Shown: in pieces, positions 1 to 64,000 of the stretch
How positions within the stretch are numbered: the first letter of the stretch is position 1
Layout of the letters: each line of letters starts with the position of its first letter
Made by a program: the position numbers and the translations under genes
Notes under the pieces: model-generated
What the model was told of the DNA's origin: nothing
The model's database searches: none
The model's input: only the letters and a program-made list of their open reading frames with translations
Origin: Escherichia coli
GTDB lineage: Bacteria; Pseudomonadota; Gammaproteobacteria; Enterobacterales; Enterobacteriaceae
Length of the DNA: 64,000 nt
Assembly: GCF_041248615.1 (NCBI RefSeq)
Contig: NZ_CP158426.1
Reading direction: 5' to 3' (one strand)

Positions 1-44
1 CATATTTAGTGTACTGTATACGGCCATTTATACAGGAAAAGCCT

Positions 45-215
45 ATGTCAGAACGTAAAGACTCAAAATCACGCCGTAATTATCTCGTTAAATGTTCCTG
101 CCCAAACTGCACCCAAGAGTCAGAACACAGTTTTTCAAGAGTACAAAAAGGTGCCCTTTTGATCTGCCCTCATTGCAACAAAGTATTCCAGACAAATCTT
201 AAAGCTGTAGCTTGA
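45..215 (+). CDS. Small zinc-ribbon protein (56 aa from ATG-45; track ORF 9-215)
   Basis: Two CxxC pairs (CSCPNC ... CPHC). AGGA-type SD before ATG-45. Sits beside csp morons as in Qin-type prophages. Confidence 0.5.
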   Translation: MSERKDSKSRRNYLVKCSCPNCTQESEHSFSRVQKGALLICPHCNKVFQTNLKAVA

Positions 216-274
216 TTGATTTTATTCGTAACAAGTATTTTTTATATTTTAATAACATATTTAAAGCAGATAAT

Positions 275-297
275 AAAAAACCCGCCTGAGCGGGTTT
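275..297. terminator. Intrinsic terminator hairpin, strongest in the minus direction
   Basis: aaacccgc-ctga-gcgggttt, preceded by an A6 run that gives a U-run on the minus strand. Confidence 0.6.
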
Positions 298-578
298 AAT
301 ATTGTGGTGCTTTTTGTGGGAGTCATCCACTTACGCACTTTGTTTTGCTATGCTAGCAGTTAGCTTCTGCTGTAAAACTATTCATGCAGCAAACCTGCAC
401 TTCACCACAATGGTTAGCATACTTTTCCTGATTAAGTTATTGCCAAATATGCTGGCCATTGTTTCATGTATTGGATCTCCTTACTATTTATTAAAGAGAT
501 CCAATATTCACCACTCTGTCTGTATCTCCACTCAGGCATCAGCCTTCTTCGTTATCGTATACAGACAAACTATTAATT

Positions 579-794
579 TTAATCAGTAATTATGACATTT
601 GCTGCTGCAGGACCTTTAGCACCACTCTCTACAGAGAAGGTAACCTTTTGACCTTCAAATAAGGTTCGATAATTATCATTCTGAATCGCAGAAAAATGCA
701 CAAACACATCTTTACTACCATCAACAGGAGAAATAAAGCCAAAACCTTTATCAGCGTTAAACCATTTTACTAAACCAGTCATTTTATTTGACAT
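579..794 (-). CDS. cspB: Cold-shock protein, CspB type (71 aa)
   Basis: [38 protein letters not shown]... has the RNP1/RNP2 CSD motifs. Near-identical to my memory of K-12 Qin CspB. Confidence 0.88.
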
Positions 795-1093
795 TCTACA
801 TTCCTTAACTTGAGCCTTTCGGCATAAATGGCTTGTATAACAGAAACGACTTCGTACTTAATTGGAGAGACTCAAAGAAGGAATAAGTGAATAACACCTG
901 AAATGAGAACTGCTTTAGTAAACTACTTCGTATATCGTCTGTTCTTCAAACCGACGCAATCATTAACGCATAGTTGAACATATGAAGCAATGTTTATTTT
1001 AGACATCCAGCCATCTTCAACCCCATCAAAAAACTATAGCTTTCTTCAGGAACGTGTGTATAGTGCGCCAAGTTATCAGTATTAAGGAATTTT

Positions 1094-1306
1094 TTGTCCC
1101 GTAAAATGACAGGAATTCTCAAAACCTTTGACGGCAAAAGCGGCAAAGGTCTTATAACCCCATCCGATGGTCGTATCGATGTCCAGCTTCATGTTTCAGC
1201 GCTCAATCTCCGCGATGCAGAAGAAATTACCACCGGATTACGCGTGGAATTTTGCCGGATAAATGGTCTGCGTGGACCATCAGCTGCCAATGTTTACCTT
1301 TCATGA
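1094..1306 (+). CDS. cspF: CspF/CspH-type cold-shock-domain protein (70 aa, TTG start)
   Basis: [25 protein letters not shown]...[26 protein letters not shown] upstream. Divergent from cspB, as in Qin. Confidence 0.8.
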
Positions 1307-1360
1307 GCTATATTAAAGCTTTAACTTCAAGCCCCATCGAATCAAACATGGAGAGTTTTC

Positions 1361-1450
1361 ATGAATAAACCCGTCTGTCTTGATGACTGGTTGATTGGCT
1401 TTAAAAGCTTATGCTGTACTTTGACCTTAATAGCTCTGCTAATAATGTAA
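1361..1450 (+). CDS. Possible 29-aa hydrophobic small ORF ([29 protein letters not shown])
   Basis: GGAGAG SD 5 nt before the ATG. Below the track length cut-off. No other support. Confidence 0.2.
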
Positions 1451-1591
1451 TAAGCAGACTCATTGTATCTATGGACATTGTACTGGAAGAAAACATTTTA
1501 AACATCAGGCAAAAAACAAAGTCACCCGATAAATAATAAGTAAACTAACATGAATCCCGTAATGAGATTCAACATCTCTATTACCCTATTT

Positions 1592-1622
1592 AAAGCACAA
1601 AAACCCGCTCATCAGCGGGTTT
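1592..1622 (-). terminator. tR'-like intrinsic terminator downstream of the late promoter (also terminator-like on the + strand)
   Basis: aaacccgc-tcatca-gcgggttt with T-runs on both sides. Confidence 0.6.
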
Positions 1623-1668
1623 TCTACTTTTTCTTAACTTCGGGTATACAAAGCCCATCGTTGAAAAA

Positions 1669-1697
1669 ATTTTATCCATATTTTTTGAAAAATGCAA
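1669..1697 (-). promoter_or_regulatory. pR'-like late promoter immediately downstream of Q
   Basis: On the minus strand: TTGCAT, 17 nt, TAAAAT. About 50-70 nt upstream of the terminator at 1592-1622, a lambda pR'/6S-RNA-like layout. Confidence 0.55.
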
Positions 1698-1728
1698 GCA
1701 TCACGTCGCCATCTTCGGCGAAAATCAC

Positions 1729-2481
1729 TTATCTCGTCACCTTTCTCAATTGTGCTTCAGCGTAAGATTCCTCCTGCCAGCACTTTGTAACCAGTTTATC
1801 AATGACATTTGCATATCCTTTATACCACTGATAATCACTCAGGTCCGGTACCAGCTTCTGGACATGATGCCGCGCCAGTGTGGTTGGTAAACGACTAAAC
1901 CGTTTTCCATTGCAACGCCCACAAATCTTATAAACAGGTGTGCCATGAAGCCGGGTCCTTTTTTCATCCAGGACAATACCTTTACCCTTACACCCTCTGC
2001 ACGCTGTGCTGACTTCTCCCTTACCATGGCAATGCTGACATAGTTCCTTCACCCACTCTTCTTTGATAACAGATTCCCCGCTTCTGGAGTGTTTCACCAC
2101 TTCGCGCAATACATTATGAAATCCAGTACCAGCACAATGCTCGCAACGAGCCTTACTTGCCGCAGACCTGGAATAATCAGCAAAGGCAAAATTCACAAGG
2201 TAAGGAATAATCTGTAGCCGGGTTTCTTCACTCAATTTATTCAATGTCGGGTTATCCAGTGCCATCGCGTAATTGAGCAGACCTTCAATCGCAAACTGAG
2301 GATCCTGAACACCAACTTTTGCCAGGAATAAGGCAAACCCAAGCGGTGCTTTCGACTGCACCATCCCCTGCGCAGCCATCACATCCGTAATCGTTAAACC
2401 ACCAGAGCCTGTCGCCGGTGCGTCATCACTCAATTTTGGAGATTTTGGGGAGTAATATTTTGGTAAGGCTTCAAGGTTCAT
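1729..2481 (-). CDS. Late-gene antiterminator Q (Qin QuuQ-like, 250 aa)
   Basis: Repeated CxxCxGxG zinc-finger motifs (CEHCAGTG, CQHCHGKG, CRGCKGKG, CGRCNGKR). Position upstream of the late promoter. Size and neighbours match Qin quuQ-ydfU. Confidence 0.8.
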   Translation of the reverse strand: MNLEALPKYYSPKSPKLSDDAPATGSGGLTITDVMAAQGMVQSKAPLGFALFLAKVGVQDPQFAIEGLLNYAMALDNPTLNKLSEETRLQIIPYLVNFAFADYSRSAASKARCEHCAGTGFHNVLREVVKHSRSGESVIKEEWVKELCQHCHGKGEVSTACRGCKGKGIVLDEKRTRLHGTPVYKICGRCNGKRFSRLPTTLARHHVQKLVPDLSDYQWYKGYANVIDKLVTKCWQEESYAEAQLRKVTR

Positions 2482-2494
2482 GCTCGTTCTCCAC

Positions 2495-3490
2495 TTACGC
2501 CAGTACGCCTATTGCCAGCGCACGATCGATAAAACGAAATATCAGCTCCAGCTGGGAGCCATACTTCTCTTCAAATGCCACGGTATCCGCATGCAGCTCG
2601 TCGTGATGCTTTCTGCACAAAGGCAACACAAAAAGGTCATGCGCTTTTGTACCCATTCCCCCCTGACCGTGGCCTATCAGGTGGTGGGGATCATCAGCAG
2701 GTTTTCCACAACATGCGCACGGCTGCGTCTTAACCCAGCGCGTGTACTTTTCATTAACCCAGCGGTGACGTTTTGGGCGTAACATAAAAGACTCCGGCGA
2801 CTCCGGATCCACTTTCAGCGCCAGCACCTTTTTCGCCTTATCCTGGATGATGCTGGTGGCAGGAACCGAAGGCACAAGGTCACTTTCCCGGGTAACAGAC
2901 GGCACAACAGGCTTCGGTAATCTCAGTGCCTTACGGGCTGCACTTTCCGGTAAGGCATCCGCCAGATCATTACGAATCAGCCACCAGCACAGTTCCGGCA
3001 TTGTCACAACATGACTGTCATCAAAACCGAGATCCCGACGCACAACAGACAACACCCAGCGGGCACAGTTATCCGTTGCCATTGATTCCAGCCGTTCCGT
3101 GAACTGATCGCGCAGCTGGTTATCGCAGTGCCAGCACAGACGGATTGCGCCCGGAGCGTGTCGCATTGTTGTCATATTCTCGCTGTGCCAGTCGGAATGA
3201 GGCCACTGGCAGCCTTTTTCACGAAGTAACCAGCTTTCAAGACATTCCACCCCACCAGCACGACGGATCACTGCCTCATTGCGGAACACGGCCCGAACGG
3301 CAGGATCATCCGCCAGCGGTTGTGATGCCGCCGGAACGGCACCACTGGCGAAAGATGAATAACGTTCCGGCTCAGGCTCCAGCAGGACACGCCCCTGCAT
3401 AAACAAGGGCATCAGCTCTGAACCTGGTCTGAACAATACGATCCCCATACGCGGGGCAATTTCAGGGGTCAGTAGTGCTCTCACGGTCAC
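2495..3490 (-). CDS. DUF968 (YdfU-like) prophage protein
   Basis: C-terminal CACCGKPADDPHHLIGHGQGGMGTKAHDLFVLPLCRKHHDELH motif, typical of DUF968. Confidence 0.75.
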   Translation of the reverse strand: MTVRALLTPEIAPRMGIVLFRPGSELMPLFMQGRVLLEPEPERYSSFASGAVPAASQPLADDPAVRAVFRNEAVIRRAGGVECLESWLLREKGCQWPHSDWHSENMTTMRHAPGAIRLCWHCDNQLRDQFTERLESMATDNCARWVLSVVRRDLGFDDSHVVTMPELCWWLIRNDLADALPESAARKALRLPKPVVPSVTRESDLVPSVPATSIIQDKAKKVLALKVDPESPESFMLRPKRHRWVNEKYTRWVKTQPCACCGKPADDPHHLIGHGQGGMGTKAHDLFVLPLCRKHHDELHADTVAFEEKYGSQLELIFRFIDRALAIGVLA

Positions 3491-3491
3491 C

Positions 3492-4307
3492 TCAATGAAC
3501 GGTATCGAGCAGCTTTAACAGCTCAGGGAATCGGGATTCGAAGAAATGCGGCTGCGTCTCGCGCGGATTTGCAGGACTGGTGATGTTCTTGCCGAACATG
3601 CAGCCTTTCGCGGTCAGCGACCAGAATTTTTTGATGTTGTTAATCGCGGTACGACTGTATCGTTCGCGTTGTTCAACGATCCCCAGCTTCGCCATCTGGT
3701 GATATGCCTGATTAGCCGTCAGGCGGATACCATACTGCTTCAGCAGTGCACTCAGCGACAGCGTAGGGCGGCTTGAACCATCTGGCGCATCAGCAGGTGC
3801 ATCAATGGCATAGATCGGCATAAGTTCAGGAAGACCAGCTACCTTTGATAATTTCTGGTATGCACCAAGTTTCGAGGAGTTTGACAGATTTAGAGTCTTT
3901 GCTGCTGATTCAAGCAGAATGACCCCGGATTTAATTTTGTCGGATGTGGTTTCTTCTGGTGATGAATTATGAAGCGCATCAAAAGTACGTATCACTTTTA
4001 AGCTGAATGCCGGGCTGATCCACATTGCATATGCATAGACCAGCTCTTTACAGACATACGTCCCACCATTGCGCCCCTGAATGGTGATGACAGGAATACT
4101 ACGGGAATCTCCCGTAGTTTCTTCTTCCAATAATTCCACAAGAGCCTTCGTTTCAGGACGACGCATAAACTCGTGAACTTCCAGCGAACGGGAGGAGCGA
4201 TTCTCACCAGCGGCAAGAAGAGCAGCTTTCTGAAGGTCGTTAAGACAGTAGTTAGATTCGAAGTACTGGCGCACAGAAACGCCATCAATTACAAGCAACT
4301 GATTCAT
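3492..4307 (-). CDS. KilA-N domain DNA-binding protein (271 aa from ATG-4307)
   Basis: GTYVCKELVYAYAMWISPAFSLKVIRTFDAL is KilA-N-like. GGAG SD before ATG-4307. Confidence 0.7.
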   Translation of the reverse strand: MNQLLVIDGVSVRQYFESNYCLNDLQKAALLAAGENRSSRSLEVHEFMRRPETKALVELLEEETTGDSRSIPVITIQGRNGGTYVCKELVYAYAMWISPAFSLKVIRTFDALHNSSPEETTSDKIKSGVILLESAAKTLNLSNSSKLGAYQKLSKVAGLPELMPIYAIDAPADAPDGSSRPTLSLSALLKQYGIRLTANQAYHQMAKLGIVEQRERYSRTAINNIKKFWSLTAKGCMFGKNITSPANPRETQPHFFESRFPELLKLLDTVH

Positions 4308-4469
4308 TGGTTTCTCCACAAATTTTTATCCACGAGCGGGACTGCACTCCCTTTTCGTTGATGCAGGATGAACTTACTGCGATTTTTAATAGTTATCAAG
4401 GATACACTGTTCATAAATACAGTATCTTTAACGAGGTAATACCCAAATTTAGGGTGTTGCTCAATTCCG

Positions 4470-4865
4470 TTACCGAGTTGCTAATTTGCAACTCGCTTTT
4501 TCGTACTTACTGATAGTGATCTCGACCTTCCCCTCCGGGATAACCGGTCCCCACTCCACCAGCATTCTTTTCACCTGACTGTCGTCTTCCCACACACCCG
4601 CGTGGGTCAGGGCGTCAAACAGCGCCTTGTTATAGTTGTCCAGATCGCGGATCCGGTTATCCGGAGGAAACAACACGATCTCCACTGAAGCAGGTGCCGA
4701 CGTTGGTTTCGGCAGACGACGTAACTGCTCAACTATTGCTGCGCACGCCGCGCTCTGGAATTTGCGCCCCGCTGCGCTTATCAGACTCTTACCAGCAAAC
4801 GCCCCTTTGTTGGGGTGTCGCCAGTACGTGTTCACGCTGGGCGGGAAAGGCAGGATCAGCTTCAT
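4470..4865 (-). CDS. rusA: RusA-family Holliday-junction resolvase
   Basis: PPSVNTYW...DLDNYNKALFDALTHAGVWEDDSQV, the RusA signature. ATGA overlap with the upstream gene. Confidence 0.9.
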   Translation of the reverse strand: MKLILPFPPSVNTYWRHPNKGAFAGKSLISAAGRKFQSAACAAIVEQLRRLPKPTSAPASVEIVLFPPDNRIRDLDNYNKALFDALTHAGVWEDDSQVKRMLVEWGPVIPEGKVEITISKYEKASCKLATR

Positions 4866-5188
4866 ACTTTCAGGCCCCTCTCATGTAACCAGTGGGCTGC
4901 ACGCAGCCTGCCGTTTTCCTCACCGGCAAGCAGTGCGCGGATAATCCCGACCGCCTCGCTGTCGTCGTCCTTCACCGCGGTATGAAGCGTTATCCCCCGG
5001 GCCACGCCACGCTTTATCGTGATGACGCCTTTTTTCTCCAGTGCACGAAGATGCTCTACCGCTGCATTCACTGAACGGTATCCCAGCATGGTTGCCACCT
5101 CCTGATTGGTTGGCGGAAAGCCACGCTCTTTCTGGTAAGAAATCAGCATATCCAGCACCTGCTGCTGGCATTGAGTTAACGTCGTCAT
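4862..5188 (-). CDS. LexA-like N-terminal DNA-binding domain protein lacking the S24 peptidase domain (108 aa)
   Basis: LTQCQQQVLDMLISYQKERGFPPTNQEVATMLGYRSVNAAVEHLRALEKKGVITIKRGVARGITL parallels the LexA N-terminus. No Ala-Gly/Ser/Lys autocleavage module. TAATG coupling to the upstream gene. Confidence 0.7.
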   Translation of the reverse strand: MTTLTQCQQQVLDMLISYQKERGFPPTNQEVATMLGYRSVNAAVEHLRALEKKGVITIKRGVARGITLHTAVKDDDSEAVGIIRALLAGEENGRLRAAHWLHERGLKV

Positions 5189-5676
5189 TACGCCCCCACG
5201 TAATTCCCTGACAGATACCACTCATCACTCGATACAGCGCGCTTGCTGCTTTTCCGTAAACACTGCTCACGACGCGCCAGAAAATTGTTTCGTTCTGGCT
5301 GGGAGTGGCTTTCACGGAATGCCGCCATCCACACCGTTGCAGCACGACGGTATAAGCCCCTTGACTCCAGTTCTTCAGCCTGGCGGGTCAGGCACAAAAT
5401 CACCCGGGGATCGTTAGTGCCGACATAGAAATTGCGCACAGGTCTGGTTTCACGAACTGGTTGTGGTTCCGGCTCCTGCGCTCTCTCAGTCAGGCGCGGG
5501 AAATGTCTGCGTGTATCTCCTTCACAACGGTGAGCCACACGCCCACTCTGACGTAACTTGCTTGCTGACTGCAGAACGCGCTGCCGTGAGTAACCTGCAA
5601 AAGCATCCGCAATGTCTCCGGAAGTACACCCCGGATGGGCTTCAATGAATTTCTGAACTTCATTCAAAAGACTCAT
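5188..5676 (-). CDS. PerC-family transcriptional regulator-like protein (162 aa)
   Basis: QAEELESRGLYRRAATVWMAAF matches the PerC/Pch core motif (AE.LE..G.[WY]RRAA..W). Confidence 0.6.
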   Translation of the reverse strand: MSLLNEVQKFIEAHPGCTSGDIADAFAGYSRQRVLQSASKLRQSGRVAHRCEGDTRRHFPRLTERAQEPEPQPVRETRPVRNFYVGTNDPRVILCLTRQAEELESRGLYRRAATVWMAAFRESHSQPERNNFLARREQCLRKSSKRAVSSDEWYLSGNYVGA

Positions 5677-5678
5677 AA

Positions 5679-6620
5679 TCACCCCCTGAATCCTGCCGGG
5701 ATCTGGCTGTAGTCCACGTTGTCGTAACTGGCTTTGAAGTACGGGTCTTCACGTTTTTCTGTGTGCGTGCTGACGGACGGCGATAAGCGCAGGGAAAGCT
5801 CATCCCATTTTTCCCGCAACTTCGACGGGCTGAGCACGTTACGGCACCAGAACGGATCGCGGCTGACGCGGCTGTACATCTCGCAGATTTGTTTGTGAGT
5901 ACGACCATCCTGCACACACATCAGGCGAATTTCGTTTGCCCAGGCTGTCCAGTTAGGTTCTTTGGGACGAACCACCTCGCCGTCACATTCGGCGGCCTGC
6001 TCGTACAGGGCGATGATTTTTTTCCAGAGCCACTGTGCGCAGGTCAAATCATCCTGCGTTCCCCACTGGCGCTTTTTAGGGCTGAATACAACCGCATCAG
6101 GATGGCGAGTTAAAAAATCCTGTTCATCCATCTGCGTGTCCGGTTGCGAAGCGTCCGGACGAGAAGGTTTTTTATCTGATGGATCATGTTTTGATTTTAC
6201 TGACGGATCCCCGCCAGATTCTGACGGGTGAAAACCCGCTTTTTTGCCAGATTTCGACGCATCAAATTTTGACGGGTCAGATTTTGATGCGTCAGATTTT
6301 GACGGGTCAGAATCTGACAGTTGAGAAAATGCCGCTGCCTGAAGCTTCGCAACGTTAAGCTGATAAACATTCGACGCATTGCGGTTACCCTGGCGACGCG
6401 CCTTACGCGTTAACCAGCCTTCTGCTTCCAGCCGTGCGATAGCCGTTCTGACGGTACTCATCCCCGCGCCAATCTGACGGGCAATGGTTTCAATTGATGG
6501 CCAGCACACACCTTCGTCATTACTGAAATCAGCCAGGCGGGCCATAATTGCCACGCTGGATAACTTCATGCCTGATGCAGCGCAACCATCCCATACATAG
6601 CCGGTTAATTTAGTGCTCAT
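5679..6620 (-). CDS. Phage replication initiator (O-like; N-terminal winged-HTH, internal iteron-encoded repeats, DnaT-like C-terminal tail)
   Basis: wHTH WPSIETIARQIGAGMSTVRTAIARLEAEGWL. Pentapeptide repeats SDPSK/SDASK are encoded by 15-bp iterons. The C-terminus DYSQIPAGFRG resembles the DnaT C-terminus. Confidence 0.75.
   Translation of the reverse strand: MSTKLTGYVWDGCAASGMKLSSVAIMARLADFSNDEGVCWPSIETIARQIGAGMSTVRTAIARLEAEGWLTRKARRQGNRNASNVYQLNVAKLQAAAFSQLSDSDPSKSDASKSDPSKFDASKSGKKAGFHPSESGGDPSVKSKHDPSDKKPSRPDASQPDTQMDEQDFLTRHPDAVVFSPKKRQWGTQDDLTCAQWLWKKIIALYEQAAECDGEVVRPKEPNWTAWANEIRLMCVQDGRTHKQICEMYSRVSRDPFWCRNVLSPSKLREKWDELSLRLSPSVSTHTEKREDPYFKASYDNVDYSQIPAGFRG
6190..6322. repeat. Iteron array (putative ori) inside the replication gene
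   Basis: Five contiguous 15-bp units at 6248-6322 (cagatttcgacgcat, caaattttgacgggt, cagattttgatgcgt, cagattttgacgggt, cagaatctgacagtt), plus cagattctgacgggt at 6215-6229. Confidence 0.7.
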
Positions 6621-6789
6621 GACCGACCTCTATTTCCCTGAATTTACGACGAAACTGTTCGAGCGGACTGAAGCATTCATGCTCATAACCTTCGCGGAGG
6701 TAGATAACCCGTTGTGTTTCCGGCTCCCAACGAATGACTCTGACGAGCACTCCGTAGTGATCTTTGAACCAGCGGTTAACTTGTCGCAA
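6610..6789 (-). CDS. Alternative-frame 59-aa ORF (TTG start), or the frameshifted 3' half of the preceding gene
   Basis: AAGGAG 8 nt before the [62 protein letters not shown]. Its TAA overlaps the ATG region of the replication gene (catgagcactaa). Confidence 0.4.
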
Positions 6790-6968
6790 AGGACTGTCTC
6801 CTTCTGCCGGTTGAAATCACCCACAGCCCACTCTGCAAAGCTGTGGGTTACAATTTCCCTGTCACCTGGTACATTCACTGCATAGCAATATTCCACCTTC
6901 GCTTTTCCACCCGGTACAGGAAGCGCAATCAGTTGCGAGCGACGGTAGTGTGTTGTTAAACTGTTCAT
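6630..6968 (-). CDS. Track ORF of 112 aa; only the 5' ~60 codons look protein-like
   Basis: [52 protein letters not shown] looks coding. The Ser-rich tail looks like an out-of-frame read (see 6610-6789). Confidence 0.4.
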
Positions 6969-7522
6969 GCGTTAGTTTCTCCACAACCAGAAGCAATCGA
7001 CGCCACGACGCCCGGAGCTGCACACTCACGGGCGTCATTACTTTCTGAAATGCAAAAAATTTTGTAGACAAGTGCTGCATGCTCCTGCAGCTTCGAAATT
7101 GAGAGATACAGCTCGTCGTTAATTGCTGTCTTCTCATGCGGTTCCACTACGCCGTCTTCGATTGCTGAACGAATCTGTTTTGAATAACTGCCGATCTGTT
7201 CAATGACTTCCAGCAGACGCTGGTTAATATCGGCGTTGTCCACATCCTCGACGTCAGGAAGAGACACAAAGACGCCATTTGCAGACTGCGCCACAGCATC
7301 AGCAATGAAGTGAGTGCCACCAGCACGCTGTAAAACCATTGCCCATCCCAGCGGGAAAATCTGATCGCCATCTGCACGAAGGCGGTTGAATAAAGCGTTC
7401 TCTGTTACATCCAGCCAGTCAGCGGCTTCAGCGTAACCCCCCGGCAACGCCGCGATAGTTTTTCTGACAGCTTTCACGTACCACTCAGGCTGTTTTTCTA
7501 TTTTCCAGTGATGCTTACCCAC
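6965..7522 (-). CDS. CII-like / YdaT-CP76-type phage regulatory protein (185 aa from GTG-7522; alternative ATG-7555)
   Basis: Lies directly downstream of the cro-like gene. TAAGGAG SD 6 nt before GTG-7522. The family call is from memory only. Confidence 0.5.
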
Positions 7523-7544
7523 GGCTATCTCCTTAAAACTGTGG

Positions 7545-7793
7545 TTACTTTTCATCTGATGAATCTTTAATCTTTTGAAAAATATCTGGACGTAATTTTT
7601 CTTTTGATATGCCAGTGGTCTTTTCAATGAATATCGAGAGCTTTGCAGGGGGACGCTTTTCTCTGTTCAACCAGTTCCAGACATGTTGTTGCTTTACTAA
7701 ATGACCGCTGCTGGCTGTGAGCTTCCGAGCCAATTCTGATTGACCACCAGCCAGAGCGATTGCCTCCGATAAGGCTAATTGCTCAGGTGTCAT
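7545..7793 (-). CDS. Cro/YdaS-type HTH regulator (82 aa)
   Basis: HTH GGQSELARKLTASSGHLVKQQHVWNWL. Divergent from the cI-like repressor. Confidence 0.75.
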   Translation of the reverse strand: MTPEQLALSEAIALAGGQSELARKLTASSGHLVKQQHVWNWLNREKRPPAKLSIFIEKTTGISKEKLRPDIFQKIKDSSDEK

Positions 7794-7928
7794 AGCTTTC
7801 TCCTTTTTTGGTAGTTAAGTTGTTACGAGCTGCAAGAATACAACATTAACAACTTTTACCACAACTTTTAGGTGTTGGAAAGCTAAAACATAAAGTTGTA
7901 ACCTCATCAAAAAAGAGAGGGATATGTT
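7794..7928. promoter_or_regulatory. OR-type immunity control region (divergent cro and cI promoters, operators)
   Basis: Multiple copies of ACAACTT/AAGTTGT (7817, 7849, 7861, 7892). The motif ccacaact...aggtgtt is shared with the region at 9541-9600. Confidence 0.65.
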
Positions 7929-8615
7929 GTGAAAACACTGGCAGAACGATTAAAGATAGGTAGAGAGAAAGCTGGCATGAGCCAAGCTCAACTAGCTGAA
8001 AAAATTGGACTTTCACAACAATCTGTAGCCAAAATAGAGAATGGCGAAACTCTACAACCGCGCAAAATTAAAGAAATTGCAAAAGTTTTAGGTGTATCAC
8101 AAAAGTGGTTACAACTTGGTATTGAAGACAACGCATCCATACCTGATCTTGTTGTAAAAGAAGCAGAAAGCACCGCATTAGACCCCGATATTTTCGTAAA
8201 CATTCCTGTTTTAGATGTCGAGTTATCGGCAGGTAACGGATGTCTGGCTGAAATAGTTGAATCAGCTATTGACTGGTTTCCGTTAAGAAGAGCAGATTTG
8301 AGAAAATCTGGCGTATGTGCATCTAATGCCAAGATCGTACAAATATGGGGGAACAGTTTATTACCGGTTCTCAATAATGGAGATCTTGTTGCCGTTGATA
8401 TTTCTCAAACCGTTCCTATTCGTGATGGCGATCTTTATGCCGTACGAGATGGTGTATTGCTAAGGGTTAAAATACTTATCAACTTACCTGACGGTGGCTT
8501 GATTCTTAGAAGCTTCAACAAAGATGAGTACCCAGATGAAATACTCACCTTTGAAGATAGACGAGCCAGAATTCATGTTATAGGTAGGGTATTCTGGTCA
8601 TCGCGAACTTGGTAA
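7929..8615 (+). CDS. CI-type prophage repressor (XRE HTH + S24 LexA-like peptidase, 228 aa, GTG start)
   Basis: HTH MSQAQLAEKIGLSQQSVAKIENG. Ala-Gly cleavage site (LSAGNG). GNSLLP Ser and a downstream Lys (LRVKIL). Confidence 0.9.
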   Translation: MKTLAERLKIGREKAGMSQAQLAEKIGLSQQSVAKIENGETLQPRKIKEIAKVLGVSQKWLQLGIEDNASIPDLVVKEAESTALDPDIFVNIPVLDVELSAGNGCLAEIVESAIDWFPLRRADLRKSGVCASNAKIVQIWGNSLLPVLNNGDLVAVDISQTVPIRDGDLYAVRDGVLLRVKILINLPDGGLILRSFNKDEYPDEILTFEDRRARIHVIGRVFWSSRTW

Positions 8616-9488
8616 TGCATCGAAAAGCATTTCTTCAGAAATAATTTTAAGTTTTGCACCATTATCATCCCTATAAGATATAGCCTTTTCGATCTTCCTT
8701 CCGTGACTAGAGAATTTCCAATCACGGGAGGAAAGCGTCCCAATTACTAAAAAATCCAACTTTTGAGTAATTCCACTACTGATGTTCCCACCAGCATTTT
8801 TAATCAAATTTTCAACTACGGCTCTCTTTCCTGCAACAAAAGTGCCTGTAAGACAATAGGTTTTACCCTCTAACTCTATCGAAGCCCCTACATCAATAGG
8901 CAGCCTGGTCGCCAAACCATCCACCACCCCACTTTCCAAGTCACATCCTGTGAAGTCTACTAATGCCTTATGTAGAGTTAAACTCTCATCTTCAGTAATA
9001 ACACCATCTTTAAGAATTTCCTTTACAAGTGCATAAAGTTTTTTTCCTGGGTAGTTGTTCTTCAAAGCTCCATTTTGCTCAAGCCACCAATTAAGATATC
9101 TTATTTCTTCTTGAGTTAAGTTCCGATCAGCAATTAATCCTTTACATAGTCCATTAAGTAAATGGACATCTACATCCTTGGAGTAAAAATCAATTTCAGG
9201 GATATCAAGAATTTCCCTCTGTATTTGGAGAAGACTATTTTTAAGGTCATCACGTTCTTCTGATGTGATTATTCCATCCGCAAGAATATCCGACACCCGT
9301 GCAGATAGACTTTTTATAACTCCATTATTGATAATCTGCTTTGCTTCAAGTAACCATGTATCTAAGTAAAGAACCTCCTCTTCACGGACAACTCCATCTG
9401 CAATGATTCCATCAATGATGCTAATCAAGTTAGCAAATAACTTGTCCCGGTTCTGTGTGTAATTAAAAGCGTAAAGCGCGTCTTCCAT
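8598..9488 (-). CDS. BRCT-domain protein with four TerB-like DG-[VI]-I/V-x-x-E-E repeats (296 aa from ATG-9488)
   Basis: C-terminal GKTYCLTGTFVAGKRAVVENLIKNAGGNISSGITQKLDFLVIG...W is the BRCT pattern. Strong AAAGGAGG SD. AT-rich by eye. Convergent with cI, with an 18-nt overlap. Confidence 0.75.
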   Translation of the reverse strand: MEDALYAFNYTQNRDKLFANLISIIDGIIADGVVREEEVLYLDTWLLEAKQIINNGVIKSLSARVSDILADGIITSEERDDLKNSLLQIQREILDIPEIDFYSKDVDVHLLNGLCKGLIADRNLTQEEIRYLNWWLEQNGALKNNYPGKKLYALVKEILKDGVITEDESLTLHKALVDFTGCDLESGVVDGLATRLPIDVGASIELEGKTYCLTGTFVAGKRAVVENLIKNAGGNISSGITQKLDFLVIGTLSSRDWKFSSHGRKIEKAISYRDDNGAKLKIISEEMLFDALPSSR

Positions 9489-9540
9489 ACAACCTCCTTT
9501 TTTTGATAATCCTTGCACTCCTTGGCTACTCGTTCAAACC

Positions 9541-9600
9541 ACATAAAGTTGTTGACAACATTCAAAACCACAACTAAATTACAACTTAAAGGTGTTAAGA
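9541..9600 (+). promoter_or_regulatory. pL-type early-left promoter with OL operators
   Basis: TTGACA (9552-9557), 17 nt, TAAATT (9575-9580). Overlapped by AAGTTGTtgACAAC and ACAACTaaattACAACTT operator-like motifs. Confidence 0.65.
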
Positions 9601-9712
9601 CAACGAACAGGCAGGACGCCCACGAAGTAGCCGCTTGGGGCATATGAAGTCCAGGATGATTCGTTGAGTCATGTTGTGCCACTAGGCACTCATGTTAAAG
9701 CAGGTGTATGAA

Positions 9713-9988
9713 ATGAAAGTCCAGATTTTAAACAATAACTGTGAAGTCGTTTGGTCATACGACATAGCCGCCCCTGTAGATCAGAGCGGCGATAGCTGGA
9801 CCAATGGGAAACATCAGATTATGGCTGGAGTTGTGTTCTCTTTACGCCGTGCTTTGGAACAGGCTGAAGTATTTCCATCAGACCCTGAATGGAAATGGCC
9901 TTTTTCTATTTGTCCAAATTCGGAGAGCACATTTCAGAAAATTGGTCAGAAAGTCGCACTCGAAGAGCATCAGCCAACTGTTTCCTGA
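9713..9988 (+). CDS. Hypothetical protein, first ORF of the pL operon (91 aa from ATG-9713)
   Basis: AGGTG SD before the ATG. Not Arg-rich, so not N-like. Confidence 0.45.
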   Translation: MKVQILNNNCEVVWSYDIAAPVDQSGDSWTNGKHQIMAGVVFSLRRALEQAEVFPSDPEWKWPFSICPNSESTFQKIGQKVALEEHQPTVS

Positions 9989-10151
9989 TTTTTTCAGGTA
10001 ACTCGTCGGCATCGCAGAAACAACAACGCTCGATCATGTTGAAAGCCGATTCGTAGAACTGTTTCTGCTGAGTGTCGCTGAGACAGGAAAAGAGCGACGT
10101 TACGATGATTTTATTAATTGCATTATCAAATTCTTTTTCATCAAAAGTCAT
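9906..10151 (-). CDS. Hypothetical 81-aa protein antisense to the pL operon
   Basis: AAGGA SD before the ATG. Helical-looking sequence. Its 3' end overlaps ORF 9713-9988 by 83 nt. Confidence 0.45.
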   Translation of the reverse strand: MTFDEKEFDNAINKIIVTSLFSCLSDTQQKQFYESAFNMIERCCFCDADELPEKIRKQLADALRVRLSDQFSEMCSPNLDK

Positions 10152-10260
10152 TTGATTTTCCTTTTATGTATACGGGCTTAAAAGGATACCACCGAGCCTG
10201 AAGTGGTGAAAAGACAGGCACATAACAGCTAAGTATTTTCAACCAAAGAGAATCCTTAGC

Positions 10261-10384
10261 GTTGTGGTGAATGCGGCTCAGCGCACGCGGGTTAAGGTTG
10301 AGGCTGACAGTCGACCTTCTGTGGATACCCACCCGCCTGGTGTGCAACCTTCGCCAGGCACCGGGAGGCACCCGGCACCACAAC
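10261..10384 (+). ncRNA. Candidate structured RNA domain (multi-helix junction closed by a 9-bp helix)
   Basis: gttgtggtg (10261-10269) pairs perfectly with caccacaac (10376-10384). Internal hairpins: aaggt/acctt, cctgg/ccagg, ccggg/cccgg, gcgggt/acccgc. All six frames give only overlapping low-quality ORFs. Confidence 0.45.
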
Positions 10385-10404
10385 TTTATGCTGTGTGTAG
10401 TCTT

Positions 10405-10451
10405 GGCGGTACCAGTTTGTACACTTGCTTCCGGCTGGTACCGCTCTTTTT
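10405..10451 (+). terminator. Intrinsic terminator hairpin; the 5' arm resembles the DicF sRNA core
   Basis: ggcggtaccag-19 nt-ctggtaccgct, followed by CTTTTT. TTGGCGGTAcCAGTTT compares with DicF TTGGCGGTATCAGTTT, recalled from memory. Confidence 0.5.
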
Positions 10452-10453
10452 AC

Positions 10454-10538
10454 AAAACAGAGAAGAGCATCACCGGACGACGGGCTCATAACCCAATCCA
10501 TCCGGGCGGCTGCCACCGCAGGTGTTCTTCTCTGTTTT
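10454..10538 (+). ncRNA. Second candidate structured RNA domain closed by a perfect 13-bp helix
   Basis: aaaacagagaaga (10454-10466) pairs with tcttctctgtttt (10526-10538). Internal hairpins: ccgga/tccgg and gcgg/ccgc. Confidence 0.4.
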
Positions 10539-10588
10539 GTGGAGAAACCAACCGACCTTGCAGGGTCGATATGATGAGGAGCAGCAAA

Positions 10589-10951
10589 ATGGCTAGCGAA
10601 CGCAGTACTGATGTGCAGGCATTTATCGGGGAGCTGGACGGCGGCGTATTTGAAACCAAAATCGGCGCAGTTCTCAGTGAAGTCGCTTCCGGTGTTATGA
10701 ACACGAAAACCAAAGGTAAGGTCTCACTCAACCTGGAAATCGAACCATTTGATGAGAACCGTGTGAAAATCAAACACAAACTCTCATATGTTCGCCCGAC
10801 TAACCGCGGGAAAATTTCCGAAGAAGACACCACCGAAACGCCGATGTATGTCAATCGCGGTGGTCGCCTGACTATTCTGCAGGAAGACCAGGGACAGTTA
10901 CTGACTCTTGCCGGTGAACCTGACGGAAAACTCCGCGCAGCAGGTCGTTAA
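10589..10951 (+). CDS. YfdP-like early-left protein (120 aa)
   Basis: GAGGAG SD before ATG-10589. Followed by yfdQ/R/S-like genes, as in CPS-53/KplE1. Confidence 0.6.
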   Translation: MASERSTDVQAFIGELDGGVFETKIGAVLSEVASGVMNTKTKGKVSLNLEIEPFDENRVKIKHKLSYVRPTNRGKISEEDTTETPMYVNRGGRLTILQEDQGQLLTLAGEPDGKLRAAGR

Positions 10952-11044
10952 TATCGTTTTTAATTAACTGATTATTTATCTCATCACTGGGTGATGCTGC
11001 CAACTTACTGATTTAGTGTATGATGGTGTTTTTGAGGTGCTCCA

Positions 11045-11320
11045 GTGGCTTCTGTTTCTATCAGCTGTCCCTCCTGTTCAGCTACTGACGGGGTGGTGCG
11101 TAACGGCAAAAGCACCGCCGGACATCAGCGCTATCTCTGCTCTCACTGCCGTAAAACATGGCAACTGCAGTTCACTTACACCGCTTCTCAACCCGGTACG
11201 CACCAGAAAATCATTGATATGGCCATGAATGGCGTTGGATGCCGGGCAACCGCCCGCATTATGGGCGTTGGCCTCAACACGATTTTCCGCCATTTAAAAA
11301 ACTCAGGCCGCAGTCGGTAA
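11045..11320 (+). CDS. insA: IS1 InsA
   Basis: [43 protein letters not shown]... Confidence 0.95.
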
Positions 11321-11742
11321 CCTCGCGCATACAGCCGGGCAGTGACGTCATCGTCTGCGCGGAAATGGACGAACAGTGGGGATACGTCGGGGCTAAATCG
11401 CGCCAGCGCTGGCTGTTTTACGCGTATGACAGGCTCCGGAAGACGGTTGTTGCGCACGTATTCGGTGAACGCACTATGGCGACGCTGGGGCGTCTTATGA
11501 GCCTGCTGTCACCCTTTGACGTGGTGATATGGATGACGGATGGCTGGCCGCTGTATGAATCCCGCCTGAAGGGAAAGCTGCACGTAATCAGCAAGCGATA
11601 TACGCAGCGAATTGAGCGGCATAACCTGAATCTGAGGCAGCACCTGGCACGGCTGGGACGGAAGTCGCTGTCGTTCTCAAAATCGGTGGAGCTGCATGAC
11701 AAAGTCATCGGGCATTATCTGAACATAAAACACTATCAATAA
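11239..11742 (+). CDS. insB: IS1 InsB' frame (expressed as InsAB' by a -1 frameshift)
   Basis: A6C slippery run at 11296-11302. The rest of the frame reads as the canonical InsB sequence. Confidence 0.95.
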
Positions 11743-11792
11743 GTTGGAGTCATTACCCATCACTGAATATCTTTATATAGTGAGGACTTATT

Positions 11793-12617
11793 ATGTCTCA
11801 GAACTTAGACGCAACCGCAATTAATCAAATCCATGCCCTTATTTCTGCTCAGGGTGTTAATGAAATTATCAGTAAGATTGGTGCCGATGCTGTGGCATTG
11901 CCTGAGAATTTCCGCATTCATGATCTGGAAAAATTTAATTTAAATCGCTTCCGTTTCCGTGGTGCGCTTTCCACTGCCAGCATCGATGACTTTACCCGTT
12001 ATTCTAAAGATCTTGCAGATGAAGGCACCCGCTGCTTTATCGATGCTGATAATATGCGTGCCGTCAGTGTGCTTAACCTGGGTACTATTGATGAACCAGG
12101 TCACGCAGATAACACCGCCACACTCAAACTGAAAAAGACAGCACCGTTCTCTGCTCTGTTGTCTGTTAACGGCGAGCGTAACTCCCAGAAGTCACTGGCA
12201 GAATGGATTGAAGACTGGGCCGACTATCTTGTGGGCTTTGATGCTAATGGTGACGCTATTCAGGCAACAAAAGCGGCTGCGGCTGTCCGTAAAATCACGA
12301 TTGAAGCAAACCAGACCGCTGATTTTGAAGATAATGACTTCAGCGGCAAACGCTCCCTGATGGAGTCTGTCGAAGCGAAAACCAAAGACATTATGCCAGT
12401 GGCATTTGAATTTAAATGCGTTCCGTTTGAAGGCCTGAAAGAACGTCCGTTTAAATTACGCCTCAGCATTATCACTGGCGATCGTCCTGTACTGGTTCTG
12501 CGCATTATTCAGCTGGAAGCGGTGCAGGAAGAAATGGCTAACGAATTTCGTGATCTGCTTGTTGAGAAATTCAAAGACAGCAAAGTAGAAACCTTCATTG
12601 GTACTTTCAGCGCCTGA
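11793..12617 (+). CDS. YfdQ-like (DUF2303) protein, 274 aa
   Basis: Size and order match CPS-53 yfdQ. The family call is from memory. Confidence 0.6.
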
Positions 12618-12744
12618 TTTCATTACTGCAAATGCCCCTGCGGGGGCATTTATGGAAACATAATCGACTCAATAATCGCCGGATGGTGAGGGCTTCCTTT
12701 TACCAGAATTCAGCGTGGTGCAGCACATATACGTGGAGAACAAA

Positions 12745-13281
12745 ATGTCATTTATTAAAACTTTTTCTGGGAAGCATTTTTATTATGACAAGATAAATAA
12801 AGACGACATCGTGATTAACGATATCGCGGTTTCCCTTTCAAATATCTGTCGCTTTGCAGGACATCTTTCACACTTCTACAGCGTCGCCCAACATGCGGTG
12901 CTTTGCAGCCAACTGGTACCGCAGGAATTTGCTTTTGAAGCGTTAATGCATGATGCAACAGAAGCGTATTGTCAGGACATCCCCGCTCCACTGAAACGCC
13001 TTCTTCCTGACTATAAACGGATGGAAGAAAAAATAGACGCCGTAATCCGTGAGAAATACGGGTTACCCCCGGTTATGAGCACGCCTGTGAAATATGCCGA
13101 TCTCATCATGCTGGCAACTGAACGCCGCGAACTCGGGCTTGATGATGGCTCTTTCTGGCCAGTACTGGAAGGTATCCCGGCAACAGAGATGTTCAAAGTT
13201 ATTCCACTGGCTCCGGGTCATGCCTACGGGATGTTTATGGAACGTTTTAACGAGTTATCGGAGTTACGCAAATGCGCATGA
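12745..13281 (+). CDS. HD-domain phosphohydrolase, YfdR-like (178 aa)
   Basis: SVAQHAVL...LMHDATEAYCQDIPAPLK, the HD motif. Confidence 0.7.
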   Translation: MSFIKTFSGKHFYYDKINKDDIVINDIAVSLSNICRFAGHLSHFYSVAQHAVLCSQLVPQEFAFEALMHDATEAYCQDIPAPLKRLLPDYKRMEEKIDAVIREKYGLPPVMSTPVKYADLIMLATERRELGLDDGSFWPVLEGIPATEMFKVIPLAPGHAYGMFMERFNELSELRKCA

Positions 13282-13634
13282 ATGTTTTCGAAATGGAAGG
13301 GTTTCTTCACGGGAGATGTGTACCACGAGACCTGAAAGTGAATGAAACGGATGCTGAATACCTGGTGCGTAAATTCGATGCGCTTGAAGCTAAATGTGCA
13401 GCACAGGAAAACAAAGTAATACCAGTATCAGTTGAACTGCCACCAGCAAATGAAAGTGTTCTGTTATTTGATGCTAACGGAGAAGGCTGGCTGATTGGCT
13501 GGCGTTCTCTCTGGTACACCTGGGGACAAAAAGAAACCGGAGAATGGCTGTGGACATTTCAGATCGGGGACCTTGAAAATATTAATATCACTCACTGGGC
13601 AGTAATGCCAAAAGCACCGGAGGCTGGAGCATAA
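13272..13634 (+). CDS. DUF551-like small protein (YfdS-like, 120 aa)
   Basis: C-terminal ITHWAVMPKAPE motif. Coupled to its neighbours. Confidence 0.55.
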   Translation: MRMNVFEMEGFLHGRCVPRDLKVNETDAEYLVRKFDALEAKCAAQENKVIPVSVELPPANESVLLFDANGEGWLIGWRSLWYTWGQKETGEWLWTFQIGDLENINITHWAVMPKAPEAGA

Positions 13635-14254
13635 TGACCACTTACACCGATAAGGAACAGATTAAAGAAATCAAAGAACGAATCGGCAGCCTAGACGTGC
13701 GAGACAATGTTGAGCGCCTTGCTTATGAAATTGCTCTGGCATCACTGGAAGCAGAGCCGGTGGCGTGGCTTCATTCAGACAATGGCTTAGGTATTCCGGC
13801 AATAACCAGGAGCAAAAACATTGCTGACAGTTGGTTATCAAAGGGCTGGTATATTCAGCCGCTATATATGGCTCAGCCAGTGTCGGTGGTGCCGGATGCT
13901 CTTCCGTCTTTAAATAATGGCATAGTCGGCTTTGATGAAGGCTGGAACGCCTGCCGCGCCGCCATGCTTCATGGTGCCAAACCTGTAAGCCAGACTTACA
14001 AGTTGAACGAGCTGTCGGGCAACTCTCCGGTAACTCCGGATGGTTGGATAAGCTGTAGTGAGCGAATGCCGAACGATAAACAGTATGTTTGGTGTTGGGG
14101 GAAGTCTTACGGCTGGACTGAGTGCGATACCTTCGAAGGGTATTACGATTGGTCGAGAAACAAATGGTGGGCAGTTACTGACGATGTGGAAGAACCGGCA
14201 TCGAAAGTAACCCACTGGATGCCGCTACCGGAGCCGCCGCAGGAGGTAAAGTAA
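13634..14254 (+). CDS. DUF551-domain protein (206 aa)
   Basis: C-terminal DGWISCSERMPNDKQYVWCWG...VTHWMPLPEPP. Confidence 0.6.
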   Translation: MTTYTDKEQIKEIKERIGSLDVRDNVERLAYEIALASLEAEPVAWLHSDNGLGIPAITRSKNIADSWLSKGWYIQPLYMAQPVSVVPDALPSLNNGIVGFDEGWNACRAAMLHGAKPVSQTYKLNELSGNSPVTPDGWISCSERMPNDKQYVWCWGKSYGWTECDTFEGYYDWSRNKWWAVTDDVEEPASKVTHWMPLPEPPQEVK

Positions 14255-14436
14255 TGAACAACTTAATGACAACTAAACAAGTCGCCAACTTCTGTGGAGT
14301 TTCAGTATCGACAGTTCTTCGCTGGAACAGCGTAAACAGGAGAACTGGCCAGAAATACAGGCCAGACTTTCCAGATCCTGATATTAAATCATGCCCAAAT
14401 AAATGGGCATCAGAGCCTGTACATAGATTTGTGTAA
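14254..14436 (+). pseudogene. AlpA/excisionase-like HTH gene, 3' end replaced by an IS insertion
   Basis: MTTKQVANFCGVSVSTVLRWN is the HTH. The IS left end at 14413 swaps the native tail RKIYKFAGVIE (readable after the IS at 15736 onward) for EPVHRFV. Confidence 0.7.
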
Positions 14437-15727
14437 TTGCCTGATTTTGATATGTTCAATCCAGCATCAAATGAAGGTTAATTTATGGACGAAAAACAGT
14501 TACAGGCTCTGGCTAACGAACTGGCCAAAAACCTCAAAACCCCTGAAGACCTCAGTCAGTTTGATCGGCTGCTGAAAAAGCTCAGCGTTGAAGCCGCTCT
14601 CAATGCAGAGATGACACACCATCTTGGGTATGAGAAAAATCAGTCCAGACCAGGAGCTAACTCCCGCAACGGTTATTCCACAAAGACCGTTATCACAGGC
14701 GACGGTCCACTGGAACTGCGTACTCCGCGCGATCGTGACGGTACCTTCGAACCACAACTGGTAAAGAAAAATCAGACCCGTATTACCGGGATGGATAACC
14801 AGATCCTCTCGTTGTATGCCAAAGGGATGACCACCCGTGAGATAGCCGCTGCGTTCAAAGAACTGTATGACGCAGATGTTTCACCGGCACTGATATCAAA
14901 GGTTACCGATGCCGTGATGGAGCAGGTTGTAGAATGGCAAAACCGACCACTGGATGCTGTTTACCCCATTGTTTATCTTGACTGTATCGTCCTGAAAGTT
15001 CGGCAGGACAGTCGCATCATCAACAAATCGGTGTTCCTGGCACTGGGCATCAATATCGAAGGTCAGAAAGAACTGCTGGGTATGTGGCTGGCCGAAAATG
15101 AAGGGGCGAAGTTCTGGCTCAATGTGCTGACTGAACTGAAAAACCGCGGTCTGAACGATATCCTCATCGCCTGTGTGGATGGCCTGAAAGGCTTCCCGGA
15201 TGCCATCAACACAGTATATCCGAAGGCCCGCATCCAGTTATGCATCGTGCATATGGTGCGCAACAGCCTGCGCTTCGTGTCATGGAAGGACTACAAAGCC
15301 GTCACTCGCGACCTGAAAGCGATTTATCAGGCTCCCACGGAAGAGGCAGGTCAGCAGGCACTGGAAGCGTTCGCTGCGGCCTGGGACAGTCGCTATCCTC
15401 AGATAAGCCGAAGCTGGCAGGCTAACTGGCCGAATCTTGCCACGTTCTTCGCTTATCCAACGGACATCCGCAAAGTGATCTATACGACGAATGCCATCGA
15501 GTCGCTAAACAGCGTGATCCGCCATGCGATCAAAAAGCGTAAAGTGTTCCCGACAGACGACTCGGTGAAAAAAGTGGTGTGGCTGGCAATCCAGTCTGCG
15601 TCCCAGAAATGGACGATGCCGTTGAAGGACTGGCGAATGGCAATGAGCCGCTTTATTATCGAGTTCGGTGACCGCCTGGACGGTCACTTCTGAGAAAAGG
15701 CATTTACACAGAATCCTAAACAGGCTC
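14413..15727 (+). mobile_element. IS256-family (mutator-type) insertion sequence, 1315 bp
   Basis: Imperfect ~29-bp terminal inverted repeats (gagcctgtacatagatttgtgtaattgcc / ggcatttacacagaatcctaaacaggctc). An 8-bp target duplication GGGCATCA sits at 14405-14412 and 15728-15735. Confidence 0.9.
14485..15693 (+). CDS. IS256-family transposase (402 aa)
   Basis: Mutator-family layout: ...YLDCIVLKVR..., ...IACVDGLKGFPDAI..., ...TTNAIESLN... Confidence 0.92.
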   Translation: MDEKQLQALANELAKNLKTPEDLSQFDRLLKKLSVEAALNAEMTHHLGYEKNQSRPGANSRNGYSTKTVITGDGPLELRTPRDRDGTFEPQLVKKNQTRITGMDNQILSLYAKGMTTREIAAAFKELYDADVSPALISKVTDAVMEQVVEWQNRPLDAVYPIVYLDCIVLKVRQDSRIINKSVFLALGINIEGQKELLGMWLAENEGAKFWLNVLTELKNRGLNDILIACVDGLKGFPDAINTVYPKARIQLCIVHMVRNSLRFVSWKDYKAVTRDLKAIYQAPTEEAGQQALEAFAAAWDSRYPQISRSWQANWPNLATFFAYPTDIRKVIYTTNAIESLNSVIRHAIKKRKVFPTDDSVKKVVWLAIQSASQKWTMPLKDWRMAMSRFIIEFGDRLDGHF

Positions 15728-15878
15728 GGGCATCACGCAAGATTTACAAATTTGCGGGAGTTATTGAGTAACGAGCATTAGCTCAGATGAGAGTTGGTAC
15801 ACCTATGGCACAGAGCTAAACCTGATCTGTTATATTCGCTCTGTGCCGGAAGTATGCCATATTTATTACATACAGTTG

Positions 15879-18011
15879 TCAATCTTTAAGACTAATTGTG
15901 ATTGCATCTGGAAATCCAATTTGGCTATAGCACATAGTTTCGGTTATGAATAATTTTCTATCGATAAAATCAAGTACATCTTTTTTCGTGAGCCCCGTTA
16001 ACATCGTCAATTTGTTAATTACATAATCATACCAATCATGGTGAAGCATGTTTATATACATGTTAATATCAACTGCATCTTTCTTCCATGAATTATTCGG
16101 TATCAAATCTTCAGATAAAAATCCTCTTATTAAATCGCTTGCATAGGACATCCTAAGAAAAACAGAAAGAAAAAGCCTTACATTAACATGTGTAAAATTT
16201 GTAGATAGCGTCGAAGGAAACTCGTAAAACCGGTAGATCAACCGACTTACAAAAACAGCAGAGTCTATCGCATTTACAGGCAGTAATGTTCCGATGACAC
16301 TTAATGCACCACTTATAACGAAGCCATTAGCAACAGAGGCATGAGAACCACTTAGGGCAGATGTTAAACATGCACTCAGAATTACGATAGGAGGAATTCT
16401 TGCTATTTTTCTCAAACTCCAAGTGTCCACTTTATCCTCACCTATTATTAACCATCCATGACTCCCATTGCCATCATGGTTTCCATGACAATCCATAACA
16501 AGAATATGACCTTGATATTGATTTAGAGCATCAATAAACTCAGCTTTCGATCTAACATCAATAATCTCGCAATCAAGATCTGGCATCTGTTTTTTAAATA
16601 TCTCAATTGCGTTCTCTAATATGAACTTTAAGTGATCATCAGGCTCAAAAGAACGTATAACTAAAACCTTTCTCAACTCAGATGCTTTTACTAAAACGCG
16701 CGGAAAAGCAGAGGCGCTCTGTAGAAGAACGTTACCAGGCGTAGCATTTATTCTTGATATCTCATGACTGAACATTATAGGTATGTTATTAAACCTAATC
16801 CAATCCAATGGTACATCACAAACAAAGGACAAATCGCTATAGTTTTTACTTATATATGTTCTCAACTTGCAACCAAGGGCTCTTCGAATAACAGTATTGA
16901 ATGCTTTAGATTTAGTGATGAATGCTTCACTATTTATCCCAGAAGAAGTTGCAAGATCTTCAAGATTTTTCAAATAATTGGAGTAATGATTTATTGCATT
17001 TGGCAATCTTATTGCTGGGATTTTTTTATTTATGCTAAATAAAGTAATCGCAGCTGTTGTTAATCGCATTTCAGCGCGTCTTAGTGAGGTGAGGTAACGG
17101 AAAGCAGGACTTTTAAAAAGTTCTTTTCTATCTGAATTTATATCAAGTCTAATTCCAGAATAGCCTGGATTCCTCAACACTCCATCAATAAGGAATTTTT
17201 TCTCAATTGTGGATAAATTTTCCGTTATTAACTCATAAAAGTCATTATTTTTATCATATAAAAAAGAGTGCATACCCGGAGCAAAAAGTAAGACTTCCGT
17301 TGGAAGTGGTATATCTAATTCCTTTAAACATTCGGTGTATGCATCAACGCTATGAAGTATTATTTCTATAAACTCTCTTTTGCTACTACCATCTTTAATT
17401 CTTTTTGGTGGAGATAGCATATAGCCAAGTGATTCAATTAACAACTCATTGGGTAGTGTTGAATTGTTAAGCGTCGATCTCCAAGGTGATTTATTAAATA
17501 AAGCCCCTCTTCGCTTCAACTTCGTTGATATTTTCTTTTCACTGTGATTTTTTCTTATTTTATCCTCAATGAATTTCAACCGAGAGAAGAGCACCTTATC
17601 AAATGAGTATATACTATTAATCTTATTAAGTGGTAGATCAGCGCGTTTAGAATTGCAACAAATTATAGGTGGTATAGCAAAATGTTTTTTTAAAGCACAA
17701 ACATACGAAAAATCTTCTTTAGCACAAAAAATTAAGCAAAATGGCGTTTGATAAATATTTGGTATTTTTTCAAGATTTTCTTTAGATATTAAAAAAATAG
17801 GATTTAGCCCGCTTAGAGTAGGCTGAAAGTTATCATTTTCACTGACAAAAATCTCACTAATTTCTTTTGGTGTTTTGGCCAATAAAAAAAGAATGTTGGA
17901 TATCTCTGGGTTGAGGAGGCCAGTATCGAAACCTTGGATTATGGTTTGTTCCCCAGTAGTAGGCATGATTACAACTTTAAGTATCGCCCCGTGTTCCTGT
18001 AACAGTTCCAT
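15879..18011 (-). CDS. CHAT/caspase-like domain protein with a ~470-aa unassigned N-terminal region (710 aa from ATG-18011; track ORF extends to 18068 via TTG)
   Basis: His-Cys dyad context ILVMDCHGNHDG (His codon 16485-16487) and PPIVILSACLTSA (Cys codon 16368-16370), ~38 aa apart. Very AT-rich. TATAAT on the minus strand at 18095-18100. Confidence 0.7.
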   Translation of the reverse strand: MELLQEHGAILKVVIMPTTGEQTIIQGFDTGLLNPEISNILFLLAKTPKEISEIFVSENDNFQPTLSGLNPIFLISKENLEKIPNIYQTPFCLIFCAKEDFSYVCALKKHFAIPPIICCNSKRADLPLNKINSIYSFDKVLFSRLKFIEDKIRKNHSEKKISTKLKRRGALFNKSPWRSTLNNSTLPNELLIESLGYMLSPPKRIKDGSSKREFIEIILHSVDAYTECLKELDIPLPTEVLLFAPGMHSFLYDKNNDFYELITENLSTIEKKFLIDGVLRNPGYSGIRLDINSDRKELFKSPAFRYLTSLRRAEMRLTTAAITLFSINKKIPAIRLPNAINHYSNYLKNLEDLATSSGINSEAFITKSKAFNTVIRRALGCKLRTYISKNYSDLSFVCDVPLDWIRFNNIPIMFSHEISRINATPGNVLLQSASAFPRVLVKASELRKVLVIRSFEPDDHLKFILENAIEIFKKQMPDLDCEIIDVRSKAEFIDALNQYQGHILVMDCHGNHDGNGSHGWLIIGEDKVDTWSLRKIARIPPIVILSACLTSALSGSHASVANGFVISGALSVIGTLLPVNAIDSAVFVSRLIYRFYEFPSTLSTNFTHVNVRLFLSVFLRMSYASDLIRGFLSEDLIPNNSWKKDAVDINMYINMLHHDWYDYVINKLTMLTGLTKKDVLDFIDRKLFITETMCYSQIGFPDAITISLKD

Positions 18012-18144
18012 CAAAAATCCTAATAAACAAATAAGAATGTTATAATCAAAAACTGCAAGGATTAGCAAGCAATTCTTACAGTTTTAAGAAGGGGATTATA
18101 CCGCAATATGCATAATTGCGTTCTGCCTATGCAAAATGTCAGTT

Positions 18145-19362
18145 CTAGTCTGAACAAGTACAAGTAACTATCGATTCAACTCTCTCCCACCATGCCTGGT
18201 AAGCTTTACGCTGTTCATCTAAATAATCGCTCTTGTCATAAACCTGCCATACCCCTGGCAGTTTATGACCGAGCATTATTTCTGCAATATGAGGTGCAGT
18301 AAGATCAGAAAAGTTTGTTCGTGCTGTTCGTCTCAAATCATGAAGAGACCAATGAGGGAATTGATACCCCAAACGCCGCCATGCGTACTGCATTAAATTG
18401 TAAGGCAGCGACTGCAATGATGTCCGGCCAACGGGTTCCCTGCTTCCTTCCTTAGTAAAAAGCATATCGGAACCATTGTTCATAGAGATAACGTACTTTA
18501 TAAGCTCTTCAACCGGTTCAATAATGGGGCGCTTTAGCGGTTCGCCTGTTATATCCCCTGTCTTATGTCGTTCTGGCGGTACAGTCCATACCTTATTAAT
18601 GAAATCAAAATCATTCACCCTAGCGGTAATTAGCTCTGAACTACGGCAGCCAAAATGCAGCAATAGTTTAATGAAGGCCCGGTATTTAGGAACCATTCGA
18701 GAACCATCGATCGCAGCATAAAGGATTTTAATTTCATCATGTGTCAGAAACCGTTTCTTCTGACCTTTACGGATATCCATATCTTTACCCGTGATATCCG
18801 ACAGCGGGCGAGTTTCAATGAGCTTTCTCTTATACGCCCAGACATGGGCCTGCTTTGCGTTAATTAGCAATCGGTCTGCTATTGCTGGAGTCTTAGTGCT
18901 AAGAGGCTCCAGGACTTCTAACCAATCATGCAATGTAGCTGCATCGTGAGGGATATTCCCGATTTTAGAGAACAGGTGCAGCTCAAACGAGCGGAGTATC
19001 TGTTCAGAACCTTTTTTATTTTTTACACAATATGCTTCATACCAGGCACGGATCACAGACTCTACCGTCATGGCTTCAGTAGCTTTTCGTTTTTCAGCCT
19101 GCTTGACTAATCGTGGATTGCGGTTTGACTCGAGTTCACCACGGAGACGGATAACTTCTTCTCTGGCCTCTTTTAATCCAGTTGCCGGGTAAGTTCCGAT
19201 ATCAAGGCGCTCACCTTTCCCTGCCCATTGATAACGATATTGGAACACTACGCGACCTTTCGGTGATACTCTGACAGACAGACCATCACGATCGGATTTA
19301 ACCAAAACCTTATCACGTTCCTTTCCAACGACTGAACGCAACCACGCATCAGACAGCGCCAT
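18145..19362 (-). CDS. Tyrosine integrase, P4-like (405 aa)
   Basis: N-terminal DUF4102-type arm-binding region (LSVRVSPKGRVVFQYRY). Catalytic WSLHDLRRTARTNF and LGHK...VYDKSDY. Confidence 0.92.
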   Translation of the reverse strand: MALSDAWLRSVVGKERDKVLVKSDRDGLSVRVSPKGRVVFQYRYQWAGKGERLDIGTYPATGLKEAREEVIRLRGELESNRNPRLVKQAEKRKATEAMTVESVIRAWYEAYCVKNKKGSEQILRSFELHLFSKIGNIPHDAATLHDWLEVLEPLSTKTPAIADRLLINAKQAHVWAYKRKLIETRPLSDITGKDMDIRKGQKKRFLTHDEIKILYAAIDGSRMVPKYRAFIKLLLHFGCRSSELITARVNDFDFINKVWTVPPERHKTGDITGEPLKRPIIEPVEELIKYVISMNNGSDMLFTKEGSREPVGRTSLQSLPYNLMQYAWRRLGYQFPHWSLHDLRRTARTNFSDLTAPHIAEIMLGHKLPGVWQVYDKSDYLDEQRKAYQAWWERVESIVTCTCSD

Positions 19363-19373
19363 TACTCACCTTG

Positions 19374-19430
19374 TACAAATAAAAAAACACCTCTGCTGTT
19401 TTGTACATTATGTACAAGCACATGTACAGA
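19374..19430. repeat. Four TGTACA-core repeats upstream of int (candidate arm-type/autoregulatory sites)
   Basis: TGTACA at 19374, 19404, 19413 and 19425. Confidence 0.5.
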
Positions 19431-19582
19431 TTTTTGATGAAAGCAACCTGATCGATTTAAAGTTACATGAAAGAATTTTCAATTAAAGAAACCACATAAC
19501 ATCATGTTATTAAATGAGTTATATGATTAGCACTCAATTAACTGAAAGGACTTTGAAAGAGTAAAAGAGCTTTAATTTGGGC

Positions 19583-19657
19583 TTAATTATTGGGGTGAGA
19601 AATAATGGCAAAAGTGCGGCGCTTCGCCACCTCTTGCAAATAAGGAGACAACGTCAT
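19583..19657 (-). pseudogene. prfC: 5' fragment of prfC (RF3), 22 native codons then phage-derived NN-stop; attR junction at about 19590-19596
   Basis: ATGACGTTGTCTCCTTATTTGCAAGAGGTGGCGAAGCGCCGCACTTTTGCCATTATTTCTCACCC = [22 protein letters not shown]. The expected DAGKT P-loop is missing. Confidence 0.85.
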
Positions 19658-19747
19658 AATTCTTTCTTCTTGAGTAAGCGGCATCGCGCCGCGCTTGTTG
19701 AAAACGAAAAATTGCGGCTATTTTACCCATCAACGGGGGGGAGGCAA

Positions 19748-20425
19748 TCAGTGTTTACACAGGAGCTGCTCCAGTTCGTGCAACGAAGAAACGGTCCAGG
19801 TAGGCGCGATGCCTTCTGGTTGCTCGCGATTGTGCGCATTCAGCCAGCAGGTCGCAAGCCCGGCGTTGATGCCACCGAGAATATCGGACTCGGCAGTGTC
19901 GCCAACCATCAGCACGCGTGAACGGTCAGGATTGCCCGCCTGTTCCAGCGCATAATCGAAAATTTTCTTATTCGGTTTGGCTACGCCAACTTCTTCGGAA
20001 ATCACCAACAAATCGAAATAATCACGCAGGCCCGTGCGTTCCAGACGCACTTGCTGCAAGGCGCTAAAGCCGTTGGTGATGATGCCGATTTTGGCGTTGC
20101 CACGAATGGCGTTAAGCAGAGAAACCGCGCCCGGCAGCGGCGTACAGATTTCCGCCATCGCATTAATAAAGGCTTCGTTGAGTTTACCCGGCTCGACGTT
20201 CAGTCGTTCGGCCCAGCTCTCAAACCGCCCGTGCTGAAGCTGTAATGAAGTGATCGCGCCGTTTTGATAATCCACCCACAGTGGCTTGTTAACGGCCTGA
20301 TAGTCCTGAAAATCTTCAGCGGTAAAGGTGACGCTGTAATCAAGAAACATCCGCTGCAGGCCGGTGAATGAGTCAAAGGTAAACAGCGTTTCATCGGCAT
20401 CAAAGAAAATCCAGTCCCACTTCAT
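19748..20425 (-). CDS. yjjG: HAD-family pyrimidine 5'-nucleotidase YjjG
   Basis: DADETLF HAD motif. Sequence and synteny as recalled for K-12. Confidence 0.93.
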
Positions 20426-20439
20426 TATTCCACCTTGTC

Positions 20440-20886
20440 TTACATACTGATTGGCAACGCCATGATGATGGCGTCTTCGCGACCGTCCGTGGTGGGGTAG
20501 TAATTGCGGCGAATCGTCGCCTCGTTAAAGCCTAAACTTTCGTACAGTGCAATGGCGGCAGCGTTTGAGGCACGGACTTCCAGCCATAGCGTCGCCACGC
20601 CGCGTTTTTCCAGTTCGTCGATCAGATGTTCCAGCAGCGCCCTTCCCAATCCCTGACGCTGATAGTCAGGATCGACCGCAATATTGAACAATGTAGCTTC
20701 ATCCAGCACCACTTGCGTAATCGCAAACGCCGCCATTTTGCCGTTTTGCGTTAACTGAAAGTTGAGATAACGCTCGCCCTGGTTGCTGGCAAAGGTTTTT
20801 TCACTCCACGGAAAGGCGTGGGCGCGTTGTTCAATGTGGTAAGCCGCTGGTAAATCAGTCGTTTCGAGGGAAGAAATCGTGTTCAT
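20440..20886 (-). CDS. rimI: Ribosomal protein S18 alanine N-acetyltransferase
   Basis: GNAT motif [13 protein letters not shown]. Synteny. Confidence 0.95.
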
Positions 20887-21268
20887 ATGTGCAAATTTGT
20901 TGCCATAACGCGGCGCGTGCCGTTGGGTTTGCCCGTAATTCGGTGAGCGCCGGTGATGCCACCTGAGCGCCTTCCAGTGATAGCGGTTCGTCAGTACCCA
21001 ACCGCCAGCTGTTGCAGCGACTGCCTTGCGGCAGCATCGCGATTTTTTCTGGCGTCAGTTGCAGCACTTGATCGGGGCTGACGGTTAATGCGCGCAGAAC
21101 ATCGCTCACCAGAGGATCGGTCAGGGCGGGAAGATCGTTTGCCACCATCACCAGACGGACGTGTGCCGGGATCGCAATCGCAATCTCCCCCTGCAACGCG
21201 CCAGGGCGACGCAGCGACCACTGGGTAATGCCCAGTTGCTGTAACTGCCAGTCTCGTCGGGATGTCAT
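20855..21268 (-). CDS. holD: DNA polymerase III psi subunit
   Basis: MTSRRDWQLQQLGITQWSLRRP... Overlaps rimI, as in K-12. Confidence 0.95.
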   Translation of the reverse strand: MTSRRDWQLQQLGITQWSLRRPGALQGEIAIAIPAHVRLVMVANDLPALTDPLVSDVLRALTVSPDQVLQLTPEKIAMLPQGSRCNSWRLGTDEPLSLEGAQVASPALTELRANPTARAALWQQICTYEHDFFPRND

Positions 21269-21370
21269 AGCGAATCGCTCCTGTTGTCAGGGGCGCAAAT
21301 ATAGCAAATTCGTCGATACCGCGCCAACATATGGCTATAATCGCCGCCAGTATCAATTGAGGAGCATTCC

Positions 21371-22402
21371 ATGTCTGCATTTACCCCGGCAAGTGAAGTC
21401 TTGCTGCGTCACAGTGATGATTTCGAACAAAGCCGTATTCTTTTTGCCGGAGACTTACAGGATGACCTGCCCGCGCGTTTAGATACCGCGGCCAGCCGTG
21501 CTCATACCCAGCAATTCCACCATTGGCAGGTGTTAAGCCGCCAGATGGGGGATAACGCCCGTTTCAGTCTGGTCGCCACGGCGGATGATGTCGCAGATTG
21601 CAATACGCTGATTTACTACTGGCCGAAGAACAAACCGGAAGCCCAGTTCCAGTTGATGAATTTACTTTCTCTACTGCCGGTGGGCACGGATATTTTTGTC
21701 GTTGGCGAGAACCGCAGCGGCGTGCGCAGCGCCGAACAGATGCTGGCAGATTATGCGCCGTTGAATAAAGTCGACAGCGCCCGTCGCTGTGGCCTCTATT
21801 TTGGTCGTCTGGAAAAACAGCCGGAATTTGATGCCGATAAATTCTGGGGCGAATACAGCGTCGATGGCCTGACAGTCAAAACGCTGCCTGGCGTGTTTAG
21901 CCGCGACGGTCTGGATGTCGGTAGCCAGTTACTGCTCTCGACGTTAACTCCGCACACGAAAGGTAAAGTACTGGATGTCGGCTGTGGCGCGGGCGTGCTT
22001 TCTGTTGCCTTTGCGCGCCATTCACCGAAAATTCGTCTCACTCTGTGCGATGTCTCTGCGCCAGCGGTAGAAGCCAGCCGCGCAACACTTGCGGCCAACG
22101 GTGTTGAAGGTGAAGTCTTTGCCAGTAACGTCTTTTCCGAGGTGAAAGGTCGTTTTGATATGATCATCTCCAACCCGCCGTTCCACGATGGGATGCAAAC
22201 CAGCCTCGATGCGGCGCAAACGCTGATTCGCGGCGCGGTGCGTCATCTTAATAGCGGCGGCGAGCTGCGAATTGTAGCGAACGCCTTCCTGCCTTACCCG
22301 GACGTGCTGGATGAGACATTTGGCTTCCACGAAGTGATCGCGCAAACCGGGCGCTTCAAGGTGTATCGCGCCATTATGACCCGCCAGGCGAAGAAAGGTT
22401 AA
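21371..22402 (+). CDS. rsmC: 16S rRNA m2G1207 methyltransferase
   Basis: SAM motif [12 protein letters not shown] and NPPFH. Synteny. Confidence 0.95.
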
Positions 22403-22404
22403 GT

Positions 22405-22672
<268 letters not shown>

Positions 22673-22711
22673 CATTTTTCCAGCAATTACACCTCCGGCG
22701 ATAATTAACTA

Positions 22712-22739
22712 TTGACGAAAAGCTGAAAACCACTAGAAT
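22712..22739 (+). promoter_or_regulatory. leuQPV promoter
   Basis: TTGACG, 16 nt, TAGAAT, followed by a GC-rich discriminator gcgcctccg. Confidence 0.7.
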
Positions 22740-22780
22740 GCGCCTCCGTGGTAGCAATTCTTTTTAAGAATTGATGGTAT

Positions 22781-22867
22781 GCGAAGGTGGCGGAATTGGT
22801 AGACGCGCTAGCTTCAGGTGTTAGTGTCCTTACGGACGTGGGGGTTCAAGTCCCCCCCCTCGCACCA
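22781..22867 (+). tRNA. leuQ: tRNA-Leu(CAG)
   Basis: 87-nt gcgaaggtggcggaattggtagacgcg...ggttcaagtcccccccctcgcacca. Anticodon loop cttCAGgtg. Confidence 0.97.
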
Positions 22868-22895
22868 AAAACCACGTTGATATTGCTCGCACTGG

Positions 22896-22982
22896 GCGAA
22901 GGTGGCGGAATTGGTAGACGCGCTAGCTTCAGGTGTTAGTGTCCTTACGGACGTGGGGGTTCAAGTCCCCCCCCTCGCACCA
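22896..22982 (+). tRNA. leuP: tRNA-Leu(CAG)
   Basis: Identical 87-nt copy. Confidence 0.97.
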
Positions 22983-23016
22983 AACGAGGCGATATCAAAA
23001 AAAGTAAGATGACTGT

Positions 23017-23103
23017 GCGAAGGTGGCGGAATTGGTAGACGCGCTAGCTTCAGGTGTTAGTGTCCTTACGGACGTGGGGGTTCAAGTCCCCCCCCTCGCA
23101 CCA
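23017..23103 (+). tRNA. leuV: tRNA-Leu(CAG)
   Basis: Identical 87-nt copy. Confidence 0.97.
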
Positions 23104-23141
23104 ATTATCTTTACTTCCTTTCTTGTTTCTTCCCTGATTTT

Positions 23142-23378
23142 TCATCCCTGATTCAAATTCATTATCATCAGCATGATGCCAGCAATAAGCGCCAGGCACG
23201 ATGGCAGCAAAACGTAATGCCGCAACTGTTTGTGATACAGCATCACCGGCGTCAATATTAATCCCATCAGAATGACAATCCGCCACTGATCCGGCGATAA
23301 ATCCGCATACATCAGCCCTGCAATCAGCAATCCCGGCAGCAACACTCCCCAGCCACTGCCCAGCGTACGTTGCAACAT
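23142..23378 (-). CDS. yjjZ: Small membrane protein YjjZ (78 aa)
   Basis: MLQRTLGSGWGVLLPGLLIAGLMYADL... Fur boxes lie upstream. Confidence 0.8.
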   Translation of the reverse strand: MLQRTLGSGWGVLLPGLLIAGLMYADLSPDQWRIVILMGLILTPVMLYHKQLRHYVLLPSCLALIAGIMLMIMNLNQG

Positions 23379-23396
23379 GGTTTCATCTCTTTCATT

Positions 23397-23500
23397 GATA
23401 ATGATAACTAATATCATATGATAATTTTTATCATTTGCAAGCCAGAGAAATCCCTTGCTATCGGGTAAACCTATCGCTAGGATTAGCAATCATTATCATT
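23397..23500. promoter_or_regulatory. Fur boxes in the yjjZ-fhuF divergent promoter region
   Basis: GATAATGATAACTAATATC (23397-23415), ATGATAATTTTTATCATT (23419-23436), GCAATCATTATCATT (23486-23500). Consensus is GATAATGATAATCATTATC. Confidence 0.75.
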
Positions 23501-23518
23501 TAGATTACTATCCCGATT

Positions 23519-24307
23519 ATGGCCTATCGTTCCGCACCGCTCTATGAAGATGTTATCTGGCGAACGCATCTCCAGCCGCAGGATGCTGGGCTTGCACAAG
23601 CCATACGGGCGACGATCGCCGAACATCGTGAACATTTGCTCGAGTTTATCCGCCTGGATGAACCCGCTCCGCTTAACGCCATGACGCTGGCGCAATGGTC
23701 ATCAACGAATGCGCTAAGTTCTCTACTGGCGGTCTATTCCGATCATATCTATCGCAACCAACCAACGATGATCCGCGAGAACAAACCGCTGATCTCACTA
23801 TGGGCGCAATGGTATATCGGCCTGATGGTGCCACCATTAATGTTGGCGCTGCTGACGCAGGAAAAAGCATTAGATGTGTCGCCGGAACATTTCCACGTTG
23901 AGTTTCACGAAACCGGACGCGCCGCCTGTTTCTGGGTCGATGTGTGTGAAGATAAAAACGCAACACTACATTCGCCGCAGCAGCGAATGGAAACGTTAAT
24001 CAGTCAGGCGCTGGTTCCGGTAGTGCAGGCATTAGAAGCAACGGGAGAGATCAACGGCAAACTTATCTGGAGCAATACCGGTTATTTGATCAACTGGTAT
24101 CTGACTGAGATGAAACAGCTGCTTGGCGAGGCGACGGTTGAATCGCTGCGCCATGCCCTCTTTTTTGAGAAAATGCTCACGAACGGTGAAGATAATCCAC
24201 TCTGGCGTACCGTGGTACTGCGCGACGGCCTGCTGGTGCGCCGCACTTGCTGCCAGCGTTATCGCTTACCGGATGTGCAGCAATGTGGCGATTGTATGCT
24301 GAAATGA
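23519..24307 (+). CDS. fhuF: Ferric-siderophore reductase FhuF (2Fe-2S)
   Basis: C-terminal CCQRYRLPDVQQCGDC cluster motif. Confidence 0.93.
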   Translation: MAYRSAPLYEDVIWRTHLQPQDAGLAQAIRATIAEHREHLLEFIRLDEPAPLNAMTLAQWSSTNALSSLLAVYSDHIYRNQPTMIRENKPLISLWAQWYIGLMVPPLMLALLTQEKALDVSPEHFHVEFHETGRAACFWVDVCEDKNATLHSPQQRMETLISQALVPVVQALEATGEINGKLIWSNTGYLINWYLTEMKQLLGEATVESLRHALFFEKMLTNGEDNPLWRTVVLRDGLLVRRTCCQRYRLPDVQQCGDCMLK

Positions 24308-24344
24308 AAGCACTGCCGGGGAAGTAAACCCGGCATCATGCGGA

Positions 24345-25022
24345 TTAATAGGGATGCAACACATTACTTGCTTCGCAATGCCGCATACATAACAGAATAT
24401 CTGCGGCCTCCAACAACCCTGCATCAGAACTTACGCCCAGTTTCGACATCACATTAAATTTATGTGCACGGATCGTTTTGATATTGCGTTTAAGCTGCTC
24501 GGCAATTTGTGTCATTGAGTAGCCACGCGACATAAAGCGCAATATTTCTCTCTCCGTCGGGCTTAGCGTTCGGCTTTGATTAATGTACCACTGATTGTTC
24601 AGTCGGTCGGTCGCCTGACGTACACCATTTAATGACAAAAAGAGTTCCTGATGAAAAATCTCCAGCGTTGACGCTTTACTTAATACACCGTCCAGCGGTG
24701 ATGGCGACAATGAGCCGATCAGCCGAGCTTCAATATCATCATCCGCAATAACTAAACGCCGGGTACGCGGAAACTTAATCGCCAGTTCAGTCAGGCAAGA
24801 TAATCCCTCTCTACGCTCACCTCTCATGGCAGAAAAAGAAAAAATGACCGCCGCAAACGAGATCCGCGACATGGCATCCTGAAATGACTCCTGACTGGTA
24901 TAGGTATGGAGCTTATAAGGGTTACCCGCAAACTTTCTGAATAAACTCTCAATACCGATACTACTCATGACGCATTTTTCTATGAGTGCGACATTTCTCT
25001 TCTTAATTCGGCTGTGTTCCAT
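24345..25022 (-). CDS. bglJ: LuxR-type transcriptional activator BglJ
   Basis: C-terminal Lux[40 protein letters not shown]. Confidence 0.9.
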
Positions 25023-25705
25023 TCTGCGGCATCTCCATAAACAGAAGGCAAGTTAAGTTCTCTTGCACCCTGTGCGCTATTTATCCATGCATACATTTCA
25101 GCGTTGCTGTGAATTGCCAGTCGACGCATCGCACTGTTTTTTTGGGCGCTGATAGTTTTATTACTTTTCTTAAGCAATGAAGCTATCTGGTTGATGCCCC
25201 ATCCTTTACCTAATAGCCGCAGTACCTTGCGCTCTGAAAGAGTGAGAATGACGGAGCGATAGCTAAAATCATGAGTTTCAGTCATTGCCGGAGAGGTCAG
25301 CATGGCGCTGATACGCTCTGCGTGCGTATTGCCGGAACGTACGGTCTTGACCAGATTCTCAATGGGTTCAACATCAGACAATAACGTCGCCGTAGGGCAC
25401 ATAAGCAGTTCTACTGCCTGGGAATACCAGGAGCGTGACACCATGAAAACCCAGTGAATTTCCCGATATTGTGAGATTAAAGAATAATAATGTTCACAAA
25501 CAGAACGTGGATCTTCACTTTCACCGGCTAAATCAGCAATGACTAATCCGGAACGACGTAATTGTAATAAGGTAAGGTCCTCCGCAGAGGCGCTGGATAT
25601 TATTTCATATTCAGGGAAGTGAGTCCTCATGACCTCTTTTAACCCTGCTTGCATAACAGGTATTTTACTGATAACAATTCCATTTTTGCAGCATCCTGGC
25701 AACAT
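24980..25705 (-). CDS. yjjQ: LuxR-type regulator YjjQ
   Basis: Lux[38 protein letters not shown]. Overlaps bglJ. Confidence 0.9.
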
Positions 25706-26323
25706 ATTTCCTCCACATCCACTGTCTAAAAATTATGATGGTTTATTCAGGATATTCATTCCTTAAATGTTTCCAGCAAATTAATAGATTAAGCGAATAA
25801 ATTATCCTTAGCATTCACTTTCATATCAGCATACTCCTGCTGCACAACAACTCCACTGCATGTGTCAGAAGGTTAGCATCAAATGATAACCTGGTGAAAT
25901 AGCCTGGAGACATTTAAAATATCTACATTAAGTTGTTAGAAATACTTAATGAAAAACAGAATTCTCATTCATTTAATTTATAATTAACTGATATCCCTTC
26001 CAGTAGAATGCAAAATCACACAATCAATATTTATTCAATAAAATCTGATAGTTTTAACTTGTAAAAATTAAAAAACGCGCCCAGTTATCTTTTATCCTGA
26101 TTCGTAAAGGCTAAACAATAAATTCATTATAGTGATAATATTCATGTGATAATTTATTTGCGACGAGAGATAATTCGCTTTTTATCACCGAGCTTCTCCC
26201 GATAACCAGGATTAATCAGCGCAATTTTGATCTTAACCTACCGCAAAACAACCGTGCTTCATGATACAAATGGATTCTCATTATCTGAACAATACGCAGC
26301 ACGTCTATGACAAAGGGCGAGTT

Positions 26324-27094
26324 ATGCAAACTGAGCAACAGCGAGCCGTAACACGGCTTTGTATCCAGTGTGGATTATTTCTTTTGCAACATGGTGCGGA
26401 AAGCGCGTTGGTTGATGAGCTTTCCTCACGACTGGGTCGGGCGCTGGGAATGGACAGCGTCGAAAGTTCTATCTCTTCGAACGCCATAGTGCTGACAACT
26501 ATTAAAGATGGGCAATGCCTGACATCGACACGAAAAAATCAAGATCGCGGCATTAATATGCATGTGGTGACTGAAGTCCAGCACATTGTGATTCTGGCGG
26601 AGCATCATCTGCTGGATTACAAAGGTGTAGAGAAACGATTTAGCCAAATTCAGCCATTACGTTACCCGAGATGGCTGGTAGCCTTAATGGTCGGCCTTTC
26701 TTGCGCCTGTTTCTGTAAACTCAATAAAGGTGGCTGGGATGGTGCCGTCATCACCTTCTTTGCCAGTACGGTCGCGATGTATATCCGCCAGCTGCTGGCA
26801 CAACGTCATCTTCATCCACAGATCAACTTTTGCCTCACCGCTTTCGCCGCCACCACCATTTCCGGTTTGCTTTTGCAACTTCCCACTTTCAGCAATACAC
26901 CCACTATCGCGATGGCCGCCAGCGTTCTGCTGCTGGTGCCGGGTTTTCCGTTGATTAATGCCGTCGCCGATATGTTTAAAGGCCACATCAATACCGGACT
27001 GGCACGCTGGGCGATCGCCAGTCTGCTGACACTGGCTACCTGCGTCGGCGTAGTAATGGCACTGACGATTTGGGGGCTACGCGGATGGGTGTGA
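26324..27094 (+). CDS. yjjP: ThrE-family inner-membrane protein YjjP (256 aa)
   Basis: [30 protein letters not shown]... Confidence 0.88.
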
Positions 27095-27558
27095 TCGAAT
27101 TTCTGTTAGCGTTGGCGCAGGATATGATCCTCGCCGCCATTCCTGCGGTCGGCTTTGCGATGGTGTTCAACGTTCCCGTGCGGGCGTTACGCTGGTGTGC
27201 GCTGCTTGGCTCGATAGGTCATGGTTCCCGAATGATCTTAATGACCAGCGGGCTGAATATTGAGTGGTCAACTTTTATGGCTTCTATGCTGGTCGGCACC
27301 ATTGGTATTCAATGGTCGCGCTGGTATCTGGCGCATCCGAAAGTGTTTACCGTGGCGGCTGTTATTCCTATGTTCCCTGGCATATCGGCTTATACCGCAA
27401 TGATTTCGGCGGTAAAAATCAGCCAGCTAGGTTACAGCGAACCGTTGATGATTACCCTGTTAACCAACTTTCTTACAGCTTCATCAATTGTTGGTGCGTT
27501 ATCCATCGGTCTTTCCATTCCTGGATTATGGTTGTACCGCAAGCGCCCTCGCGTATAA
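27085..27558 (+). CDS. yjjB: Inner-membrane protein YjjB (157 aa)
   Basis: [31 protein letters not shown]... Overlaps the yjjP stop. Confidence 0.88.
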
Positions 27559-27664
27559 AATTGCCTCGCTTAAGCACACGGATGAGAGACAGCCTCCTCT
27601 CCTCCGTGTGTTACTATAAAAGTTATCTCCCTTCTCGTTCATCGTTCCATATTTGAGAAACAGT

Positions 27665-28204
27665 ATGTCTTCCAGAGTTTTGACCCCGGACGTCGTTGGT
27701 ATTGACGCCCTGGTACACGATCACCAAACCGTTCTGGCAAAAGCTGAAGGCGGTGTGGTTGCCGTATTTGCTAACAATGCCCCGGCGTTTTATGCCGTCA
27801 CGCCTGCACGCCTGGCTGAACTGCTAGCGCTGGAAGAAAAGCTGGCGCGTCCGGGAAGCGATGTCGCTCTGGACGATCAACTCTATCAGGAACCGCAAGC
27901 TGCTCCCGTTGCTGTACCCATGGGGAAATTCGCCATGTATCCGGACTGGCAACCCGATGCCGACTTTATCCGCCTGGCGGCGCTATGGGGCGTGGCACTA
28001 AGAGCGCCGGTGACCACCGAAGAACTGGCCTCATTCATTGCCTACTGGCAGGCGGAAGGTAAAGTCTTTCACCATGTGCAGTGGCAACAAAAACTGGCGC
28101 GCAGCCTGCAAATCGGTCGTGCCAGCAACGGCGGACTGCCTAAACGAGATGTGAATACGGTCAGTGAACCTGACAGCCAAATTCCACCAGGATTCAGAGG
28201 GTAA
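27665..28204 (+). CDS. dnaT: Primosomal protein DnaT (179 aa)
   Basis: [30 protein letters not shown]...[13 protein letters not shown]. Confidence 0.95.
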
Positions 28205-28206
28205 CG

Positions 28207-28944
28207 ATGAAAAACGTTGGCGACCTGATGCAACGCCTGCAAAAAATGATGCCTGCCCATATCAAACCTGCTTTCAAAACGGGTGAAGAACTACTGGCCT
28301 GGCAGAAAGAACAAGGGGCGATCCGCTCCGCCGCTCTCGAACGTGAAAATCGGGCGATGAAAATGCAGCGCACCTTTAACCGCTCCGGTATTCGTCCACT
28401 GCATCAGAACTGCTCCTTTGAGAACTATCGCGTTGAGTGTGAAGGGCAGATGAATGCGTTAAGCAAAGCGCGCCAGTATGTCGAAGAGTTTGACGGCAAC
28501 ATCGCCAGCTTCATCTTTTCTGGTAAGCCAGGAACCGGCAAAAACCATCTGGCGGCGGCAATCTGCAACGAGCTGCTGCTACGCGGTAAATCCGTATTGA
28601 TCATCACCGTGGCCGATATTATGTCGGCGATGAAAGATACCTTCAGGAATAGCGGTACCAGCGAAGAACAACTGCTTAACGATCTGAGCAATGTTGATCT
28701 GCTGGTGATCGATGAGATCGGCGTGCAAACCGAATCGAAATACGAAAAAGTGATCATCAACCAGATCGTCGATCGCCGCTCTTCTTCCAAACGCCCAACC
28801 GGGATGCTGACCAACAGTAATATGGAAGAGATGACCAAGTTGCTGGGCGAACGCGTGATGGACCGTATGCGCCTGGGTAACAGTTTGTGGGTGATCTTCA
28901 ACTGGGATAGCTACCGTAGCCGGGTAACGGGTAAAGAGTATTAA
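28207..28944 (+). CDS. dnaC: Helicase loader DnaC
   Basis: Walker A GKPGTGKNHL. Synteny with dnaT. Confidence 0.95.
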   Translation: MKNVGDLMQRLQKMMPAHIKPAFKTGEELLAWQKEQGAIRSAALERENRAMKMQRTFNRSGIRPLHQNCSFENYRVECEGQMNALSKARQYVEEFDGNIASFIFSGKPGTGKNHLAAAICNELLLRGKSVLIITVADIMSAMKDTFRNSGTSEEQLLNDLSNVDLLVIDEIGVQTESKYEKVIINQIVDRRSSSKRPTGMLTNSNMEEMTKLLGERVMDRMRLGNSLWVIFNWDSYRSRVTGKEY

Positions 28945-28989
28945 TCCCCGTTTCTGGCGGTATACTGCGACACAATTCCACCTTGAGTA

Positions 28990-29487
28990 ATGATGATGAA
29001 AACTGTTAAACATCTTCTGTGCTGTGCCATTGCCGCCAGCGCATTAATTTCCACCGGGGCACATGCTGCGTCATGGAAAGATGCGCTCTCCAGCGCCGCC
29101 AGCGAACTTGGCAACCAAAACAACACGACACAGGAAGGCGGTTGGTCGCTCGCGTCATTAACTAACTTGCTTAGCAGCAGGAACCAGGCCTTAAGCGCAG
29201 ATAACATGAACAATGCCGCAGGCATTCTGCAATACTGCGCGAAGCAAAAGCTGGCTTCGGTAACCGATGCCGAAAACATCAAGAATCAGGTACTGGAAAA
29301 ACTGGGCCTGAACAGTGAAGAGCAAAAAGAAGACACCAACTATCTGGATGGCATTCAGGGTTTGCTGAAAACTAAAGATGGTCAGCAACTCAATCTGGAT
29401 AATATCGGAACGACTCCGCTGGCAGAAAAGGTGAAAACCAAAGCCTGCGATCTGGTGTTAAAGCAGGGGCTGAACTTCATTTCCTGA
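28990..29487 (+). CDS. yjjA: Secreted/periplasmic protein YjjA (DUF2501)
   Basis: Signal peptide MMMKTVKHLLCCAIAASALISTGAHA. Confidence 0.85.
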   Translation: MMMKTVKHLLCCAIAASALISTGAHAASWKDALSSAASELGNQNNTTQEGGWSLASLTNLLSSRNQALSADNMNNAAGILQYCAKQKLASVTDAENIKNQVLEKLGLNSEEQKEDTNYLDGIQGLLKTKDGQQLNLDNIGTTPLAEKVKTKACDLVLKQGLNFIS

Positions 29488-29740
29488 ACCGCGAAACGCC
29501 GCGTTTTAGCTGTTACCCGGCTGACGCGGCTCTCTCCTGCCCTTTTCCCTGCTCCTGGACGGTTTTCCCCCTGTTACACGGGAAGCGACCGTAATCAAAA
29601 AAGTCTGTTTATAAACTAATTCCTAACAACATCGCATTTTTTTGACACTAGAATTGCAGCAATATGGCCACGCCATTACATTGTGCTTCTCAAAAAGCTT
29701 AAACGTTGGCTAAACGGCCCGGTTTAGTGAGGATCGCCCG

Positions 29741-32032
29741 TTGTCAGAACTACTCTCTTTCGCCCTTTTTCTCGCCTCTGTGCTGATTTACGCATGGAAA
29801 GCGGGACGTAACACCTGGTGGTTTGCAGCCACGTTAACGGTGCTGGGGCTATTTGTCGTTTTAAATATCACCCTGTTTGCCAGCGACTATTTTACTGGTG
29901 ATGGTATTAACGACGCGGTTCTCTATACCTTAACCAACAGCCTGACCGGTGCTGGTGTCAGCAAATACATTCTTCCGGGTATCGGCATTGTGCTGGGGCT
30001 GACGGCGGTGTTCGGTGCGCTGGGCTGGATCCTGCGCCGTCGTCGTCATCATCCGCACCATTTTGGTTACAGCCTGCTGGCACTCTTACTGGCGTTGGGT
30101 TCAGTGGATGCCAGCCCGGCATTTCGTCAGATAACGGAACTGGTGAAGTCCCAGTCACGCGACGGCGACCCGGACTTTGCGGCTTATTATAAAGAGCCGT
30201 CGAAAACTATCCCTGACCCGAAACTCAACCTGGTTTATATCTACGGCGAAAGTCTCGAGCGGACCTATTTTGATAACGAAGCTTTCCCGGATCTCACGCC
30301 TGAACTGGGCGCGTTGAAAAATGAAGGCCTGGATTTCAGCCACACGCAGCAGCTGCCGGGAACGGATTACACGATTGCGGGTATGGTGGCTTCTCAGTGC
30401 GGCATTCCGCTTTTTGCCCCATTTGAAGGTAACGCCTCCGCTTCTGTTTCCAGCTTCTTCCCGCAGAACATCTGTCTGGGCGATATCCTGAAAAACTCGG
30501 GTTATCAGAACTATTTCGTGCAGGGCGCGAATCTGCGTTTTGCCGGTAAAGATGTGTTCCTGAAGTCGCATGGCTTCGACCACTTATACGGCTCAGAAGA
30601 GCTGAAAAGCGTGGTAGCCGACCCGCACTATCGCAACGACTGGGGATTCTACGACGATACCGTTCTCGATGAAGCGTGGAAAAAGTTTGAAGAGCTTTCC
30701 CGCTCAGGTCAGCGATTCTCACTGTTTACCCTGACAGTCGATACCCATCACCCGGATGGTTTTATCTCGCGTACCTGTAACCGCAAAAAATATGATTTTG
30801 ACGGTAAGCCGAATCAGTCATTCAGCGCGGTAAGTTGCAGCCAGGAGAATATCGCGACGTTTATCAACAAAATCAAAGCGTCACCGTGGTTTAAAGATAC
30901 CGTCATCGTCGTCTCTTCTGACCATTTAGCGATGAACAACACGGCGTGGAAATACCTTAATAAACAGGATCGCAATAACCTGTTTTTTGTCATCCGTGGC
31001 GACAAGCCGCAGCAAGAGACGCTGGCAGTGAAGCGTAACACGATGGATAACGGCGCGACGGTGCTGGACATTCTCGGTGGCGATAACTATCTCGGACTTG
31101 GTCGTAGCAGTTTATCCGGGCAGTCGATGTCGGAAATCTTCCTCAATATCAAAGAGAAAACATTGGCGTGGAAGCCGGATATCATCCGCCTGTGGAAATT
31201 CCCTAAAGAGATGAAAGAGTTCACCATCGACCAGCAGAAAAACATGATTGCCTTCTCGGGTAGCCATTTCCGTTTGCCGCTGCTGTTGCGGGTTTCAGAC
31301 AAGCGCGTAGAACCGCTGCCGGAAAGTGAATACTCAGCACCGCTGCGTTTCCAGCTGGCCGATTTCGCTCCACGCGACAATTTCGTCTGGGTTGACCGTT
31401 GCTATAAGCTGGCACAACTCTGGGCTCCGGAACTGGCACTTTCCACCGACTGGTGTGTCTCGCAAGGGCAGCTTGGCGGTCAGCAAATTGTCCAGCATGT
31501 TGATAAAACAACATGGAAGGGCAAAACGGCATTTAAAGATACGGTCATCGACATGGCGCGTTACAAAGGCAATGTCGATACGCTGAAGATTGTTGATAAC
31601 GATATTCGCTACAAAGCCGACAGTTTCATCTTTAACGTCGCCGGTGCGCCAGAAGAGGTGAAACAGTTTAGCGGGATTTCCCGTCCGGAGTCGTGGGGCC
31701 GCTGGTCCAACGCGCAACTGGGCGACGAAGTAAAAATCGAGTACAAGCATCCGCTGCCGAAGAAATTTGACCTGGTGATTACCGCCAAAGCATACGGCAA
31801 TAACGCCAGCCGTCCTATTCCGGTACGCGTAGGCAATGAAGAACAAACTCTTGTGCTGGGCAATGAAGTGACCACCACCACGCTGCATTTCGATAACCCA
31901 ACCGATGCCGACACGCTGGTAATTGTGCCGCCGGAACCTGTCTCAACCAACGAAGGGAATATCCTCGGACACTCGCCGCGTAAGCTCGGGATCGGCATGG
32001 TGGAAATTAAAGTGGTAGAACGTGAAGGTTAA
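29741..32032 (+). CDS. opgB: Phosphoglycerol transferase I (OPG biosynthesis), TTG start
   Basis: 763 aa. N-terminal TM segments plus a sulfatase-like domain. Synteny. Confidence 0.93.
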
Positions 32033-32044
32033 TTCCTGACTGAT

Positions 32045-32073
32045 GTGTAGGTCGCATAAGGTGCGACCTACAC
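32045..32073 (+). terminator. Hairpin downstream of opgB
   Basis: gtgtaggtcgc-ataaggt-gcgacctacac, an 11-bp stem. Confidence 0.5.
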
Positions 32074-32169
32074 GCCTTCTCCGGCTTACAACACACTATT
32101 AAGAAACAAAAAAAACAGCGCCCAACACTTCCCCGGACGCTGCATGGCAACTTTAATAATCTCGCCTTA

Positions 32170-33192
32170 TCAGAAAGTAATTACACCCTTAATCAACTCA
32201 CGATTGTTAATCACATCACGCTCGTAGGTTTCTGCCAGCGTGGCGAACGGGTAGCGATGGGTTAACATCATGTCGGCAGTGATTTTCCCTTCCGCCATCA
32301 GTCGACCGACTTTAGCGAAATCTTCCGGCGTGGCGTTGCGGCTACCCATCATCGTCGTTTCTTTTTTATGGAATTCTGGATCGGAGAACTGCAACTCACC
32401 TTTAAACAGACCGACAAATACCACCGTGCCGCCGTGACGAATCAGATTCACGGTGTTATTCATCGCATGTTGATTACCTGTCGCGTCGATCACTTTCTGC
32501 GCCAGCGAACCACCAAACTGCGCCCGCAGCTGCGCGTCAAAATCTTCGGCTGACGGGTCCAGCACGGGCAACTCCAGACGCGTTGCCACATGTTCACGGC
32601 GCGCCGGACTGGTATCCGCCACCACTACCTGTGCGCCATCGGCTTTAGCGATTGCCGCCGCGCCCAGACCGATTGGCCCCGCCCCGACCACCAGCACCTG
32701 CTCGCCGGGAGCCATGGCTGCGCGACGCACCGCATGAGCGCTAATAGCGAAAGGTTCAATCAATGCTGCCGCCTGCGGGTCAATACCGTCTGCGGGCAAA
32801 ATGTTCGCCACCGGCACGCTCAAATACTCACTAAAACCGCCATCCTGATGCACGCCAATGACTGAAATTTTTTCACAGCAATTGGTACGCCCGCTTTTAC
32901 ACGCCGGGCATTGCTGACAGGCAACATAAGGGATCACCGCTACTTGCTGTCCATTTTTAAGATTTGCAATATTTTTACCCAGCCCAACAATCTCCCCACA
33001 TATTTCATGGCCTAAAACCCGTGGATAACTAAAAAATGGTTGATTTCCACCCCAGGCATGAATATCGGTACCGCAAATCCCGACAGACTTAATTTTTATT
33101 AATGCTTCATTGTCACCCGGAATAGGTATCTCGCGTTGTTTCCAGACTAATTCTTTCGGCTGCTGGCAAATTAAAACATTCATCGTAGACAT
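32170..33192 (-). CDS. lgoD: L-galactonate-5-dehydrogenase (Zn-ADH family, 340 aa)
   Basis: GHEICGEIV Zn motif. GAGPIGLG Rossmann fold. Confidence 0.9.
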   Translation of the reverse strand: MSTMNVLICQQPKELVWKQREIPIPGDNEALIKIKSVGICGTDIHAWGGNQPFFSYPRVLGHEICGEIVGLGKNIANLKNGQQVAVIPYVACQQCPACKSGRTNCCEKISVIGVHQDGGFSEYLSVPVANILPADGIDPQAAALIEPFAISAHAVRRAAMAPGEQVLVVGAGPIGLGAAAIAKADGAQVVVADTSPARREHVATRLELPVLDPSAEDFDAQLRAQFGGSLAQKVIDATGNQHAMNNTVNLIRHGGTVVFVGLFKGELQFSDPEFHKKETTMMGSRNATPEDFAKVGRLMAEGKITADMMLTHRYPFATLAETYERDVINNRELIKGVITF

Positions 33193-33330
33193 GATTCGGC
33201 TCTCCATTTTTTGTTGCCTTAGATATCAATGAAAATGAAAAATGGCAGCGGAACGGAAAATCTGTTTTGTGAAAACACACGCATAAAAATGTTTTAAATC
33301 GGGTTTTAATGGACTCACAAGGAGGAAAAT

Positions 33331-34245
33331 ATGAGTCGTTCACAAAATTTACGCCACAATGTGATTAACCAGGTCATTGATGATATGGCGCGGGGTCATA
33401 TCCCTTCCCCACTTCCATCGCAAAGTGCGTTGGCGGAAATGTACAACATCAGCCGCACTACAGTGCGTCATATTCTCAGCCACTTACGCGAATGCGGCGT
33501 CTTAACGCAGGTTGGAAACGACTATGTTATTGCGCGTAAACCTGACCATGATGACGGTTTCGCCTGTACTACCGCTTCAATGAGTGAACAAAACAAAGTG
33601 TTTGAGCAGGCTTTTTTCACGATGATAAACCAGCGTCAGTTACGCCCTGGGGAAACTTTTTCTGAACTGCAACTGGCTCGGGCCGCGGGTGTCAGCCCGG
33701 TTGTAGTAAGAGAATATCTTTTAAAATTCGGCCGTTATAATCTTATTCAAAGCGAAAAGCGCGGCCAGTGGAGCATGAAGCAATTCGATCAATCCTACGC
33801 TGAGCAGCTGTTTGAGCTACGCGAAATGCTCGAAACTCATTCACTTCAGCACTTTCTCAACCTGCCTGATCATGATCCCCGCTGGCTGCAGGCGAAAACC
33901 ATGCTCGAACGTCATCGGCTACTGCGTGACAACATCGGCAATAGCTTTCGCATGTTCTCGCAACTTGACAGAGATTTTCACTCCTTACTGCTTTCAGCTG
34001 CCGACAATATCTTTTTTGATCAATCGCTTGAGATCATCTCAGTCATCTTTCATTTTCACTATCAATGGGACGAAAGCGATCTTAAACAGCGCAATATCAT
34101 TGCCGTCGATGAGCATATGACCATTCTCAGCGCTCTGATTTGCCGCAGTGACCTTGATGCCACCCTTGCGCTCCGTAACCATTTGAATTCAGCTAAACAA
34201 TCAATGATTCGATCCATTAATGAGAACACGCGTTATGCTCATTAA
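33331..34245 (+). CDS. lgoR: GntR/FadR-type regulator of L-galactonate utilisation
   Basis: GntR HTH LPSQSALAEMYNISRTTVRHILSHL. Confidence 0.88.
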   Translation: MSRSQNLRHNVINQVIDDMARGHIPSPLPSQSALAEMYNISRTTVRHILSHLRECGVLTQVGNDYVIARKPDHDDGFACTTASMSEQNKVFEQAFFTMINQRQLRPGETFSELQLARAAGVSPVVVREYLLKFGRYNLIQSEKRGQWSMKQFDQSYAEQLFELREMLETHSLQHFLNLPDHDPRWLQAKTMLERHRLLRDNIGNSFRMFSQLDRDFHSLLLSAADNIFFDQSLEIISVIFHFHYQWDESDLKQRNIIAVDEHMTILSALICRSDLDATLALRNHLNSAKQSMIRSINENTRYAH

Positions 34246-34459
34246 GTACGGATTAAAAACAGCAAACTATTAGCGGGTGCACGGTTTTATCAAAAGATAA
34301 ATACCGGGAAATTCCCGCTTACCTATGCTCACAATCAGTCGACTAAAAATGTTTTTGTGAGCGGTAGTAAAGTCCTAAAACTTTAACCTGCCGTTAATGT
34401 CAACCTTGCGTAATGCACAATTACGTAAACAATTAAAATTATAAATACAGGAGTCCGGC

Positions 34460-35821
34460 GTGGAAAAAGAAAATATCACCCTCGATCCGCGTTCTTCATT
34501 TACTCCATCTTCGTCGGCAGATATTCCCGTGCCACCAGATGGATTAGTTCAACGCAGTACCCGAATTAAACGCATTCAAACCACCGCCATGTTGTTATTA
34601 TTTTTTGCGGCGGTAATCAATTATCTCGACCGCAGTTCGCTGTCGGTAGCAAATTTAACGATTCGTGAAGAATTGGGATTAAGTGCCACCGAAATCGGCG
34701 CTTTGCTCTCCGTGTTTTCACTCGCTTACGGGATTGCGCAACTTCCTTGCGGCCCACTATTGGATCGTAAAGGCCCGCGCCTGATGCTGGGACTCGGGAT
34801 GTTCTTCTGGTCACTGTTCCAGGCAATGTCTGGCATGGTGCACAGCTTTACGCAGTTCGTGTTGGTGCGTATCGGTATGGGGATTGGTGAAGCGCCGATG
34901 AACCCATGCGGTGTAAAAGTCATTAACGACTGGTTCAACATCAAAGAGCGCGGACGCCCGATGGGCTTCTTCAACGCAGCTTCTACCATTGGCGTTGCCG
35001 TAAGCCCACCGATTCTTGCGGCGATGATGCTGGTGATGGGCTGGCGCGGGATGTTTATTACCATTGGTGTACTGGGGATTTTTCTCGCCATCGGCTGGTA
35101 TATGCTCTATCGCAACCGCGAGCACGTAGAACTGACTGCCGTTGAACAAGCTTATCTCAATGCAGGTAGCGTCAATGCCCGCCGAGATCCGCTCAGTTTT
35201 GCCGAATGGCGCAGCCTGTTCCGTAACCGCACAATGTGGGGAATGATGCTCGGATTCAGTGGCATCAACTACACTGCGTGGCTGTATCTGGCCTGGCTTC
35301 CTGGTTACCTGCAAACAGCCTATAACCTGGATTTAAAAAGCACAGGGTTGATGGCGGCTATCCCTTTCCTGTTTGGGGCTGCCGGGATGCTGGTCAACGG
35401 TTACGTTACTGACTGGCTGGTCAAAGGGGGAATGGCTCCGATTAAAAGCCGTAAGATCTGCATTATTGCCGGGATGTTCTGTTCTGCCGCCTTTACGCTG
35501 GTCGTACCGCAAGCGACAACATCCATGACGGCGGTTCTGCTGATTGGCATGGCACTGTTCTGTATTCACTTTGCCGGAACATCCTGCTGGGGCTTGATCC
35601 ACGTCGCAGTTGCTTCTCGCATGACGGCGTCGGTGGGCAGTATCCAGAACTTTGCCAGCTTCATCTGCGCCTCTTTTGCGCCGATCATTACTGGTTTTAT
35701 TGTTGATACCACCCACTCATTCCGTCTGGCACTAATCATCTGCGGTTGCGTCACCGCAGCGGGGGCACTGGCGTACATCTTCCTGGTTCGTCAGCCGATC
35801 AACGACCCGCGTAAAGATTAA
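34460..35821 (+). CDS. lgoT: MFS L-galactonate transporter (GTG start)
   Basis: 12-TM MFS anion:cation symporter pattern. Synteny. Confidence 0.9.
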   Translation: MEKENITLDPRSSFTPSSSADIPVPPDGLVQRSTRIKRIQTTAMLLLFFAAVINYLDRSSLSVANLTIREELGLSATEIGALLSVFSLAYGIAQLPCGPLLDRKGPRLMLGLGMFFWSLFQAMSGMVHSFTQFVLVRIGMGIGEAPMNPCGVKVINDWFNIKERGRPMGFFNAASTIGVAVSPPILAAMMLVMGWRGMFITIGVLGIFLAIGWYMLYRNREHVELTAVEQAYLNAGSVNARRDPLSFAEWRSLFRNRTMWGMMLGFSGINYTAWLYLAWLPGYLQTAYNLDLKSTGLMAAIPFLFGAAGMLVNGYVTDWLVKGGMAPIKSRKICIIAGMFCSAAFTLVVPQATTSMTAVLLIGMALFCIHFAGTSCWGLIHVAVASRMTASVGSIQNFASFICASFAPIITGFIVDTTHSFRLALIICGCVTAAGALAYIFLVRQPINDPRKD

Positions 35822-35869
35822 ACTCCCTATGCCCGATAACATTTTGCTTATCGGGCATTTTTATGGCGA

Positions 35870-37534
35870 TTAAAACGTTTCCCAATTCTCGCCGCTATCT
35901 GCCACGGCCATTTTACGCGGCGTAGCTGGCGTCACGGTTTTTACTACAGCCGATGTTTCACGCTGCTGTTGCTGCTGTTGCTGAATCCGGAACACTGCCA
36001 CAGCTTCGGTCAGGCGACTGGCCTGCTCTTCCAGCGCGGCAGCGGCGGCGGCAGATTCTTCCACCAGCGCGGCGTTCTGTTGAGTTACCCGGTCCATCTC
36101 AGCAACCGCTAATCCAACCTGATCGATACCACGGCTCTGCTCATCAGAAGCAGAAGCAATTTCGCCCATAATGTCCGTCACGCGGGTCACGGCACTGACA
36201 ATCTCCGCCATTGTTTCCCCTGCGCTTTCGACCAGCGTAGAGCCAACATCCACTTTCCCCACCGAGTCTTCAATCAGGCTTTTAATTTCACGAGCCGCCT
36301 GGGCGCTGCGCTGGGCCAGATTACGCACTTCTCCCGCGACCACCGCAAAACCGCGCCCTTGCTCACCCGCGCGCGCTGCTTCAACCGCCGCGTTCAAAGC
36401 CAGAATATTGGTCTGGAAGGCAATGCCGTCAATTACGCTGATAATATCGGCGATTTTCTGCGAACTGGTGGAGATATCGCGCATAGTCTGCACCACGTTA
36501 TCCACCACTTTGCCGCCGCGTTGCGCCGTTTCAGAAGCACTTAACGCCAGCTGGCTGGCCTGGCGCGCATTTTCGGCGTTCTGCTTCACCGTTGCGGTCA
36601 GTTGCTCCATGCTGGCTGCCGTCTCTTCCAGCGAAGCGGCCTGTTGCTCGGTGCGCGAAGAGAGATCGTTATTACCGGTGGCGATTTCGCTGGCACCGCT
36701 ATAGATGGCATTGGCCCCGTTGCGCACATCACCGACGGTACGCATCAGCTCTCCCTGCATATGGCGCAAACTCTCTGCCAGTTGCCCCATCTCATTAGAG
36801 CCATCTACCTCAATCGGTTTCACCAGATCGCCGCCTGCAATATGACGAATGCTGTCAATCAGGCGATTCATTGGCGCTACCAACGAGGCTTTAATACCGA
36901 ACCAGACGGCGAAGATGACCGCCAGTACGACGATCATCACGCCCACCAGGATCCACATCGCCTGGCTGTAGGAGGCATTATTATCGCTGACGGCGATATC
37001 ATAGAGCCGATCGTTTTGCTCCATGTAAGCCACATACTGCTTCTCGAAACCGTCCTGATATCCCTGGGTCGGCTGATCAAAGAACTCGTTGATTTTGCCT
37101 GCACCTAACAGTTGGATCAGCTCCGCCAGCGCATTGTGATAAATATCGTAATTACGTTTGATCTCTGCCGCTGCGGCGGTGCTCTGACGCGGGTCACGCG
37201 GCAACGCTTCGTAATCCGCCCAGTTTTTTTCCGCCTGTTTCAGCGAAATACTGGCACTCTGCATCAGCTCAGCAACGGTTGAACCGCTACCAATATTATT
37301 CTGATCCATCATGTAGCGGATACCCGCGCGGTTGAGGGTGTTACGCGTCTGCAACAACGCAACCCAGCTGCCATTCAGCGTGGATTGCTGCTGGCGAATG
37401 GTTTGTAAAACAGTGAAATTTTCTTTGTCATTCTTTAAGGCATTAAAGAACAGACCGCCTGATGTCAGTTGTAAAAGGCCAAAAACGGCCAAAACCAGCA
37501 GTAAGCTGGTCACAATTTTGATACGTTTTAACAT
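35870..37534 (-). CDS. tsr: Serine chemoreceptor Tsr (554 aa)
   Basis: MCP signalling-domain hairpin. C-terminal NWETF pentapeptide. Confidence 0.95.
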
Positions 37535-37652
37535 GGTTTCTCTTTCCTGTGGACCGATGCAAGATTTTCGGCCTGGAAAGCAAAAACTTTATGAAAAGGT
37601 GTAACCCGCCATCCATGGAAAAACCAGGCGCTGGTTATCAGATATTAAAAAG

Positions 37653-38099
37653 TTATTCATTATCGCCCGGGATGTCTTCTTGTCGGGAATTACCCAGAGC
37701 AATAAATTCCTCTAACAGATGGGTTAACTGTTGCATTTTCTCGGCAGTAAACTGAGCTTCAATCTGCCGATAGGCTTCTTCAATCTGTGTCTGAGCGCGG
37801 TTATACAGGGCCTGCCCCTCTTTGGTCAGCGAGATATAGAGCTTCCGCTGATCATTGATCGGCTTTAATCGCAACACTAAACCGTCGCGTTCCATCCGCG
37901 TGAGGATCCCGGTCAGGCTTGGGCGCAAAATGCAGGCGCGATACGCCAGATCGTGAAAATCCATTGATGGGCTTTCCGCCAGAATACGCACGATGCGCCA
38001 CTGTTGCTCAGTCAAATTATGCCGTTTAACGATTGGGCGAAAATAACTCATCGCCGCTTCTCGCGCCTGGAGCAACGCAATGGTTAGTGAGTCGTGCAT
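37653..38099 (-). CDS. hpaR: MarR-type repressor of the homoprotocatechuate operon (148 aa)
   Basis: MarR wHTH. Divergent from hpaG. Confidence 0.88.
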   Translation of the reverse strand: MHDSLTIALLQAREAAMSYFRPIVKRHNLTEQQWRIVRILAESPSMDFHDLAYRACILRPSLTGILTRMERDGLVLRLKPINDQRKLYISLTKEGQALYNRAQTQIEEAYRQIEAQFTAEKMQQLTHLLEEFIALGNSRQEDIPGDNE

Positions 38100-38370
38100 T
38101 ATCTTTCCCCTGAAAAATTCAAAATCATTAATATAGAAACAGTTAATCATCACATTACTGGGACTGAGCTATCCCCGCAATTCCTCATTTTATCAAAATT
38201 GAGCATACTTTATTAACTTACTGATATTTAGTATTTTATTACCTGCAAATGTAAATAGTTTGTTAATTGGATCACATTTACATCACTTACTTTTGCCAAA
38301 CTTCGCAATCGGGAATAAAAGTAATCATTAACATATTAATGATTAAAATGATCGAATCCGAGGAGTGGTA

Positions 38371-39660
38371 ATGAAAGGCACTATCTTCGCCGTAGCGTTG
38401 AACCATCGCAGCCAGCTTGATGCATGGCAGGAAGCGTTCCAGCAATCCCCCTACAAAGCCCCGCCTAAAACTGCGGTCTGGTTTATTAAACCGCGCAATA
38501 CGGTGATTGGTTGCGGTGAACCGATTCCCTTTCCACAGGGTGAAAAAGTACTGAGCGGTGCGACTGTTGCGCTGATTGTGGGGAAAACGGCGACGAAAGT
38601 ACGTGAAGAAGATGCGGCAGAGTACATCGCCGGATATGCGCTGGCTAACGACGTCAGCCTGCCGGAAGAGAGCTTTTACCGCCCGGCAATCAAAGCAAAA
38701 TGTCGTGATGGATTCTGCCCCATTGGCGAAACCGTGGCTCCCAGCAATGTCGATAATCTGACTATCTATACCGAGATCAACGGGCGTCCTGCCGATCATT
38801 GGAACACCGCCGATTTACAACGTAACGCCGCGCAGTTGCTGAGCGCTCTGAGCGAATTTGCCACGCTGAATCCAGGCGATGCCATTCTGCTCGGCACGCC
38901 ACAGGCGCGCGTGGAAATACAGCCAGGCGATCGCGTGCGTGTTCTCGCAGAAGGTTTCCCGCCACTGGAAAATCCGGTAGTGGACGAACGTGAAGTGACC
39001 ACGCGCAAGAGCTTCCCAACGCAGCCACACCCGCACGGCACGCTGTTTGCCCTCGGCCTGAACTACGCCGACCACGCCAGCGAACTGGAATTTAAGCCAC
39101 CGGAAGAACCGCTGGTGTTCCTGAAAGCGCCGAATACCCTCACTGGCGATAACCAGACCTCCGTGCGCCCGAACAATATTGAATACATGCACTACGAAGC
39201 GGAGCTGGTGGTAGTTATTGGCAAGCAGGCGCGTAACGTCAGCGAAGCCGATGCCATGGATTATGTCGCGGGCTACACCGTGTGTAACGACTACGCCATT
39301 CGCGACTATCTGGAAAACTACTACCGCCCTAACCTGCGGGTAAAAAGCCGCGACGGACTGACGCCGATGCTTTCAACCATCGTGCCGAAAGAGGCGATCC
39401 CGGACCCGCATAATCTGACCCTTCGCACCTTCGTCAACGGCGAGTTACGCCAGCAAGGCACCACCGCCGATCTGATCTTCAGCGTGCCCTTCCTGATCGC
39501 CTACTTAAGCGAATTTATGACCCTGAATCCGGGCGACATGATCGCCACCGGCACACCAAAAGGCTTATCTGACGTGGTGCCTGGCGATGAAGTAGTGGTG
39601 GAAGTAGAAGGCGTGGGCCGCCTGGTGAACCGAATTGTGAGTGAGGAAACAGCGAAATGA
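38371..39660 (+). CDS. hpaG: Bifunctional OPET decarboxylase / HHDD isomerase (two FAH-family repeats, 429 aa)
   Basis: Duplicated fumarylacetoacetase-like halves. GAGGAG SD. Confidence 0.9.
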   Translation: MKGTIFAVALNHRSQLDAWQEAFQQSPYKAPPKTAVWFIKPRNTVIGCGEPIPFPQGEKVLSGATVALIVGKTATKVREEDAAEYIAGYALANDVSLPEESFYRPAIKAKCRDGFCPIGETVAPSNVDNLTIYTEINGRPADHWNTADLQRNAAQLLSALSEFATLNPGDAILLGTPQARVEIQPGDRVRVLAEGFPPLENPVVDEREVTTRKSFPTQPHPHGTLFALGLNYADHASELEFKPPEEPLVFLKAPNTLTGDNQTSVRPNNIEYMHYEAELVVVIGKQARNVSEADAMDYVAGYTVCNDYAIRDYLENYYRPNLRVKSRDGLTPMLSTIVPKEAIPDPHNLTLRTFVNGELRQQGTTADLIFSVPFLIAYLSEFMTLNPGDMIATGTPKGLSDVVPGDEVVVEVEGVGRLVNRIVSEETAK

Positions 39661-41123
39661 AAAAAGTAAATCATTGGATCAACGGCAAAAATGTTGCAGG
39701 TAACGACTACTTCCAGACCACCAATCCGGCAACGGGTGAAGTGCTGGCAGATGTGGCCTCCGGCGGTGAAGCGGAGATCAATCAGGCGGTAGCGGCAGCG
39801 AAAGAGGCGTTCCCGAAATGGGCCAATCTGCCGATGAAAGAGCGTGCGCGCCTGATGCGCCGTCTGGGCGATCTGATCGACCAGAACGTGCCTGAGATCG
39901 CCGCGATGGAAACCGCGGACACGGGCCTGCCGATCCATCAGACCAAAAATGTATTGATCCCACGCGCTTCTCACAACTTTGAATTTTTCGCGGAAGTCTG
40001 CCAGCAGATGAACGGCAAGACCTATCCGGTTGACGACAAGATGCTCAACTACACGCTGGTGCAACCGGTAGGCGTTTGTGCGCTGGTATCGCCGTGGAAC
40101 GTGCCGTTTATGACCGCCACATGGAAGGTCGCGCCGTGTCTGGCGCTGGGCAATACCGCGGTGTTGAAAATGTCGGAACTCTCCCCGCTGACCGCTGACC
40201 GCCTGGGTGAGCTGGCGCTGGAAGCCGGTATTCCGGCGGGCGTGCTGAACGTGGTACAGGGCTACGGCGCAACCGCAGGCGATGCGCTGGTTCGTCATCA
40301 TGACGTACGTGCCGTGTCGTTCACCGGCGGTACGGCCACCGGGCGCAACATCATGAAAAACGCCGGGCTGAAAAAATACTCCATGGAACTGGGCGGTAAA
40401 TCGCCGGTGCTGATTTTTGAAGATGCCGATATTGAACGCGCGCTGGACGCTGCCCTGTTCACCATCTTCTCGATCAACGGCGAGCGCTGCACCGCCGGTT
40501 CGCGCATCTTTATTCAGCAAAGCATCTACCCGGAATTCGTTAAACGCTTTGCCGAACGCGCCAACCGTCTGCGCGTGGGCGATCCGAACGATCCGAATAC
40601 CCAGGTTGGGGCGCTTATCAGCCAGCAACACTGGGAAAAAGTCTCCGGCTATATTCGTCTCGGCATTGAAGAAGGCGCAACCCTGCTAGCGGGCGGTCCG
40701 GATAAACCGTCCGACCTGCCTGCGCACCTGAAAGGCGGCAACTTCCTGCGCCCAACGGTGCTGGCTGACGTTGATAACCGTATGCGCGTCGCCCAGGAAG
40801 AGATTTTCGGGCCGGTCGCCTGTCTGCTGCCGTTTAAAGACGAAGCTGAAGGTCTGCGCCTGGCAAATGACGTGGAGTATGGCCTCGCGTCGTACATCTG
40901 GACGCAGGATGTCAGCAAAGTGTTACGCCTGGCGCGTGGCATTGAAGCAGGCATGGTGTTCGTCAACACCCAGAACGTGCGCGACCTGCGCCAGCCGTTT
41001 GGCGGCGTAAAAGCCTCCGGCACCGGGCGTGAAGGCGGTGAGTACAGCTTCGAAGTGTTCGCGGAAATGAAGAACGTCTGCATTTCCATGGGCGACCATC
41101 CAATTCCGAAATGGGGAGTCTGA
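39657..41123 (+). CDS. hpaE: 5-carboxymethyl-2-hydroxymuconate semialdehyde dehydrogenase
   Basis: ALDH motifs ELGGKSP and FSINGERCTAGSR. Confidence 0.92.
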   Translation: MKKVNHWINGKNVAGNDYFQTTNPATGEVLADVASGGEAEINQAVAAAKEAFPKWANLPMKERARLMRRLGDLIDQNVPEIAAMETADTGLPIHQTKNVLIPRASHNFEFFAEVCQQMNGKTYPVDDKMLNYTLVQPVGVCALVSPWNVPFMTATWKVAPCLALGNTAVLKMSELSPLTADRLGELALEAGIPAGVLNVVQGYGATAGDALVRHHDVRAVSFTGGTATGRNIMKNAGLKKYSMELGGKSPVLIFEDADIERALDAALFTIFSINGERCTAGSRIFIQQSIYPEFVKRFAERANRLRVGDPNDPNTQVGALISQQHWEKVSGYIRLGIEEGATLLAGGPDKPSDLPAHLKGGNFLRPTVLADVDNRMRVAQEEIFGPVACLLPFKDEAEGLRLANDVEYGLASYIWTQDVSKVLRLARGIEAGMVFVNTQNVRDLRQPFGGVKASGTGREGGEYSFEVFAEMKNVCISMGDHPIPKWGV

Positions 41124-41124
41124 T

Positions 41125-41976
41125 ATGGGTAAGTTAGCGTTAGCCGCCAAAATCACGCACGTACCGTCGATGTATCTCTCTGAACTGCCAGGGAAAAACC
41201 ACGGTTGCCGCCAGGGTGCGATCGACGGGCATAAAGAGATCAGCAAGCGTTGCCGGGAAATGGGCGTCGATACCATTATCGTTTTCGATACTCACTGGCT
41301 GGTCAACAGTGCTTATCACATCAACTGTGCAGACCATTTTGAAGGCGTCTACACCAGTAACGAGCTGCCGCATTTTATTCGTGACATGACCTACAACTAC
41401 GAGGGCAACCCGGAGTTGGGGCAGCTTATTGCCGATGAAGCGTTAAAACTCGGCGTGCGGGCAAAAGCGCACAATATTCCCAGCCTGAAACTGGAATACG
41501 GCACGCTGGTGCCAATGCGCTACATGAATGAAGACAAGCACTTCAAAGTGGTCTCCATTTCGGCTTTCTGCACGGTTCACGATTTTGCCGACAGCCGCAA
41601 GCTTGGCGAAGCGATTTTGAAAGCAATCGAACAGTACGACGGCACCGTGGCGGTCCTTGCCAGCGGTTCGTTATCGCACCGCTTTATTGACGATCAGCGT
41701 GCAGAAGAAGGGATGAACAGCTACACCCGCGAGTTCGACCGCCAGATGGACGAGCGCGTGGTGAAGCTGTGGCGCGAAGGCCAGTTCAAAGAGTTCTGCA
41801 ATATGCTGCCGGAGTACGCCGACTACTGCTACGGCGAAGGCAATATGCACGACACGGTGATGCTGCTGGGGATGCTCGGCTGGGATAAATACGACGGCAA
41901 GGTGGAGTTTATTACCGAGCTGTTCCCAAGCTCTGGCACCGGTCAGGTTAACGCTGTTTTCCCGCTTCCCGCGTAA
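41125..41976 (+). CDS. hpaD: Homoprotocatechuate 2,3-dioxygenase (LigB type)
   Basis: 283 aa. Position in the hpa operon. Confidence 0.9.
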   Translation: MGKLALAAKITHVPSMYLSELPGKNHGCRQGAIDGHKEISKRCREMGVDTIIVFDTHWLVNSAYHINCADHFEGVYTSNELPHFIRDMTYNYEGNPELGQLIADEALKLGVRAKAHNIPSLKLEYGTLVPMRYMNEDKHFKVVSISAFCTVHDFADSRKLGEAILKAIEQYDGTVAVLASGSLSHRFIDDQRAEEGMNSYTREFDRQMDERVVKLWREGQFKEFCNMLPEYADYCYGEGNMHDTVMLLGMLGWDKYDGKVEFITELFPSSGTGQVNAVFPLPA

Positions 41977-41985
41977 GGAACCACC

Positions 41986-42366
41986 ATGCCGCACTTTATC
42001 GTGGAATGTACTGAAAATATTCGTCAAGAAGCCCGCTTACCTGAGCTGTTTGCCAGTGTTAACACCGCACTGGCGGCGACGGGGATTTTTCCGCTTGGGG
42101 GAATACGTAGCCGGGCGCACTGGATCGATACCTGGCAAATGGCTGATGGCAAGCACGATTACGCCTTTGTGCATATGACGCTAAAAATCGGCAGCGGGCG
42201 CAGTCTGGAAAGCCGTCAGGAAGTAGGCGAAATGCTGTTTGATCTGATTAAAACGCACTTCGCCTCACTGATGGAGAGCCGTTACCTGGCGCTTTCATTT
42301 GAGATTGCAGAGCTGCACCCGACGTTGAATTTCAAACAGAACAACGTACACGCGTTGTTTAAATAA
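41986..42366 (+). CDS. hpaF: 5-carboxymethyl-2-hydroxymuconate isomerase
   Basis: N-terminal MPHFIVECT, tautomerase-like. Confidence 0.9.
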
Positions 42367-42433
42367 ATTTGTACCAGCTTCCAGGCCGGATGATAAGGCG
42401 CAGCCGCATCCGGCAATGCCACAGGATATCGCC

Positions 42434-43237
42434 ATGTTCGATAAACACACCCACACCCTGATCGCCCAGCGTCTGGATCAGGCAGAAAAACAGCGCGAAC
42501 AGATCCGCGCGATCTCGCTGGATTACCCGGAGATCACCATCGAAGACGCCTACGCCGTACAGCGCGAATGGGTCCGCCTGAAAATTGCCGAAGGCCGTAC
42601 GCTGAAAGGCCACAAAATCGGCCTGACCTCAAAAGCGATGCAGGCAAGCTCGCAGATCAGCGAACCGGATTACGGCGCACTGCTGGACGACATGTTCTTC
42701 CACGATGGCAGCGATATCCCGACCGATCGCTTTATCGTGCCGCGCATTGAAGTGGAGCTGGCTTTTGTGCTGGCAAAACCGCTGCGTGGGCCAAACTGCA
42801 CGCTGTTCGACGTTTACAACGCCACGGACTACGTGATCCCGGCACTGGAGCTGATCGACGCTCGCTGCCACAACATCGATCCGGAAACCCAGCGCCCGCG
42901 CAAAGTATTCGACACCATTTCCGATAATGCCGCCAACGCCGGAGTGATCCTCGGCGGTCGTCCCATTAAGCCCGATGAGTTGGATCTACGTTGGATCTCC
43001 GCCCTGATGTATCGCAACGGCGTGATTGAAGAAACCGGCGTCGCCGCTGGCGTGCTGAATCACCCGGCAAACGGCGTGGCCTGGCTGGCGAACAAACTCG
43101 CACCGTATGACGTGCAACTGGAAGCCGGGCAAATCATTCTCGGCGGTTCGTTCACCCGCCCGGTTCCGGCGCGTAAGGGCGACACCTTCCACGTCGATTA
43201 CGGCAACATGGGTTCCATTAGCTGCCGCTTTGTTTAA
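42434..43237 (+). CDS. hpaH: 2-oxo-hept-3-ene-1,7-dioate hydratase (267 aa)
   Basis: FAH-fold hydratase family. Operon position. Confidence 0.9.
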
Positions 43238-43247
43238 GGAGAGAACG

Positions 43248-44036
43248 ATGGAAAACAGTTTTAAAGCGGCGCTGAAAGCAGGCCGTCCGCAGATCGGATT
43301 ATGGCTGGGGCTGAGCAGCAGCTACAGCGCAGAGTTACTGGCCGGAGCAGGATTCGACTGGTTATTGATCGACGGTGAGCACGCGCCGAATAACGTGCAA
43401 ACCGTGCTCACCCAGCTACAGGCGATTGCGCCCTACCCCAGCCAGCCGGTAGTACGTCCGTCGTGGAACGATCCGGTGCAAATCAAACAACTGCTGGACG
43501 TCGGCACACAAACCTTACTGGTGCCGATGGTTCAAAACGCTGACGAAGCCCGTGAAGCGGTACGCGCCACCCGTTATCCCCCCGCCGGTATTCGCGGTGT
43601 GGGCAGTGCGCTGGCCCGCGCCTCGCGCTGGAATCGCATTCCTGATTACCTGCAAAAAGCCAACGATCAAATGTGCGTACTGGTGCAGATCGAAACTCGT
43701 GAGGCAATGAAGAACCTACCGCAGATTCTGGACGTGGAAGGGGTAGACGGCGTGTTTATCGGCCCGGCGGATCTGAGCGCCGATATGGGTTATGCCGGTA
43801 ATCCGCAGCACCCGGAAGTGCAGGCCGCCATTGAACAGGCGATCGTGCAAATCCGTGAAGCGGGCAAAGCTCCGGGGATCCTGATCGCCAATGAGCAACT
43901 GGCAAAACGCTACCTGGAACTGGGCGCGCTATTTGTCGCCGTCGGCGTTGACACCACCCTGCTCGCCCGCGCCGCCGAAGCGCTGGCAGCACGGTTTGGC
44001 GCGCAGGCCACGACCGTTAAGCCCGGCGTGTATTAA
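43248..44036 (+). CDS. hpaI: 2,4-dihydroxyhept-2-ene-1,7-dioate aldolase (262 aa)
   Basis: HpcH/HpaI aldolase pattern [11 protein letters not shown]. Confidence 0.9.
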
Positions 44037-44039
44037 TGC

Positions 44040-44112
44040 TGAATGCGCTTATCCGGCTTACAGCAGTACCAAACTGTAGCCGGATAAGGCGTTTACGCCG
44101 CATCCGCCATAA
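44040..44112. repeat. REP element pair
   Basis: gcttatccggcttacag...ctgtagccggataaggcgtttacgccgcatccg. Confidence 0.8.
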
Positions 44113-44153
44113 ATCTTGTCGTACCCTACAAAAATCCCATTAGAGGAAGAAAA

Positions 44154-45530
44154 ATGAGCGACACCTCACCTGCCATACCGGAAAGTATCGATCCGGCAAA
44201 TCAGCATAAAACGCTGACTGCCGGACAACAGGCGGTTATTAAGAAGCTATTTCGCCGCCTGATCGTCTTTCTGTTCGTGCTGTTTATCTTCTCGTTCCTT
44301 GATCGCATCAACATCGGCTTTGCCGGGCTAACGATGGGACGCGACCTCGGTCTGAGCGCCACCATGTTTGGCCTCGCCACCACCCTGTTCTATGCCGCTT
44401 ATGTCATCTTCGGCATTCCCAGCAACATTATGCTGAGTATTGTCGGTGCGCGGCGCTGGATCGCCACCATCATGGTGCTCTGGGGCATCGCCTCTACGGC
44501 CACCATGTTTGCCACTGGCCCCACCAGCTTATACGTACTGCGTATACTGGTTGGCATTACCGAAGCCGGCTTTCTGCCTGGCATTCTGCTGTATTTAACC
44601 TTCTGGTTTCCGGCCTATTTCCGCGCCCGTGCCAACGCCTTGTTTATGGTAGCAATGCCGGTAACGACAGCGCTGGGATCGATCGTTTCCGGCTACATTT
44701 TGTCGCTGGATGGCGTAATGGCATTAAAAGGCTGGCAGTGGCTGTTTTTGCTGGAAGGCTTCCCGTCGGTATTACTCGGCGTCATGGTGTGGTTCTGGCT
44801 TGATGACTCACCGGACAAAGCTAAGTGGCTGACGAAAGAAGACAAAAAATGCCTGCAAGAGATGATGGATAACGATCGTCTGACGCTGGTTCAGCCAGAG
44901 GGAGCCATCAGTCACCACGCCATGCAACAACGCAGCATGTGGCGGGAGATCTTCACTCCGGTGGTGATGATGTATACCCTGGCGTATTTCTGCCTGACCA
45001 ACACACTTAGTGCAATCAGCATCTGGACACCGCAGATCCTACAAAGCTTTAATCAGGGCAGCAGTAATATCACCATCGGCCTGCTGGCCGCCGTACCGCA
45101 GATTTGTACCATTCTCGGGATGATCTACTGGAGCCGTCACTCAGATCGCCGCCAGGAACGAAGGCATCACACCGCCCTTCCTTATTTGTTCGCTGCCGCT
45201 GGTTGGTTACTGGCTTCGGCAACTGATCACAACATGATCCAGATGCTGGGGATCATTATGGCTTCGACCGGATCATTCAGCGCAATGGCGATTTTCTGGA
45301 CAACACCGGATCAGTCCATCAGCCTGCGGGCACGAGCGATCGGTATTGCGGTGATCAACGCCACTGGCAACATTGGTTCAGCGTTAAGTCCGTTTATAAT
45401 CGGCTGGTTGAAAGATCTGACCGGCAGCTTTAACAGTGGATTGTGGTTTGTTGCCGCGCTGCTGGTGATTGGTGCGGGGATTATCTGGGCAATTCCAATG
45501 CAGTCCTCCCGTCCGCGAGCGACCCCGTAA
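44154..45530 (+). CDS. hpaX: MFS 4-hydroxyphenylacetate transporter
   Basis: 12-TM MFS. Operon context. Confidence 0.88.
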   Translation: MSDTSPAIPESIDPANQHKTLTAGQQAVIKKLFRRLIVFLFVLFIFSFLDRINIGFAGLTMGRDLGLSATMFGLATTLFYAAYVIFGIPSNIMLSIVGARRWIATIMVLWGIASTATMFATGPTSLYVLRILVGITEAGFLPGILLYLTFWFPAYFRARANALFMVAMPVTTALGSIVSGYILSLDGVMALKGWQWLFLLEGFPSVLLGVMVWFWLDDSPDKAKWLTKEDKKCLQEMMDNDRLTLVQPEGAISHHAMQQRSMWREIFTPVVMMYTLAYFCLTNTLSAISIWTPQILQSFNQGSSNITIGLLAAVPQICTILGMIYWSRHSDRRQERRHHTALPYLFAAAGWLLASATDHNMIQMLGIIMASTGSFSAMAIFWTTPDQSISLRARAIGIAVINATGNIGSALSPFIIGWLKDLTGSFNSGLWFVAALLVIGAGIIWAIPMQSSRPRATP

Positions 45531-45539
45531 GGAACGACG

Positions 45540-46430
45540 ATGTGTGACCGTCAGATTGCCAATATTGATATCAGCAAAGAGTACGATGAAAGCCTGGGCA
45601 CGGACGATGTGCATTATCAGTCCTTCGCCCGCATGGCGGCATTTTTTGGCCGCCATATGCTGCCACATCGCCACGAACAGTACTTTCAGATGCATTTCCT
45701 CAATAGCGGACAGATTGAGCTACAGCTTGACGATCATCGCTACTCGGTGGAAGCGCCCCTGTTTGTCCTGACGCCGCCGTCAGTACCTCATGCGTTTATT
45801 ACGGAGTCTGACGCCGACGGTCATGTGTTGACGGTACGGGAAGATCTGATCTGGCCCCTGCTGGAAGTTCTTTATCCGGGCACTCGGGAAACCTTCGGCC
45901 TGCCGGGGATTTGCCTGTCACTGGCAGATAAACCCGACGAACTGGCAGCGCTGGAACACTATTGGCAACTGATAGAGCGGGAATCGGTGGAACAACTGCC
46001 TGGACGGGAACACACCCTGACGTTACTGGCACAGGCAGTATTCACCCTACTGCTGCGTAACGCAAAACTCGACGACCATGCCGCCAGCGGGATGCGCGGA
46101 GAATTAAAACTGTTCCAGCGTTTTAATATGCTGATTGAAAGCCATTTTCATCAGCACTGGACAGTACCGGATTACGCTAACGAACTGCATATCACCGAAT
46201 CACGTCTCACGGACATCTGCCGCCGCTTTGCCAACCGTCCGCCAAAACGGTTGATTTTCGACAGGCAGCTGCGAGAAGCCAAGCGGCTGCTGCTGTTTTC
46301 TGATAACGCCGTGAACAATATTGCCTGGCAACTCGGTTTTAAGGATCCGGCTTATTTTGCGCGCTTTTTTAATCGTTTAGTCGGTTGCTCGCCCAGTGCT
46401 TATCGTGCCAAAAAAGTACCTGTGACGTGA
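45540..46430 (+). CDS. hpaA: AraC-family activator of hpaBC
   Basis: C-terminal AraC HTH NNIAWQLGFKDPAYFARFF. Confidence 0.88.
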   Translation: MCDRQIANIDISKEYDESLGTDDVHYQSFARMAAFFGRHMLPHRHEQYFQMHFLNSGQIELQLDDHRYSVEAPLFVLTPPSVPHAFITESDADGHVLTVREDLIWPLLEVLYPGTRETFGLPGICLSLADKPDELAALEHYWQLIERESVEQLPGREHTLTLLAQAVFTLLLRNAKLDDHAASGMRGELKLFQRFNMLIESHFHQHWTVPDYANELHITESRLTDICRRFANRPPKRLIFDRQLREAKRLLLFSDNAVNNIAWQLGFKDPAYFARFFNRLVGCSPSAYRAKKVPVT

Positions 46431-46680
46431 AAATCCCTTAGCCTTAACGGGAAACCAGGCACCACCTGCTATTCCCCTTTCTCCGCCTGGAGCAAGGGGA
46501 TTTAGTAACGTCAAAAATCGCTAAAAGCGACCTCGATCACAAAACCGTACCCGACCTGAAAAGTACCAGCCATTGTCCCAAAAGTGTCTTCCCGTAATCG
46601 CCCCTGCAAGCTTCAATTGAATAACAAAAACAACACACAAAATTAACAATCGTATTCCGATTAATACTGTAGAGGTCGAC

Positions 46681-48243
46681 ATGAAACCAGAAGATTTCCG
46701 CGCCAGTACCCAACGTCCGTTCACCGGGGAAGAGTATCTGAAAAGCCTGCAGGATGGTCGCGAGATCTATATCTACGGCGAGCGAGTGAAAGACGTCACC
46801 ACTCATCCGGCATTTCGTAATGCGGCAGCGTCTGTTGCCCAACTGTACGACGCGCTGCACAAACCGGAGATGCAGGACTCTCTGTGTTGGAATACCGACA
46901 CCGGCAGTGGCGGCTATACCCATAAATTCTTCCGCGTGGCGAAAAGTGCCGACGACCTGCGCCAGCAACGCGATGCCATCGCTGAATGGTCACGCCTGAG
47001 CTATGGCTGGATGGGCCGTACCCCAGACTACAAAGCCGCTTTCGGTTGCGCACTGGGCGCGAATCCGGGCTTTTACGGTCAGTTCGAGCAGAACGCCCGT
47101 AACTGGTACACCCGTATTCAGGAAACTGGCCTCTACTTTAACCACGCGATTGTTAACCCACCGATCGATCGTCATTTGCCGACCGATAAAGTGAAAGACG
47201 TTTACATCAAGCTGGAAAAAGAGACTGACGCCGGGATTATCGTCAGCGGTGCGAAAGTGGTTGCCACCAACTCGGCGCTGACTCACTACAACATGATTGG
47301 CTTCGGCTCGGCACAAGTGATGGGCGAAAACCCGGACTTCGCACTGATGTTCGTTGCGCCAATGGATGCCGATGGCGTGAAATTAATCTCCCGCGCCTCT
47401 TATGAGATGGTCGCGGGTGCTACCGGCTCGCCGTACGACTACCCGCTCTCCAGCCGCTTCGATGAGAACGATGCGATTCTGGTGATGGATAACGTGCTGA
47501 TCCCATGGGAAAACGTGCTGATCTACCGCGATTTTGATCGCTGCCGTCGCTGGACGATGGAAGGCGGTTTCGCCCGTATGTATCCGCTGCAAGCCTGTGT
47601 GCGCCTGGCAGTGAAACTCGACTTCATTACGGCACTGCTGAAAAAATCACTCGAATGTACCGGCACCCTGGAGTTCCGTGGTGTGCAGGCCGATCTCGGT
47701 GAAGTGGTGGCGTGGCGCAACACCTTCTGGGCATTGAGTGACTCGATGTGTTCAGAAGCGACGCCGTGGGTCAACGGGGCTTATTTACCGGATCATGCCG
47801 CACTGCAAACCTATCGCGTACTGGCACCAATGGCCTATGCGAAGATCAAAAACATTATCGAACGCAACGTTACCAGTGGCCTGATCTATCTCCCTTCCAG
47901 TGCCCGTGACCTGAACAATCCGCAGATCGACCAGTATCTGGCGAAGTATGTGCGCGGTTCGAATGGTATGGATCACGTCCAGCGCATCAAGATCCTCAAA
48001 CTGATGTGGGACGCCATTGGCAGCGAGTTTGGTGGTCGTCACGAACTGTATGAAATCAACTACTCCGGTAGCCAGGATGAGATTCGCCTGCAATGTCTGC
48101 GCCAGGCACAAAGCTCCGGCAATATGGACAAGATGATGGCGATGGTTGATCGCTGCCTGTCGGAATACGACCAGAACGGCTGGACTGTGCCACACCTGCA
48201 CAACAACGACGATATCAACATGCTGGATAAGCTGCTGAAATAA
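46681..48243 (+). CDS. hpaB: 4-hydroxyphenylacetate 3-monooxygenase, oxygenase component
   Basis: 520 aa, HpaB family. Followed by its reductase. Confidence 0.93.
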   Translation: MKPEDFRASTQRPFTGEEYLKSLQDGREIYIYGERVKDVTTHPAFRNAAASVAQLYDALHKPEMQDSLCWNTDTGSGGYTHKFFRVAKSADDLRQQRDAIAEWSRLSYGWMGRTPDYKAAFGCALGANPGFYGQFEQNARNWYTRIQETGLYFNHAIVNPPIDRHLPTDKVKDVYIKLEKETDAGIIVSGAKVVATNSALTHYNMIGFGSAQVMGENPDFALMFVAPMDADGVKLISRASYEMVAGATGSPYDYPLSSRFDENDAILVMDNVLIPWENVLIYRDFDRCRRWTMEGGFARMYPLQACVRLAVKLDFITALLKKSLECTGTLEFRGVQADLGEVVAWRNTFWALSDSMCSEATPWVNGAYLPDHAALQTYRVLAPMAYAKIKNIIERNVTSGLIYLPSSARDLNNPQIDQYLAKYVRGSNGMDHVQRIKILKLMWDAIGSEFGGRHELYEINYSGSQDEIRLQCLRQAQSSGNMDKMMAMVDRCLSEYDQNGWTVPHLHNNDDINMLDKLLK

Positions 48244-48260
48244 CGCAGCAGGAGGTTAAG

Positions 48261-48773
48261 ATGCAATTAGATGAACAACGCCAGCGCTTTCGTGACGCAA
48301 TGGCCAGCCTGTCGGCAGCGGTAAATATTATCACCACCGAGGGCGACGCCGGACAATGCGGGATTACGGCAACGGCTGTCTGCTCGGTCACGGACACACC
48401 ACCGTCGCTGATGGTGTGCATTAACGCCAACAGTGCGATGAACCCGGTTTTTCAGGGCAACGGCAAGTTGTGCGTCAACGTCCTCAACCATGAGCAGGAA
48501 CTGATGGCACGCCACTTCGCGGGCATGACAGGCATGGCGATGGAAGAGCGTTTTAGCCTCTCATGCTGGCAAAAAGGTCCGCTGGCGCAGCCGGTGCTAA
48601 AAGGTTCGCTGGCCAGTCTTGAAGGTGAGATCCGCGATGTGCAGGCAATTGGCACACATCTGGTGTATCTGGTGGAGATTAAAAACATCATCCTCAGTGC
48701 AGAAGGTCACGGACTTATCTACTTTAAACGCCGTTTCCATCCGGTGATGCTGGAAATGGAAGCTGCGATTTAA
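48261..48773 (+). CDS. hpaC: 4-HPA 3-monooxygenase flavin reductase component
   Basis: 170 aa, flavin-reductase-like fold. Confidence 0.92.
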   Translation: MQLDEQRQRFRDAMASLSAAVNIITTEGDAGQCGITATAVCSVTDTPPSLMVCINANSAMNPVFQGNGKLCVNVLNHEQELMARHFAGMTGMAMEERFSLSCWQKGPLAQPVLKGSLASLEGEIRDVQAIGTHLVYLVEIKNIILSAEGHGLIYFKRRFHPVMLEMEAAI

Positions 48774-48780
48774 GCTCCAG

Positions 48781-48813
48781 CCCCTTCACGCATTCGTCGA
48801 AGGGGCATTTTTA
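48781..48813 (+). terminator. Intrinsic terminator after hpaC
   Basis: ccccttc-11 nt-gaagggg, followed by cattttta. Confidence 0.7.
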
Positions 48814-49165
48814 TTGTGATCTCAATCACATATCCACCCGATGAATAATTCTTGCCCAACCGCTCACCGCCATTCCTGACCGCTTACATCCCTAAAATAA
48901 CCACTCAGTTATTTACCTTACTTTACGCGCGCGTAACTCTGGCAACATCACTGCAGGATAGCGGTCAATTTACCTCCTCAAACGCAACGCAAACCTAGAA
49001 CGGCTTCGGCCTATGATTAACAAATTACTCTATGGATTTTGGTTTGCAGGAAGGCAGCAAGTGAGTGAATCCCCGGGAGCTTACAACAGTAAGTGACAGG
49101 GGTGAACGAACGCAGCTGCCGCACCTGTAAGCCAAAAGACGACGAGTAAAATGCCAGGTTTTACT

Positions 49166-51316
49166 ATGGATACGAAAAAACTATTCAAGCACATACCCTG
49201 GGTGATTCTCGGAATCATCGGTGCATTCTGCCTCGCGGTAGTTGCATTACGTCGGGGGGAGCACGTCAGCGCCCTGTGGATCGTGGTCGCCTCTGTGTCG
49301 GTGTATCTGGTGGCTTATCGCTACTACAGTCTGTACATCGCCCAGAAGGTAATGAAACTCGACCCCACGCGCGCGACGCCTGCGGTTATTAACAACGACG
49401 GTCTGAACTACGTTCCGACCAACCGTTACGTGTTGTTTGGTCACCACTTCGCCGCTATCGCCGGTGCTGGTCCGCTGGTTGGTCCGGTTCTCGCCGCGCA
49501 GATGGGCTACCTGCCTGGCACGCTGTGGCTGCTGGCGGGGGTCGTGCTGGCCGGTGCAGTACAGGACTTTATGGTGCTGTTTATCTCCTCTCGCCGTAAC
49601 GGCGCATCTCTCGGTGAGATGATCAAAGAAGAGATGGGACCAGTACCGGGGACTATCGCGCTGTTTGGCTGTTTCTTAATCATGATCATCATCCTCGCCG
49701 TTCTGGCGCTGATTGTGGTTAAAGCCCTGGCCGAAAGTCCGTGGGGTGTCTTCACCGTTTGCTCAACCGTACCGATTGCGCTGTTTATGGGTATCTACAT
49801 GCGCTTTATCCGTCCGGGGCGTGTGGGTGAAGTTTCTGTCATTGGTATCGTGCTGCTGGTTGCCTCTATCTACTTCGGTGGCGTGATTGCACACGATCCG
49901 TACTGGGGTCCGGCACTGACCTTTAAAGACACCACCATTACCTTCGCGCTGATTGGCTATGCGTTTGTTTCCGCACTGCTGCCAGTGTGGCTAATCCTCG
50001 CACCGCGCGACTATCTGGCAACCTTCCTGAAAATCGGTGTTATCGTCGGCCTGGCGCTGGGTATCGTGGTGCTGAACCCGGAACTGAAAATGCCTGCGAT
50101 GACTCAGTACATTGACGGTACTGGCCCGCTGTGGAAAGGCGCTCTGTTCCCGTTCCTGTTCATCACCATCGCCTGTGGTGCGGTATCTGGCTTCCACGCG
50201 CTGATCTCTTCCGGTACGACGCCGAAACTGCTGGCTAACGAAACCGACGCGCGTTTCATTGGCTACGGCGCAATGCTGATGGAGTCCTTCGTGGCGATTA
50301 TGGCGCTGGTTGCTGCGTCCATCATCGAACCGGGTCTTTACTTCGCGATGAATACCCCGCCTGCTGGCCTTGGCATCACCATGCCTAACCTGCATGAAAT
50401 GGGTGGCGAGAACGCGCCGATCATCATGGCGCAGCTGAAAGACGTTACCGCACACGCGGCAGCGACCGTCAGCTCCTGGGGCTTCGTGATTTCGCCAGAG
50501 CAGATCCTGCAAACCGCGAAAGACATTGGTGAGCCTTCTGTCCTGAACCGTGCAGGTGGTGCGCCAACGCTGGCGGTAGGTATCGCTCACGTGTTCCACA
50601 AAGTGCTGCCGATGGCTGACATGGGCTTCTGGTATCACTTCGGTATTCTGTTCGAAGCCCTGTTCATCCTGACCGCGCTGGATGCGGGTACCCGTTCTGG
50701 CCGCTTTATGCTGCAAGACCTGCTGGGTAACTTCATCCCGTTCCTGAAAAAAACCGACTCTCTGGTTGCCGGTATCATCGGTACTGCGGGCTGTGTGGGT
50801 CTGTGGGGCTACCTGCTGTATCAGGGCGTGGTCGATCCGCTGGGCGGCGTTAAGAGCCTGTGGCCGCTGTTCGGTATCTCCAACCAGATGCTGGCAGCCG
50901 TGGCGCTGGTACTGGGTACCGTTGTGCTGATTAAGATGAAGCGCACCCAATACATCTGGGTAACTGTTGTTCCGGCTGTATGGCTGCTTATCTGCACTAC
51001 CTGGGCGCTGGGCCTGAAACTGTTCAGCACCAACCCGCAGATGGAAGGCTTCTTCTACATGGCAAGCCAGTACAAAGAGAAGATTGCTAACGGTACTGAC
51101 CTGACGGCGCAGCAGATTGCCAACATGAACCACATCGTTGTGAACAACTACACCAACGCAGGCCTGAGTATTCTGTTCCTGATTGTGGTGTACAGCATCA
51201 TCTTCTACGGTTTCAAAACCTGGCTGAAGGTGCGTAACAGCGACAAACGTACTGACAAAGAAACACCGTACGTTCCAATCCCGGAAGGCGGCGTGAAGAT
51301 CTCTTCGCACCACTAA
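49166..51316 (+). CDS. btsT: Pyruvate/H+ symporter BtsT (CstA family, 716 aa)
   Basis: MDTKKLFKHIPWVILGIIGAFCLAVVALRRGEH... CstA-family multi-TM protein. Confidence 0.93.
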   Translation: MDTKKLFKHIPWVILGIIGAFCLAVVALRRGEHVSALWIVVASVSVYLVAYRYYSLYIAQKVMKLDPTRATPAVINNDGLNYVPTNRYVLFGHHFAAIAGAGPLVGPVLAAQMGYLPGTLWLLAGVVLAGAVQDFMVLFISSRRNGASLGEMIKEEMGPVPGTIALFGCFLIMIIILAVLALIVVKALAESPWGVFTVCSTVPIALFMGIYMRFIRPGRVGEVSVIGIVLLVASIYFGGVIAHDPYWGPALTFKDTTITFALIGYAFVSALLPVWLILAPRDYLATFLKIGVIVGLALGIVVLNPELKMPAMTQYIDGTGPLWKGALFPFLFITIACGAVSGFHALISSGTTPKLLANETDARFIGYGAMLMESFVAIMALVAASIIEPGLYFAMNTPPAGLGITMPNLHEMGGENAPIIMAQLKDVTAHAAATVSSWGFVISPEQILQTAKDIGEPSVLNRAGGAPTLAVGIAHVFHKVLPMADMGFWYHFGILFEALFILTALDAGTRSGRFMLQDLLGNFIPFLKKTDSLVAGIIGTAGCVGLWGYLLYQGVVDPLGGVKSLWPLFGISNQMLAAVALVLGTVVLIKMKRTQYIWVTVVPAVWLLICTTWALGLKLFSTNPQMEGFFYMASQYKEKIANGTDLTAQQIANMNHIVVNNYTNAGLSILFLIVVYSIIFYGFKTWLKVRNSDKRTDKETPYVPIPEGGVKISSHH

Positions 51317-51324
51317 CCGTGTTT

Positions 51325-51352
51325 AGCCCCGCTTCGGCGGGGCTTTGTTCTT
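51325..51352 (+). terminator. Hairpin/attenuator between btsT and yjiX
   Basis: agccccgc-ttcg-gcggggct, followed by ttgttctt. Confidence 0.6.
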
Positions 51353-51365
51353 ATCAGAGTGAACT

Positions 51366-51569
51366 ATGTTTGGTAACTTAGGACAGGCAAAAAAATATCT
51401 CGGCCAGGCGGCGAAGATGTTGATTGGCATTCCAGACTACGACAACTACGTCGAGCATATGAAGACCAACCATCCCGACAAGCCGTACATGAGCTATGAA
51501 GAATTCTTCCGCGAACGCCAGAACGCGCGCTACGGCGGCGATGGTAAAGGCGGTATGCGCTGTTGTTAA
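51366..51569 (+). CDS. yjiX: YbdD/YjiX-family small protein (67 aa)
   Basis: [33 protein letters not shown]... Confidence 0.9.
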
Positions 51570-51579
51570 TGGAGAGAGC

Positions 51580-52536
51580 ATGAACCCGATTGCAGTGACC
51601 CTACTCACCGGTTTTTTAGGCGCGGGCAAAACTACCCTGCTGCGCCATATTCTTAACGAACAACACGGCTACAAGATTGCCGTGATTGAAAACGAATTCG
51701 GCGAAGTCTCCGTTGATGATCAACTGATTGGCGACCGCGCCACGCAGATCAAAACGCTGACCAACGGCTGCATCTGCTGTTCGCGCTCCAACGAGCTGGA
51801 GGACGCGCTACTCGACCTGCTGGACAATCTCGACAAGGGCAATATTCAGTTCGACCGTCTGGTCATTGAATGCACCGGCATGGCCGATCCTGGCCCGATT
51901 ATTCAGACCTTTTTCTCCCATGAGATTTTATGCCAGCGCTACCTGCTGGACGGGGTGATTGCGCTGGTGGATGCGGTACATGCCGATGAGCAGATGAACC
52001 AGTTCACCATCGCCCAGTCACAGGTTGGCTACGCCGACCGTATTCTGCTGACTAAAACCGACGTCGCAGGCGAAGCAGAAAAACTGCGCGAACGCCTGGC
52101 GCGCATCAACGCCCGCGCACCGGTCTACACCGTCACCCACGGCGACATCGACCTGGGCCTGCTGTTCAACACCAACGGTTTTATGCTGGAAGAAAACGTC
52201 GTCAGCACCAAACCGCGTTTCCACTTTATCGCGGATAAACAAAACGATATTTCGTCGATTGTGGTGGAACTGGATTACCCGGTAGATATCAGCGAAGTTT
52301 CCCGGGTGATGGAAAACCTGCTGCTGGAATCGGCAGATAAACTGCTGCGTTACAAAGGGATGCTGTGGATTGACGGCGAACCTAACCGCCTGCTGTTCCA
52401 GGGCGTCCAGCGCCTCTACAGCGCCGACTGGGACAGGCCGTGGGGCGATGAAAAACCGCATAGCACGATGGTGTTTATCGGGATTCAGCTGCCGGAGGAT
52501 GAGATTCGGGCAGCGTTTGCTGGGTTGAGGAAGTAA
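51580..52536 (+). CDS. yjiA: COG0523 metal-binding GTPase YjiA (318 aa)
   Basis: P-loop GFLGAGKTTLL and a CxCC motif (GCICCS). Confidence 0.93.
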   Translation: MNPIAVTLLTGFLGAGKTTLLRHILNEQHGYKIAVIENEFGEVSVDDQLIGDRATQIKTLTNGCICCSRSNELEDALLDLLDNLDKGNIQFDRLVIECTGMADPGPIIQTFFSHEILCQRYLLDGVIALVDAVHADEQMNQFTIAQSQVGYADRILLTKTDVAGEAEKLRERLARINARAPVYTVTHGDIDLGLLFNTNGFMLEENVVSTKPRFHFIADKQNDISSIVVELDYPVDISEVSRVMENLLLESADKLLRYKGMLWIDGEPNRLLFQGVQRLYSADWDRPWGDEKPHSTMVFIGIQLPEDEIRAAFAGLRK

Positions 52537-52604
52537 GTTCGGGAAAGATCAACTTTTTGAGAGTTCCACCGCAACATTATTACAAGTGGAACTCTTTAGA
52601 TATG

Positions 52605-54257
52605 TCAGACCAACCAAAGCTTCTTCAATTGCGTTTTCATTTTTTCATGTCTCATTTTCAGTTCAGCCAATCCCCATTCTGAAGAATTACAAACATCTTT
52701 TGTTAAATCAAAAGAGCTTTTACTATTAAGTTTCTCATAAATAGATTTCTTTTTGATAAAATCATAGTGTTGTGCTTCAGAATTTTTGGAACCACTTATG
52801 AGTGTTAAATTACCTATTTTATGCAGCCAGTAGACATGCTCTTGAGGTTGGAATCTATTAATCCAGTATTCATTAACTAATGCTTGAGGAAGAATATGCT
52901 CAATTGTGATTCTCCCCGTATAGGTTTTAATCACGCTCTCATCTTGTTGCTCCATGTCTAAGCGAAGCAAAATTGCTTTTATTAAGTTCACTTGATTCGG
53001 ACGAGGCTCATATAAATCTTCATCCAGAGCAGCTATAAAACCTGAATTATCTGCATGTTGGTTTATCTGATTTATCACAGAATCAAAAGGCATATCATTA
53101 TTTATTGCTACCAGAGCTGAATAACAAACCATTTCTCTTTGGCTTTTAATTTGTTTTTTTAACCACCCATGCATATATACCTTCTCAAAGGCGGTAATAA
53201 ATTGAGAAAAATCATCTAAATTAAAATCTTCTGTACGAGCCATTCGATTCATGAATGCCATAACCGGAGGAATCCACTCATCTACCCCTAAATTACTTAG
53301 CGATGCTATTTTTCGTCGTATTGAAGGGTGTTCAAAATCATTCTCTAAAATCTTAGTATAATTTTTTGCAGAATTAACCAACATCAGTGACATAGCAATA
53401 GCATCTCCATCAAATTGCTGCTGGAGATTTTCAATAAAAGCTTCAAAACCTTTTTGTAATACCCTGTCACGATCTTTTTTCTCGGAAAGCTTATGAAGAG
53501 TAAGAAATTTATCAAGCCGTCTCACTCCAACCATATCTTCAATTTGCGACCATGCTGATTCTATTTGCTCTGATTTTTTATTATGCGTAGAAGCTGATTC
53601 AAACAGTGCATTTTTTAAAAGATCTGCATTACTTAAAGGTAAACCTCGACTATTTAATACATTAAAGAGTCTAAATGATGATGCGAAATCATCAGTTTGC
53701 ACAAATACGATATATACATTTTGCAAAATATATTTAGCAAGCAACTTCAACTCATCAACAGATAACCGCAACAAATAATCTCTAATTGTTTCAGCGTTGC
53801 TAATGAATACTAACTCAGTATCCGATGGCTTTTCAGGTTTATAATCTTTAGAATCCTGCAGTATATAATATTTATAAAGATCATACTCTTTTTTTCTAAC
53901 AATTAGTCTTGGTTCATCAGTTTCATCAGAATAAACATCAATAGGCAGAACTCTTTTTTGCAAATCATCTTTTATCCCCTGAATCGGGATGATTTTTTTT
54001 AGCTCGGAGACAATAATGCTTAACGTTGTAAGACGTTGTTGTCCATCTACAACTTCATACTGATTTTGCCCTTTATTGATACAAATCATACTCCCAATAA
54101 AATATTCATTCTCTTCTGATTGAGAGCTTTTATAAATATCATCAATGAGTTGCTCTGCATTATCTACCGTCCAACTGTAAGGACGCTGATAAGAAGGAAT
54201 AATAAACTTTTTGTTTTCAGTAAGGATATCCTGCACCTTACATTCTTTAGCTTCCAT
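52605..54257 (-). CDS. DUF262 + DUF1524 (GmrSD-like) putative type IV restriction / modification-dependent nuclease (550 aa from ATG-54257)
   Basis: N-terminal IIPSYQRPYSW ... VVDGQQRLTT. C-terminal ITIEHILPQ ... HKIGNLTLISGSKNSEA. Very AT-rich. Occupies the K-12 mrr slot. Confidence 0.75.
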   Translation of the reverse strand: MEAKECKVQDILTENKKFIIPSYQRPYSWTVDNAEQLIDDIYKSSQSEENEYFIGSMICINKGQNQYEVVDGQQRLTTLSIIVSELKKIIPIQGIKDDLQKRVLPIDVYSDETDEPRLIVRKKEYDLYKYYILQDSKDYKPEKPSDTELVFISNAETIRDYLLRLSVDELKLLAKYILQNVYIVFVQTDDFASSFRLFNVLNSRGLPLSNADLLKNALFESASTHNKKSEQIESAWSQIEDMVGVRRLDKFLTLHKLSEKKDRDRVLQKGFEAFIENLQQQFDGDAIAMSLMLVNSAKNYTKILENDFEHPSIRRKIASLSNLGVDEWIPPVMAFMNRMARTEDFNLDDFSQFITAFEKVYMHGWLKKQIKSQREMVCYSALVAINNDMPFDSVINQINQHADNSGFIAALDEDLYEPRPNQVNLIKAILLRLDMEQQDESVIKTYTGRITIEHILPQALVNEYWINRFQPQEHVYWLHKIGNLTLISGSKNSEAQHYDFIKKKSIYEKLNSKSSFDLTKDVCNSSEWGLAELKMRHEKMKTQLKKLWLV

Positions 54258-54534
54258 TTCATATACCCAATCAAACAATCAACAATAACATTATCTTTCT
54301 TGCTCGAAAGAAACGCAACTATAAGATTTTTATATATTTTGTTAGAGTTGATATGGTTCCTGTAACTTCTGTTTATCTGTCTCTGATATGCCCAGATTAA
54401 TTCAAGCAAGATATAACAGAGATATCAATGTGATCTCTGCTACGTACTTTACGTTGAAACACCGCCCTAAATCATAGCCAGGCTATTGATTTTATGTACA
54501 ATCAGAATCGTCCTGATAAAAGCGAGAATACCCC

Positions 54535-56967
54535 ATGGCGGAACTGAACCTAAGTAACCTGACGGAAGCAGACATCATTACCAAATGCGTTATGCCAGCC
54601 ATTCTCAATGCAGGCTGGGACAACACAACGCAAATCAGACAGGAGGTCAAACTCCGGAACGGTAAAGTCATCGTACGTGGTAAAGTTGCGGCACGCAGAA
54701 CGGTAAAATCTGCTGACATCGTGCTGTATCACAAACCAGGCATTCCCTTAGCCGTGATTGAAGCAAAAGCCAACAAACATGAAATCGGCAAAGGGATGCA
54801 ACAGGGCATTGAATATGCGCGCCTGCTGGACGTTCCTTTTGTTTTTGCCACCAACGGTGATGGCTTTATCTTCCGCGACGCCACCGCAGCCGAAGGTGAA
54901 TGCCTTGAAAAGCAAATAACGCTGGATGACTTCCCCTCCCCCGCTGAACTCTGGCAAAAATTCTGCCTCTGGAAAGGATACACACAAGCTCAGCTTCCGG
55001 TGATTACTCAGGACTATTACGACGATGGCAGCGGTAAATCACCACGTTATTACCAGCTTCAGGCAATCAACAAAACCATTGAAGCCGTCTCCAACGGGCA
55101 AAACCGCGTTCTGCTGGTCATGGCGACCGGAACAGGGAAAACCTATACCGCATTCCAGATCATCTGGCGCCTGTGGAAATCAAAAAATAAAAAACGCATT
55201 TTGTTCCTTGCCGATCGCAACATTCTGGTCGACCAAACCAAACATAATGATTTCCAGCCATTTGGTACGGCAATGACCAAAGTCAGCGGACGCACCATTG
55301 ATCCCGCTTATGAAATTCACCTCGCGCTCTATCAGGCTATAACTGGCCCGGAGGAAGACCAAAAAGCGTTTAAACAAGTCGCACCAGATTTCTTCGATCT
55401 GATCGTGATCGACGAATGCCATCGCGGCAGCGCATCCGAAGACAGCGCCTGGCGAGAGATCCTTGATTATTTCAGTTCCTCCACCCAAATTGGCTTAACC
55501 GCCACGCCAAAAGAGACGCATGAAGTCTCCAGCACGGATTACTTCGGCGATCCGGTTTACGTCTACTCACTAAAAGAAGGGATCGAAGACGGCTTCCTCG
55601 CCCCTTATAAAGTTGTCCGTGTTGATATTGATATAGACCTGCAAGGCTGGCGCCCAACCAAAGGGCAAACTGACTTAAACGGCGAAGTGATCGACGATCG
55701 TATCTATAACCAGAAAGATTTCGATCGCACGATGGTAATCGACGAACGCACAGAACTGGTTGCCAGAACCATTACCGACTACCTCAAGCGCACCAACCCG
55801 ATGGATAAAACCATCGTCTTCTGTAACGACATCGATCATGCAGAACGTATGCGCCGCGCCCTGGTTAATCTCAACCCGGAGCAGGTGAAAAAGAACGACA
55901 AATACGTCATGAAAATCACCGGCGATGATGAAATTGGCAAAGCTCAGTTGGATAACTTCATCAACCCGAAAAAACCGTACCCGGTTATCGCGACCACTTC
56001 AGAGCTGATGACCACCGGTGTGGATGCTAAAACCTGCAAACTGGTAGTACTGGACCAGAACATCCAGTCGATGACCAAATTCAAGCAAATTATCGGTCGT
56101 GGTACACGCATCGACGAACGTTACGGCAAACTCTGGTTTACCATCCTCGACTTTAAAAAAGCCACCGAACTGTTTGCCGATGAGCGTTTCGATGGCATTC
56201 CCGAAAAAGTCATGGATACCACGCCAGAGGATATCGCCGACCCAGAATCTGATTTTGAAGAGAAACTCGAAGAAATCAGCGAACATGACGACGAACAGGT
56301 AACAGGCGTTGATGAACCGCCTGCGCCACCATACCAGGTTACCGATACCGATGATGTCGGCCCACTTCCGGAAGAAGACGAGAAGAAAATCCGCAAGTTT
56401 CACGTCAACGGTGTAGCGGTGGGCGTTATTGCGCAGCGTGTTCAGTATTACGATGCCGACGGTAAACTGGTTACCGAATCTTTTAAAGATTACACCCGCA
56501 AAACACTGCTCAAAGAATATGCCTCGCTGGATGACTTTACCCGCAAGTGGCAGGACGCCGATCGCAAAGAAGCGATCATTCACGAGCTGGAACAACAGGG
56601 GATCATCTGGGAAGTACTGGCAGAAGAAGTCGGTAAAGATCTCGACCCGTTCGACATGCTTTGCCACGTAGTGTATGGTCAGCCGCCGTTAACCCGCAAA
56701 GAGCGCGCCGAGAACGTGCGCAAGCGGAACTACTTCACAAAATACTCTGAAGCAGCGCAAGCCGTGCTCGATAATCTGCTGGATAAATACGCCGATGCGG
56801 GCGTACAGGAGATCGAAAGTATTCAGGTGCTGAAACTTAAGCCATTCGACAGCATGGGCACCTTACCGGAGATTATTAAAACCGGATTTGGCGACCGTAA
56901 CGGGTATAATCAGGCGCTCAGCGAGCTGGAAAACGAAATCTACCAATTACCGCCCCGCTCTGCTTAA
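54535..56967 (+). CDS. hsdR: Type I restriction enzyme R subunit, IB (EcoAI-like) family, 810 aa
   Basis: N-terminal PD-(D/E)xK (DIVLY...IEAKAN), DEAD-box helicase motifs ([18 protein letters not shown]), acidic C-terminal linker. Confidence 0.9.
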
Positions 56968-56981
56968 CAACTCTCTTTTGC

Positions 56982-57020
56982 GCCTTCTGCAACCATCATG
57001 TTGCAGAAGGCCTTGTTTTT
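56982..57020 (+). terminator. Terminator-like hairpin between hsdR and hsdM
   Basis: gccttctgcaac-catcat-gttgcagaaggc, followed by cttgttttt. Confidence 0.55.
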
Positions 57021-57033
57021 CATGGAATACAAC

Positions 57034-58503
57034 ATGTCTATCAGCTCAGTAATCAAATCATTACAAGATATTATGCGCAAAGATGCCGGTGTGGACGGCG
57101 ATGCGCAGCGTCTCGGTCAGCTCTCCTGGCTGCTGTTTTTGAAAATCTTCGATGCCCAGGAAGAGGCGCTGGAACTGGAGCAGGATAACTATCAATATCC
57201 GATCCCACAGCGTTATTTATGGCGCAGTTGGGCCGCAAACGCTCAGGGCATTACCGGTGATTCCCTGCTGGAATTCGTTAATGATGATCTGTTCCCGGCG
57301 TTGAAAAACCTCACTGCGCCTATCGATAAAAACCCACGCGGCTACGTGGTAAAGCAGGCGTTCAGCGATGCCTATAACTACATGAAAAACGGTACGCTAC
57401 TGCGTCAGGTGATCAACAAGCTGAACGAAATTGACTTTACCAGCGCCAGCGAACGGCATCTGTTTGGTGATATTTACGAGCAGATCCTTAAAGATCTGCA
57501 ATCTGCGGGCAATGCGGGCGAATTCTATACTCCACGCGCCGTCACTCGCTTTATGGTGGATCGCGTTGATCCGAAACTCGGCGAATCCATTATGGACCCG
57601 GCCTGCGGTACGGGCGGTTTTCTTGCCTGCGCATTTGATCATGTAAAGAACAAATACGTGAAGAGCGTCGCCGATCATCAGACGCTGCAACAACAGATCC
57701 ACGGTGTTGAGAAAAAACAGCTTCCGCACCTGCTGGCGACCACCAATATGCTGCTACACGGCATTGAAGTGCCAGTGCAAATTCGTCACGACAACACTCT
57801 GAACAAACCGCTTTCCTCCTGGGATGAGCAACTGGATGTCATTGTTACCAACCCGCCGTTTGGTGGCACGGAAGAAGACGGTATTGAGAAGAACTTTCCA
57901 GCAGAGATGCAAACCCGCGAAACGGCGGATTTGTTCCTGCAACTGATTGTGGAAGTACTGGCGAAAAATGGTCGCGCGGCGGTGGTATTGCCGGATGGCA
58001 CACTATTTGGCGAAGGCGTTAAAACCAAAATCAAAAAGCTACTTACCGAAGAGTGCAACCTGCATACCATCGTGCGCTTACCGAATGGTGTGTTTAACCC
58101 CTATACCGGCATTAAAACCAACCTGTTGTTCTTTACCAAAGGTCAGCCAACCAAAGAGATTTGGTTCTATGAGCATCCGTATCCGGCGGGCGTGAAAAAT
58201 TACAGTAAAACTAAGCCGATGAAGTTTGAAGAGTTTCAGGCGGAGATTGACTGGTGGGGTAACGAGGCCGATGGTTTTGCCAGCCGCGTCGAGAATGAGC
58301 AGGCGTGGAAAGTCAGCATTGATGACGTGATTGCGCGCAACTTCAATCTGGATATTAAAAACCCACATCAGGCGGAAACCGTTAGCCATGATCCGGACGA
58401 ACTGTTAGCGCAGTATGCAAAACAGCAGGCGGAGATCCAGACGCTGCGTAATCAACTGCGCGATATTCTTGGCGCTGCGCTGTCTGGCAAGGAGGTTAAC
58501 TAA
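57034..58503 (+). CDS. hsdM: Type I R-M N6-adenine methyltransferase subunit (489 aa from ATG-57034)
   Basis: SAM motif DPACGTGGFL and catalytic NPPFG. Confidence 0.9.
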   Translation: MSISSVIKSLQDIMRKDAGVDGDAQRLGQLSWLLFLKIFDAQEEALELEQDNYQYPIPQRYLWRSWAANAQGITGDSLLEFVNDDLFPALKNLTAPIDKNPRGYVVKQAFSDAYNYMKNGTLLRQVINKLNEIDFTSASERHLFGDIYEQILKDLQSAGNAGEFYTPRAVTRFMVDRVDPKLGESIMDPACGTGGFLACAFDHVKNKYVKSVADHQTLQQQIHGVEKKQLPHLLATTNMLLHGIEVPVQIRHDNTLNKPLSSWDEQLDVIVTNPPFGGTEEDGIEKNFPAEMQTRETADLFLQLIVEVLAKNGRAAVVLPDGTLFGEGVKTKIKKLLTEECNLHTIVRLPNGVFNPYTGIKTNLLFFTKGQPTKEIWFYEHPYPAGVKNYSKTKPMKFEEFQAEIDWWGNEADGFASRVENEQAWKVSIDDVIARNFNLDIKNPHQAETVSHDPDELLAQYAKQQAEIQTLRNQLRDILGAALSGKEVN

Positions 58504-60248
58504 TGAGTGTGGAAAAGCTGATCGTTGATCATATGGAAACCTGGACCTCGGCGTTGCAAACCCGTTCCACCGCCGGGCGCGGCAGTTCCGGAAAAATTGA
58601 TTTATATGGCATTAAGAAATTACGTGAGCTGATTCTGGAACTGGCTGTGCGCGGTAAACTGGTGCCGCAGGACCCGAACGATGAACCGGCGTCGGAGCTG
58701 CTGAAGCGTATTGCGGCAGAAAAAGCAGAGCTGGTGAAGCAAGGTAAAATTAAAAAGCAAAAACCACTGCCGGAAATTAGTGAGGAAGAGAAGCCGTTTG
58801 AATTGCCGGAGGGATGGGAGTGGGTGCGTATTAGTGAAATTGGACATGACTGGGGACAAAAAACTCCAGATAAAGATTTTACTTACATTGATGTTGGTTC
58901 AATAAATAAAGAATATGGAATTATTGAAGAGCCATCTATTCTTTCAGCGAAAGATGCCCCATCGCGAGCGAGAAAAATTGTTCAGCAAGGGACTATCATA
59001 TACTCTACTGTTCGCCCGTATTTGTTAAATATAGCTATTATTGAAAACGAAATACTACCTGAACCGATCGCTAGTACTGCCTTCGCTATTATTCATCCAT
59101 ATACGGCGATGGATGCTAATTTCATTTATTATTATCTACGTTCTCCGGTATTTGTTTGTTATGTTGAAAATTGTCAGACAGGGGTTGCCTATCCAGCAAT
59201 CAATGACAAACAATTTTTTTCTGGAATAACTCCAGTTCCTCCATCCTTGGAACAAGTTCGCATCGCAAACAAAATCAAAGAATTAATGTCCCTCTGCGAC
59301 CAACTGGAACAGCAATCCCTGACCAGTCTGGACGCACATCAACAACTGGTTGAAACCCTGTTGGGAACGCTGACTGACAGCCAAAACGCCGAGGAACTGG
59401 CTGAAAACTGGACGCGTATTAGCGAGCATTTCGACACACTATTTACCACCGAAGCCAGCGTGGATGCGCTAAAACAGACCATTCTGCAACTGGCGGTAAT
59501 GGGTAAACTTGTGCCGCAGGATCCGAATGACGAACCTGCCTCTGAACTGCTCAAACGAATTGCGCAGGAAAAAGCACAACTGGTGAAAGACGGGAAAATA
59601 AAAAAACAAAAACCGTTGCCGCCGATTAGCGATGAGGAAAAACCGTTTGAACTGCCGGATGGGTGGGAGTGGTGTCGTATCGTTGATTTAGCAATTGTAG
59701 GTACAGGCGCAACACCTTCTCGTGATGAGCCCAACTATTGGAAAAATGGAGTAATTAATTGGGTGACAAGTGGAGAAACTTGCTTACCTTTTATTCAAAA
59801 CACCACCGAACATATTACCCAAAAGGCTGTTGATGAAACAAATGTTTCAATCTATCCACCAGGAACTCTTATTATTGCAATGTATGGACAAGGAAAAACA
59901 AGAGGGCAAATCACAGAGTTATTAATAAGTGCTGGAACAAACCAAGCATGCGCAGCCATTCGATTAATCGAAACGGATAATGAGCATCGTAAATTTATAA
60001 AACTTTTTTTTGAAAAGTCTTATGATGATTTACGTAGTTTAGCCGCTGGAGGTGCACAGCCAAATCTAAATGTAGCAAAAATATCACAAACTGTTATACC
60101 ATTGCCCCCTAAAAGAGAACAAAATCGGATCGTTTCTATTGTGGGGGAGTTATTAATTTATTGCGATAAATTACGCAAAAATATCCAGACCGCCCAACAA
60201 ACCCAACTGCACCTTGCAGATGCACTAACTGACGCGGCGATAAACTAA
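58503..60248 (+). CDS. hsdS: Type I R-M specificity subunit, long IB-type (581 aa) with two AT-rich TRDs and a duplicated conserved spacer
   Basis: The ~70-aa segment GKLVPQDPNDEPASELLKRIA.EKA.LVK.GKIKKQKPLP.IS.EEKPFELP.GWEW occurs twice (nt ~58630-58840 and ~59485-59700). ATGA overlap with hsdM. Confidence 0.9.
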   Translation: MSVEKLIVDHMETWTSALQTRSTAGRGSSGKIDLYGIKKLRELILELAVRGKLVPQDPNDEPASELLKRIAAEKAELVKQGKIKKQKPLPEISEEEKPFELPEGWEWVRISEIGHDWGQKTPDKDFTYIDVGSINKEYGIIEEPSILSAKDAPSRARKIVQQGTIIYSTVRPYLLNIAIIENEILPEPIASTAFAIIHPYTAMDANFIYYYLRSPVFVCYVENCQTGVAYPAINDKQFFSGITPVPPSLEQVRIANKIKELMSLCDQLEQQSLTSLDAHQQLVETLLGTLTDSQNAEELAENWTRISEHFDTLFTTEASVDALKQTILQLAVMGKLVPQDPNDEPASELLKRIAQEKAQLVKDGKIKKQKPLPPISDEEKPFELPDGWEWCRIVDLAIVGTGATPSRDEPNYWKNGVINWVTSGETCLPFIQNTTEHITQKAVDETNVSIYPPGTLIIAMYGQGKTRGQITELLISAGTNQACAAIRLIETDNEHRKFIKLFFEKSYDDLRSLAAGGAQPNLNVAKISQTVIPLPPKREQNRIVSIVGELLIYCDKLRKNIQTAQQTQLHLADALTDAAIN

Positions 60249-60374
60249 TTTTCTCGCCCTCAAAAAAACCAATAAAGCGGCTCAATAGCCGCTTTATTAA
60301 CATCACCAAAAATTATATTTCACGCTAATTTTCATCTTATTTTCATTAATTTTTAGCTGGACTTTCCCTGTATT

Positions 60375-60394
60375 TACTGATGATATATCCAGGT
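60375..60394. promoter_or_regulatory. LexA (SOS) box upstream of symE
   Basis: TACTGatgatatatcCAGgt fits CTG-N10-CAG. Confidence 0.7.
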
Positions 60395-60399
60395 ATTTA

Positions 60400-60478
60400 G
60401 CGCGGTGCGGATGTGCGCCAACACACCCACACCGCTCATCACAATCCCTATTTCACGAGAATAGTAATCATGACTGAC
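60400..60478 (-). ncRNA. symR: Expected SymR antisense sRNA overlapping the symE 5' UTR and start codon (approximate ends)
   Basis: Inferred from the K-12 symE/SymR arrangement. The ends cannot be determined from sequence alone. Confidence 0.4.
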
Positions 60479-60811
60479 ACGCATTCTATTGCACAACCGT
60501 TCGAAGCAGAAGTCTCCCCGGCAAATAACCGTCAATTAACCGTGAGTTATGCGAGCCGCTACCCGGATTACAGCCGTATTCCCGCCATCACCCTGAAAGG
60601 TCAGTGGCTGGAAGCTGCCGGTTTTGCCACCGGCACGGCGGTAGATGTCAAAGTGATGGAAGGCTGTATTGTCCTCACCGCCCAACCACCCGCCGCCGAA
60701 GAGAGCGAGCTAATGCAGTCGCTGCGCCAGGTGTGCAAGCTGTCGGCGCGTAAACAAAAGCAGGTGCGGGAATTTATTGGGGTGATTGCGGGTAAACAGA
60801 AAGTCGCCTGA
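60470..60811 (+). CDS. symE: SOS-induced type I toxin SymE (113 aa)
   Basis: [52 protein letters not shown]... AbrB-like fold family. Confidence 0.9.
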
Positions 60812-60857
60812 TACATTGACCCGGTAGCGCCAGTGCTACCGGGTATTATTCGCCACG

Positions 60858-62951
60858 TTATACCAACGCGTTCTCCATCTGTTTTTCAAATGCCTGACGA
60901 ATTAATCCCATAATGTAAGGAAGTTGTGCGAGGTCGCTGAAACCAATTTCCACATCACCATTGCCCCAGCGCCCAACATTTGTCACATCTTTGGCAATAC
61001 CTTTCGGATCGACCAGTTCATGAAACTGCATATTAAGCGACAATCGCAGTCGGCTTTTTTGCGGCACAACATCAACAAAATTCGTTTCAGCTTTAAACGC
61101 AATATATAGCTTCAATACTTCCTGCGTGATCCCTGCGTCCAGGCGCATAACTTCATCGCGAAGATGATCGAATAACACTCGGCTATGCGAACCATCAGCA
61201 AGAAAAGGAAAATCATTCAGGCTGTAACTGGTTTTGTTTTCAGGCTGCCCCCGATAAACAGCTAAAACCTCTTCAGGAAGAGCAGGCGCTTGCCAAACCT
61301 GAACCGCAAGCTCCGCCAGACGATCGGCACGGGCATGAATGGCGGCTTCATCCCATTTTTCGCACTGTCCAAGACCGATATTCAAATAGAGCGGGCTATG
61401 TTTAAAGCCGTCTTCAATATCGCGTTTTTCCGCGAAAGGTCTGTCACTGTAGCGGGAGTTATAGCGCGTTAAAGTGAGATTCCCCAACGTATGTAACAGT
61501 TCTTTATGCACACGCTGCCAGTCGCTTCCCAGCTCTTCACGCCATTTAGCCGACAGATTTTCGTTCTGCGGCATAATATGCTCAATCGTAAACTCTTCCA
61601 CGCGCTCTCTGCGTTTATCGTTTTCCAGTCGTCGTAACCAGTAGCTGCGACTACGGAAGTTATAGAGATCGCGAACTTTTAATTCCCGTTTAAATTCATC
61701 ATCGTTGGGGAAACGACGATATGAAGGCAGATTCAGAAAATGTACCTGAATACTTTCCAGATATTTTTCTTTAATAATGACCTTATAAAAGGTAGCAAAC
61801 GTCTTGTTAAGAGAATTTGTCGGAATCGCACATACTGCACGGCGGAAAACATAAGATTCAATTAAACGAATTATGCTCAGGAAATCTTCGTGAGGCAAAT
61901 CGCCATTTTTATAGTCATGATAAAGCGCCAGTAAGAAAGGATACGCCACATCGACCTTTAACTCGCGCAAATCCTGAAAAGCCGTAGCAAGCGATTTGTC
62001 ACTTTCTTTACCCAATGCCATTGCACAGTAATACTCCGCGTAGATGTGAATATCTTCAACCAGGCGATCTACGCCTTTTTCAGCAACACTCTGGCTGCGG
62101 GCATGGAGTTTAAATGCCTCATAGACTTCATCTGTCCGAGGGATCTCCCCCGTTTTTACCGTCAGATAATGACGCATAAAACTGTCAAAATATTCGCTGT
62201 AACCTTGCTGACCAAAAGCGACTTCCATGGGTCGCCAGTGATCTTCATACAACCGGGTTTGATGCTCTGGTTCGAGGCCCATCAGAATAAAATTGCGCAC
62301 CAGATCGGCCTGACTTAACGCCTTACCGGTAGAGTTCATACTTTCAAAAATCAGTTGCGGATTATCCTGACCACGATTAAGCGCCACATCGACAATTAAT
62401 AATTTTGCTAACCCACGACATAAGGGAATCAAGTCATCCCCGAGTTTGGCAATTTGTTCATCAAAGAAAGTAAAGTTTTCCATTATTCGATGGGAATAGT
62501 TTTCTGGCATTGGTCTTTGTTTTATTAACGCCAGCAAACTGTCTTTATCAGTCTCGGTCAGCAGTAATTTAAATCCTTTCTCGCCGGACTCATAAGGATT
62601 GAGTAAATAATAATTACGCAATTTCATTGCTGAAAAGCCATCAAAAACTTCGTCTTCGCCAAGATGACGCGATAAAGCCTCAATCAGCAACATTGCGGTC
62701 GTCAGCCTTTGTTGACCATCAATGACCAGTAACGGAGAAATACCAGAAACCTGATACAACCCCTGCTCAATATAAACAACCGAACCGATAAAATGCGCTG
62801 ATATATCGTCACGCTTTCCGGCACGAATGATGTCGTCCCAAAGTTGCCGACATTGTTGTTCTGTCCATGAATAAGTCCGTTGATAAATGGGAATAACAAA
62901 CTGCTGCGAACGTTTTAAAAAATCGAGTAGGCGGGCTTCTGTAGCTTTCAT
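60858..62951 (-). CDS. DUF262 + DUF1524 (GmrSD-like) putative type IV restriction enzyme with an extra ~170-aa C-terminal domain (697 aa)
   Basis: FVIPIYQRTYSW ... VIDGQQRLTT. FTIEHIMPQ ... HTLGNLTLTRYNSRYSD. C-terminal KLYIAFKAETNFVDVVPQKSRLRLSL module. Occupies the K-12 mcrBC-yjiTV slot. Confidence 0.8.
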   Translation of the reverse strand: MKATEARLLDFLKRSQQFVIPIYQRTYSWTEQQCRQLWDDIIRAGKRDDISAHFIGSVVYIEQGLYQVSGISPLLVIDGQQRLTTAMLLIEALSRHLGEDEVFDGFSAMKLRNYYLLNPYESGEKGFKLLLTETDKDSLLALIKQRPMPENYSHRIMENFTFFDEQIAKLGDDLIPLCRGLAKLLIVDVALNRGQDNPQLIFESMNSTGKALSQADLVRNFILMGLEPEHQTRLYEDHWRPMEVAFGQQGYSEYFDSFMRHYLTVKTGEIPRTDEVYEAFKLHARSQSVAEKGVDRLVEDIHIYAEYYCAMALGKESDKSLATAFQDLRELKVDVAYPFLLALYHDYKNGDLPHEDFLSIIRLIESYVFRRAVCAIPTNSLNKTFATFYKVIIKEKYLESIQVHFLNLPSYRRFPNDDEFKRELKVRDLYNFRSRSYWLRRLENDKRRERVEEFTIEHIMPQNENLSAKWREELGSDWQRVHKELLHTLGNLTLTRYNSRYSDRPFAEKRDIEDGFKHSPLYLNIGLGQCEKWDEAAIHARADRLAELAVQVWQAPALPEEVLAVYRGQPENKTSYSLNDFPFLADGSHSRVLFDHLRDEVMRLDAGITQEVLKLYIAFKAETNFVDVVPQKSRLRLSLNMQFHELVDPKGIAKDVTNVGRWGNGDVEIGFSDLAQLPYIMGLIRQAFEKQMENALV

Positions 62952-63047
62952 TCTGACGTCTTTCCGTGAAGCGATGATTTCGCAATAATAACCACTTCCT
63001 TGTGGAGGTTATAGAGAAATCCTGTTTATCCGCGACGAACTGCCCCC

Positions 63048-63212
63048 TCACTCCACATCCTCCCTGCGTAACCCAATATCCCTCAACCGCTCATCACTCA
63101 TCTGCTGTAACACCCGCCGGGCCTGCATTTGCCGCCGCCAACGCCTCACTGCCTGCCAGAGTTGCACAAGTCCAATAAACGGTGCTTTAGCTTTGTTTTC
63201 GTGAAATTCCAT
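63048..63212 (-). CDS. yjiS: DUF1127 small protein YjiS (54 aa; below the track cut-off)
   Basis: Hand translation: MEFHENKAKAPFIGLVQLWQAVRRWRRQMQARRVLQQMSDERLRDIGLRREDVE. Confidence 0.8.
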   Translation of the reverse strand: MEFHENKAKAPFIGLVQLWQAVRRWRRQMQARRVLQQMSDERLRDIGLRREDVE

Positions 63213-63388
63213 CTGCTGCCTCCTCATCTTTCAGAGGCTTCATCATCCGCCTTCTGGCAGTTCACAATACAGATGCAAATATTAGTTTTATTTAACATAC
63301 AGACAGGTTAAAACAGCATCTGCATCCGGTTTTTTAGCCTCATCTGTACCGGTTTTTCTCTCTGTATGGTCCAAAGAAGGAATACAGC

Positions 63389-64000
63389 ATGACGCGTTAT
63401 CAACATCTGGCGACTTTGCTTGCCGAGCGGATTGAGCAAGGGCTGTATCGTCACGGGGAGAAATTGCCGTCGGTGCGCAGCTTAAGTCAGGAGCACGGCG
63501 TCAGCATCAGCACCGTGCAGCAGGCGTACCAGACGCTGGAGACGATGAAGCTCATCACTCCGCAGCCGCGTTCGGGTTATTTTGTCGCACAACGTAAAGC
63601 CCAGCCGCCAGTACCACCAATGACGCGTCCGGTGCAGCGCCCGGTGGAAATTACCCAGTGGGATCAGGTGCTGGATATGCTGGAGGCGCATAGCGACAGT
63701 TCCATTGTACCGTTAAGCAAAAGCACGCCGGATGTCGAAACGCCCAGCCTGAAACCGCTGTGGCGTGAGCTAAGCCGGGTGGTGCAGCATAATCTGCAAA
63801 CCGTTCTCGGTTATGACTTGTTAGCCGGTCAGCGAGTGTTGCGAGAGCAGATTGCCCGCCTGATGCTCGACAGCGGCTCGGTGGTCACTGCCGATGACAT
63901 CATCATCACCAGCGGCTGCCATAACTCGATGTCGCTGGCGTTAATGGCGGTGTGTAAACCGGGCGATATTGTCGCGGTCGAATCCCCCTGTTATTACGGT
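63389..64000 (+). CDS. yjiR: MocR/GntR-family regulator with aminotransferase domain, 5' part (runs off the window)
   Basis: MTRYQHLATLLAERIEQGLYRHGEKLPSVRSLSQEHGVSISTVQQAYQTLE... The frame stays open to the window end. Confidence 0.85.
   Translation, partial: MTRYQHLATLLAERIEQGLYRHGEKLPSVRSLSQEHGVSISTVQQAYQTLETMKLITPQPRSGYFVAQRKAQPPVPPMTRPVQRPVEITQWDQVLDMLEAHSDSSIVPLSKSTPDVETPSLKPLWRELSRVVQHNLQTVLGYDLLAGQRVLREQIARLMLDSGSVVTADDIIITSGCHNSMSLALMAVCKPGDIVAVESPCYYG

Follow-up and report, generated by a model that had tools for sequence, protein, structure and literature searches.

A DnaT-type C-terminal tail may direct a lambda-O-type prophage replication initiator of Escherichia coli to the helicase-loading machinery of its host

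The window (the whole stretch of DNA analysed here, 64,000 nucleotides of Escherichia coli contig NZ_CP158426.1) carries the early-right operon of a prophage together with the host dnaT and dnaC genes. The genes considered are the following.

5679..6620, minus strand: replication initiator gene, an open reading frame of 313 amino acids matching phrog_391 (E 1.5e-135)
5188..5682, minus strand: PerC-like gene (yfdN homologue), overlapping the initiator stop codon; Pfam PerC, E 7.8e-10
7545-7793: cro, at one end of the early-right operon
1729-2481: Q, a Q-like antiterminator gene at the other end of the operon
about 18.1-19.4 kb: prophage integrase gene
27665..28204, plus strand: host dnaT, 179 amino acids; NCBIfam NF002770, E 1.4e-104
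28166-28201, plus strand: host dnaT tail motif, coding for the terminal 12 residues of DnaT
28207..28944, plus strand: host dnaC, starting 2 nt past the dnaT stop codon

Beyond the PerC-like gene, the operon continues with genes for LexA-DBD, RusA, KilA-N, and DUF968 proteins and the Q-like antiterminator. A sequence-only reading of this DNA had described the gene downstream of the initiator as PerC-like and the operon as devoid of a helicase loader, while allowing for a loader in an unseen part of the operon. The Pfam match bears out the PerC assignment, and since the operon from cro to Q lies wholly within the window, there is no unseen part of it. Pfam annotation of the genes downstream of the initiator revealed no loader or helicase gene in the cro-to-Q operon, and tblastn searches of the window with lambda-P-family, DnaC, and P22 gp12 references matched only host dnaC, which is the sole lambda-P-, DnaC-, or DnaB-type homologue in the window. 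PerC was considered as a hidden loader and rejected; other loader-less loci carry methyltransferase, RuvC-like, or DUF1064 genes in its place.

The initiator belongs to PHROG 391, "replication initiation O-like," as a full-length member and shares 99.4% identity with the Shigella phage SfII "O protein." It represents the intact, full-length form of YfdO of the K-12 prophage CPS-53, which is a C-terminal remnant of 122 amino acids. The parts of the gene and its product are as follows.

6324..6620, minus strand: N-terminal winged-helix origin-binding domain, residues 1-99; Pfam HTH_36
6200..6322: iteron array, presumed origin; about five copies of a partly palindromic GTCAGAWTYTGAC-type unit with a 15-bp period
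6165..6200: A-rich stretch adjoining the iterons, presumed unwinding element, read from the sequence
6135..6314, minus strand: disordered low-complexity linker, residues 103-162, SDSDPSKSDASKSDPSKFDASKS...; AF2 pLDDT <50
5787..6125, minus strand: helical C-terminal domain of the lambda O type, residues 166-278
5682..5786, minus strand: flexible C-terminal tail, residues 279-313
5754: mosaic junction at which DNA homology to phage mEp460 (97%, blastn) begins, 24 codons ahead of the stop codon
5682..5717, minus strand: terminal motif VDYSQIPAGFRG, residues 302-313, common to DnaT

The iteron array was recovered by a repeat search as a repeat family with inverted repeats, lies inside the initiator gene, and encodes the N-terminal part of the linker. 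This layout is that of a classic origin within an initiator gene; the iterons are presumed to be the origin, and the A-rich stretch is presumed to be the unwinding element by analogy with ori-lambda. The C-terminal domain shares 39% identity with that of lambda O over residues 166 to 277 (E 1e-17, tblastn) and is also homologous to the C-terminal domain of phi80 gp15, with 16 invariant columns in the alignment of lambda-O-type C-terminal domains. Classical genetics assigned P binding to this domain of lambda O. An AF2 model of the initiator, built on a 45-sequence alignment, gives the C-terminal domain a pLDDT of about 87 to 96 per block (75 in one block) and the tail block means of 46 to 60 over residues 281 to 313, with values below 50 at residues 284 to 292 and 294 to 296. 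Past a conserved LSLKLS, the aligned C-terminal sequences diverge by tail class. The initiator resembles the lambda O/P and phi80 gp15/gp14 systems in its N-terminal origin-binding domain, in-gene iterons, disordered linker, and homologous C-terminal domain. It differs from lambda O/P in lacking a P gene and in its last ~30 residues, which have been exchanged: lambda O ends in ...LDLTNTDWIYGVDL and the initiator in ...VDYSQIPAGFRG.

The C terminus of the initiator reads ...KASYDNVDYSQIPAGFRG-stop (also given as ...YDNVDYSQIPAGFRG), and its tail peptide is NVDYSQIPAGFRG. The motif that the sequence-only reading had seen in both the initiator and host DnaT is real; BLASTP aligns the tail alone, with eight of nine residues identical (residues 305-313 against 171-179). 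That reading had also judged chance to be an improbable source of the likeness, and conservation of the motif in both the DnaT and initiator families excludes chance. The window has 1178 stop-to-stop frames that are 30 codons or longer, and P.GFR.? terminates just two of them, the initiator and DnaT. IP.GFRG is at least 90% conserved in 106 DnaT orthologues, and the DnaT proteins of Buchnera, Profftia, and Tachikawaea, at 30 to 45% identity, still terminate in IPxGF[RK][GDS], so that the tail has been retained in endosymbiont genomes of 0.4 to 0.7 Mb while the linker before it diverges. A C terminus of the form [DY]..[IV]PxGFR[GST] is likewise found in most full-length initiator homologues. 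The last ~20 residues of DnaT are highly flexible by nuclear magnetic resonance (NMR) (PMC5778457), and the motif sits on a flexible tail in both proteins. The likeness between the initiator and DnaT is confined to this tail. A profile-level relationship to the DnaT family, for which the earlier reading had proposed a search, is absent: the DnaT domain Pfam PF17948 gave nothing against the initiator at E<=0.1, the probability was 0.2% when hhalign compared the family of initiator C-terminal domains with the C-terminal domain of DnaT, and NCBIfam NF002770 (DnaT) did not match the initiator.

The tail is modular. At least four initiator scaffolds that are unrelated to one another bear GFR-type tails, K-12 Rac YdaU and CPS-53 YfdO among them; the tail-bearing bodies contain a lambda-O-type domain, a DnaT-type domain (SPN1S), the SfV/mEp460 type, DUF1376 (YdaU), or neither C-terminal domain. 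The replication proteins of phages SfV and mEp460 carry a 33-amino-acid tail identical to that of the initiator and are followed, as in the present prophage, by a PerC gene; for mEp460, these last 33 amino acids are all that the two proteins have in common. At the DNA level, the homology to mEp460 runs from the mosaic junction downstream into the PerC gene, and the rest of the initiator gene has no DNA similarity to mEp460, which indicates that the tail and the downstream module travel together in recombination. In the records and literature searched, the SfII, SfV, mEp460, and YfdO proteins bear only the labels "O protein family," "replication protein," or "helix-turn-helix domain-containing," with no mechanism or tail motif noted. 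K-12 Rac YdaU terminates in ...SLPDSAIPPGFRG, and the next gene encodes YdaV, which shares 50% identity with DnaC; with a tailed gene preceding a DnaC homologue, the YdaU-YdaV pair parallels dnaT-dnaC.

To relate the tail to the mode of helicase loading, initiator loci were drawn from phage records and viral contigs, the last residues and downstream genes were classified, and unique sequences were counted. The scan of viral contigs gave 80 near-identical loci from one query, and other queries were added to cover the other tail classes; the resulting sample is dominated by enterobacterial prophages. P-like genes were also counted where the start of the longest open reading frame lies more than 60 nt inside the initiator gene. 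One lambda-O-type locus (L212), with a non-GFR tail, an ambiguous residue in the source sequence, and no detectable loader, was left out of the counts below.

Lambda-O-type family, GFR-type tail: no loader, 43; DnaC, 1; lambda-P type, 0
Lambda-O-type family, other tail: no loader, 0; DnaC, 0; lambda-P type, 45
DnaT-type family, GFR-type tail: no loader, 27; DnaC, 6 (2 being host dnaT-dnaC); lambda-P type, 0
DnaT-type family, other tail: no loader, 0; DnaC, 0; lambda-P type, 25

None of the 77 initiators with GFR-type tails is followed by a lambda-P-type loader; 70 have no loader, and a DnaC gene adjoins the other 7, of which 2 are host dnaT-dnaC. A P-type loader follows all 70 initiators with other tails, and diverged P-family genes come next even after tails ending in ..DRRIE, ..GDYSAH, and ..DWRDD. 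The P genes either overlap the initiator stop codon or lie immediately next to it. Precomputed Pfam context places PF06992 after homologues P0064 and P0041 and not after P0072. The reciprocal test was based on 33 species-level phage-type dnaC loci, in which a gene with a GFR-type tail lies upstream in all 29 intact cases (IPxGFRG in 25; KPPGFN, KPAGFS, or KPPEFN variants in 4). The phage dnaC gene typically starts 3 to 16 nt, usually 3 nt, after the tailed gene, and the initiators upstream of it have a lambda-O-type domain, a DnaT-type domain, or neither C-terminal domain. Host DnaC is ~50 to 53% identical to the phage DnaC homologues located after GFR-type-tailed initiators. Tail type and loader type therefore agree without exception across about 150 unique initiators and the reciprocal dnaC test.

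This agreement is not one inherited event, since parsimony on trees of the domain cores places at least five changes of tail state in each domain family. Within Uetakevirus, SPN1S has a GFRG tail without a loader, and phiV10 has a HWNSPEAWEDFL tail and a P loader. SfII and SPN1S, both with GFRG tails, are complete plaque-forming or inducible phages, and no P, DnaC, or DnaB homologue was found anywhere in their complete genomes. Among 217 loader-less loci, the next gene encodes PerC, a DNA methyltransferase, a RuvC-like protein, DUF1064, or similar, with PerC being the commonest (108 of 217). In one Vibrio phage and one Bacillus phage, lambda-O-type domain initiators carry different tails and come with different loaders. 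The proposal that the tail would remove the need for a phage loader draws strong backing from these genome comparisons, which span hundreds of phages and suggest that a GFR-type tail marks phages relying on a DnaC-type loader, whether their own or that of the host. The prediction that dnaC-carrying phages infect hosts lacking DnaC failed; dnaC-carrying prophages sit in Citrobacter, Kluyvera, Leclercia, Enterobacter, Serratia, and other genera, and Enterobacterales already own DnaC.

With moderate confidence, the protein is read as a lambda-O-type initiator whose terminal motif of ~12 residues, [DY]xx[IV]PxGFRG, would recruit host DnaB-DnaC from its flexible tail, probably via DnaC. The N-terminal winged helix would bind the 15-bp iterons within its own gene, and the initiator would then oligomerise at the iterons and open the neighbouring A-rich DNA. 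The tail would capture the host DnaB6-DnaC6 complex, most probably through DnaC, so that helicase loading could proceed without a phage loader. The tails would be swappable address labels, with GFRG-type tails leading to DnaC, and HWNSPEGWxxxL, TDWIYG, and other tails to lambda-P-type loaders. In phage and host alike, the tail would couple a DNA-bound scaffold to DnaC-dependent loading, the scaffold being the iteron-bound initiator in the former and, in the latter, DnaT at a fork to which PriA is bound. Physical binding by the tail, a contact with DnaC rather than DnaB, and opening of the origin are what we infer from sequence comparisons. Co-occurrence of the tail with DnaC genes in phages and host points to DnaB-DnaC as the target, although gene adjacency gives the same signal for DnaC, DnaB, or the complex of DnaB with DnaC as the contact. 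DnaC is favoured because the adjacent pair of a tailed gene and dnaC is conserved in the host, in Rac (YdaU-YdaV), and in many prophages, and because the motif is absent from the other loading systems that were looked at. The C-terminal tip of SSB, DDDIPF, is likewise a short motif that ends a disordered tail and recruits partners to DNA-bound scaffolds; it is a functional analogy only, the sequence and partners being unrelated to those of the GFR-type tail.

Known systems share parts of this arrangement. E. coli DnaT-DnaC has IPxGFRG on a flexible tail, as the initiator does, and DnaC-dependent loading is presumed for both. However, the initiator lacks the three-helix single-stranded DNA (ssDNA)-binding C-terminal domain, the acidic PriB-binding linker, and the N-terminal oligomerisation domain of DnaT, and it would recognise an origin sequence (the presumed iterons), whereas DnaT recognises a PriA-bound fork. 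The DnaC-type modules, such as K-12 Rac YdaU-YdaV and that of Aeromonas phage pAEv1818, also have a GFR-type tail but carry their own DnaC homologue; the present prophage has none and would use host DnaC. DnaC-type loaders have been reported for Sp4, Sp10, and Sp12 of O157 Sakai (PMC2669165). DopC-DopE is a domesticated pair of O-like and P-like proteins (Brezellec 2017, PMC5509034), which illustrates both the domestication of phage initiator-loader pairs and the ability of HTH_36 initiators to bear C-terminal parts related to DnaT. DopC differs from the initiator in having the DnaT globular domain and a P-like partner, and the tail motif is not discussed in that study (PMC5509034).

The sequence-only reading had proposed that the tail may mimic that of DnaT and so bring the initiator into the host PriA/PriB/DnaT/DnaC restart primosome; on this route the initiator would bind PriB or PriA, and the primosome would load DnaB. 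Such a route would fit a tail held in common with DnaT, a protein that acts only within PriA pathways (PMC5778457). The consulted text on the 2026 preprimosome structures, however, has DnaT contacting PriA via its globular C-terminal domain and PriB via its 70-88 linker (PMC13377028). The initiator has neither of these contacting parts, which renders entry through PriA or PriB decidedly unlikely. Moreover, that text describes no contact of the DnaT tail (PMC13377028), the DnaT chains of the mature complex 9ZBU are deposited as residues 1 to 154, and phage genomes pair the tail with dnaC and never with priA or priB. What stands of the mimicry reading is the tail itself and the well-backed idea that a phage loader is dispensable; homology to DnaT domains and the PriA/PriB route are not supported. 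How the PriA/PriB/DnaT preprimosome recruits DnaB-DnaC was stated to be unknown by the Keck laboratory in 2024 and 2026, with no contact of DnaC with PriA, PriB, or DnaT demonstrated according to the consulted text of the two papers (PMC11087952, PMC13377028), and the consulted text of the latter prefers the DnaT N-terminal domain as the recruiter (PMC13377028). The dnaC1331 change A84Y specifically blocks the PriA/PriB pathway (PMC11087952). One candidate docking surface for the tail is the DnaC helix Q81-A84-A88-Y91-F95, invariant across 34 DnaC proteins of host and phage origin, and the A84Y position falls within it. Comparison of tail variants (GFRG versus PPGFN/PPEFN) with DnaC residues yielded one clade and one uninformative column.

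Direct binding of the tail to DnaB, as by DnaA domain I and several plasmid initiators, with DnaC as a generic ring opener, would suit loader-less phages, which still need host DnaB, and mutual exclusion with P, itself a DnaB binder, fits competition for DnaB. Yet DnaB is universal and the tail is seen with DnaC-type systems only, each intact phage dnaC comes after a tail-bearing gene, and the lambda-O-type initiators of the Vibrio and Bacillus phages carry other tails; we consider a direct DnaB contact unlikely. The data on DnaT truncation would agree with a tail that serves self-association or ssDNA cooperativity (the DnaT trimer, or an initiator oligomer at the origin) instead of recruitment. 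Loss of the last 18 to 26 residues converts the trimer into a dimer (Szymanski 2013, as related in PMC5314882 and PMC5778457), DnaT 1-161 being a dimer and not a trimer (PMC5314882, PMC5778457); removal of the tail roughly doubles the Kd for ssDNA, from 12.9 to 27.1 uM, and, compared with DnaT 84-179, DnaT 84-153 shows weaker and less cooperative ssDNA binding (PMC4132743). Against this, a motif on at least four unrelated scaffolds cannot dock on a shared core domain of its own protein, and the strict exclusion of P and strict adjacency of dnaC are left unexplained, so that a self-association role seems quite improbable. Little probability is likewise given to a tail addressing another host factor (PriC, SSB, the beta clamp, a chaperone, or a protease), with the loader correlation as a by-product of module linkage. 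PriC has been reported to bind DnaT (PMC5778457), and the tail moves with the downstream DNA module, so that linkage effects exist; however, the loader state still matches the tail after every one of the at least 10 switches inferred, and the genes downstream in loader-less loci are too varied for any other shared partner gene to be linked.

The gene family was already known, as were the occurrence of DnaT-like domains in O-like proteins (PMC5509034) and the P-type, DnaC-type, and DnaB-type modules for lambdoid replication (PMC2669165). In the part of the literature that could be searched, nothing was found on the tail motif common to the initiator and DnaT, the match between tail and loader, or a loader-less lambdoid mechanism, and within the same limits there was no account of the motif in connection with dnaT domestication or "initiator-solo" modules. 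We put forward tentatively the wider proposal that phage initiators load the host helicase via a DnaT-like peptide, that their tails form a swappable address code for DnaC or lambda P, and that dnaT-dnaC is a domesticated module of the YdaU-YdaV type. The phage comparison points to a defined peptide of 7 to 12 residues as the handle for DnaB-DnaC, as opposed to the DnaT N-terminal domain favoured by the Keck laboratory, and makes the open question of DnaB-DnaC recruitment testable with reagents present in K-12. It also suggests an annotation rule, by which the last residues of an initiator would predict its helicase-loading route. If true, recruitment of host DnaB-DnaC by the tail would explain the initiator-only replication of a widespread group of temperate enterobacterial phages that takes in SfII, SfV, mEp460, SPN1S, and the epsilon15-like relatives of SPN1S.

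Conserved C-terminal tails were also present in initiators paired with lambda-P-type loaders. At the collected loci L090-L175 and L292-L333, initiators are followed by P genes, and lambda-P-paired initiators carry conserved tails of their own, namely, HWNSPE[AG]WxxxL, TDW[IA]YG, ..GDYSAH, ..DRRIE, and ..DWRDD. These tails are probably P-docking peptides, and they suggest a general tail code. Among the other collected loci, enterobacterial-phage-type initiator-DnaC modules occur in L361 and L370, two genome contigs whose records bear the titles Sphingomonas sp. NPDC019816 and Micromonospora sp. NPDC049891; assembly contamination is the probable cause. For host DnaT, the chains in the mature preprimosome entry (PDB 9ZBU) were deposited as residues 1-154, so that this model is without the DnaT tail; the intermediate preprimosome entry (PDB 9ZBT) lists residues 1-179.

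Several other features of the prophage are as follows.

579-794 and 1094-1306, cspB and cspF (cold shock), flanked by Q and the lysis genes
6610-6789, minus strand, ORF of 59 amino acids, Pfam DUF4222, annotated in RefSeq
6630-6968, minus strand, ORF of 112 amino acids, phrog_1170, annotated in SfII
8598-9518, minus strand, BRCT-domain protein of 306 amino acids, annotated in RefSeq
11045-11742 and 14485-15693, IS1 and IS1414 insertions, early-left region
11793-13281, yfdQ and yfdR homologues
15879-18011, minus strand, CHAT-domain protein, adjoining the integrase gene (18145-19362)

The DUF4222 and phrog_1170 ORFs overlap on the same strand in different frames (6610-6968), and both have family support, with the annotations of SfII and RefSeq in conflict. 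The BRCT-domain gene, an uncommon cargo for a prophage, lies directly 3' of the cI-like repressor gene and is convergent to it. The position of cspB and cspF makes them late-region cargo like that of Qin. The CHAT-domain gene is a candidate defense or accessory gene, and its position beside the integrase is occupied by Dsr1 in related prophages. Because of the IS1 and IS1414 insertions, the prophage may be partly defective. A published study (PMC4776307) describes K-12 YfdR as a DnaA-binding protein that inhibits initiation; the yfdR homologue may therefore give the prophage a second point of interference with host replication initiation.

Two K-12 loci encode proteins with a GFR-type tail.

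L373:2620-4230, ydaU-ydaV, Rac prophage
L374:5879-6247, yfdO, CPS-53

YdaU is a DUF1376 protein of 285 amino acids with the C terminus ...VNTVSLPDSAIPPGFRG, and YdaV, which starts 7 nt after it, shares 50% identity with DnaC. YdaU and the adjoining YdaV thus make a "DnaT-DnaC-like" paralogous pair in K-12. YfdO corresponds to the last 122 amino acids of exactly the initiator encoded at 5679-6620, comprising the C-terminal domain and the GFRG tail. If expressed, YfdO would be a ready-made fragment able to titrate the proposed partner of the GFRG tail.

Follow-up and report, generated by a model that had tools for sequence, protein, structure and literature searches.

The exclusion genes that lie closest in position to the one described here are those coding for RexA/RexB of lambda, SieB of P22, and BstA of BTP1, all of which map to the part of the immunity region that separates the repressor gene from pL. 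In K139-like prophages, the interval between cI and int has been described as a defense hotspot (Rousset et al. 2022, PMC9122126). Regarding protein architecture, TerB-domain proteins recur in the validated defense systems Bunzi, Shango, and Dionysus, and PADLOC includes PDC-S48, a computational candidate (a literature search found no experimental validation) in which an N-terminal DEDDh (RNase_T) exonuclease accompanies a module of helical repeats and a C-terminal BRCT domain. BRCT domains are central to eukaryotic DNA damage signaling; the bacterial examples are, to our knowledge, nearly all attached to LigA or to one of a small number of proteins of DNA repair or replication. The pocket of the RFC1/LigA class, made up of Thr-Gly, Arg, and Lys, binds 5'-phosphorylated DNA ends and nicks, and pockets of this type are also able to bind phosphopeptides or ADP-ribose.

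We analyzed a window of 64,000 nucleotides of an Escherichia coli genome (the whole stretch of DNA under study, from contig NZ_CP158426.1) with a prophage immunity module that contains a gene for a TerB-like/BRCT protein, a family of which the literature search retrieved no description. The features of the module are collected in Table 1. The gene is found between the repressor gene, on one side, and the OL/pL-type operator and promoter, on the other, i.e., at the location typical of Rex, and it is convergent with cI, the 3' ends of both genes overlapping by 18 nt (positions 8598 to 8615). Both the position and the overlap had been claimed in an earlier note on this sequence and are borne out here. 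The pL-type promoter, to the right of the gene and on the plus strand, is sigma-70-like with a 17-nt spacer, and the half-site ACAACTT/AAGTTGT repeated around it recurs in the cro-cI intergenic region (operator repeats at 7817 to 7902), so this place is aptly called the “cI-pL gap.” In spite of the shared location, no homology to RexA, RexB, or SieB was detected in the PADLOC, PHROGs, and NCBIfam scans.

Table 1. Features of the prophage immunity module and of the TerB-like/BRCT gene (positions within the window)
Feature	Position	Strand	Evidence and remarks
Cro-like gene (YdaS-type HTH)	7545..7793	-	Pfam YdaS_toxin, 7.8e-15; divergent from the repressor gene; indicates where the OR side of the module is
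cI-like repressor gene (HTH_3 + Peptidase_S24)	7929..8615	+	Pfam; convergent with the TerB-like/BRCT gene
CDS of the TerB-like x2/BRCT protein	8598..9488	-	296 aa plus stop; ORF and translation; RefSeq agrees
BRCT domain, aa 205-291	8616..8876	-	T214-G215, R222, and K265 conserved; family-specific insert SRDWxFSSHGRK
Second helical half, aa 101-200 (units 3 and 4)	8889..9188	-	Conserved D121/E128 and D161/E168; model and alignment
First helical half, aa 1-100 (units 1 and 2)	9189..9488	-	Conserved D31/E38 and D71/E78; AF2 helices 2-28, 36-52, 56-69, and 76-94
Shine-Dalgarno sequence AAGGAGG	9493..9499	-	Sequence reading; ATG 4 nt further on
Candidate weak promoter of the gene	9509..9537	-	-35 TTGAAC (9537-9532), 17-nt spacer with TGC at its end, -10 AAGGAT (9514-9509)
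OL-type operator region and pL-type promoter	9537..9597	+	Promoter scan; TTGACA (9552-9557), TAAATT (9575-9580)

RefSeq gives identical boundaries and start (the ATG at 9488) to WP_000389078.1, a “BRCT domain-containing protein,” and phrog_3989 covers the protein end to end (1.5e-128, PHROGs scan). The Shine-Dalgarno sequence is kept in the alignment of seven enteric loci. GC content is 0.36 to 0.40 for the gene versus about 0.50 for the flanks, and the repressor gene is likewise AT rich; thus, the earlier description of an AT-rich 296-aa ORF with a strong ribosome binding site was correct. The promoter scan found no consensus sigma-70 promoter for the gene. The TTGAAC/AAGGAT block, missed by that scan, is conserved in Escherichia, Citrobacter, and Serratia, and on the grounds of this conservation we propose it as a putative weak promoter; it abuts the operator, which is also conserved among the enteric loci aligned. 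Since there is no consensus promoter and the gene runs antisense to cI and pL transcription alike, we only infer that this gene may be expressed in the E. coli lysogen.

The family is widespread. We found 354 homologous clusters, and the N-terminal module alone (aa 1-197) retrieved 1,069 representative proteins or clusters by phmmer (E<=1e-3); 115 viral contigs of IMG/VR encode a relative. Amino acid identity is 68 to 82% in Citrobacter, Serratia, Klebsiella, Enterobacter, and Salmonella and 31 to 37% in Vibrio and Aeromonas, a conservation far above chance that indicates a real gene. At every enteric locus examined, it is convergent with an S24 repressor gene. We considered adjacency to the repressor as a rule for the whole family, one that the enterics and the K139-like prophages obey and most other taxa do not (a repressor was present at 12 of 39 species loci). 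The ymfL...yfdP backbone is shared by sibling prophages of E. coli in which the slot is empty or occupied by another gene, and one strain has kept an internal-deletion remnant of the gene beside a repressor of 83% identity. These observations mark the gene as a “moron,” i.e., cargo of an accessory nature in the immunity module of the prophage.

Among the distant relatives, Orf2 of K139 is a true homologue, with the same architecture and 33% identity over 95% of the length. The annotated lysogenic operon of K139 reads PL, cI, orf2, glo, and int, and the layout of cI followed by the homologue, one or more variable genes, and int is also found in prophages of Aeromonas, Aliivibrio, and Oceanimonas. 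It is this very interval of K139-like prophages that Rousset et al. describe as a defense hotspot, so Orf2 is located within one. The backbone is P2-like there and lambdoid in the window, and the orientation relative to cI differs as well: by annotation the K139 gene is cotranscribed with the repressor gene, as Rex is, whereas the gene of the window faces it. PV94 and PhiO18P are among the K139-like phages for which tblastn gave no match.

The N-terminal part of the protein is made of repeats, as had been suspected from the sequence. Aligned locally, aa 1 to 100 and aa 101 to 200 reach a score of 108 (z = 16.9 with 500 shuffles), and four of the six pairs of units (u1/u2, u1/u3, u1/u4, and u2/u4) beat every one of 500 shuffles. 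The structure predicted with AF2 has four helix-loop-helix units that correspond to a duplicated pair. Each unit keeps an Asp-x6-Glu pair, invariant or at least 90% conserved in the alignment of homologues and kept also in the relatives fused to an exonuclease; these four sites probably bind a metal or another ligand. All four units show the helix-(A)DG-x5-E-helix motif, in pairs and with its acidic residues conserved, repeated units of this kind being common to the TerB proteins of Bunzi, Shango, and Dionysus and to TerB of the tellurite resistance operon. However, the window protein lacks a transmembrane segment and the partner genes of those three systems, and fusion to BRCT has not been described for them or for TerB.

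The likeness to TerB that the earlier note had read from these motifs stands only in part. The window protein has no match to Pfam TerB (PF05099) even at E<=10, TerB was not retrieved when PDB sequences were searched with the family profile (hmmsearch), and no TerB structure is among the top fold matches of the model. With hhalign, the match to a low-diversity profile of Klebsiella TerB is weak (P = 0.011, probability 3.8%), as is that to DjlA-N, although in the alignment with TerB units 2 and 4 (DG...E) are superposed on the two ADG...E motifs of TerB. On the Pfam, PDB profile, and hhalign results, direct homology of the window protein to TerB was rejected. It is in its relatives that some similarity emerges: PF05099 is matched by 33 of 133 family representatives at E<=10 and by 10 of them at E<=0.01 (best 9.5e-5), and the TerB-related DUF533 by 13 and 2 of the 133 at the same cutoffs. 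We therefore keep “TerB-like” only as a remote similarity at the level of the family.

The C-terminal domain is clearer, and here the profile and structure searches agree with what had been claimed. PF00533 (BRCT) is matched at aa 206 to 290 with 29.0 bits (the curated cutoff is 21.3; E = 1.3e-6), and the fold search with the model gave the alpha/beta fold of BRCT domains. Across 73 diverse homologues, there is no variation at R222 and K265, and conservation reaches at least 90% at T214 and G215; these residues align to the “VITG..R” of RFC1. The best matches in sequence and structure are the BRCT domains of RFC1 (p140), LigA, and phage LigB, with which the protein shares the T-G, Arg, and Lys pocket. 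Unlike them, it has no ligase or clamp-loader catalytic domains, and it carries a conserved family insert of roughly 10 residues (SRDWxFSSH) ahead of the pocket lysine. Several sources name the homologues “NAD-dependent DNA ligase” or “DNA polymerase.” We rejected the names LigA ligase and DNA polymerase III epsilon, because TIGR00575 (positions 584-634 of 652) and PRK06195 (217-303 of 309) match only by their BRCT tails, far below their cutoffs, and there is no adenylation, OB, HhH, or DEDDh domain.

In the window, the protein has neither an effector domain nor an adjacent partner gene. Its relatives are found in several arrangements. Some are fused to an RNase_T exonuclease (no locus of these fusions was found in IMG/VR), and these match PDC-S48 over most of the model (1e-27 to 1e-34). 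The match of the window protein to the same HMM (PDLC05027) is weak and partial (positions 239-377 of 411, 2.4e-7), and it is the only one in PADLOC, which agrees with the statement of the earlier note that no named system could be recognized. The helical-repeat module, the C-terminal BRCT, and the four conserved D...E pairs are common to both; the window protein has two full helical halves and lacks the exonuclease. At one locus (L110), the exonuclease is encoded by a separate gene upstream of the homologue, in a split form, and there is also a family-A polymerase in the neighborhood. In five other genomes (L113, L117, L118, L126, and L138), the homologue adjoins a Kv-like K+ channel gene. 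Both gene orders were found among these pairs, and the two types of channel are only 25 to 30% identical; in L138, from Aliivibrio, the homologue occupies 5001 to 5891 and the channel gene 5894 to 6658. Outside prophages, a handful of loci have defense genes as neighbors, namely LmuA and LmuB (Lamassu), SIR2 with HerA, an NsnA/PD-T4-2_A-like gene, and the KAP NTPase of PDC-S20.

Since relatives sit in known antiphage defense hotspots, the gene is a good candidate for a phage defense sensor expressed in the lysogen. Our preferred reading, tentative and with a little less than an even chance of being right, is that the protein acts there as a sensor, detecting ends or nicks in phage DNA for antiphage defense or superinfection exclusion. 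The conserved BRCT pocket of the 5'-phosphate type, together with the defense hotspot contexts, fits such a role. On foreign DNA, whether injected or replicating, the BRCT domain would recognize ends, nicks, or gaps, as the RFC1/LigA class binds 5'-phosphorylated ends and nicks, and the two TerB-like four-helix halves would couple this recognition to an output. In the relatives, the output would be the fused DEDDh 3'-5' exonuclease, the separate adjacent exonuclease, or the adjacent Kv-like K+ channel. The solo form of E. coli, without any of these, might sequester DNA ends or nicks and so block circularization, ligation, or replication, or else work via a host partner. For the E. coli protein itself, both DNA-end binding and a defense phenotype are what we infer from these comparisons. 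We found no specific support for a modulator of the host ligase, which the earlier note had also suggested. If the family does defend, it would be the first immune sensor known to be built on a BRCT domain; it is widespread, has no catalytic domain but has kept the phosphate pocket, and is present in prophage immunity regions and defense hotspots. It would also offer a handle on the role of the TerB-like modules in Bunzi, Shango, and Dionysus. A small single gene such as this one is easily cloned, which makes its function directly testable.

The steady adjacency to the S24 repressor could instead reflect a regulatory role, in which the protein would be an accessory of lysogeny or induction that works with the LexA/cI-type repressor, e.g., with the BRCT domain sensing DNA damage and tuning repressor cleavage, induction, or the lysis-lysogeny decision. 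We consider this unlikely. The gene does adjoin an HTH+S24 repressor gene in two phage types that are unrelated, the lambdoid enteric and the P2-like Vibrio/Aeromonas prophages, despite identities of 31 to 37%, the repressor allele is found together with the gene in E. coli (47 and 46 genomes, respectively), their 3' ends overlap, and the conserved operator abuts the candidate promoter. However, many homologues have no repressor nearby and are located in islands or beside Lamassu, SIR2-HerA, or K+ channels, and exonuclease fusions would make no sense as repressor cofactors; besides, the gene is deleted next to the 83%-identical repressor, and tblastn gave no match in some K139-like phages such as PV94 and PhiO18P. 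A role in the DNA metabolism of the phage is improbable too. The protein would then be a noncatalytic BRCT adaptor that serves to seal the cos ends of phage DNA or to replicate it in the phage's own cycle, by bringing host LigA, repair factors, or the clamp or clamp loader to it. The nearest BRCT sequences (RFC1, LigA, and phage LigB), the ligase and polymerase annotations of homologues, the DnaQ-like exonucleases fused to or beside relatives, and the family-A polymerase near the L110 homologue all speak for it. Yet the ligase and polymerase models are matched by the BRCT part only, and the gene is outside the replication and early lytic operons (antisense to pL in the window and in the lysogenic operon in K139), dispensable, and patchy among sibling prophages.

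A lysogenic conversion factor unrelated to phages seems quite improbable. Ter proteins have been proposed to act in metal or oxidative stress sensing or in membrane physiology, and the TerB-like module might do the same here, with the BRCT domain binding a phosphorylated host protein. The remote similarity to TerB and DUF533 points in this direction, as do the K+ channel partners, which hint at ion homeostasis, and the K139 neighbor glo, for which a secreted product associated with virulence has been reported. On the other hand, a T-G/R/K pocket has been retained and some relatives are fused to an exonuclease, both of which suggest nucleic acids as substrates; the neighbors are defense genes rather than metal resistance genes, and no ter operon genes are nearby.

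To return to the preferred reading of a defense sensor, a more ambitious version, which we regard as speculative and rather unlikely, would have the BRCT domain sensing ends or nicks of foreign DNA, and a membrane effector gated by the TerB-like module, as a new class of bacterial immunity. The Kv pairs would then produce a Rex-like abortive infection by K+ efflux, the solo form might use a channel of the host, e.g., Kch, or a different host partner, and expression might be activated by the repressor as at lambda pRM, as suggested by the OL operator abutting the candidate promoter of the gene. A search with channel HMMs over all the ORFs of the window was negative, so the window gene, unlike RexA/RexB, has no channel partner. 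The relatives paired with an ion channel do recall the sensor RexA and the channel RexB, a mechanistic parallel, although their channels are of the Kv type and not RexB-like. From this recurrent pairing, the Kv-like channels of bacteria gain a possible physiological role that can be tested.

The RefSeq annotation gives the TerB-like/BRCT gene identical boundaries (WP_000389078.1, "BRCT domain-containing protein"), and the reading of the earlier note, an AT-rich ORF with a strong Shine-Dalgarno sequence between the repressor gene and pL, convergent with the former and overlapping it by 18 nt, is borne out by the sequence. The GC content is 0.36-0.41 in the BRCT and repressor genes versus ca. 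0.50 in the flanks. A cro-like gene, divergent from the repressor gene, lies to its left. To the right of the BRCT gene, copies of the half-site ACAACTT/AAGTTGT surround a sigma-70-like promoter, and four further repeats are found between cro and the repressor gene; since both intervals share these half-sites, the region is of OL/pL type and the gene lies in the repressor-pL gap. The prophage, integrated beside yjjG in its E. coli host, has a CPS-53/e14-like early region (ymfL, yfdP/Q/R). The pL operon is broken by an IS1 copy that lies between yfdP and yfdQ, with an IS1414 (IS256-like) transposase gene further on, and the prophage is probably defective. At the yjjG-side end, beside the integrase, a CHAT-domain-annotated protein is likely another cargo or defence gene.

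A consensus scan found no promoter for the BRCT gene. When the regions upstream of the gene were aligned for Escherichia, Citrobacter and Serratia, a conserved block emerged in which an operator, TGTCAACAACTTTATGTGGTT, abuts a weak promoter-like element followed by the Shine-Dalgarno sequence. This geometry recalls lambda OR2/pRM, and thus the repressor might conceivably activate the gene. The OL/pL region is closely followed on its right by a GC-rich hairpin, GTGGGCGTCCTGCCTGT, with a terminator-like score, kept in Escherichia, Citrobacter, Serratia microhaemolytica (L097) and one further locus (L095) and diverged in two Serratia marcescens loci. Its role could be to shield the promoter of the BRCT gene against leftward transcription, or it could belong to the pL leader.

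Coordinates of the features discussed (positions in the window unless a homologue or sibling locus, L, is named)
Feature	Position	Strand	Details
ymfL	6965-7522	-	
cro-like gene	7545-7793		
Repressor gene	7929-8615	+	228 aa; HTH_3 + Peptidase_S24 (Pfam)
TerB-like/BRCT gene	8598-9488	-	296 codons, ATG at 9488
Shine-Dalgarno sequence	9499-9493	-	AAGGAGG
Candidate promoter of BRCT gene	9537-9509	-	TTGAAC, 17 nt ending TGC, AAGGAT
OL/pL-type region	9537-9597		
Sigma-70-like promoter (promoter scan)	9552-9580	+	TTGACA at 9552, 17-nt spacer, TAAATT ending 9580
Hairpin	9607-9623	-	
IS1; IS1414 transposase gene	11045-11742; 14485-15693		
CHAT-annotated protein; adjacent integrase	15879-18068; 18145-19362	-	ca. 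710-729 aa (CHAT-annotated protein)
Remnant ORF, L014 (E. coli RMDEC465)	4714-4851		45 aa
ECs1072 family gene, L144 (E. coli CH4799)	2274-2708		144 aa
Polymerase-like and exonuclease genes, L110	2535-4974		Chromatiales MAG
Kv-like channel, L113	5877-6587		236-254 aa (all five)
Kv-like channel, L117	1006-1719		
Kv-like channel, L118	4218-4934		
Kv-like channel, L126	5852-6607		
Kv-like channel, L138	5894-6658		

For the N-terminal 200 residues, nine helices are predicted that make up four helix-loop-helix units, in agreement with the four repeats of the earlier note. The repeats are the product of duplication: residues 1-100 and 101-200 align with a score of 108 (z = 16.9 against shuffles), and four of the six unit pairs scored above all 500 shuffles (u2/u3 and u3/u4 did not). 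Each unit carries an Asp/Glu pair seven residues apart (D31/E38, D71/E78, D121/E128 and D161/E168), all of them invariant or at least 90% conserved. The resemblance to TerB held only as a remote one. Pfam TerB did not match the window protein even at E<=10, the family profile did not find TerB among PDB sequences, and there was no TerB structure among the top fold matches. On the other hand, TerB was the sole recurrent match outside BRCT and exonucleases among 133 diverse representatives of the module (33 at E<=10, 10 at E<=0.01, best 9.5e-5), while the TerB-related DUF533 matched 13 and 2, respectively. A weak hhalign alignment with a Klebsiella TerB profile (P = 0.011, probability 3.8%) places units 2 and 4 over its two ADG-x5-E motifs. 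On balance, the module appears only remotely related to TerB, with a common motif and short of demonstrated membership, and "TerB-like" is used here in that sense. The defence systems Bunzi, Shango and Dionysus also contain TerB domains.

Across 73 diverse homologues, R222 and K265 of the BRCT domain never vary, and T214 and G215 reach at least 90% conservation. In the alignment, T214-G215 and R222 fall on "VITG...R" in the BRCT of RFC1, positions that form the 5'-phosphate pocket in RFC1 and LigA, K265 corresponding to the pocket lysine ("GSK" in LigA, "GRK" here). A family-specific conserved insert, S-R-D-W-x-F-S-S-H, precedes K265. The structural interpretation of the earlier note, BRCT domain and repeats, was largely right.

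Of 5,426 complete E. coli genomes, 46 carry the gene. A collection of 5.8 billion proteins contained 354 homologous clusters (E<=1e-3), with 68-100% identity to the window protein among the cluster matches listed, and 463 when the query was Orf2 of the P2-like Vibrio phage K139 (33% identity to the window protein, 95% coverage). Relatives are encoded on at least 115 IMG/VR viral contigs and in 40 species-representative genomes, mostly Gammaproteobacteria, and the module alone (aa 1-197) retrieved 1,069 representative proteins at E<=1e-3. Their commonest form has ca. 300 aa and the same architecture as the window protein, which belongs to phrog_3989 ("unknown function"); others add a DEDDh exonuclease (RNase_T) before the module and BRCT (430-500 aa), ca. 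900 aa of unknown sequence after the module, or TPR after the BRCT. Catalytic residues of the DEDDh type, all four D...E pairs and the BRCT persist in the exonuclease fusions, which match the PADLOC candidate PDC-S48 at 1e-27 to 1e-34, whereas for the window protein the match is confined to the C-terminal part of the model (2.4e-7). Given its relationship to PDC-S48, itself only a candidate, and the existing generic annotation, it is a distinct effector-less variant and not categorically new. Our literature search found no description of the TerB-like/BRCT family. A split version of the fusion is seen in a Chromatiales MAG (L110), where the homologue is directly preceded by a family-A DNA polymerase-like gene and by a separate RNase_T exonuclease gene that overlaps the start of the homologue.

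Among enteric lambdoid prophages (Escherichia, Citrobacter, Serratia, Providencia, Proteus, Rosenbergiella), a homologous S24 repressor gene invariably faces the gene in convergent orientation, with a slight overlap between the two. The flanking backbone (ymfL...yfdP) occurs in ca. 2,900 E. coli genomes, the full interval in only 43. Among sibling prophages with other repressor alleles, the slot of L145 is empty, that of L146 has no annotated gene, and that of L144 contains a convergent gene for an "ECs1072 family phage-associated protein," which suggests a small cargo hotspot. Beside an 83%-identical repressor gene, a remnant ORF joins an N terminus MDDAL... to the BRCT segment RDWKLSNHGRKIEKA and is an internal deletion of the BRCT gene. 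In K139, Orf2 follows cI in the annotated lysogenic transcript PL->cI->orf2->glo->int, whose start site was mapped. The order cI->gene->X->int recurs in other genera, X varying from one to the next: a 232-aa protein without known function in Aeromonas, a Kv-like K+ channel in Aliivibrio, and an NsnA/PD-T4-2_A-like GmrSD_N protein, a HEPN protein and a methylase in Oceanimonas. The cI-int interval of K139-like prophages is a defence hotspot (Rousset et al. 2022, PMC9122126). Beyond recognisable prophages, homologues neighbour LmuA and LmuB (Lamassu), SIR2 and HerA, a PDC-S20 KAP NTPase, RhuM and integrase/resolvase islets. Five genomes have a Kv-like channel (Ion_trans and Ion_trans_2, TTVGYGD filter, S4-like arginine-rich helix) immediately adjacent to the homologue, in both gene orders and from two lineages with only 25-30% mutual identity. 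Kv-like channels are rare genes, and so this repeated adjacency is unlikely to be due to chance.

The gene has a classic exclusion-gene position and an unexpected K+ channel link. The prophage-expressed sensor proposed by the earlier note seems plausible. Our preferred reading, put somewhat short of an even chance, is an accessory defence cargo expressed in the lysogen: most economically, the BRCT pocket would recognise DNA ends or nicks, and the TerB-like acidic-site module would couple recognition to an output, provided in relatives by the exonuclease in cis or the K+ channel in trans, and in the solo form by DNA-end sequestration or a host partner. We regard an accessory of the repressor or of prophage induction as unlikely; a role as adaptor in the DNA metabolism of the phage itself is slightly less probable still, and a lysogenic-conversion or stress role unrelated to phages the least probable of the three.

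YmfL carries a single helix-DG-x5-E-helix unit, similar to those of the repeats, near its C terminus, and CII-like regulators also have one (weak matches to NF041471, phrog_6499, phrog_101 and Phage_CP76). The unit could be a phage regulatory module of broader occurrence.

Follow-up and report, generated by a model that had tools for sequence, protein, structure and literature searches.

The stretch of about 300 bases described here gives a genuine structured RNA that is non-coding; it is a small-RNA gene of a prophage, belongs to the known DicF / sRNA-17 / STnc100 kind, and is followed by a long helix. It occupies roughly positions 10255-10560 of a 64,000-nt stretch of Escherichia coli DNA (GCF_041248615.1, contig NZ_CP158426.1), referred to below as the window, and the RNA is that of the plus strand. 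Its non-coding status, its structures, their covariation, and its homology to STnc100, sRNA-17, and the dicF region are demonstrated by the analyses described here. We favor, with a probability of about 0.65, the explanation that the segment is a non-coding RNA cassette of the prophage early-left (pL) operon, in which a DicF/sRNA-17-like sRNA gene is joined to a helix that is probably an RNase III site.

A structured, non-coding stretch of the early-left operon

The original prediction, which was made from the sequence alone, described a densely structured and apparently non-coding region inside the pL operon that folds in three modules. The plus strand of 10230-10590 has an MFE of -154 kcal/mol (z = -6.41), and 0 of 100 shuffles were as good; the minus strand of the same interval gave z = -3.53 in the shuffle test. 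Taken module by module, the fold z values were -3.1 for 10261-10384, -3.2 for 10385-10456, and -7.95 for 10452-10541. The plus strand was assigned from three agreeing signs, namely, helices that contain G-U pairs, the U-tract, and the orientation given by RACE. Compensatory changes were found in all three modules among relatives from more than 15 enterobacterial genera, which supports the helices. The region had also been judged GC-rich by eye, and its GC content is 0.53-0.55 versus 0.40-0.46 upstream and ~0.49-0.50 downstream. About half of the complete E. coli genomes (2780 of 5426) have a match to the stretch. Annotation pipelines call it a hypothetical or frameshifted protein.

The open reading frames over the region overlap one another, as had been pointed out; these are 10141-10383(-), 10264-10491(+), 10271-10951(+), 10292-10516(-), and 10486-10854(-), and 10425-10574(+) is also listed. 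One could envision that one of them is real, for example, the 106-codon extension of the yfdP frame (10271-10588) or the frameshifted 10264-10574 of PGAP. Upstream, the yfdP frame is indeed open over 106 codons in both the window and SfV (126 codons in ST64B), and PGAP puts a "hypothetical protein, frameshifted" pseudogene on the region. However, substitutions in the RNA region are spread evenly over the codon positions (20/23/22, 12/13/10, and 27/28/32), with none of the codon periodicity seen in yfdP (31/72/24), and indels of 1, 2, 10, and 20 nt between relatives break the frame. In LLS and phiNP, the yfdP frame is already closed 1-5 codons before the start, the lengths of module 3 in relatives (104-131 nt) are not multiples of three, and the compensatory changes lie in RNA helices. 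Zero Pfam or NCBIfam families matched the overlapping ORFs, orf33, the antisense 81-aa ORF, or YfdP. Conservation supports no coding frame across the region, and the protein-coding reading is close to refuted.

The location in the pL operon is supported by the predicted promoter (Table 1), by operator-like repeats around it (9541-9552, 9555-9568, and 9580-9595) that match the repeats of the cI-cro gap at 7840-7900, and by the gene order cI - orf33 - RNA - yfdP - yfdQ - yfdR ... int, all of which is on the plus strand (PGAP). The leader hairpin element is also found directly 3' of pL in phages LLS and phiES15 and at locus L189. The 5' domain is located ~680 nt downstream of the predicted promoter, and the promoter scan detected no promoter-like site between the two; the RNA may therefore be scarce in a repressed lysogen, which counts against the sRNA model. 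The domain is preceded by an imperfect hairpin of ~10 bp (10230-10258) and by no long RNase III-type helix, so that its 5' end may be made differently than in Qin or mEp460. On the downstream side, the yfdP SD sequence GAGGAG is at 10577-10582. K-12 CPS-53 is without the cassette and shares just the last ~30 nt before yfdP.

Table 1. Features of the RNA cassette and its flanks, in window coordinates.
Feature	Position	Strand	Basis
Predicted early-left promoter pL, TTGACA-17-nt spacer-TAAATT	9552-9580	+	promoter scan, 10/12 positions matched
Leader hairpin ACCACCGAGCCUGAAGUGGU, then GAAAAGACAGGCAC	10188-10207	+	sequence comparison
5' structured domain (J-domain, STnc100 type), 124 nt, helices P1-P5 and pseudoknot	10261-10384	+	Rfam, fold, covariation
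P1 closing helix, 9 bp	10261-10269/10376-10384	+	covaries in relatives
P2, 4 bp	10272-10275/10282-10285	+	comparative support
P3	10287-10292/10331-10336	+	comparative support
Pseudoknot arm a, AAGGUUG	10294-10300	+	complementary to arm a' in five versions
P4	10337-10342/10352-10357	+	comparative support
Pseudoknot arm a', CAACCUU, within P4 loop	10345-10351	+	complementary to arm a in five versions
P5, 5 bp, AGGCA loop invariant	10361-10365/10371-10375	+	covariation
Single-stranded linker, putative seed UUUAUGCUGUGUGUAGUCUU	10385-10404	+	unpaired in fold
Intrinsic terminator, stem then C + U5 (10446-10451)	10405-10417/10433-10445; whole 10405-10451	+	fold
Long helix, 20 bp	10452-10471/10521-10540	+	covariation, z = -7.95 (10452-10541)
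P-stem	10473-10477/10501-10505	+	covariation
Invariant core CGAC-GGG-CUCAUAA-CCC-AAUCCA, inside P-stem	within 10473-10505	+	conservation
Anticodon-arm-like stem GGG/CCC with 7-nt loop	10482-10484/10492-10494; loop 10485-10491	+	match to metZ
Variable hairpin 2, GCGG-CUGCCA-CCGC	10506-10519	+	two pairs changed on both sides
Small hairpin CGACC-UUGCAG-GGUCG, yfdP 5' UTR	10553-10568	+	fold; relatives: GGCGG-NNNCA-GCCGCC
yfdP coding sequence, first gene after the RNA cassette	10589-10951	+	PGAP annotation, codon periodicity

The predicted small RNA: 5' domain, seed linker, and terminator

Modules 1 and 2 (10261-10451) are predicted to form a small-RNA gene of ~191 nt, in which a 124-nt pseudoknotted domain is followed by a single-stranded seed of 20 nt and then by an intrinsic terminator. 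For module 1, a 9-bp helix enclosing at least four short hairpins had been proposed. The 9-bp helix stands, and it covaries: P1 and P5 together showed six pairs changed on both sides, and 95.3% of the cells were paired in 20 relatives versus 22-46% in slid controls. The inner hairpins are present in the MFE fold, but only some of them are conserved. Two of them, at 10294-10318 and 10321-10332, are missing from phiES15 and RCS47 and compete with P3 and the pseudoknot, and were rejected. The two arms of the pseudoknot occur in five sequence versions, every one of which is complementary: AAGGUUG/CAACCUU in the window and ST64B, AAGGCUG/CAGCCUU in phiES15, UGGUUAU/AUAACCA in RCS47, UGGUUAA/UUAACCA in L237, and CAGUUAA/UUAACUG in the Qin type. 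The invariant stretches of 25 nt, the pseudoknot, and the copy located after the terminator in Qin suggest that the domain has a specific function of its own, which the sRNA-scaffold model leaves unexplained. In a less likely reading, the acceptor-like P1 stacked on the 5-bp P5, and the 4-bp P2, would be features of a factor-binding RNA, and the domain would be more than an sRNA scaffold.

The region could not be assigned to an RNA family in the original prediction, and a near-threshold assignment is now at hand. The Rfam STnc100 model (RF02076, model positions 1-206) aligned with 10239-10453(+) at 43.8 bits (E = 4.4e-8), a score that is 3.2 bits under the gathering threshold of 47 bits; a scan at Rfam gathering thresholds returned nothing in the region. 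The elements of the STnc100 consensus architecture are all present, namely, the closing helix, the inner hairpins, the CCGGGAGGCACCCGG hairpin by the 3' strand of the closing helix, and the 3' terminator. With the same model, the domains of Qin, phiES15, and RCS47 score 34-41 bits, and the mEp460 (type III) domain gave no STnc100 match at E <= 0.05. The DicF model (RF00039) scored 18.9 bits (E = 0.2; threshold 48) at 10392-10446, where the terminator stem alone aligns; authentic DicF scores 76.7 bits with this 52-nt model. Matches to the miRNA, hairpin-ribozyme, ftsZ-DE, and cyano-S1 models (E >= 0.8) were set aside as chance.

The AU-rich 5' part of the linker is, by analogy, a candidate RNase E site. 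Its seed UGCUGUGUGUAGUCUU is kept in phiNP, LLS, phiES15, Kp4866-6, Citrobacter, and Mixta though the terminators differ; other relatives carry different seeds at the same place, and different seeds are also found on the same terminator. When the 64-kb window was searched for the seed complement AAGACTACACACAGCA with up to three mismatches, the gene itself was the sole match and no target was found. Module 2 had been described as a hairpin followed by CTTTTT, and the stem and tract in Table 1 agree with this. The terminator is predicted to provide the 3' end of the ~191-nt RNA. The U-tract has five U residues, which is marginal for Hfq-dependent sRNAs and counts against the sRNA model.

The long helix and its initiator-tRNA-like core

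The perfect 13-bp helix with two enclosed hairpins that had been recognized in module 3 turned out to be the inner part of a 20-bp helix, the 5' strand of which (10452-10471) abuts the U-tract of the terminator. In an alignment of 27 sequences, 95.8% of the cells of module 3 were paired and 10 pairs were changed on both sides, compared with 35-53% paired in slid controls; for the 20-bp helix alone, the values were 94.4% and six pairs. The helix is a probable RNase III substrate, because it is long and because the 5' end of long DicF is made by RNase III in a comparable helix. The P-stem inside it occurs as CCGGA/UCCGG, CCGGG/CCCGG, and CCAGG/CCUGG, and as CCUGU/ACAGG in P1-like phages. The loop region of hairpin 2 ranges from ~12 to ~50 nt in relatives, with length changes not divisible by three. 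The long helix contains, in its 3' strand, GUGUUCUU (GUGCUCUU in relatives), which we take to be boxA-like by the rrn / lambda boxA consensus, and this motif is base-paired within the helix.

The stem-loop of the core, GGGCUCAUAACCC, is identical to the tRNA-fMet anticodon arm, and the match extends over 14 nt (CGGGCTCATAACCC) of K-12 metZ tRNA-fMet, including the three G-C pairs. A 7-nt loop, U33, the anticodon, a purine at position 37, and the three initiator G-C pairs are all found in the core; position 37 is U in ST64B and Kp4866-6. The core was found in the genomes of 24 species and in Klebsiella and Pantoea late regions, and it is present twice in P1-like phages, where the RNA elements run antisense to the P1 genes plp and upl. 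In the late operons of Klebsiella and Pantoea phages it follows tRNA arrays, trailing true tRNAs by 6-10 nt, and there it has an acceptor-like stem and an NCCA end (GGCCUG...CAGGCC-(A/G)CCA in the Klebsiella / Raoultella version). The acceptor stem and 3' NCCA are absent from the window copy, which has the 20-bp helix in their place. ARAGORN reported no tRNA at 9500-11000 or at the late-region copies, and the Rfam tRNA model gave no match covering the module 3 element.

Pairing in cis between the core loop and the downstream start site (GGGUUAAACCAUGAG in LLS) was considered and dropped, given that no consistent covariation was seen. A37U is matched by GGGUAA in Kp4866-6, but there is a mismatch in ST64B and the opposite mismatch in Citrobacter L137, and the start site in the window is unrelated. 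The module 3 core is a conserved and apparently undescribed element. Enclosed by the helix that follows the terminator, it holds an unvarying copy of the anticodon arm of initiator tRNA, and this copy recurs beside real tRNA genes in other phages.

Proposed mechanism, alternatives, and known systems

According to the model that we propose, transcripts would begin at pL (~9580), cross orf33, and fold the 124-nt pseudoknotted domain (10261-10384), and most of them would end at the terminator (10405-10451) to give an RNA of ~191 nt. RNase E would probably trim this long form in the AU-rich linker, as in the conversion of DicF from 190 nt to 53 nt, leaving an RNA of ~60 nt in which the single-stranded seed UGCUGUGUGUAGUCUU is joined to the terminator hairpin; this product would work in trans through base pairing, probably with Hfq. 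Transcripts that read through would form the 20-bp helix (10452-10471/10521-10540), and a cut there by RNase III would set the 3' end of the sRNA, detach the yfdP mRNA, and free a core of ~50-70 nt that bears the copy of the initiator-tRNA anticodon arm. For this allele, we infer the processing, the trans-action, and the targets, as well as whatever role the 5' domain or the tRNA-like core may have; for sibling alleles, RNA ends and accumulation (PMC7719688) and processing by RNases III and E (bioRxiv 10.1101/2023.04.14.536235) have been reported.

One alternative is processive antitermination in cis, in which the 5' domain, acting as a put-like RNA or with Nus through the boxA-like GUGCUCUU, would allow polymerase to read through 10405-10451 and later terminators, replacing N. 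A put-like polymerase-modifying RNA was the leading idea of the original prediction. The left operons of the window, SfV, ST64B, mEp460, and LLS contain no gene annotated as N-like, the domain precedes a strong terminator that lies between pL and yfdP...xis-int, and boxA-like sequences are found in the 3' strands of the long helices. The mEp phage collection has, moreover, been described as Nus-dependent coliphages (PMC11893012). Yet the sRNA-17 that accumulates ends at the adjacent terminator, immediately behind the homologous domain (PMC7719688), the STnc100-type domain of Qin follows the terminator, and canonical STnc100 copies reside in Q-controlled late regions (PMC12370729). The similarity to putL is insignificant (the best blastn match to HK022 putL in the pL-nun interval is 22 nt, with E = 0.28 in a tiny search space), put is of another size and fold, the domain is ~680 nt from the promoter, and the boxA-like motif is buried in the 20-bp helix. 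The put-like idea is not borne out by these results, and we consider antitermination in cis quite unlikely. Another scenario is that the 5' domain is a 5'-UTR regulator in cis, either riboswitch-like or a leader bound by a protein or the ribosome, which controls the terminator or RBS that follows it, and that the ~190-nt RNA is a by-product, comparable to the leaders left when a riboswitch terminates transcription. This would be consistent with a pseudoknotted multi-helix junction in which the joining nucleotides are invariant and the peripheral hairpins vary freely, and with the placement of the domain before an intrinsic terminator (in the window, phiES15, and canonical STnc100) or, elsewhere, 20-45 nt before the start codon of an early gene, such as a dicB-like or a tciA-like one. 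We think that this scenario is unlikely, however, as no ligand or binding factor can be named, mutually exclusive terminator/antiterminator pairing was not seen, Rfam riboswitch matches were zero, and the seed itself is either kept or exchanged whole, in the manner of base-pairing sRNAs.

A further reading, which is compatible with the sRNA cassette that we favor, is that module 3 is mainly a tRNA mimic, a phage-made initiator-tRNA anticodon arm serving as decoy or regulator, and not a processing site. The 14-nt identity to the tRNA-fMet arm and its three G-C pairs, the U33-CAU-A37 loop that is kept even in P1-like copies found without the motif, the recurrence of the core, bearing an acceptor-like stem and NCCA, behind tRNA arrays, and the invariance of the core while all surrounding helices covary would agree with this, as would the cleavage of tRNA-fMet in the anticodon arm by enteric VapC toxins (PMC4705866). 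On the other hand, ARAGORN and the Rfam tRNA model are blind to the element, which lacks both a D arm and a T-loop consensus, ST64B and Kp4866-6 have a U at position 37, and the invariance is partly built in because most examples were fetched with the motif itself. We regard this reading as unlikely. The same grade, a slim but real chance, applies to its broader form, in which module 3 would be a widespread undescribed phage RNA class, a free-standing RNA that imitates the anticodon arm of initiator tRNA, is cut out by two routes, and serves as decoy or regulator for a reader of that arm. One route would be cleavage of the long helix by RNase III, both in P1-like phages and in the early-left operons of phages like SfV, ST64B, and mEp460; the other would use tRNA-processing enzymes, which would release the NCCA-ended copies that follow tRNA arrays in Klebsiella and Pantoea late operons. 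Candidate readers would be the enteric VapC toxins that cleave tRNA-fMet, IF3 together with the P site of the 30S subunit, and MetRS. If it is a functional tRNA mimic, module 3 would represent a new kind of phage RNA in contest with host systems that target tRNA or translation initiation.

Among the known systems, HK022 putL/putR resembles the cassette in being a structured RNA that lies upstream of terminators, in an early operon of a lambdoid phage that has no N. It differs in size and fold (~70 nt and two stems (PMC9378689) versus 124 nt, five helices, and a pseudoknot), in its distance from the promoter, and in that the window-type RNA appears to be terminated right after the domain (PMC7719688). 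The lambda N-leader and sib likewise place a long perfect helix in the pL transcript just before the first early gene, a helix suited to RNase III cleavage that uncouples the upstream RNA from the downstream mRNA; the helix of the window, a putative RNase III site, differs in having a conserved, sequence-specific insert and in abutting an sRNA terminator. A long helix of distant strands around hairpins that resemble pieces of tRNA is also known from the tmRNA TLD, the bacterial Y-RNA-like YrlA, and phage tRNA arrays, but module 3 mimics the anticodon arm and not the acceptor/T-arm, and neither the YrlA nor the tRNA model matched module 3.

STnc100 shares with the window the GGUGAAU... 5' side, the CCGGGAGGCACCCGG hairpin beside the closing helix, and, ~20-60 nt on, a terminator. 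STnc100 and PasD are likewise carried by prophages, of the lambdoid type, and present in multiple copies in E. coli. STnc100 copies are abundant in EDL933 lysogens, with one verified by Northern blot (PMC5331693), and PasD, which is STnc100-related, binds Hfq in RIL-seq (bioRxiv 10.64898/2026.05.13.724894). Canonical copies, however, lie in late regions, e.g., 75 nt downstream of stx2 (PMC12370729), whereas the window copy is early-left; the first inner hairpin and the seed are not the same, and the pseudoknot is not part of the Rfam consensus structure.

Another known system is sRNA-17, from the mEp460-like prophage of E. coli K1 RS218. It was mapped to 193 nt by 5'/3' RACE, was seen on a Northern blot, and was described as a novel stand-alone gene with an ArcA-bound promoter, with no tie to DicF or STnc100 (PMC7719688). 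Its full-length primers match CGTTGTGGTGAATGCG... and the complement of ...GGCTGGTACCGCTCTTTT, which places sRNA-17 at 3355-3549 of locus L134. It occupies the same locus upstream of yfdP, with the same closing helix and an identical module 3 downstream; its first 15 nt (CGUUGUGGUGAAUGC) are the same as, and its last 54 nt, including the terminator, are 100% identical to, those of window 10260-10451, and the lengths are 193 versus ~191 nt (193 versus 195 nt in the comparison). In contrast, the interior of the domain aligns poorly, being of type III with the P5 loop AGAUCAGCA where the window has AGGCA, and the seeds are unlike (AGCCACUGCUU versus UUUAUGCUGUGUGUAGUCU).

It had also been suggested that the region yields an sRNA precursor that is processed as at the dicF locus of Qin, a cryptic prophage of E. 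coli K-12 with a dicBF operon, and this proved to be essentially right. The 190-nt form of DicF has a 5' end made by RNase III and its 53-nt form is RNase E-dependent (bioRxiv 10.1101/2023.04.14.536235); the 190-nt form starts at the GUUGUGGC... domain. Both loci are repressor-controlled early-left operons in which, after small ORFs and before host-takeover genes, a GUUGUGG.../...CCACAAC-closed domain is followed by a single-stranded stretch, an intrinsic terminator with a similar stem (UUGGCGGUAYCAG), and a long helix, with a long form of 190 nt for DicF and a predicted ~191 nt here. A related domain with the same GUUGUGG.../...CAAC closing helix lies directly upstream of dicF, an STnc100-type domain lies between dicF and dicB, and sibling prophages with identical modules 2 and 3 have a Qin-type domain in the place of module 1. 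Qin differs in its seed, which is unrelated, in having the STnc100-type domain after the terminator and another domain type before it, in being without the tRNA-like module 3 (no match in L128), and in its downstream gene, which is dicB instead of yfdP.

By these comparisons of sequence, the window cassette is a mosaic relative of the Qin dicF locus and of mEp460-type sRNA-17. The mosaic view is also a caution that cis effects on yfdP may be misread as trans regulation, and it explains why sRNA-17 seemed "novel": long DicF, sRNA-17, and STnc100/PasD, though named separately, turn out to be mosaic alleles of one cassette in which 5' domains, seeds, and terminators are interchangeable.

Prophage setting and coding potential

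The region lies in an SfV/CPS-53-like lambdoid prophage in the E. coli chromosome, and strain NRZ14408 is 100% identical to the window across the query. Copies of the cI-cro-gap repeats surround the promoter at 9552-9580, which was taken as pL; the original placement of the region inside the pL operon therefore holds. The BRCT-domain gene is not found at the corresponding position of SfV and may be a moron or a defence insert. Because IS1 interrupts the early-left operon, the genes beyond it (yfdQ, yfdR and several more, then a minus-strand integrase) may be uncoupled from pL.

The antisense 81-aa ORF has a plausible Shine-Dalgarno sequence and overlaps orf33 at the 3′ end of that gene. Of the two, orf33 alone is annotated by PGAP and in SfV, and the minus-strand terminator-like hairpin lies upstream, not downstream, of the antisense ORF. 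The plus-strand element at the same place consists of a hairpin, ACCACCGAGCCUGAAGUGGU, and GAAAAGACAGGCAC, is kept directly after pL in LLS, phiES15 and an IMG/VR contig (L189), and includes GCCUGAAG, a sequence that calls lambda boxB to mind.

Folding of 10230-10590 gave −154 kcal/mol and z = −6.4 against shuffles for the plus strand (z = −3.5 for the minus strand), and the predicted fold reproduces all three modules first proposed. GC content is 0.53-0.55 in the region versus 0.40-0.46 upstream, as had been noted. Substitutions relative to ST64B, LLS and Kp4866-6 fall evenly on the codon positions (20/23/22, 12/13/10 and 27/28/32), compared with 31/72/24 in yfdP, and indels among the relatives break the reading frame. 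In the window the yfdP frame stays open for 106 further codons upstream; in LLS and phiNP it is closed 1-5 codons before the start, and the ORFs of the region have no Pfam or NCBIfam match. The region is thus not coding, and its description as densely structured, apparently non-coding DNA is borne out by the fold z and the even substitutions. Among the further Rfam matches in the window, the cspA-type thermoregulator is the leader of the prophage cspB.

Features of the region, its surroundings and comparison loci (window coordinates unless a phage is named)
Feature	Coordinates	Strand	Remark
cI-like repressor gene	7929-8615	+	
BRCT-domain gene	8598-9518	-	inserted between repressor gene and pL
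Promoter	9552-9580	+	TTGACA-17-TAAATT (promoter scan)
orf33	9713-9988	+	between pL and region
Antisense 81-aa ORF	9906-10151	-	
Hairpin element	10188-10222	+	
Terminator-like hairpin	10207-10188	-	
Frameshifted hypothetical protein	10264-10574		PGAP label covering region
Long helix, 20 bp	10452-10471/10521-10540	+	begins right at end of terminator U-tract
Inside long helix			5-bp stem; invariant core CGAC-GGG-CUCAUAA-CCC-AAUCCA; variable-length hairpin
yfdP	10589-10951	+	next gene 3′ of region
IS1	11045-11742		between yfdP and yfdQ
Further above-threshold Rfam matches	516-955; 22448-22641; 22781-23100; 60399-60475	-; -; +; -	cspA-type thermoregulator, two naRNA4 repeats, three 84-nt tRNA genes, SymR
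Long-helix/tRNA-like copies, RCS47 (L133)	2644-2756; 2929-3007	+	just downstream of tRNA-Asn and tRNA-Thr
T-loop-type long helices	Stx2a_1447 (L135) about 3225-3355; phiNP (L124) about 2640-2790; Kp4866-6 (L131) about 2665-2795		e.g. GUCCG-UUCGAUU-CGGAC
C4 antisense RNA and isrK, mEp460 (L134)	824-1012	-	83.6 bits (C4) and 67 bits (isrK); adjacent, near antirepressor gene

The 5′ domain, seed and terminator

Module 1 (the 5′ domain) and module 2 (the terminator) form a small-RNA gene of a type already known. The STnc100 model (RF02076) aligned with 10239-10453 (+) across all 206 model positions in the E-value mode of Rfam (43.8 bits, E = 4e-8). Because this score falls 3 bits below the gathering score applied by the default scan, the Rfam search proposed originally returned nothing in the region by default and succeeded in E-value mode. 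For module 2, Rfam also shows a resemblance to the terminator stem of DicF (18.9 bits). STnc100 is a multi-copy prophage RNA, with 11 copies in EDL933 at RPKM values of hundreds to thousands, one of them verified by Northern blot (PMC5331693), and a 2026 preprint ties it to Hfq-bound PasD sRNAs (bioRxiv 10.64898/2026.05.13.724894).

Among 20 non-redundant relatives, helices P1, P2 and P5 were 95.3% paired versus 22-46% in slid controls, and six pairs had changed on both sides (a raw count that ignores kinship). Pairing of P3 survives sequence change (GCGGGU/ACCCGC here, GCGGGG/CCCCGU elsewhere), as does that of P4 in relatives. The P4 loop is complementary to a stretch 3′ of P3 in five versions (AAGGUUG/CAACCUU, AAGGCUG/CAGCCUU, UGGUUAU/AUAACCA, UGGUUAA/UUAACCA and CAGUUAA/UUAACUG), and this persistence through differing sequences identifies a predicted pseudoknot. 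Two of the inner hairpins first drawn in module 1 are not conserved and compete with it. Invariant 25-nt stretches in the 5′ domain suggest that it has a specific partner, bearing in mind that many homologues were gathered via conserved motifs, which thereby look more invariant than they are.

The 5′ domain stands ahead of the seed (the single-stranded linker) and terminator in the window and phiES15. In Qin-like phages it lies 3′ of a terminator, with a dicB-like gene starting 20-45 nt further on, and in P1-like phages it precedes a tciA-like gene. The seed of the window, UGCUGUGUGUAGUCUU, recurs on different terminators in phiNP, LLS, phiES15, Kp4866-6, Citrobacter and Mixta. At least four 5′-domain types, all closed by GUUGUGG.../...CCACAAC, are joined to various seeds and terminators, and several IMG/VR prophages carry modules 2 and 3 identical to those of the window with a Qin-type first domain replacing module 1. 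These swaps show the cassette to be mosaic.

The long helix and its tRNA-like core

The module 3 element turned up in 24 Enterobacterales species when one genome of each was scanned for the motif. Over 27 distinct sequences, 95.8% of cells were paired versus 35-53% in slid controls, ten pairs were altered on both sides (again a raw count, kinship ignored), and G-U pairs favour the plus strand. Compensatory changes, the kind of support first sought for the helices, occur in module 3 as well as in the 5′ domain. The 3′ strands of the equivalent long helices in relatives contain GUGCUCUUU (GUGUUCUU at window 10521-10530), which looks like the boxA of rrn and lambda; the motif is base-paired within the 20-bp helix.

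Over 14 nt, the core stem-loop matches the tRNA-fMet anticodon arm of E. coli exactly. Phages of Klebsiella, Raoultella and Pantoea carry the core in the late region, 6-10 nt after tRNA-Asn/Phe/Thr/Arg downstream of Q, where it is closed by a GGCCUG/CAGGCC helix followed by ACCA or GCCA. ARAGORN did not call these late copies; a covariance model of the early-operon element recovered them (E about 1e-6 to 1e-8, rough values). Run without the motif, the model also picked up two diverged copies in P1-like phages. Their loops read UUCAUAU and GUCAUAU, their stem covaries as CCUGU/ACAGG, and CAU, U33, A37 and the three G-C pairs are retained; a GUGAAUGC... domain start comes after each. In the P1-like Escherichia phage RCS47, the copies lie antisense beneath the annotated CDSs plp and upl, which may be RNA sequence wrongly annotated as ORFs.

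Directly 5′ of the 5′ domain, Stx2a_1447, phiNP and Kp4866-6 have related long helices, which enclose two hairpins in perfect agreement with the tRNA T-loop consensus and gave no Rfam or ARAGORN match. Together with module 3, they suggest a family of long helices with tRNA pieces inside, carried in the leaders of N-less lambdoid phages. No Rfam family covers the early, late or T-loop type, and no description of them was found in the open-access literature. An RNase III-type helix frames the core in one setting and tRNA-processing signals in the other, which suggests that the core is a product itself, not mere filler; that it is a tRNA mimic seems unlikely.

Comparison with sRNA-17 and DicF

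Of the relatives studied by experiment, the nearest is sRNA-17 of E. coli K1, a Northern-visible RNA of 193 nt by 5′ and 3′ RACE from an mEp460-like prophage; replacement of its gene with a cat cassette raised yfdP 95-fold, a rise listed with the trans targets (PMC7719688). By its full-length primers, it maps to 3355-3549 of mEp460 (L134). Alignment with window 10260-10452 shows identity over the 5′-terminal 15 nt and the 3′-terminal 54 nt; the interior and the seed are unlike those of the window. Given these identical ends, the window encodes an allele of the sRNA-17 gene with a predicted length of about 191 nt (10261-10451). The pKD3-derived cassette in the mutant is presumably oriented toward yfdP, so the rise in yfdP looks like a cis effect, read-through into the adjoining gene, which is simpler than regulation in trans.

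The ydfC-dicB interval of K-12, in the cryptic prophage Qin, contains a helix, then a domain with GUUGUGGC/GCUGCAAC as its closing strands, then DicF and the DicF terminator, and last a second domain, which matches STnc100 (34.4 bits) and has the invariant GGUGAAUGCGGCUGAGCGCACGCGG ... CCUGGAGGCACCAGGCAC in common with the window domain. This arrangement upholds the dicF-like precursor among the roles first offered, and the cassette most likely works on the model of DicF. The majority of pL transcripts would stop at 10451 to give the RNA of about 191 nt, which RNase E would shorten to the seed and terminator; this short RNA would pair with targets, and read-through transcripts would be cut by RNase III within the long helix. 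DicF itself has a 190-nt form with an RNase III-made 5′ end and an RNase E-dependent 53-nt form (bioRxiv 10.1101/2023.04.14.536235), and 190 nt back from the DicF terminator is the start of the first Qin domain.

Follow-up and report, generated by a model that had tools for sequence, protein, structure and literature searches.

A probable bovA gene of the Borvo anti-phage defence system as cargo of a cdtI-like prophage in Escherichia coli

Introduction

Borvo is a published anti-phage defence system that consists of a single gene, bovA. Its verified representative, SG178 of Escherichia coli 403116, is recorded with a length of 2569 bp and codes for a CHAT protease, BovA, of 710 aa (Millman et al., 2022, Table S2, doi 10.1101/2022.05.11.491447); the main text of this discovery preprint does not mention Borvo by name. 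The systems of that study were cloned together with intergenic spaces to make use of their native promoters, and the 403116 clone held bovA alone with about 300 bp of its native 3' flank (Millman et al., 2022). When a BovA homolog from Bacillus was screened alongside, it was not protective (Millman et al., 2022), so that family membership alone is no guarantee of activity.

A Borvo allele that is near-identical to the gene described here, cloned as a single gene with its native promoter, makes E. coli resistant to phages such as T5, SECphi4 and SECphi18. Borvo-carrying cultures survive infection at low MOI, whereas at high MOI they are arrested or collapse, a pattern that is indicative of abortive infection (Stokar-Avihail et al., 2023, doi 10.1101/2022.08.27.505566). 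When the DNA polymerase of SECphi4 is expressed alone, it is toxic only in cells that carry Borvo, and escape alleles relieve this toxicity; the escapers of T5, SECphi4 and SECphi18 have missense changes in the proofreading (3'-5' exonuclease) cleft of polymerases that are otherwise dissimilar (Stokar-Avihail et al., 2023). Whether Borvo senses the polymerase directly or indirectly was left unsettled by the authors (Stokar-Avihail et al., 2023). The trigger polymerase of SECphi18 is the anti-DarTG protein mga47, and a two-subunit ‘Borvo-like’ system is active in Streptococcus thermophilus. Later papers and reviews up to 2026 describe Borvo as poorly understood or list its mechanism as unknown, and our search of the literature and of the supplements of the discovery preprint returned no published His/Cys mutants, substrate or structure of BovA.

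Here, we analyze a gene in a stretch of 64,000 nucleotides of E. coli DNA (contig NZ_CP158426.1 of the RefSeq assembly GCF_041248615.1), which we refer to as the window in the following. A first-pass annotation of the raw sequence had proposed a single-gene, protease-based abortive-infection or exclusion function for it. We conclude with high confidence, from sequence comparisons, that the gene is bovA. As this gene has already been named and validated, the finding is that of an already known system in a known kind of location.

The window gene and its relationship to Borvo

The gene is located at 15879..18011 on the minus strand and codes for 710 aa plus a stop codon, as supported by the list of open reading frames, the RefSeq CDS, its PADLOC match and the conservation of its start. 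The longest frame in this list (15879-18068, minus strand) opens with a TTG and would yield 729 aa; with the upstream sequences of seven homologs aligned, the ATG at 18011 (MELLQE...), and not the upstream TTG, proves to be the start that is common to them, so that the protein has 710 aa. The RefSeq annotation names the same product of 710 aa a ‘CHAT domain-containing protein’ (WP_192459786.1). An open frame of about this size, opposite to the early-left operon and between an xis-like gene and int, had been described in the first-pass annotation and is found both in the frame list and in RefSeq. The impression by eye that it is AT-rich compared with int and the phage genes is likewise borne out: its computed GC content is 0.32-0.39, while that of int and of the early genes of the phage is about 0.43-0.55. 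Chance is far from sufficient to explain an open frame of 2.1 kb in DNA of 33% GC that has full-length homologs at 31-85% identity.

In profile searches, the protein matches the PADLOC model for BovA (PDLC03831) over its full length, with E = 2.4e-241 and 801 bits; numbered along the 729-aa TTG frame, residues 23-728 are aligned with profile positions 3-715 of 720. This is the outcome of the PADLOC search that had been suggested for the window. The match to the Pfam CHAT family has a score of 26.4 bits and thereby exceeds the gathering score of 24. Among the PHROGs, only the unannotated family phrog_34827 is matched, again over the full length, and the sole match in NCBIfam is Csx29, which lies far below threshold (14.7 against a cutoff of 300).

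Over the first 399 of 710 residues, which were compared, the window protein and 403116 BovA are identical in 398, the difference being N57S; at the DNA level, 397 of the first 399 bases of the clone are identical, with differences at 18035 and 17842. The remaining 311 C-terminal residues are presumably identical as well, given that all E. coli copies are at least 99% identical. Phage cdtI encodes a further copy, orf33, which agrees with 403116 BovA over the 399 residues compared and differs from the window protein in three residues (N57S, T433A and I586V). The locus in the window thereby shares with Borvo of 403116 the length of 710 aa, the CHAT dyad, the single-gene layout and the upstream DNA, whereas it is set apart by N57S, by the base change at 18035 in its 5' region and by the replacement of the DNA from 151 bp past the bovA stop by the insertion sequence IS1414.

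Conserved dyad and predicted structure

As expected for BovA, the C-terminal part of the protein contains a caspase-like (CHAT) domain, in which a His/Cys dyad is conserved. The dyad is found in the sequences ILVMDCHGNHDG (residues 503-514), which harbors the CHG motif, and PPIVILSACLTSA (residues 540-552), which harbors the SAC motif. The codons of the predicted catalytic residues, His509 (16485..16487, minus strand) and Cys548 (16368..16370, minus strand), were computed and lie exactly where they had been placed by eye. The CHG and SAC contexts are present as described, with a spacing of 39 residues instead of the estimated ~38. In an alignment of the family, which comprises 28 of the 34 clusters of relatives found (see below), C508-H509-G510 and S546-A547-C548 are invariant among the 28 members down to 31% identity. 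About 70 further positions are invariant in the same alignment, many of them in the N-terminal half. In a comparison with PDB chains, Cys548 falls on the Cys region of Csx29.

An AlphaFold2 model, computed from the 28-sequence alignment, has a mean pLDDT of 83.7 and a pTM of 0.84. A Foldseek search with this model against the PDB returned, at E <= 1e-3, only CHAT-clan proteases, namely Csx29 (3.5e-7), separases, DdvA and SAVED-CHAT. Together with the Pfam match, these hits substantiate the caspase/CHAT fold that had initially been read from two short motifs: judged by the model, the protein of the window, whose frame is intact, is predicted to fold as a CHAT/caspase protease. From the ~300 residues aligned by Foldseek, the start of the protease module can tentatively be placed near residue 390-440. 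When the PDB copy used here was searched with the family profile, only Csx29 was matched, weakly and at the Cys strand; a solved structure of a Borvo protein was not among the entries.

By its secondary structure in the model, the N-terminal part starts with two alpha/beta modules, one at about 10-130 and the other at about 170-290, and continues with a helical bundle at about 295-390. Nothing assignable had been seen by eye in the ~470 residues that precede the dyad region, and the N-terminal region indeed matches no recognizable family. According to Pfam and the model, it contains no TPR array, SAVED domain or membrane anchor, and neither a signal peptide nor a secretion context is apparent for BovA.

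The relatives in the Foldseek results invite comparison with other CHAT systems. Csx29 (TPR-CHAT), the protease of the type III-E CRISPR effector Craspase, was considered as an identity for the window protein and rejected on its NCBIfam score. The two proteins are just 11-13% identical, and Csx29 has a TPR N-terminus, whereas BovA is free of TPR repeats. Annotation and PADLOC searches of the neighboring genes revealed no Cas7-11/gRAMP or Csx30 near bovA. The triggers also differ, a phage DNA polymerase for Borvo and a target RNA for Craspase. SAVED-CHAT, a CHAT protease that is activated by cyclic oligonucleotides and linked to CBASS or type III CRISPR, was rejected as well: the combination of a SAVED sensor and a nearby cyclic-oligonucleotide synthase is absent, and BovA has no SAVED domain. 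Likewise, BovA has neither the helical superstructure of separase nor a transmembrane segment as in the CHAT-containing anti-sigma factor DdvA. Its N-terminal region matches none of the regulatory domains of SAVED-CHAT, separase or DdvA.

Upstream region and expression

The 403116 clone, which relied on its native promoter for expression, begins at the base corresponding to 18145, where the int stop codon ends; consequently, a working promoter must lie within the 133 bases 18012-18144 upstream of bovA (minus strand). Two candidates are found there. The TATAAT that had been put forward as the promoter of the gene is present at 18100-18095 (minus strand), but it has no recognizable -35 element and is degraded in relatives of 83-85% identity. 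The inverted repeat noted beside it (GCAAT-N7-ATTGC) is real and extends to CGCAAT-N7-ATTGCG (18102-18107 / 18115-18120). The same 83-85% identical relatives retain the second candidate, TTGCTA-N18-TATAAC (18068-18039); an AGGA ribosome-binding site is located about 8 nt before the ATG. A consensus scan for promoters and terminators, which found fewer promoter-like sites than in shuffled sequences, returned neither of the two upstream candidates. Just downstream of int, we also observed a 15-nt imperfect inverted repeat (18049-18063 / 18071-18085; 87% complementary, with a gap of 7 nt), which overlaps the -35 element of the conserved candidate and could be an operator or the terminator of int.

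These features bear on the question of whether the gene, although a genuine bovA, might be silent or inactive in the source strain and add no phage resistance, a possibility that we consider improbable. Three causes could be proposed. The first is the substitution N57S, which sets the window allele apart from those of 403116, cdtI and the representative of the 99% cluster; residue 57, however, is at the edge of the one disordered loop in the model (59-68, pLDDT below 50) and does not belong to a conserved column. The second is IS1414, which is convergent with bovA and could alter its 3' processing or give rise to antisense or read-through transcription, but the 3' hairpin region between the bovA stop and the insertion is retained. 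The third is H-NS-type silencing of DNA with 33% GC; the region is very AT-rich, and yet its promoter part is one base (18035) away from a native-promoter clone that is active. Loss of the gene does occur in nature, as in O121:H19, whose copy lacks 1 bp and is annotated as two CDSs, whereas the frame in the window is intact.

The prophage and its interrupted excisionase

The Borvo gene is carried by a KplE1/cdtI-like lambdoid prophage that abuts yjjG-rimI-holD-rsmC, and it forms a cargo between xis (plus strand) and int (minus strand), opposite in strand to the early-left genes yfdP/Q/R and a DUF551 gene and next to an insertion sequence. Directly upstream of bovA, at 18145..19362 (minus strand), is int, which encodes a tyrosine integrase with matches to the Pfam families Phage_integrase, Arm-DNA-bind_3 and Phage_int_M; this assignment agrees with RefSeq and with the neighbor of bovA in cdtI. 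The cargo slot between int and xis, as it had been recognized from the sequence, also exists in the phages cdtI (orf33, NC_009514) and Ayreon (MF807953), which have bovA between excisionase and integrase genes, with 99.8% DNA identity. In these two phages, bovA is labelled as a hypothetical protein only and xis is intact. The remainder of their genomes differs from the prophage of the window in places, for example in the region beside the repressor.

The excisionase gene of the window is interrupted. By alignment with the cdtI excisionase (orf34), its first 53 native codons are found at 14254..14412 (plus strand), followed by the 1315-bp element IS1414 of the IS256 family (14413..15727, plus strand); its last 11 codons and the stop are displaced to 15728..15771 (plus strand) and start with the duplicated 8 bp. 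IS1414 was assigned by its boundaries, terminal inverted repeats, target duplication and RefSeq name; its transposase matches Pfam Transposase_mut with E = 2.7e-119, and the 8-bp duplication, GGGCATCA, is present at 14405-14412 and 15728-15735. A comparison of the translations shows that, in place of the native 64 aa, xis now encodes 53 native and 7 IS-derived residues. The prophage, being xis::IS1414, may therefore be unable to excise efficiently, and bovA may have been locked in the chromosome as a fixed host gene.

Several side observations concern the rest of the prophage. In the early-left operon, an IS1B (insA/insB, with a programmed frameshift) is inserted between yfdP and yfdQ at about 11045-11742, and just upstream of it, RefSeq annotates a frameshifted hypothetical gene at about 10264-10574. 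The prophage appears to be in decay, with bovA still intact. At 8598-9518 (minus strand), a gene for a BRCT-domain protein of 306 aa (Pfam BRCT, E = 1.4e-6; weak match to the PADLOC defence candidate PDC-S48, E = 2.7e-7) is convergent with the gene of a cI-like HTH/S24 repressor (7929-8615); cdtI has different genes at this place, and with the BRCT-domain gene, the immunity region may hold a further cargo or defence gene. Finally, between the convergent xis and bovA there is an imperfect inverted repeat of 25 nt (15795-15859), the core of which, GGCACAGAGC/GCTCTGTGCC, is perfect. It has no T-run and was not called by the terminator scan, but may be a bidirectional terminator of xis and bovA.

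Given this setting, one could suppose that BovA serves the life cycle of the prophage or virulence, for instance by processing a phage or host regulator or by acting in the host-cell biology of phages that convert their hosts with cdt and cif. Phage cdtI does convert its hosts to production of cytolethal distending toxin and Cif, and bovA sits beside int and xis on the strand of int, so that read-through from int is conceivable. We nevertheless regard such a role as very improbable: BovA shows no signal peptide or secretion context, its homologs also occur in integrative and conjugative elements (ICEs) and in non-phage islands, and the cloned gene, outside of any prophage, confers phage resistance with the signature of abortive infection (Stokar-Avihail et al., 2023, doi 10.1101/2022.08.27.505566).

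Distribution and genomic context

Among 5426 complete E. coli genomes, 31 have bovA (about 0.6%). All of these copies are at least 99% identical, chromosomal and adjoined by the same integrase gene. In the 30 genomes other than that of the window, bovA is next to int without IS1414. As a separate observation, the match in O121:H19 strains (e.g. NZ_CP022407.1, 2980987-2983118) comprises 2132 bases, compared with 2133 in the window, and is annotated as two CDSs, which suggests a frameshifted, inactivated copy.

A word-indexed search for more distant relatives of BovA yielded 34 clusters, with identities that range from 99% (508 member sequences) to 31%, and nearly all with a length of 700-720 aa. 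For seven divergent homologs located on contigs, we compared the neighborhoods. Two of the seven are found in the transfer regions of ICEs (with TraU, TraC, TraG and TraI) and two at the ends of prophages, beyond tail fiber or tail spike genes; of the others, one is on an element that bears umuDC, one in an AlpA/YfjJ-type island and one in an island-like cluster, where it adjoins an SMC/AAA_23-type ATPase. No neighboring gene is common to the seven loci. The neighborhoods, which had been named as a check on the defence reading, are those of mobile elements or are island-like. In the window itself, PADLOC models identified no Borvo partner among the 10 neighboring open reading frames, with int, xis and the insertion sequence as neighbors. 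These contexts fit a stand-alone gene that travels as a cargo of mobile elements.

The same data decide against the alternative offered in the first-pass annotation, namely that the gene is the survivor of a larger defence cassette whose partners were lost when the insertion sequence arrived. It is true that an IS256-family element ends 151 bp past the bovA stop and that some CHAT proteases, such as Csx29 and SAVED-CHAT, need partner proteins or signals, but we reject this idea, to which we attach next to no probability, because nothing was lost between xis and bovA: IS1414 interrupts xis and not bovA, its 8-bp duplication inside xis is intact, and its excision in silico restores the layout of cdtI and Ayreon base for base. 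The insertion is specific to this strain, as it is absent from the 30 other E. coli genomes and from both phages, where the similarity starts at 15728 and xis-bovA-int occur in IS-free form. These IS-free relatives have no extra conserved gene between xis and bovA, the divergent homologs lack a common neighbor, and a single gene is enough for defence in the validated clone.

Implications for the function of BovA

With the window gene very probably being bovA, its function can be viewed in light of the published work. The single-gene, abortive-infection type of defence agrees with what was reported for a near-identical allele, whereas the protease step is one that we infer. In the mechanism that we propose, the N-terminal ~400 residues would hold the C-terminal CHAT protease inactive. 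Upon infection, a phage polymerase, or a product or consequence of its activity, would be sensed and the CHAT module released; the activated His509/Cys548 dyad would then cleave at least one protein of the host (or the phage), and growth would stop before progeny is released. Taken jointly, we consider these protease-activation steps moderately probable. In a lysogen, BovA would thus protect the clone that hosts the prophage against superinfecting lytic phages.

A more specific version is that the N-terminal ~400 residues constitute a new type of receptor, which would recognize the proofreading cleft of unrelated phage polymerases directly and switch a caspase-like protease allosterically. This idea is tentative, and we would rather expect it to prove incorrect.

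The case is a true positive and, at the same time, a rediscovery, in that a function was read from raw sequence alone for a gene that is the archetypal Borvo allele. The central questions about Borvo, i.e. how the phage DNA polymerase is sensed and what the protease cuts, are not advanced by the window. What is gained is a modest amount of context, as temperate phages of the cdtI/Ayreon type can now be said to carry a validated Borvo gene as a cargo in their xis-int slot. Beyond this, the confident model of BovA and its N-terminal region without a known fold define what a structural study of this family must explain.
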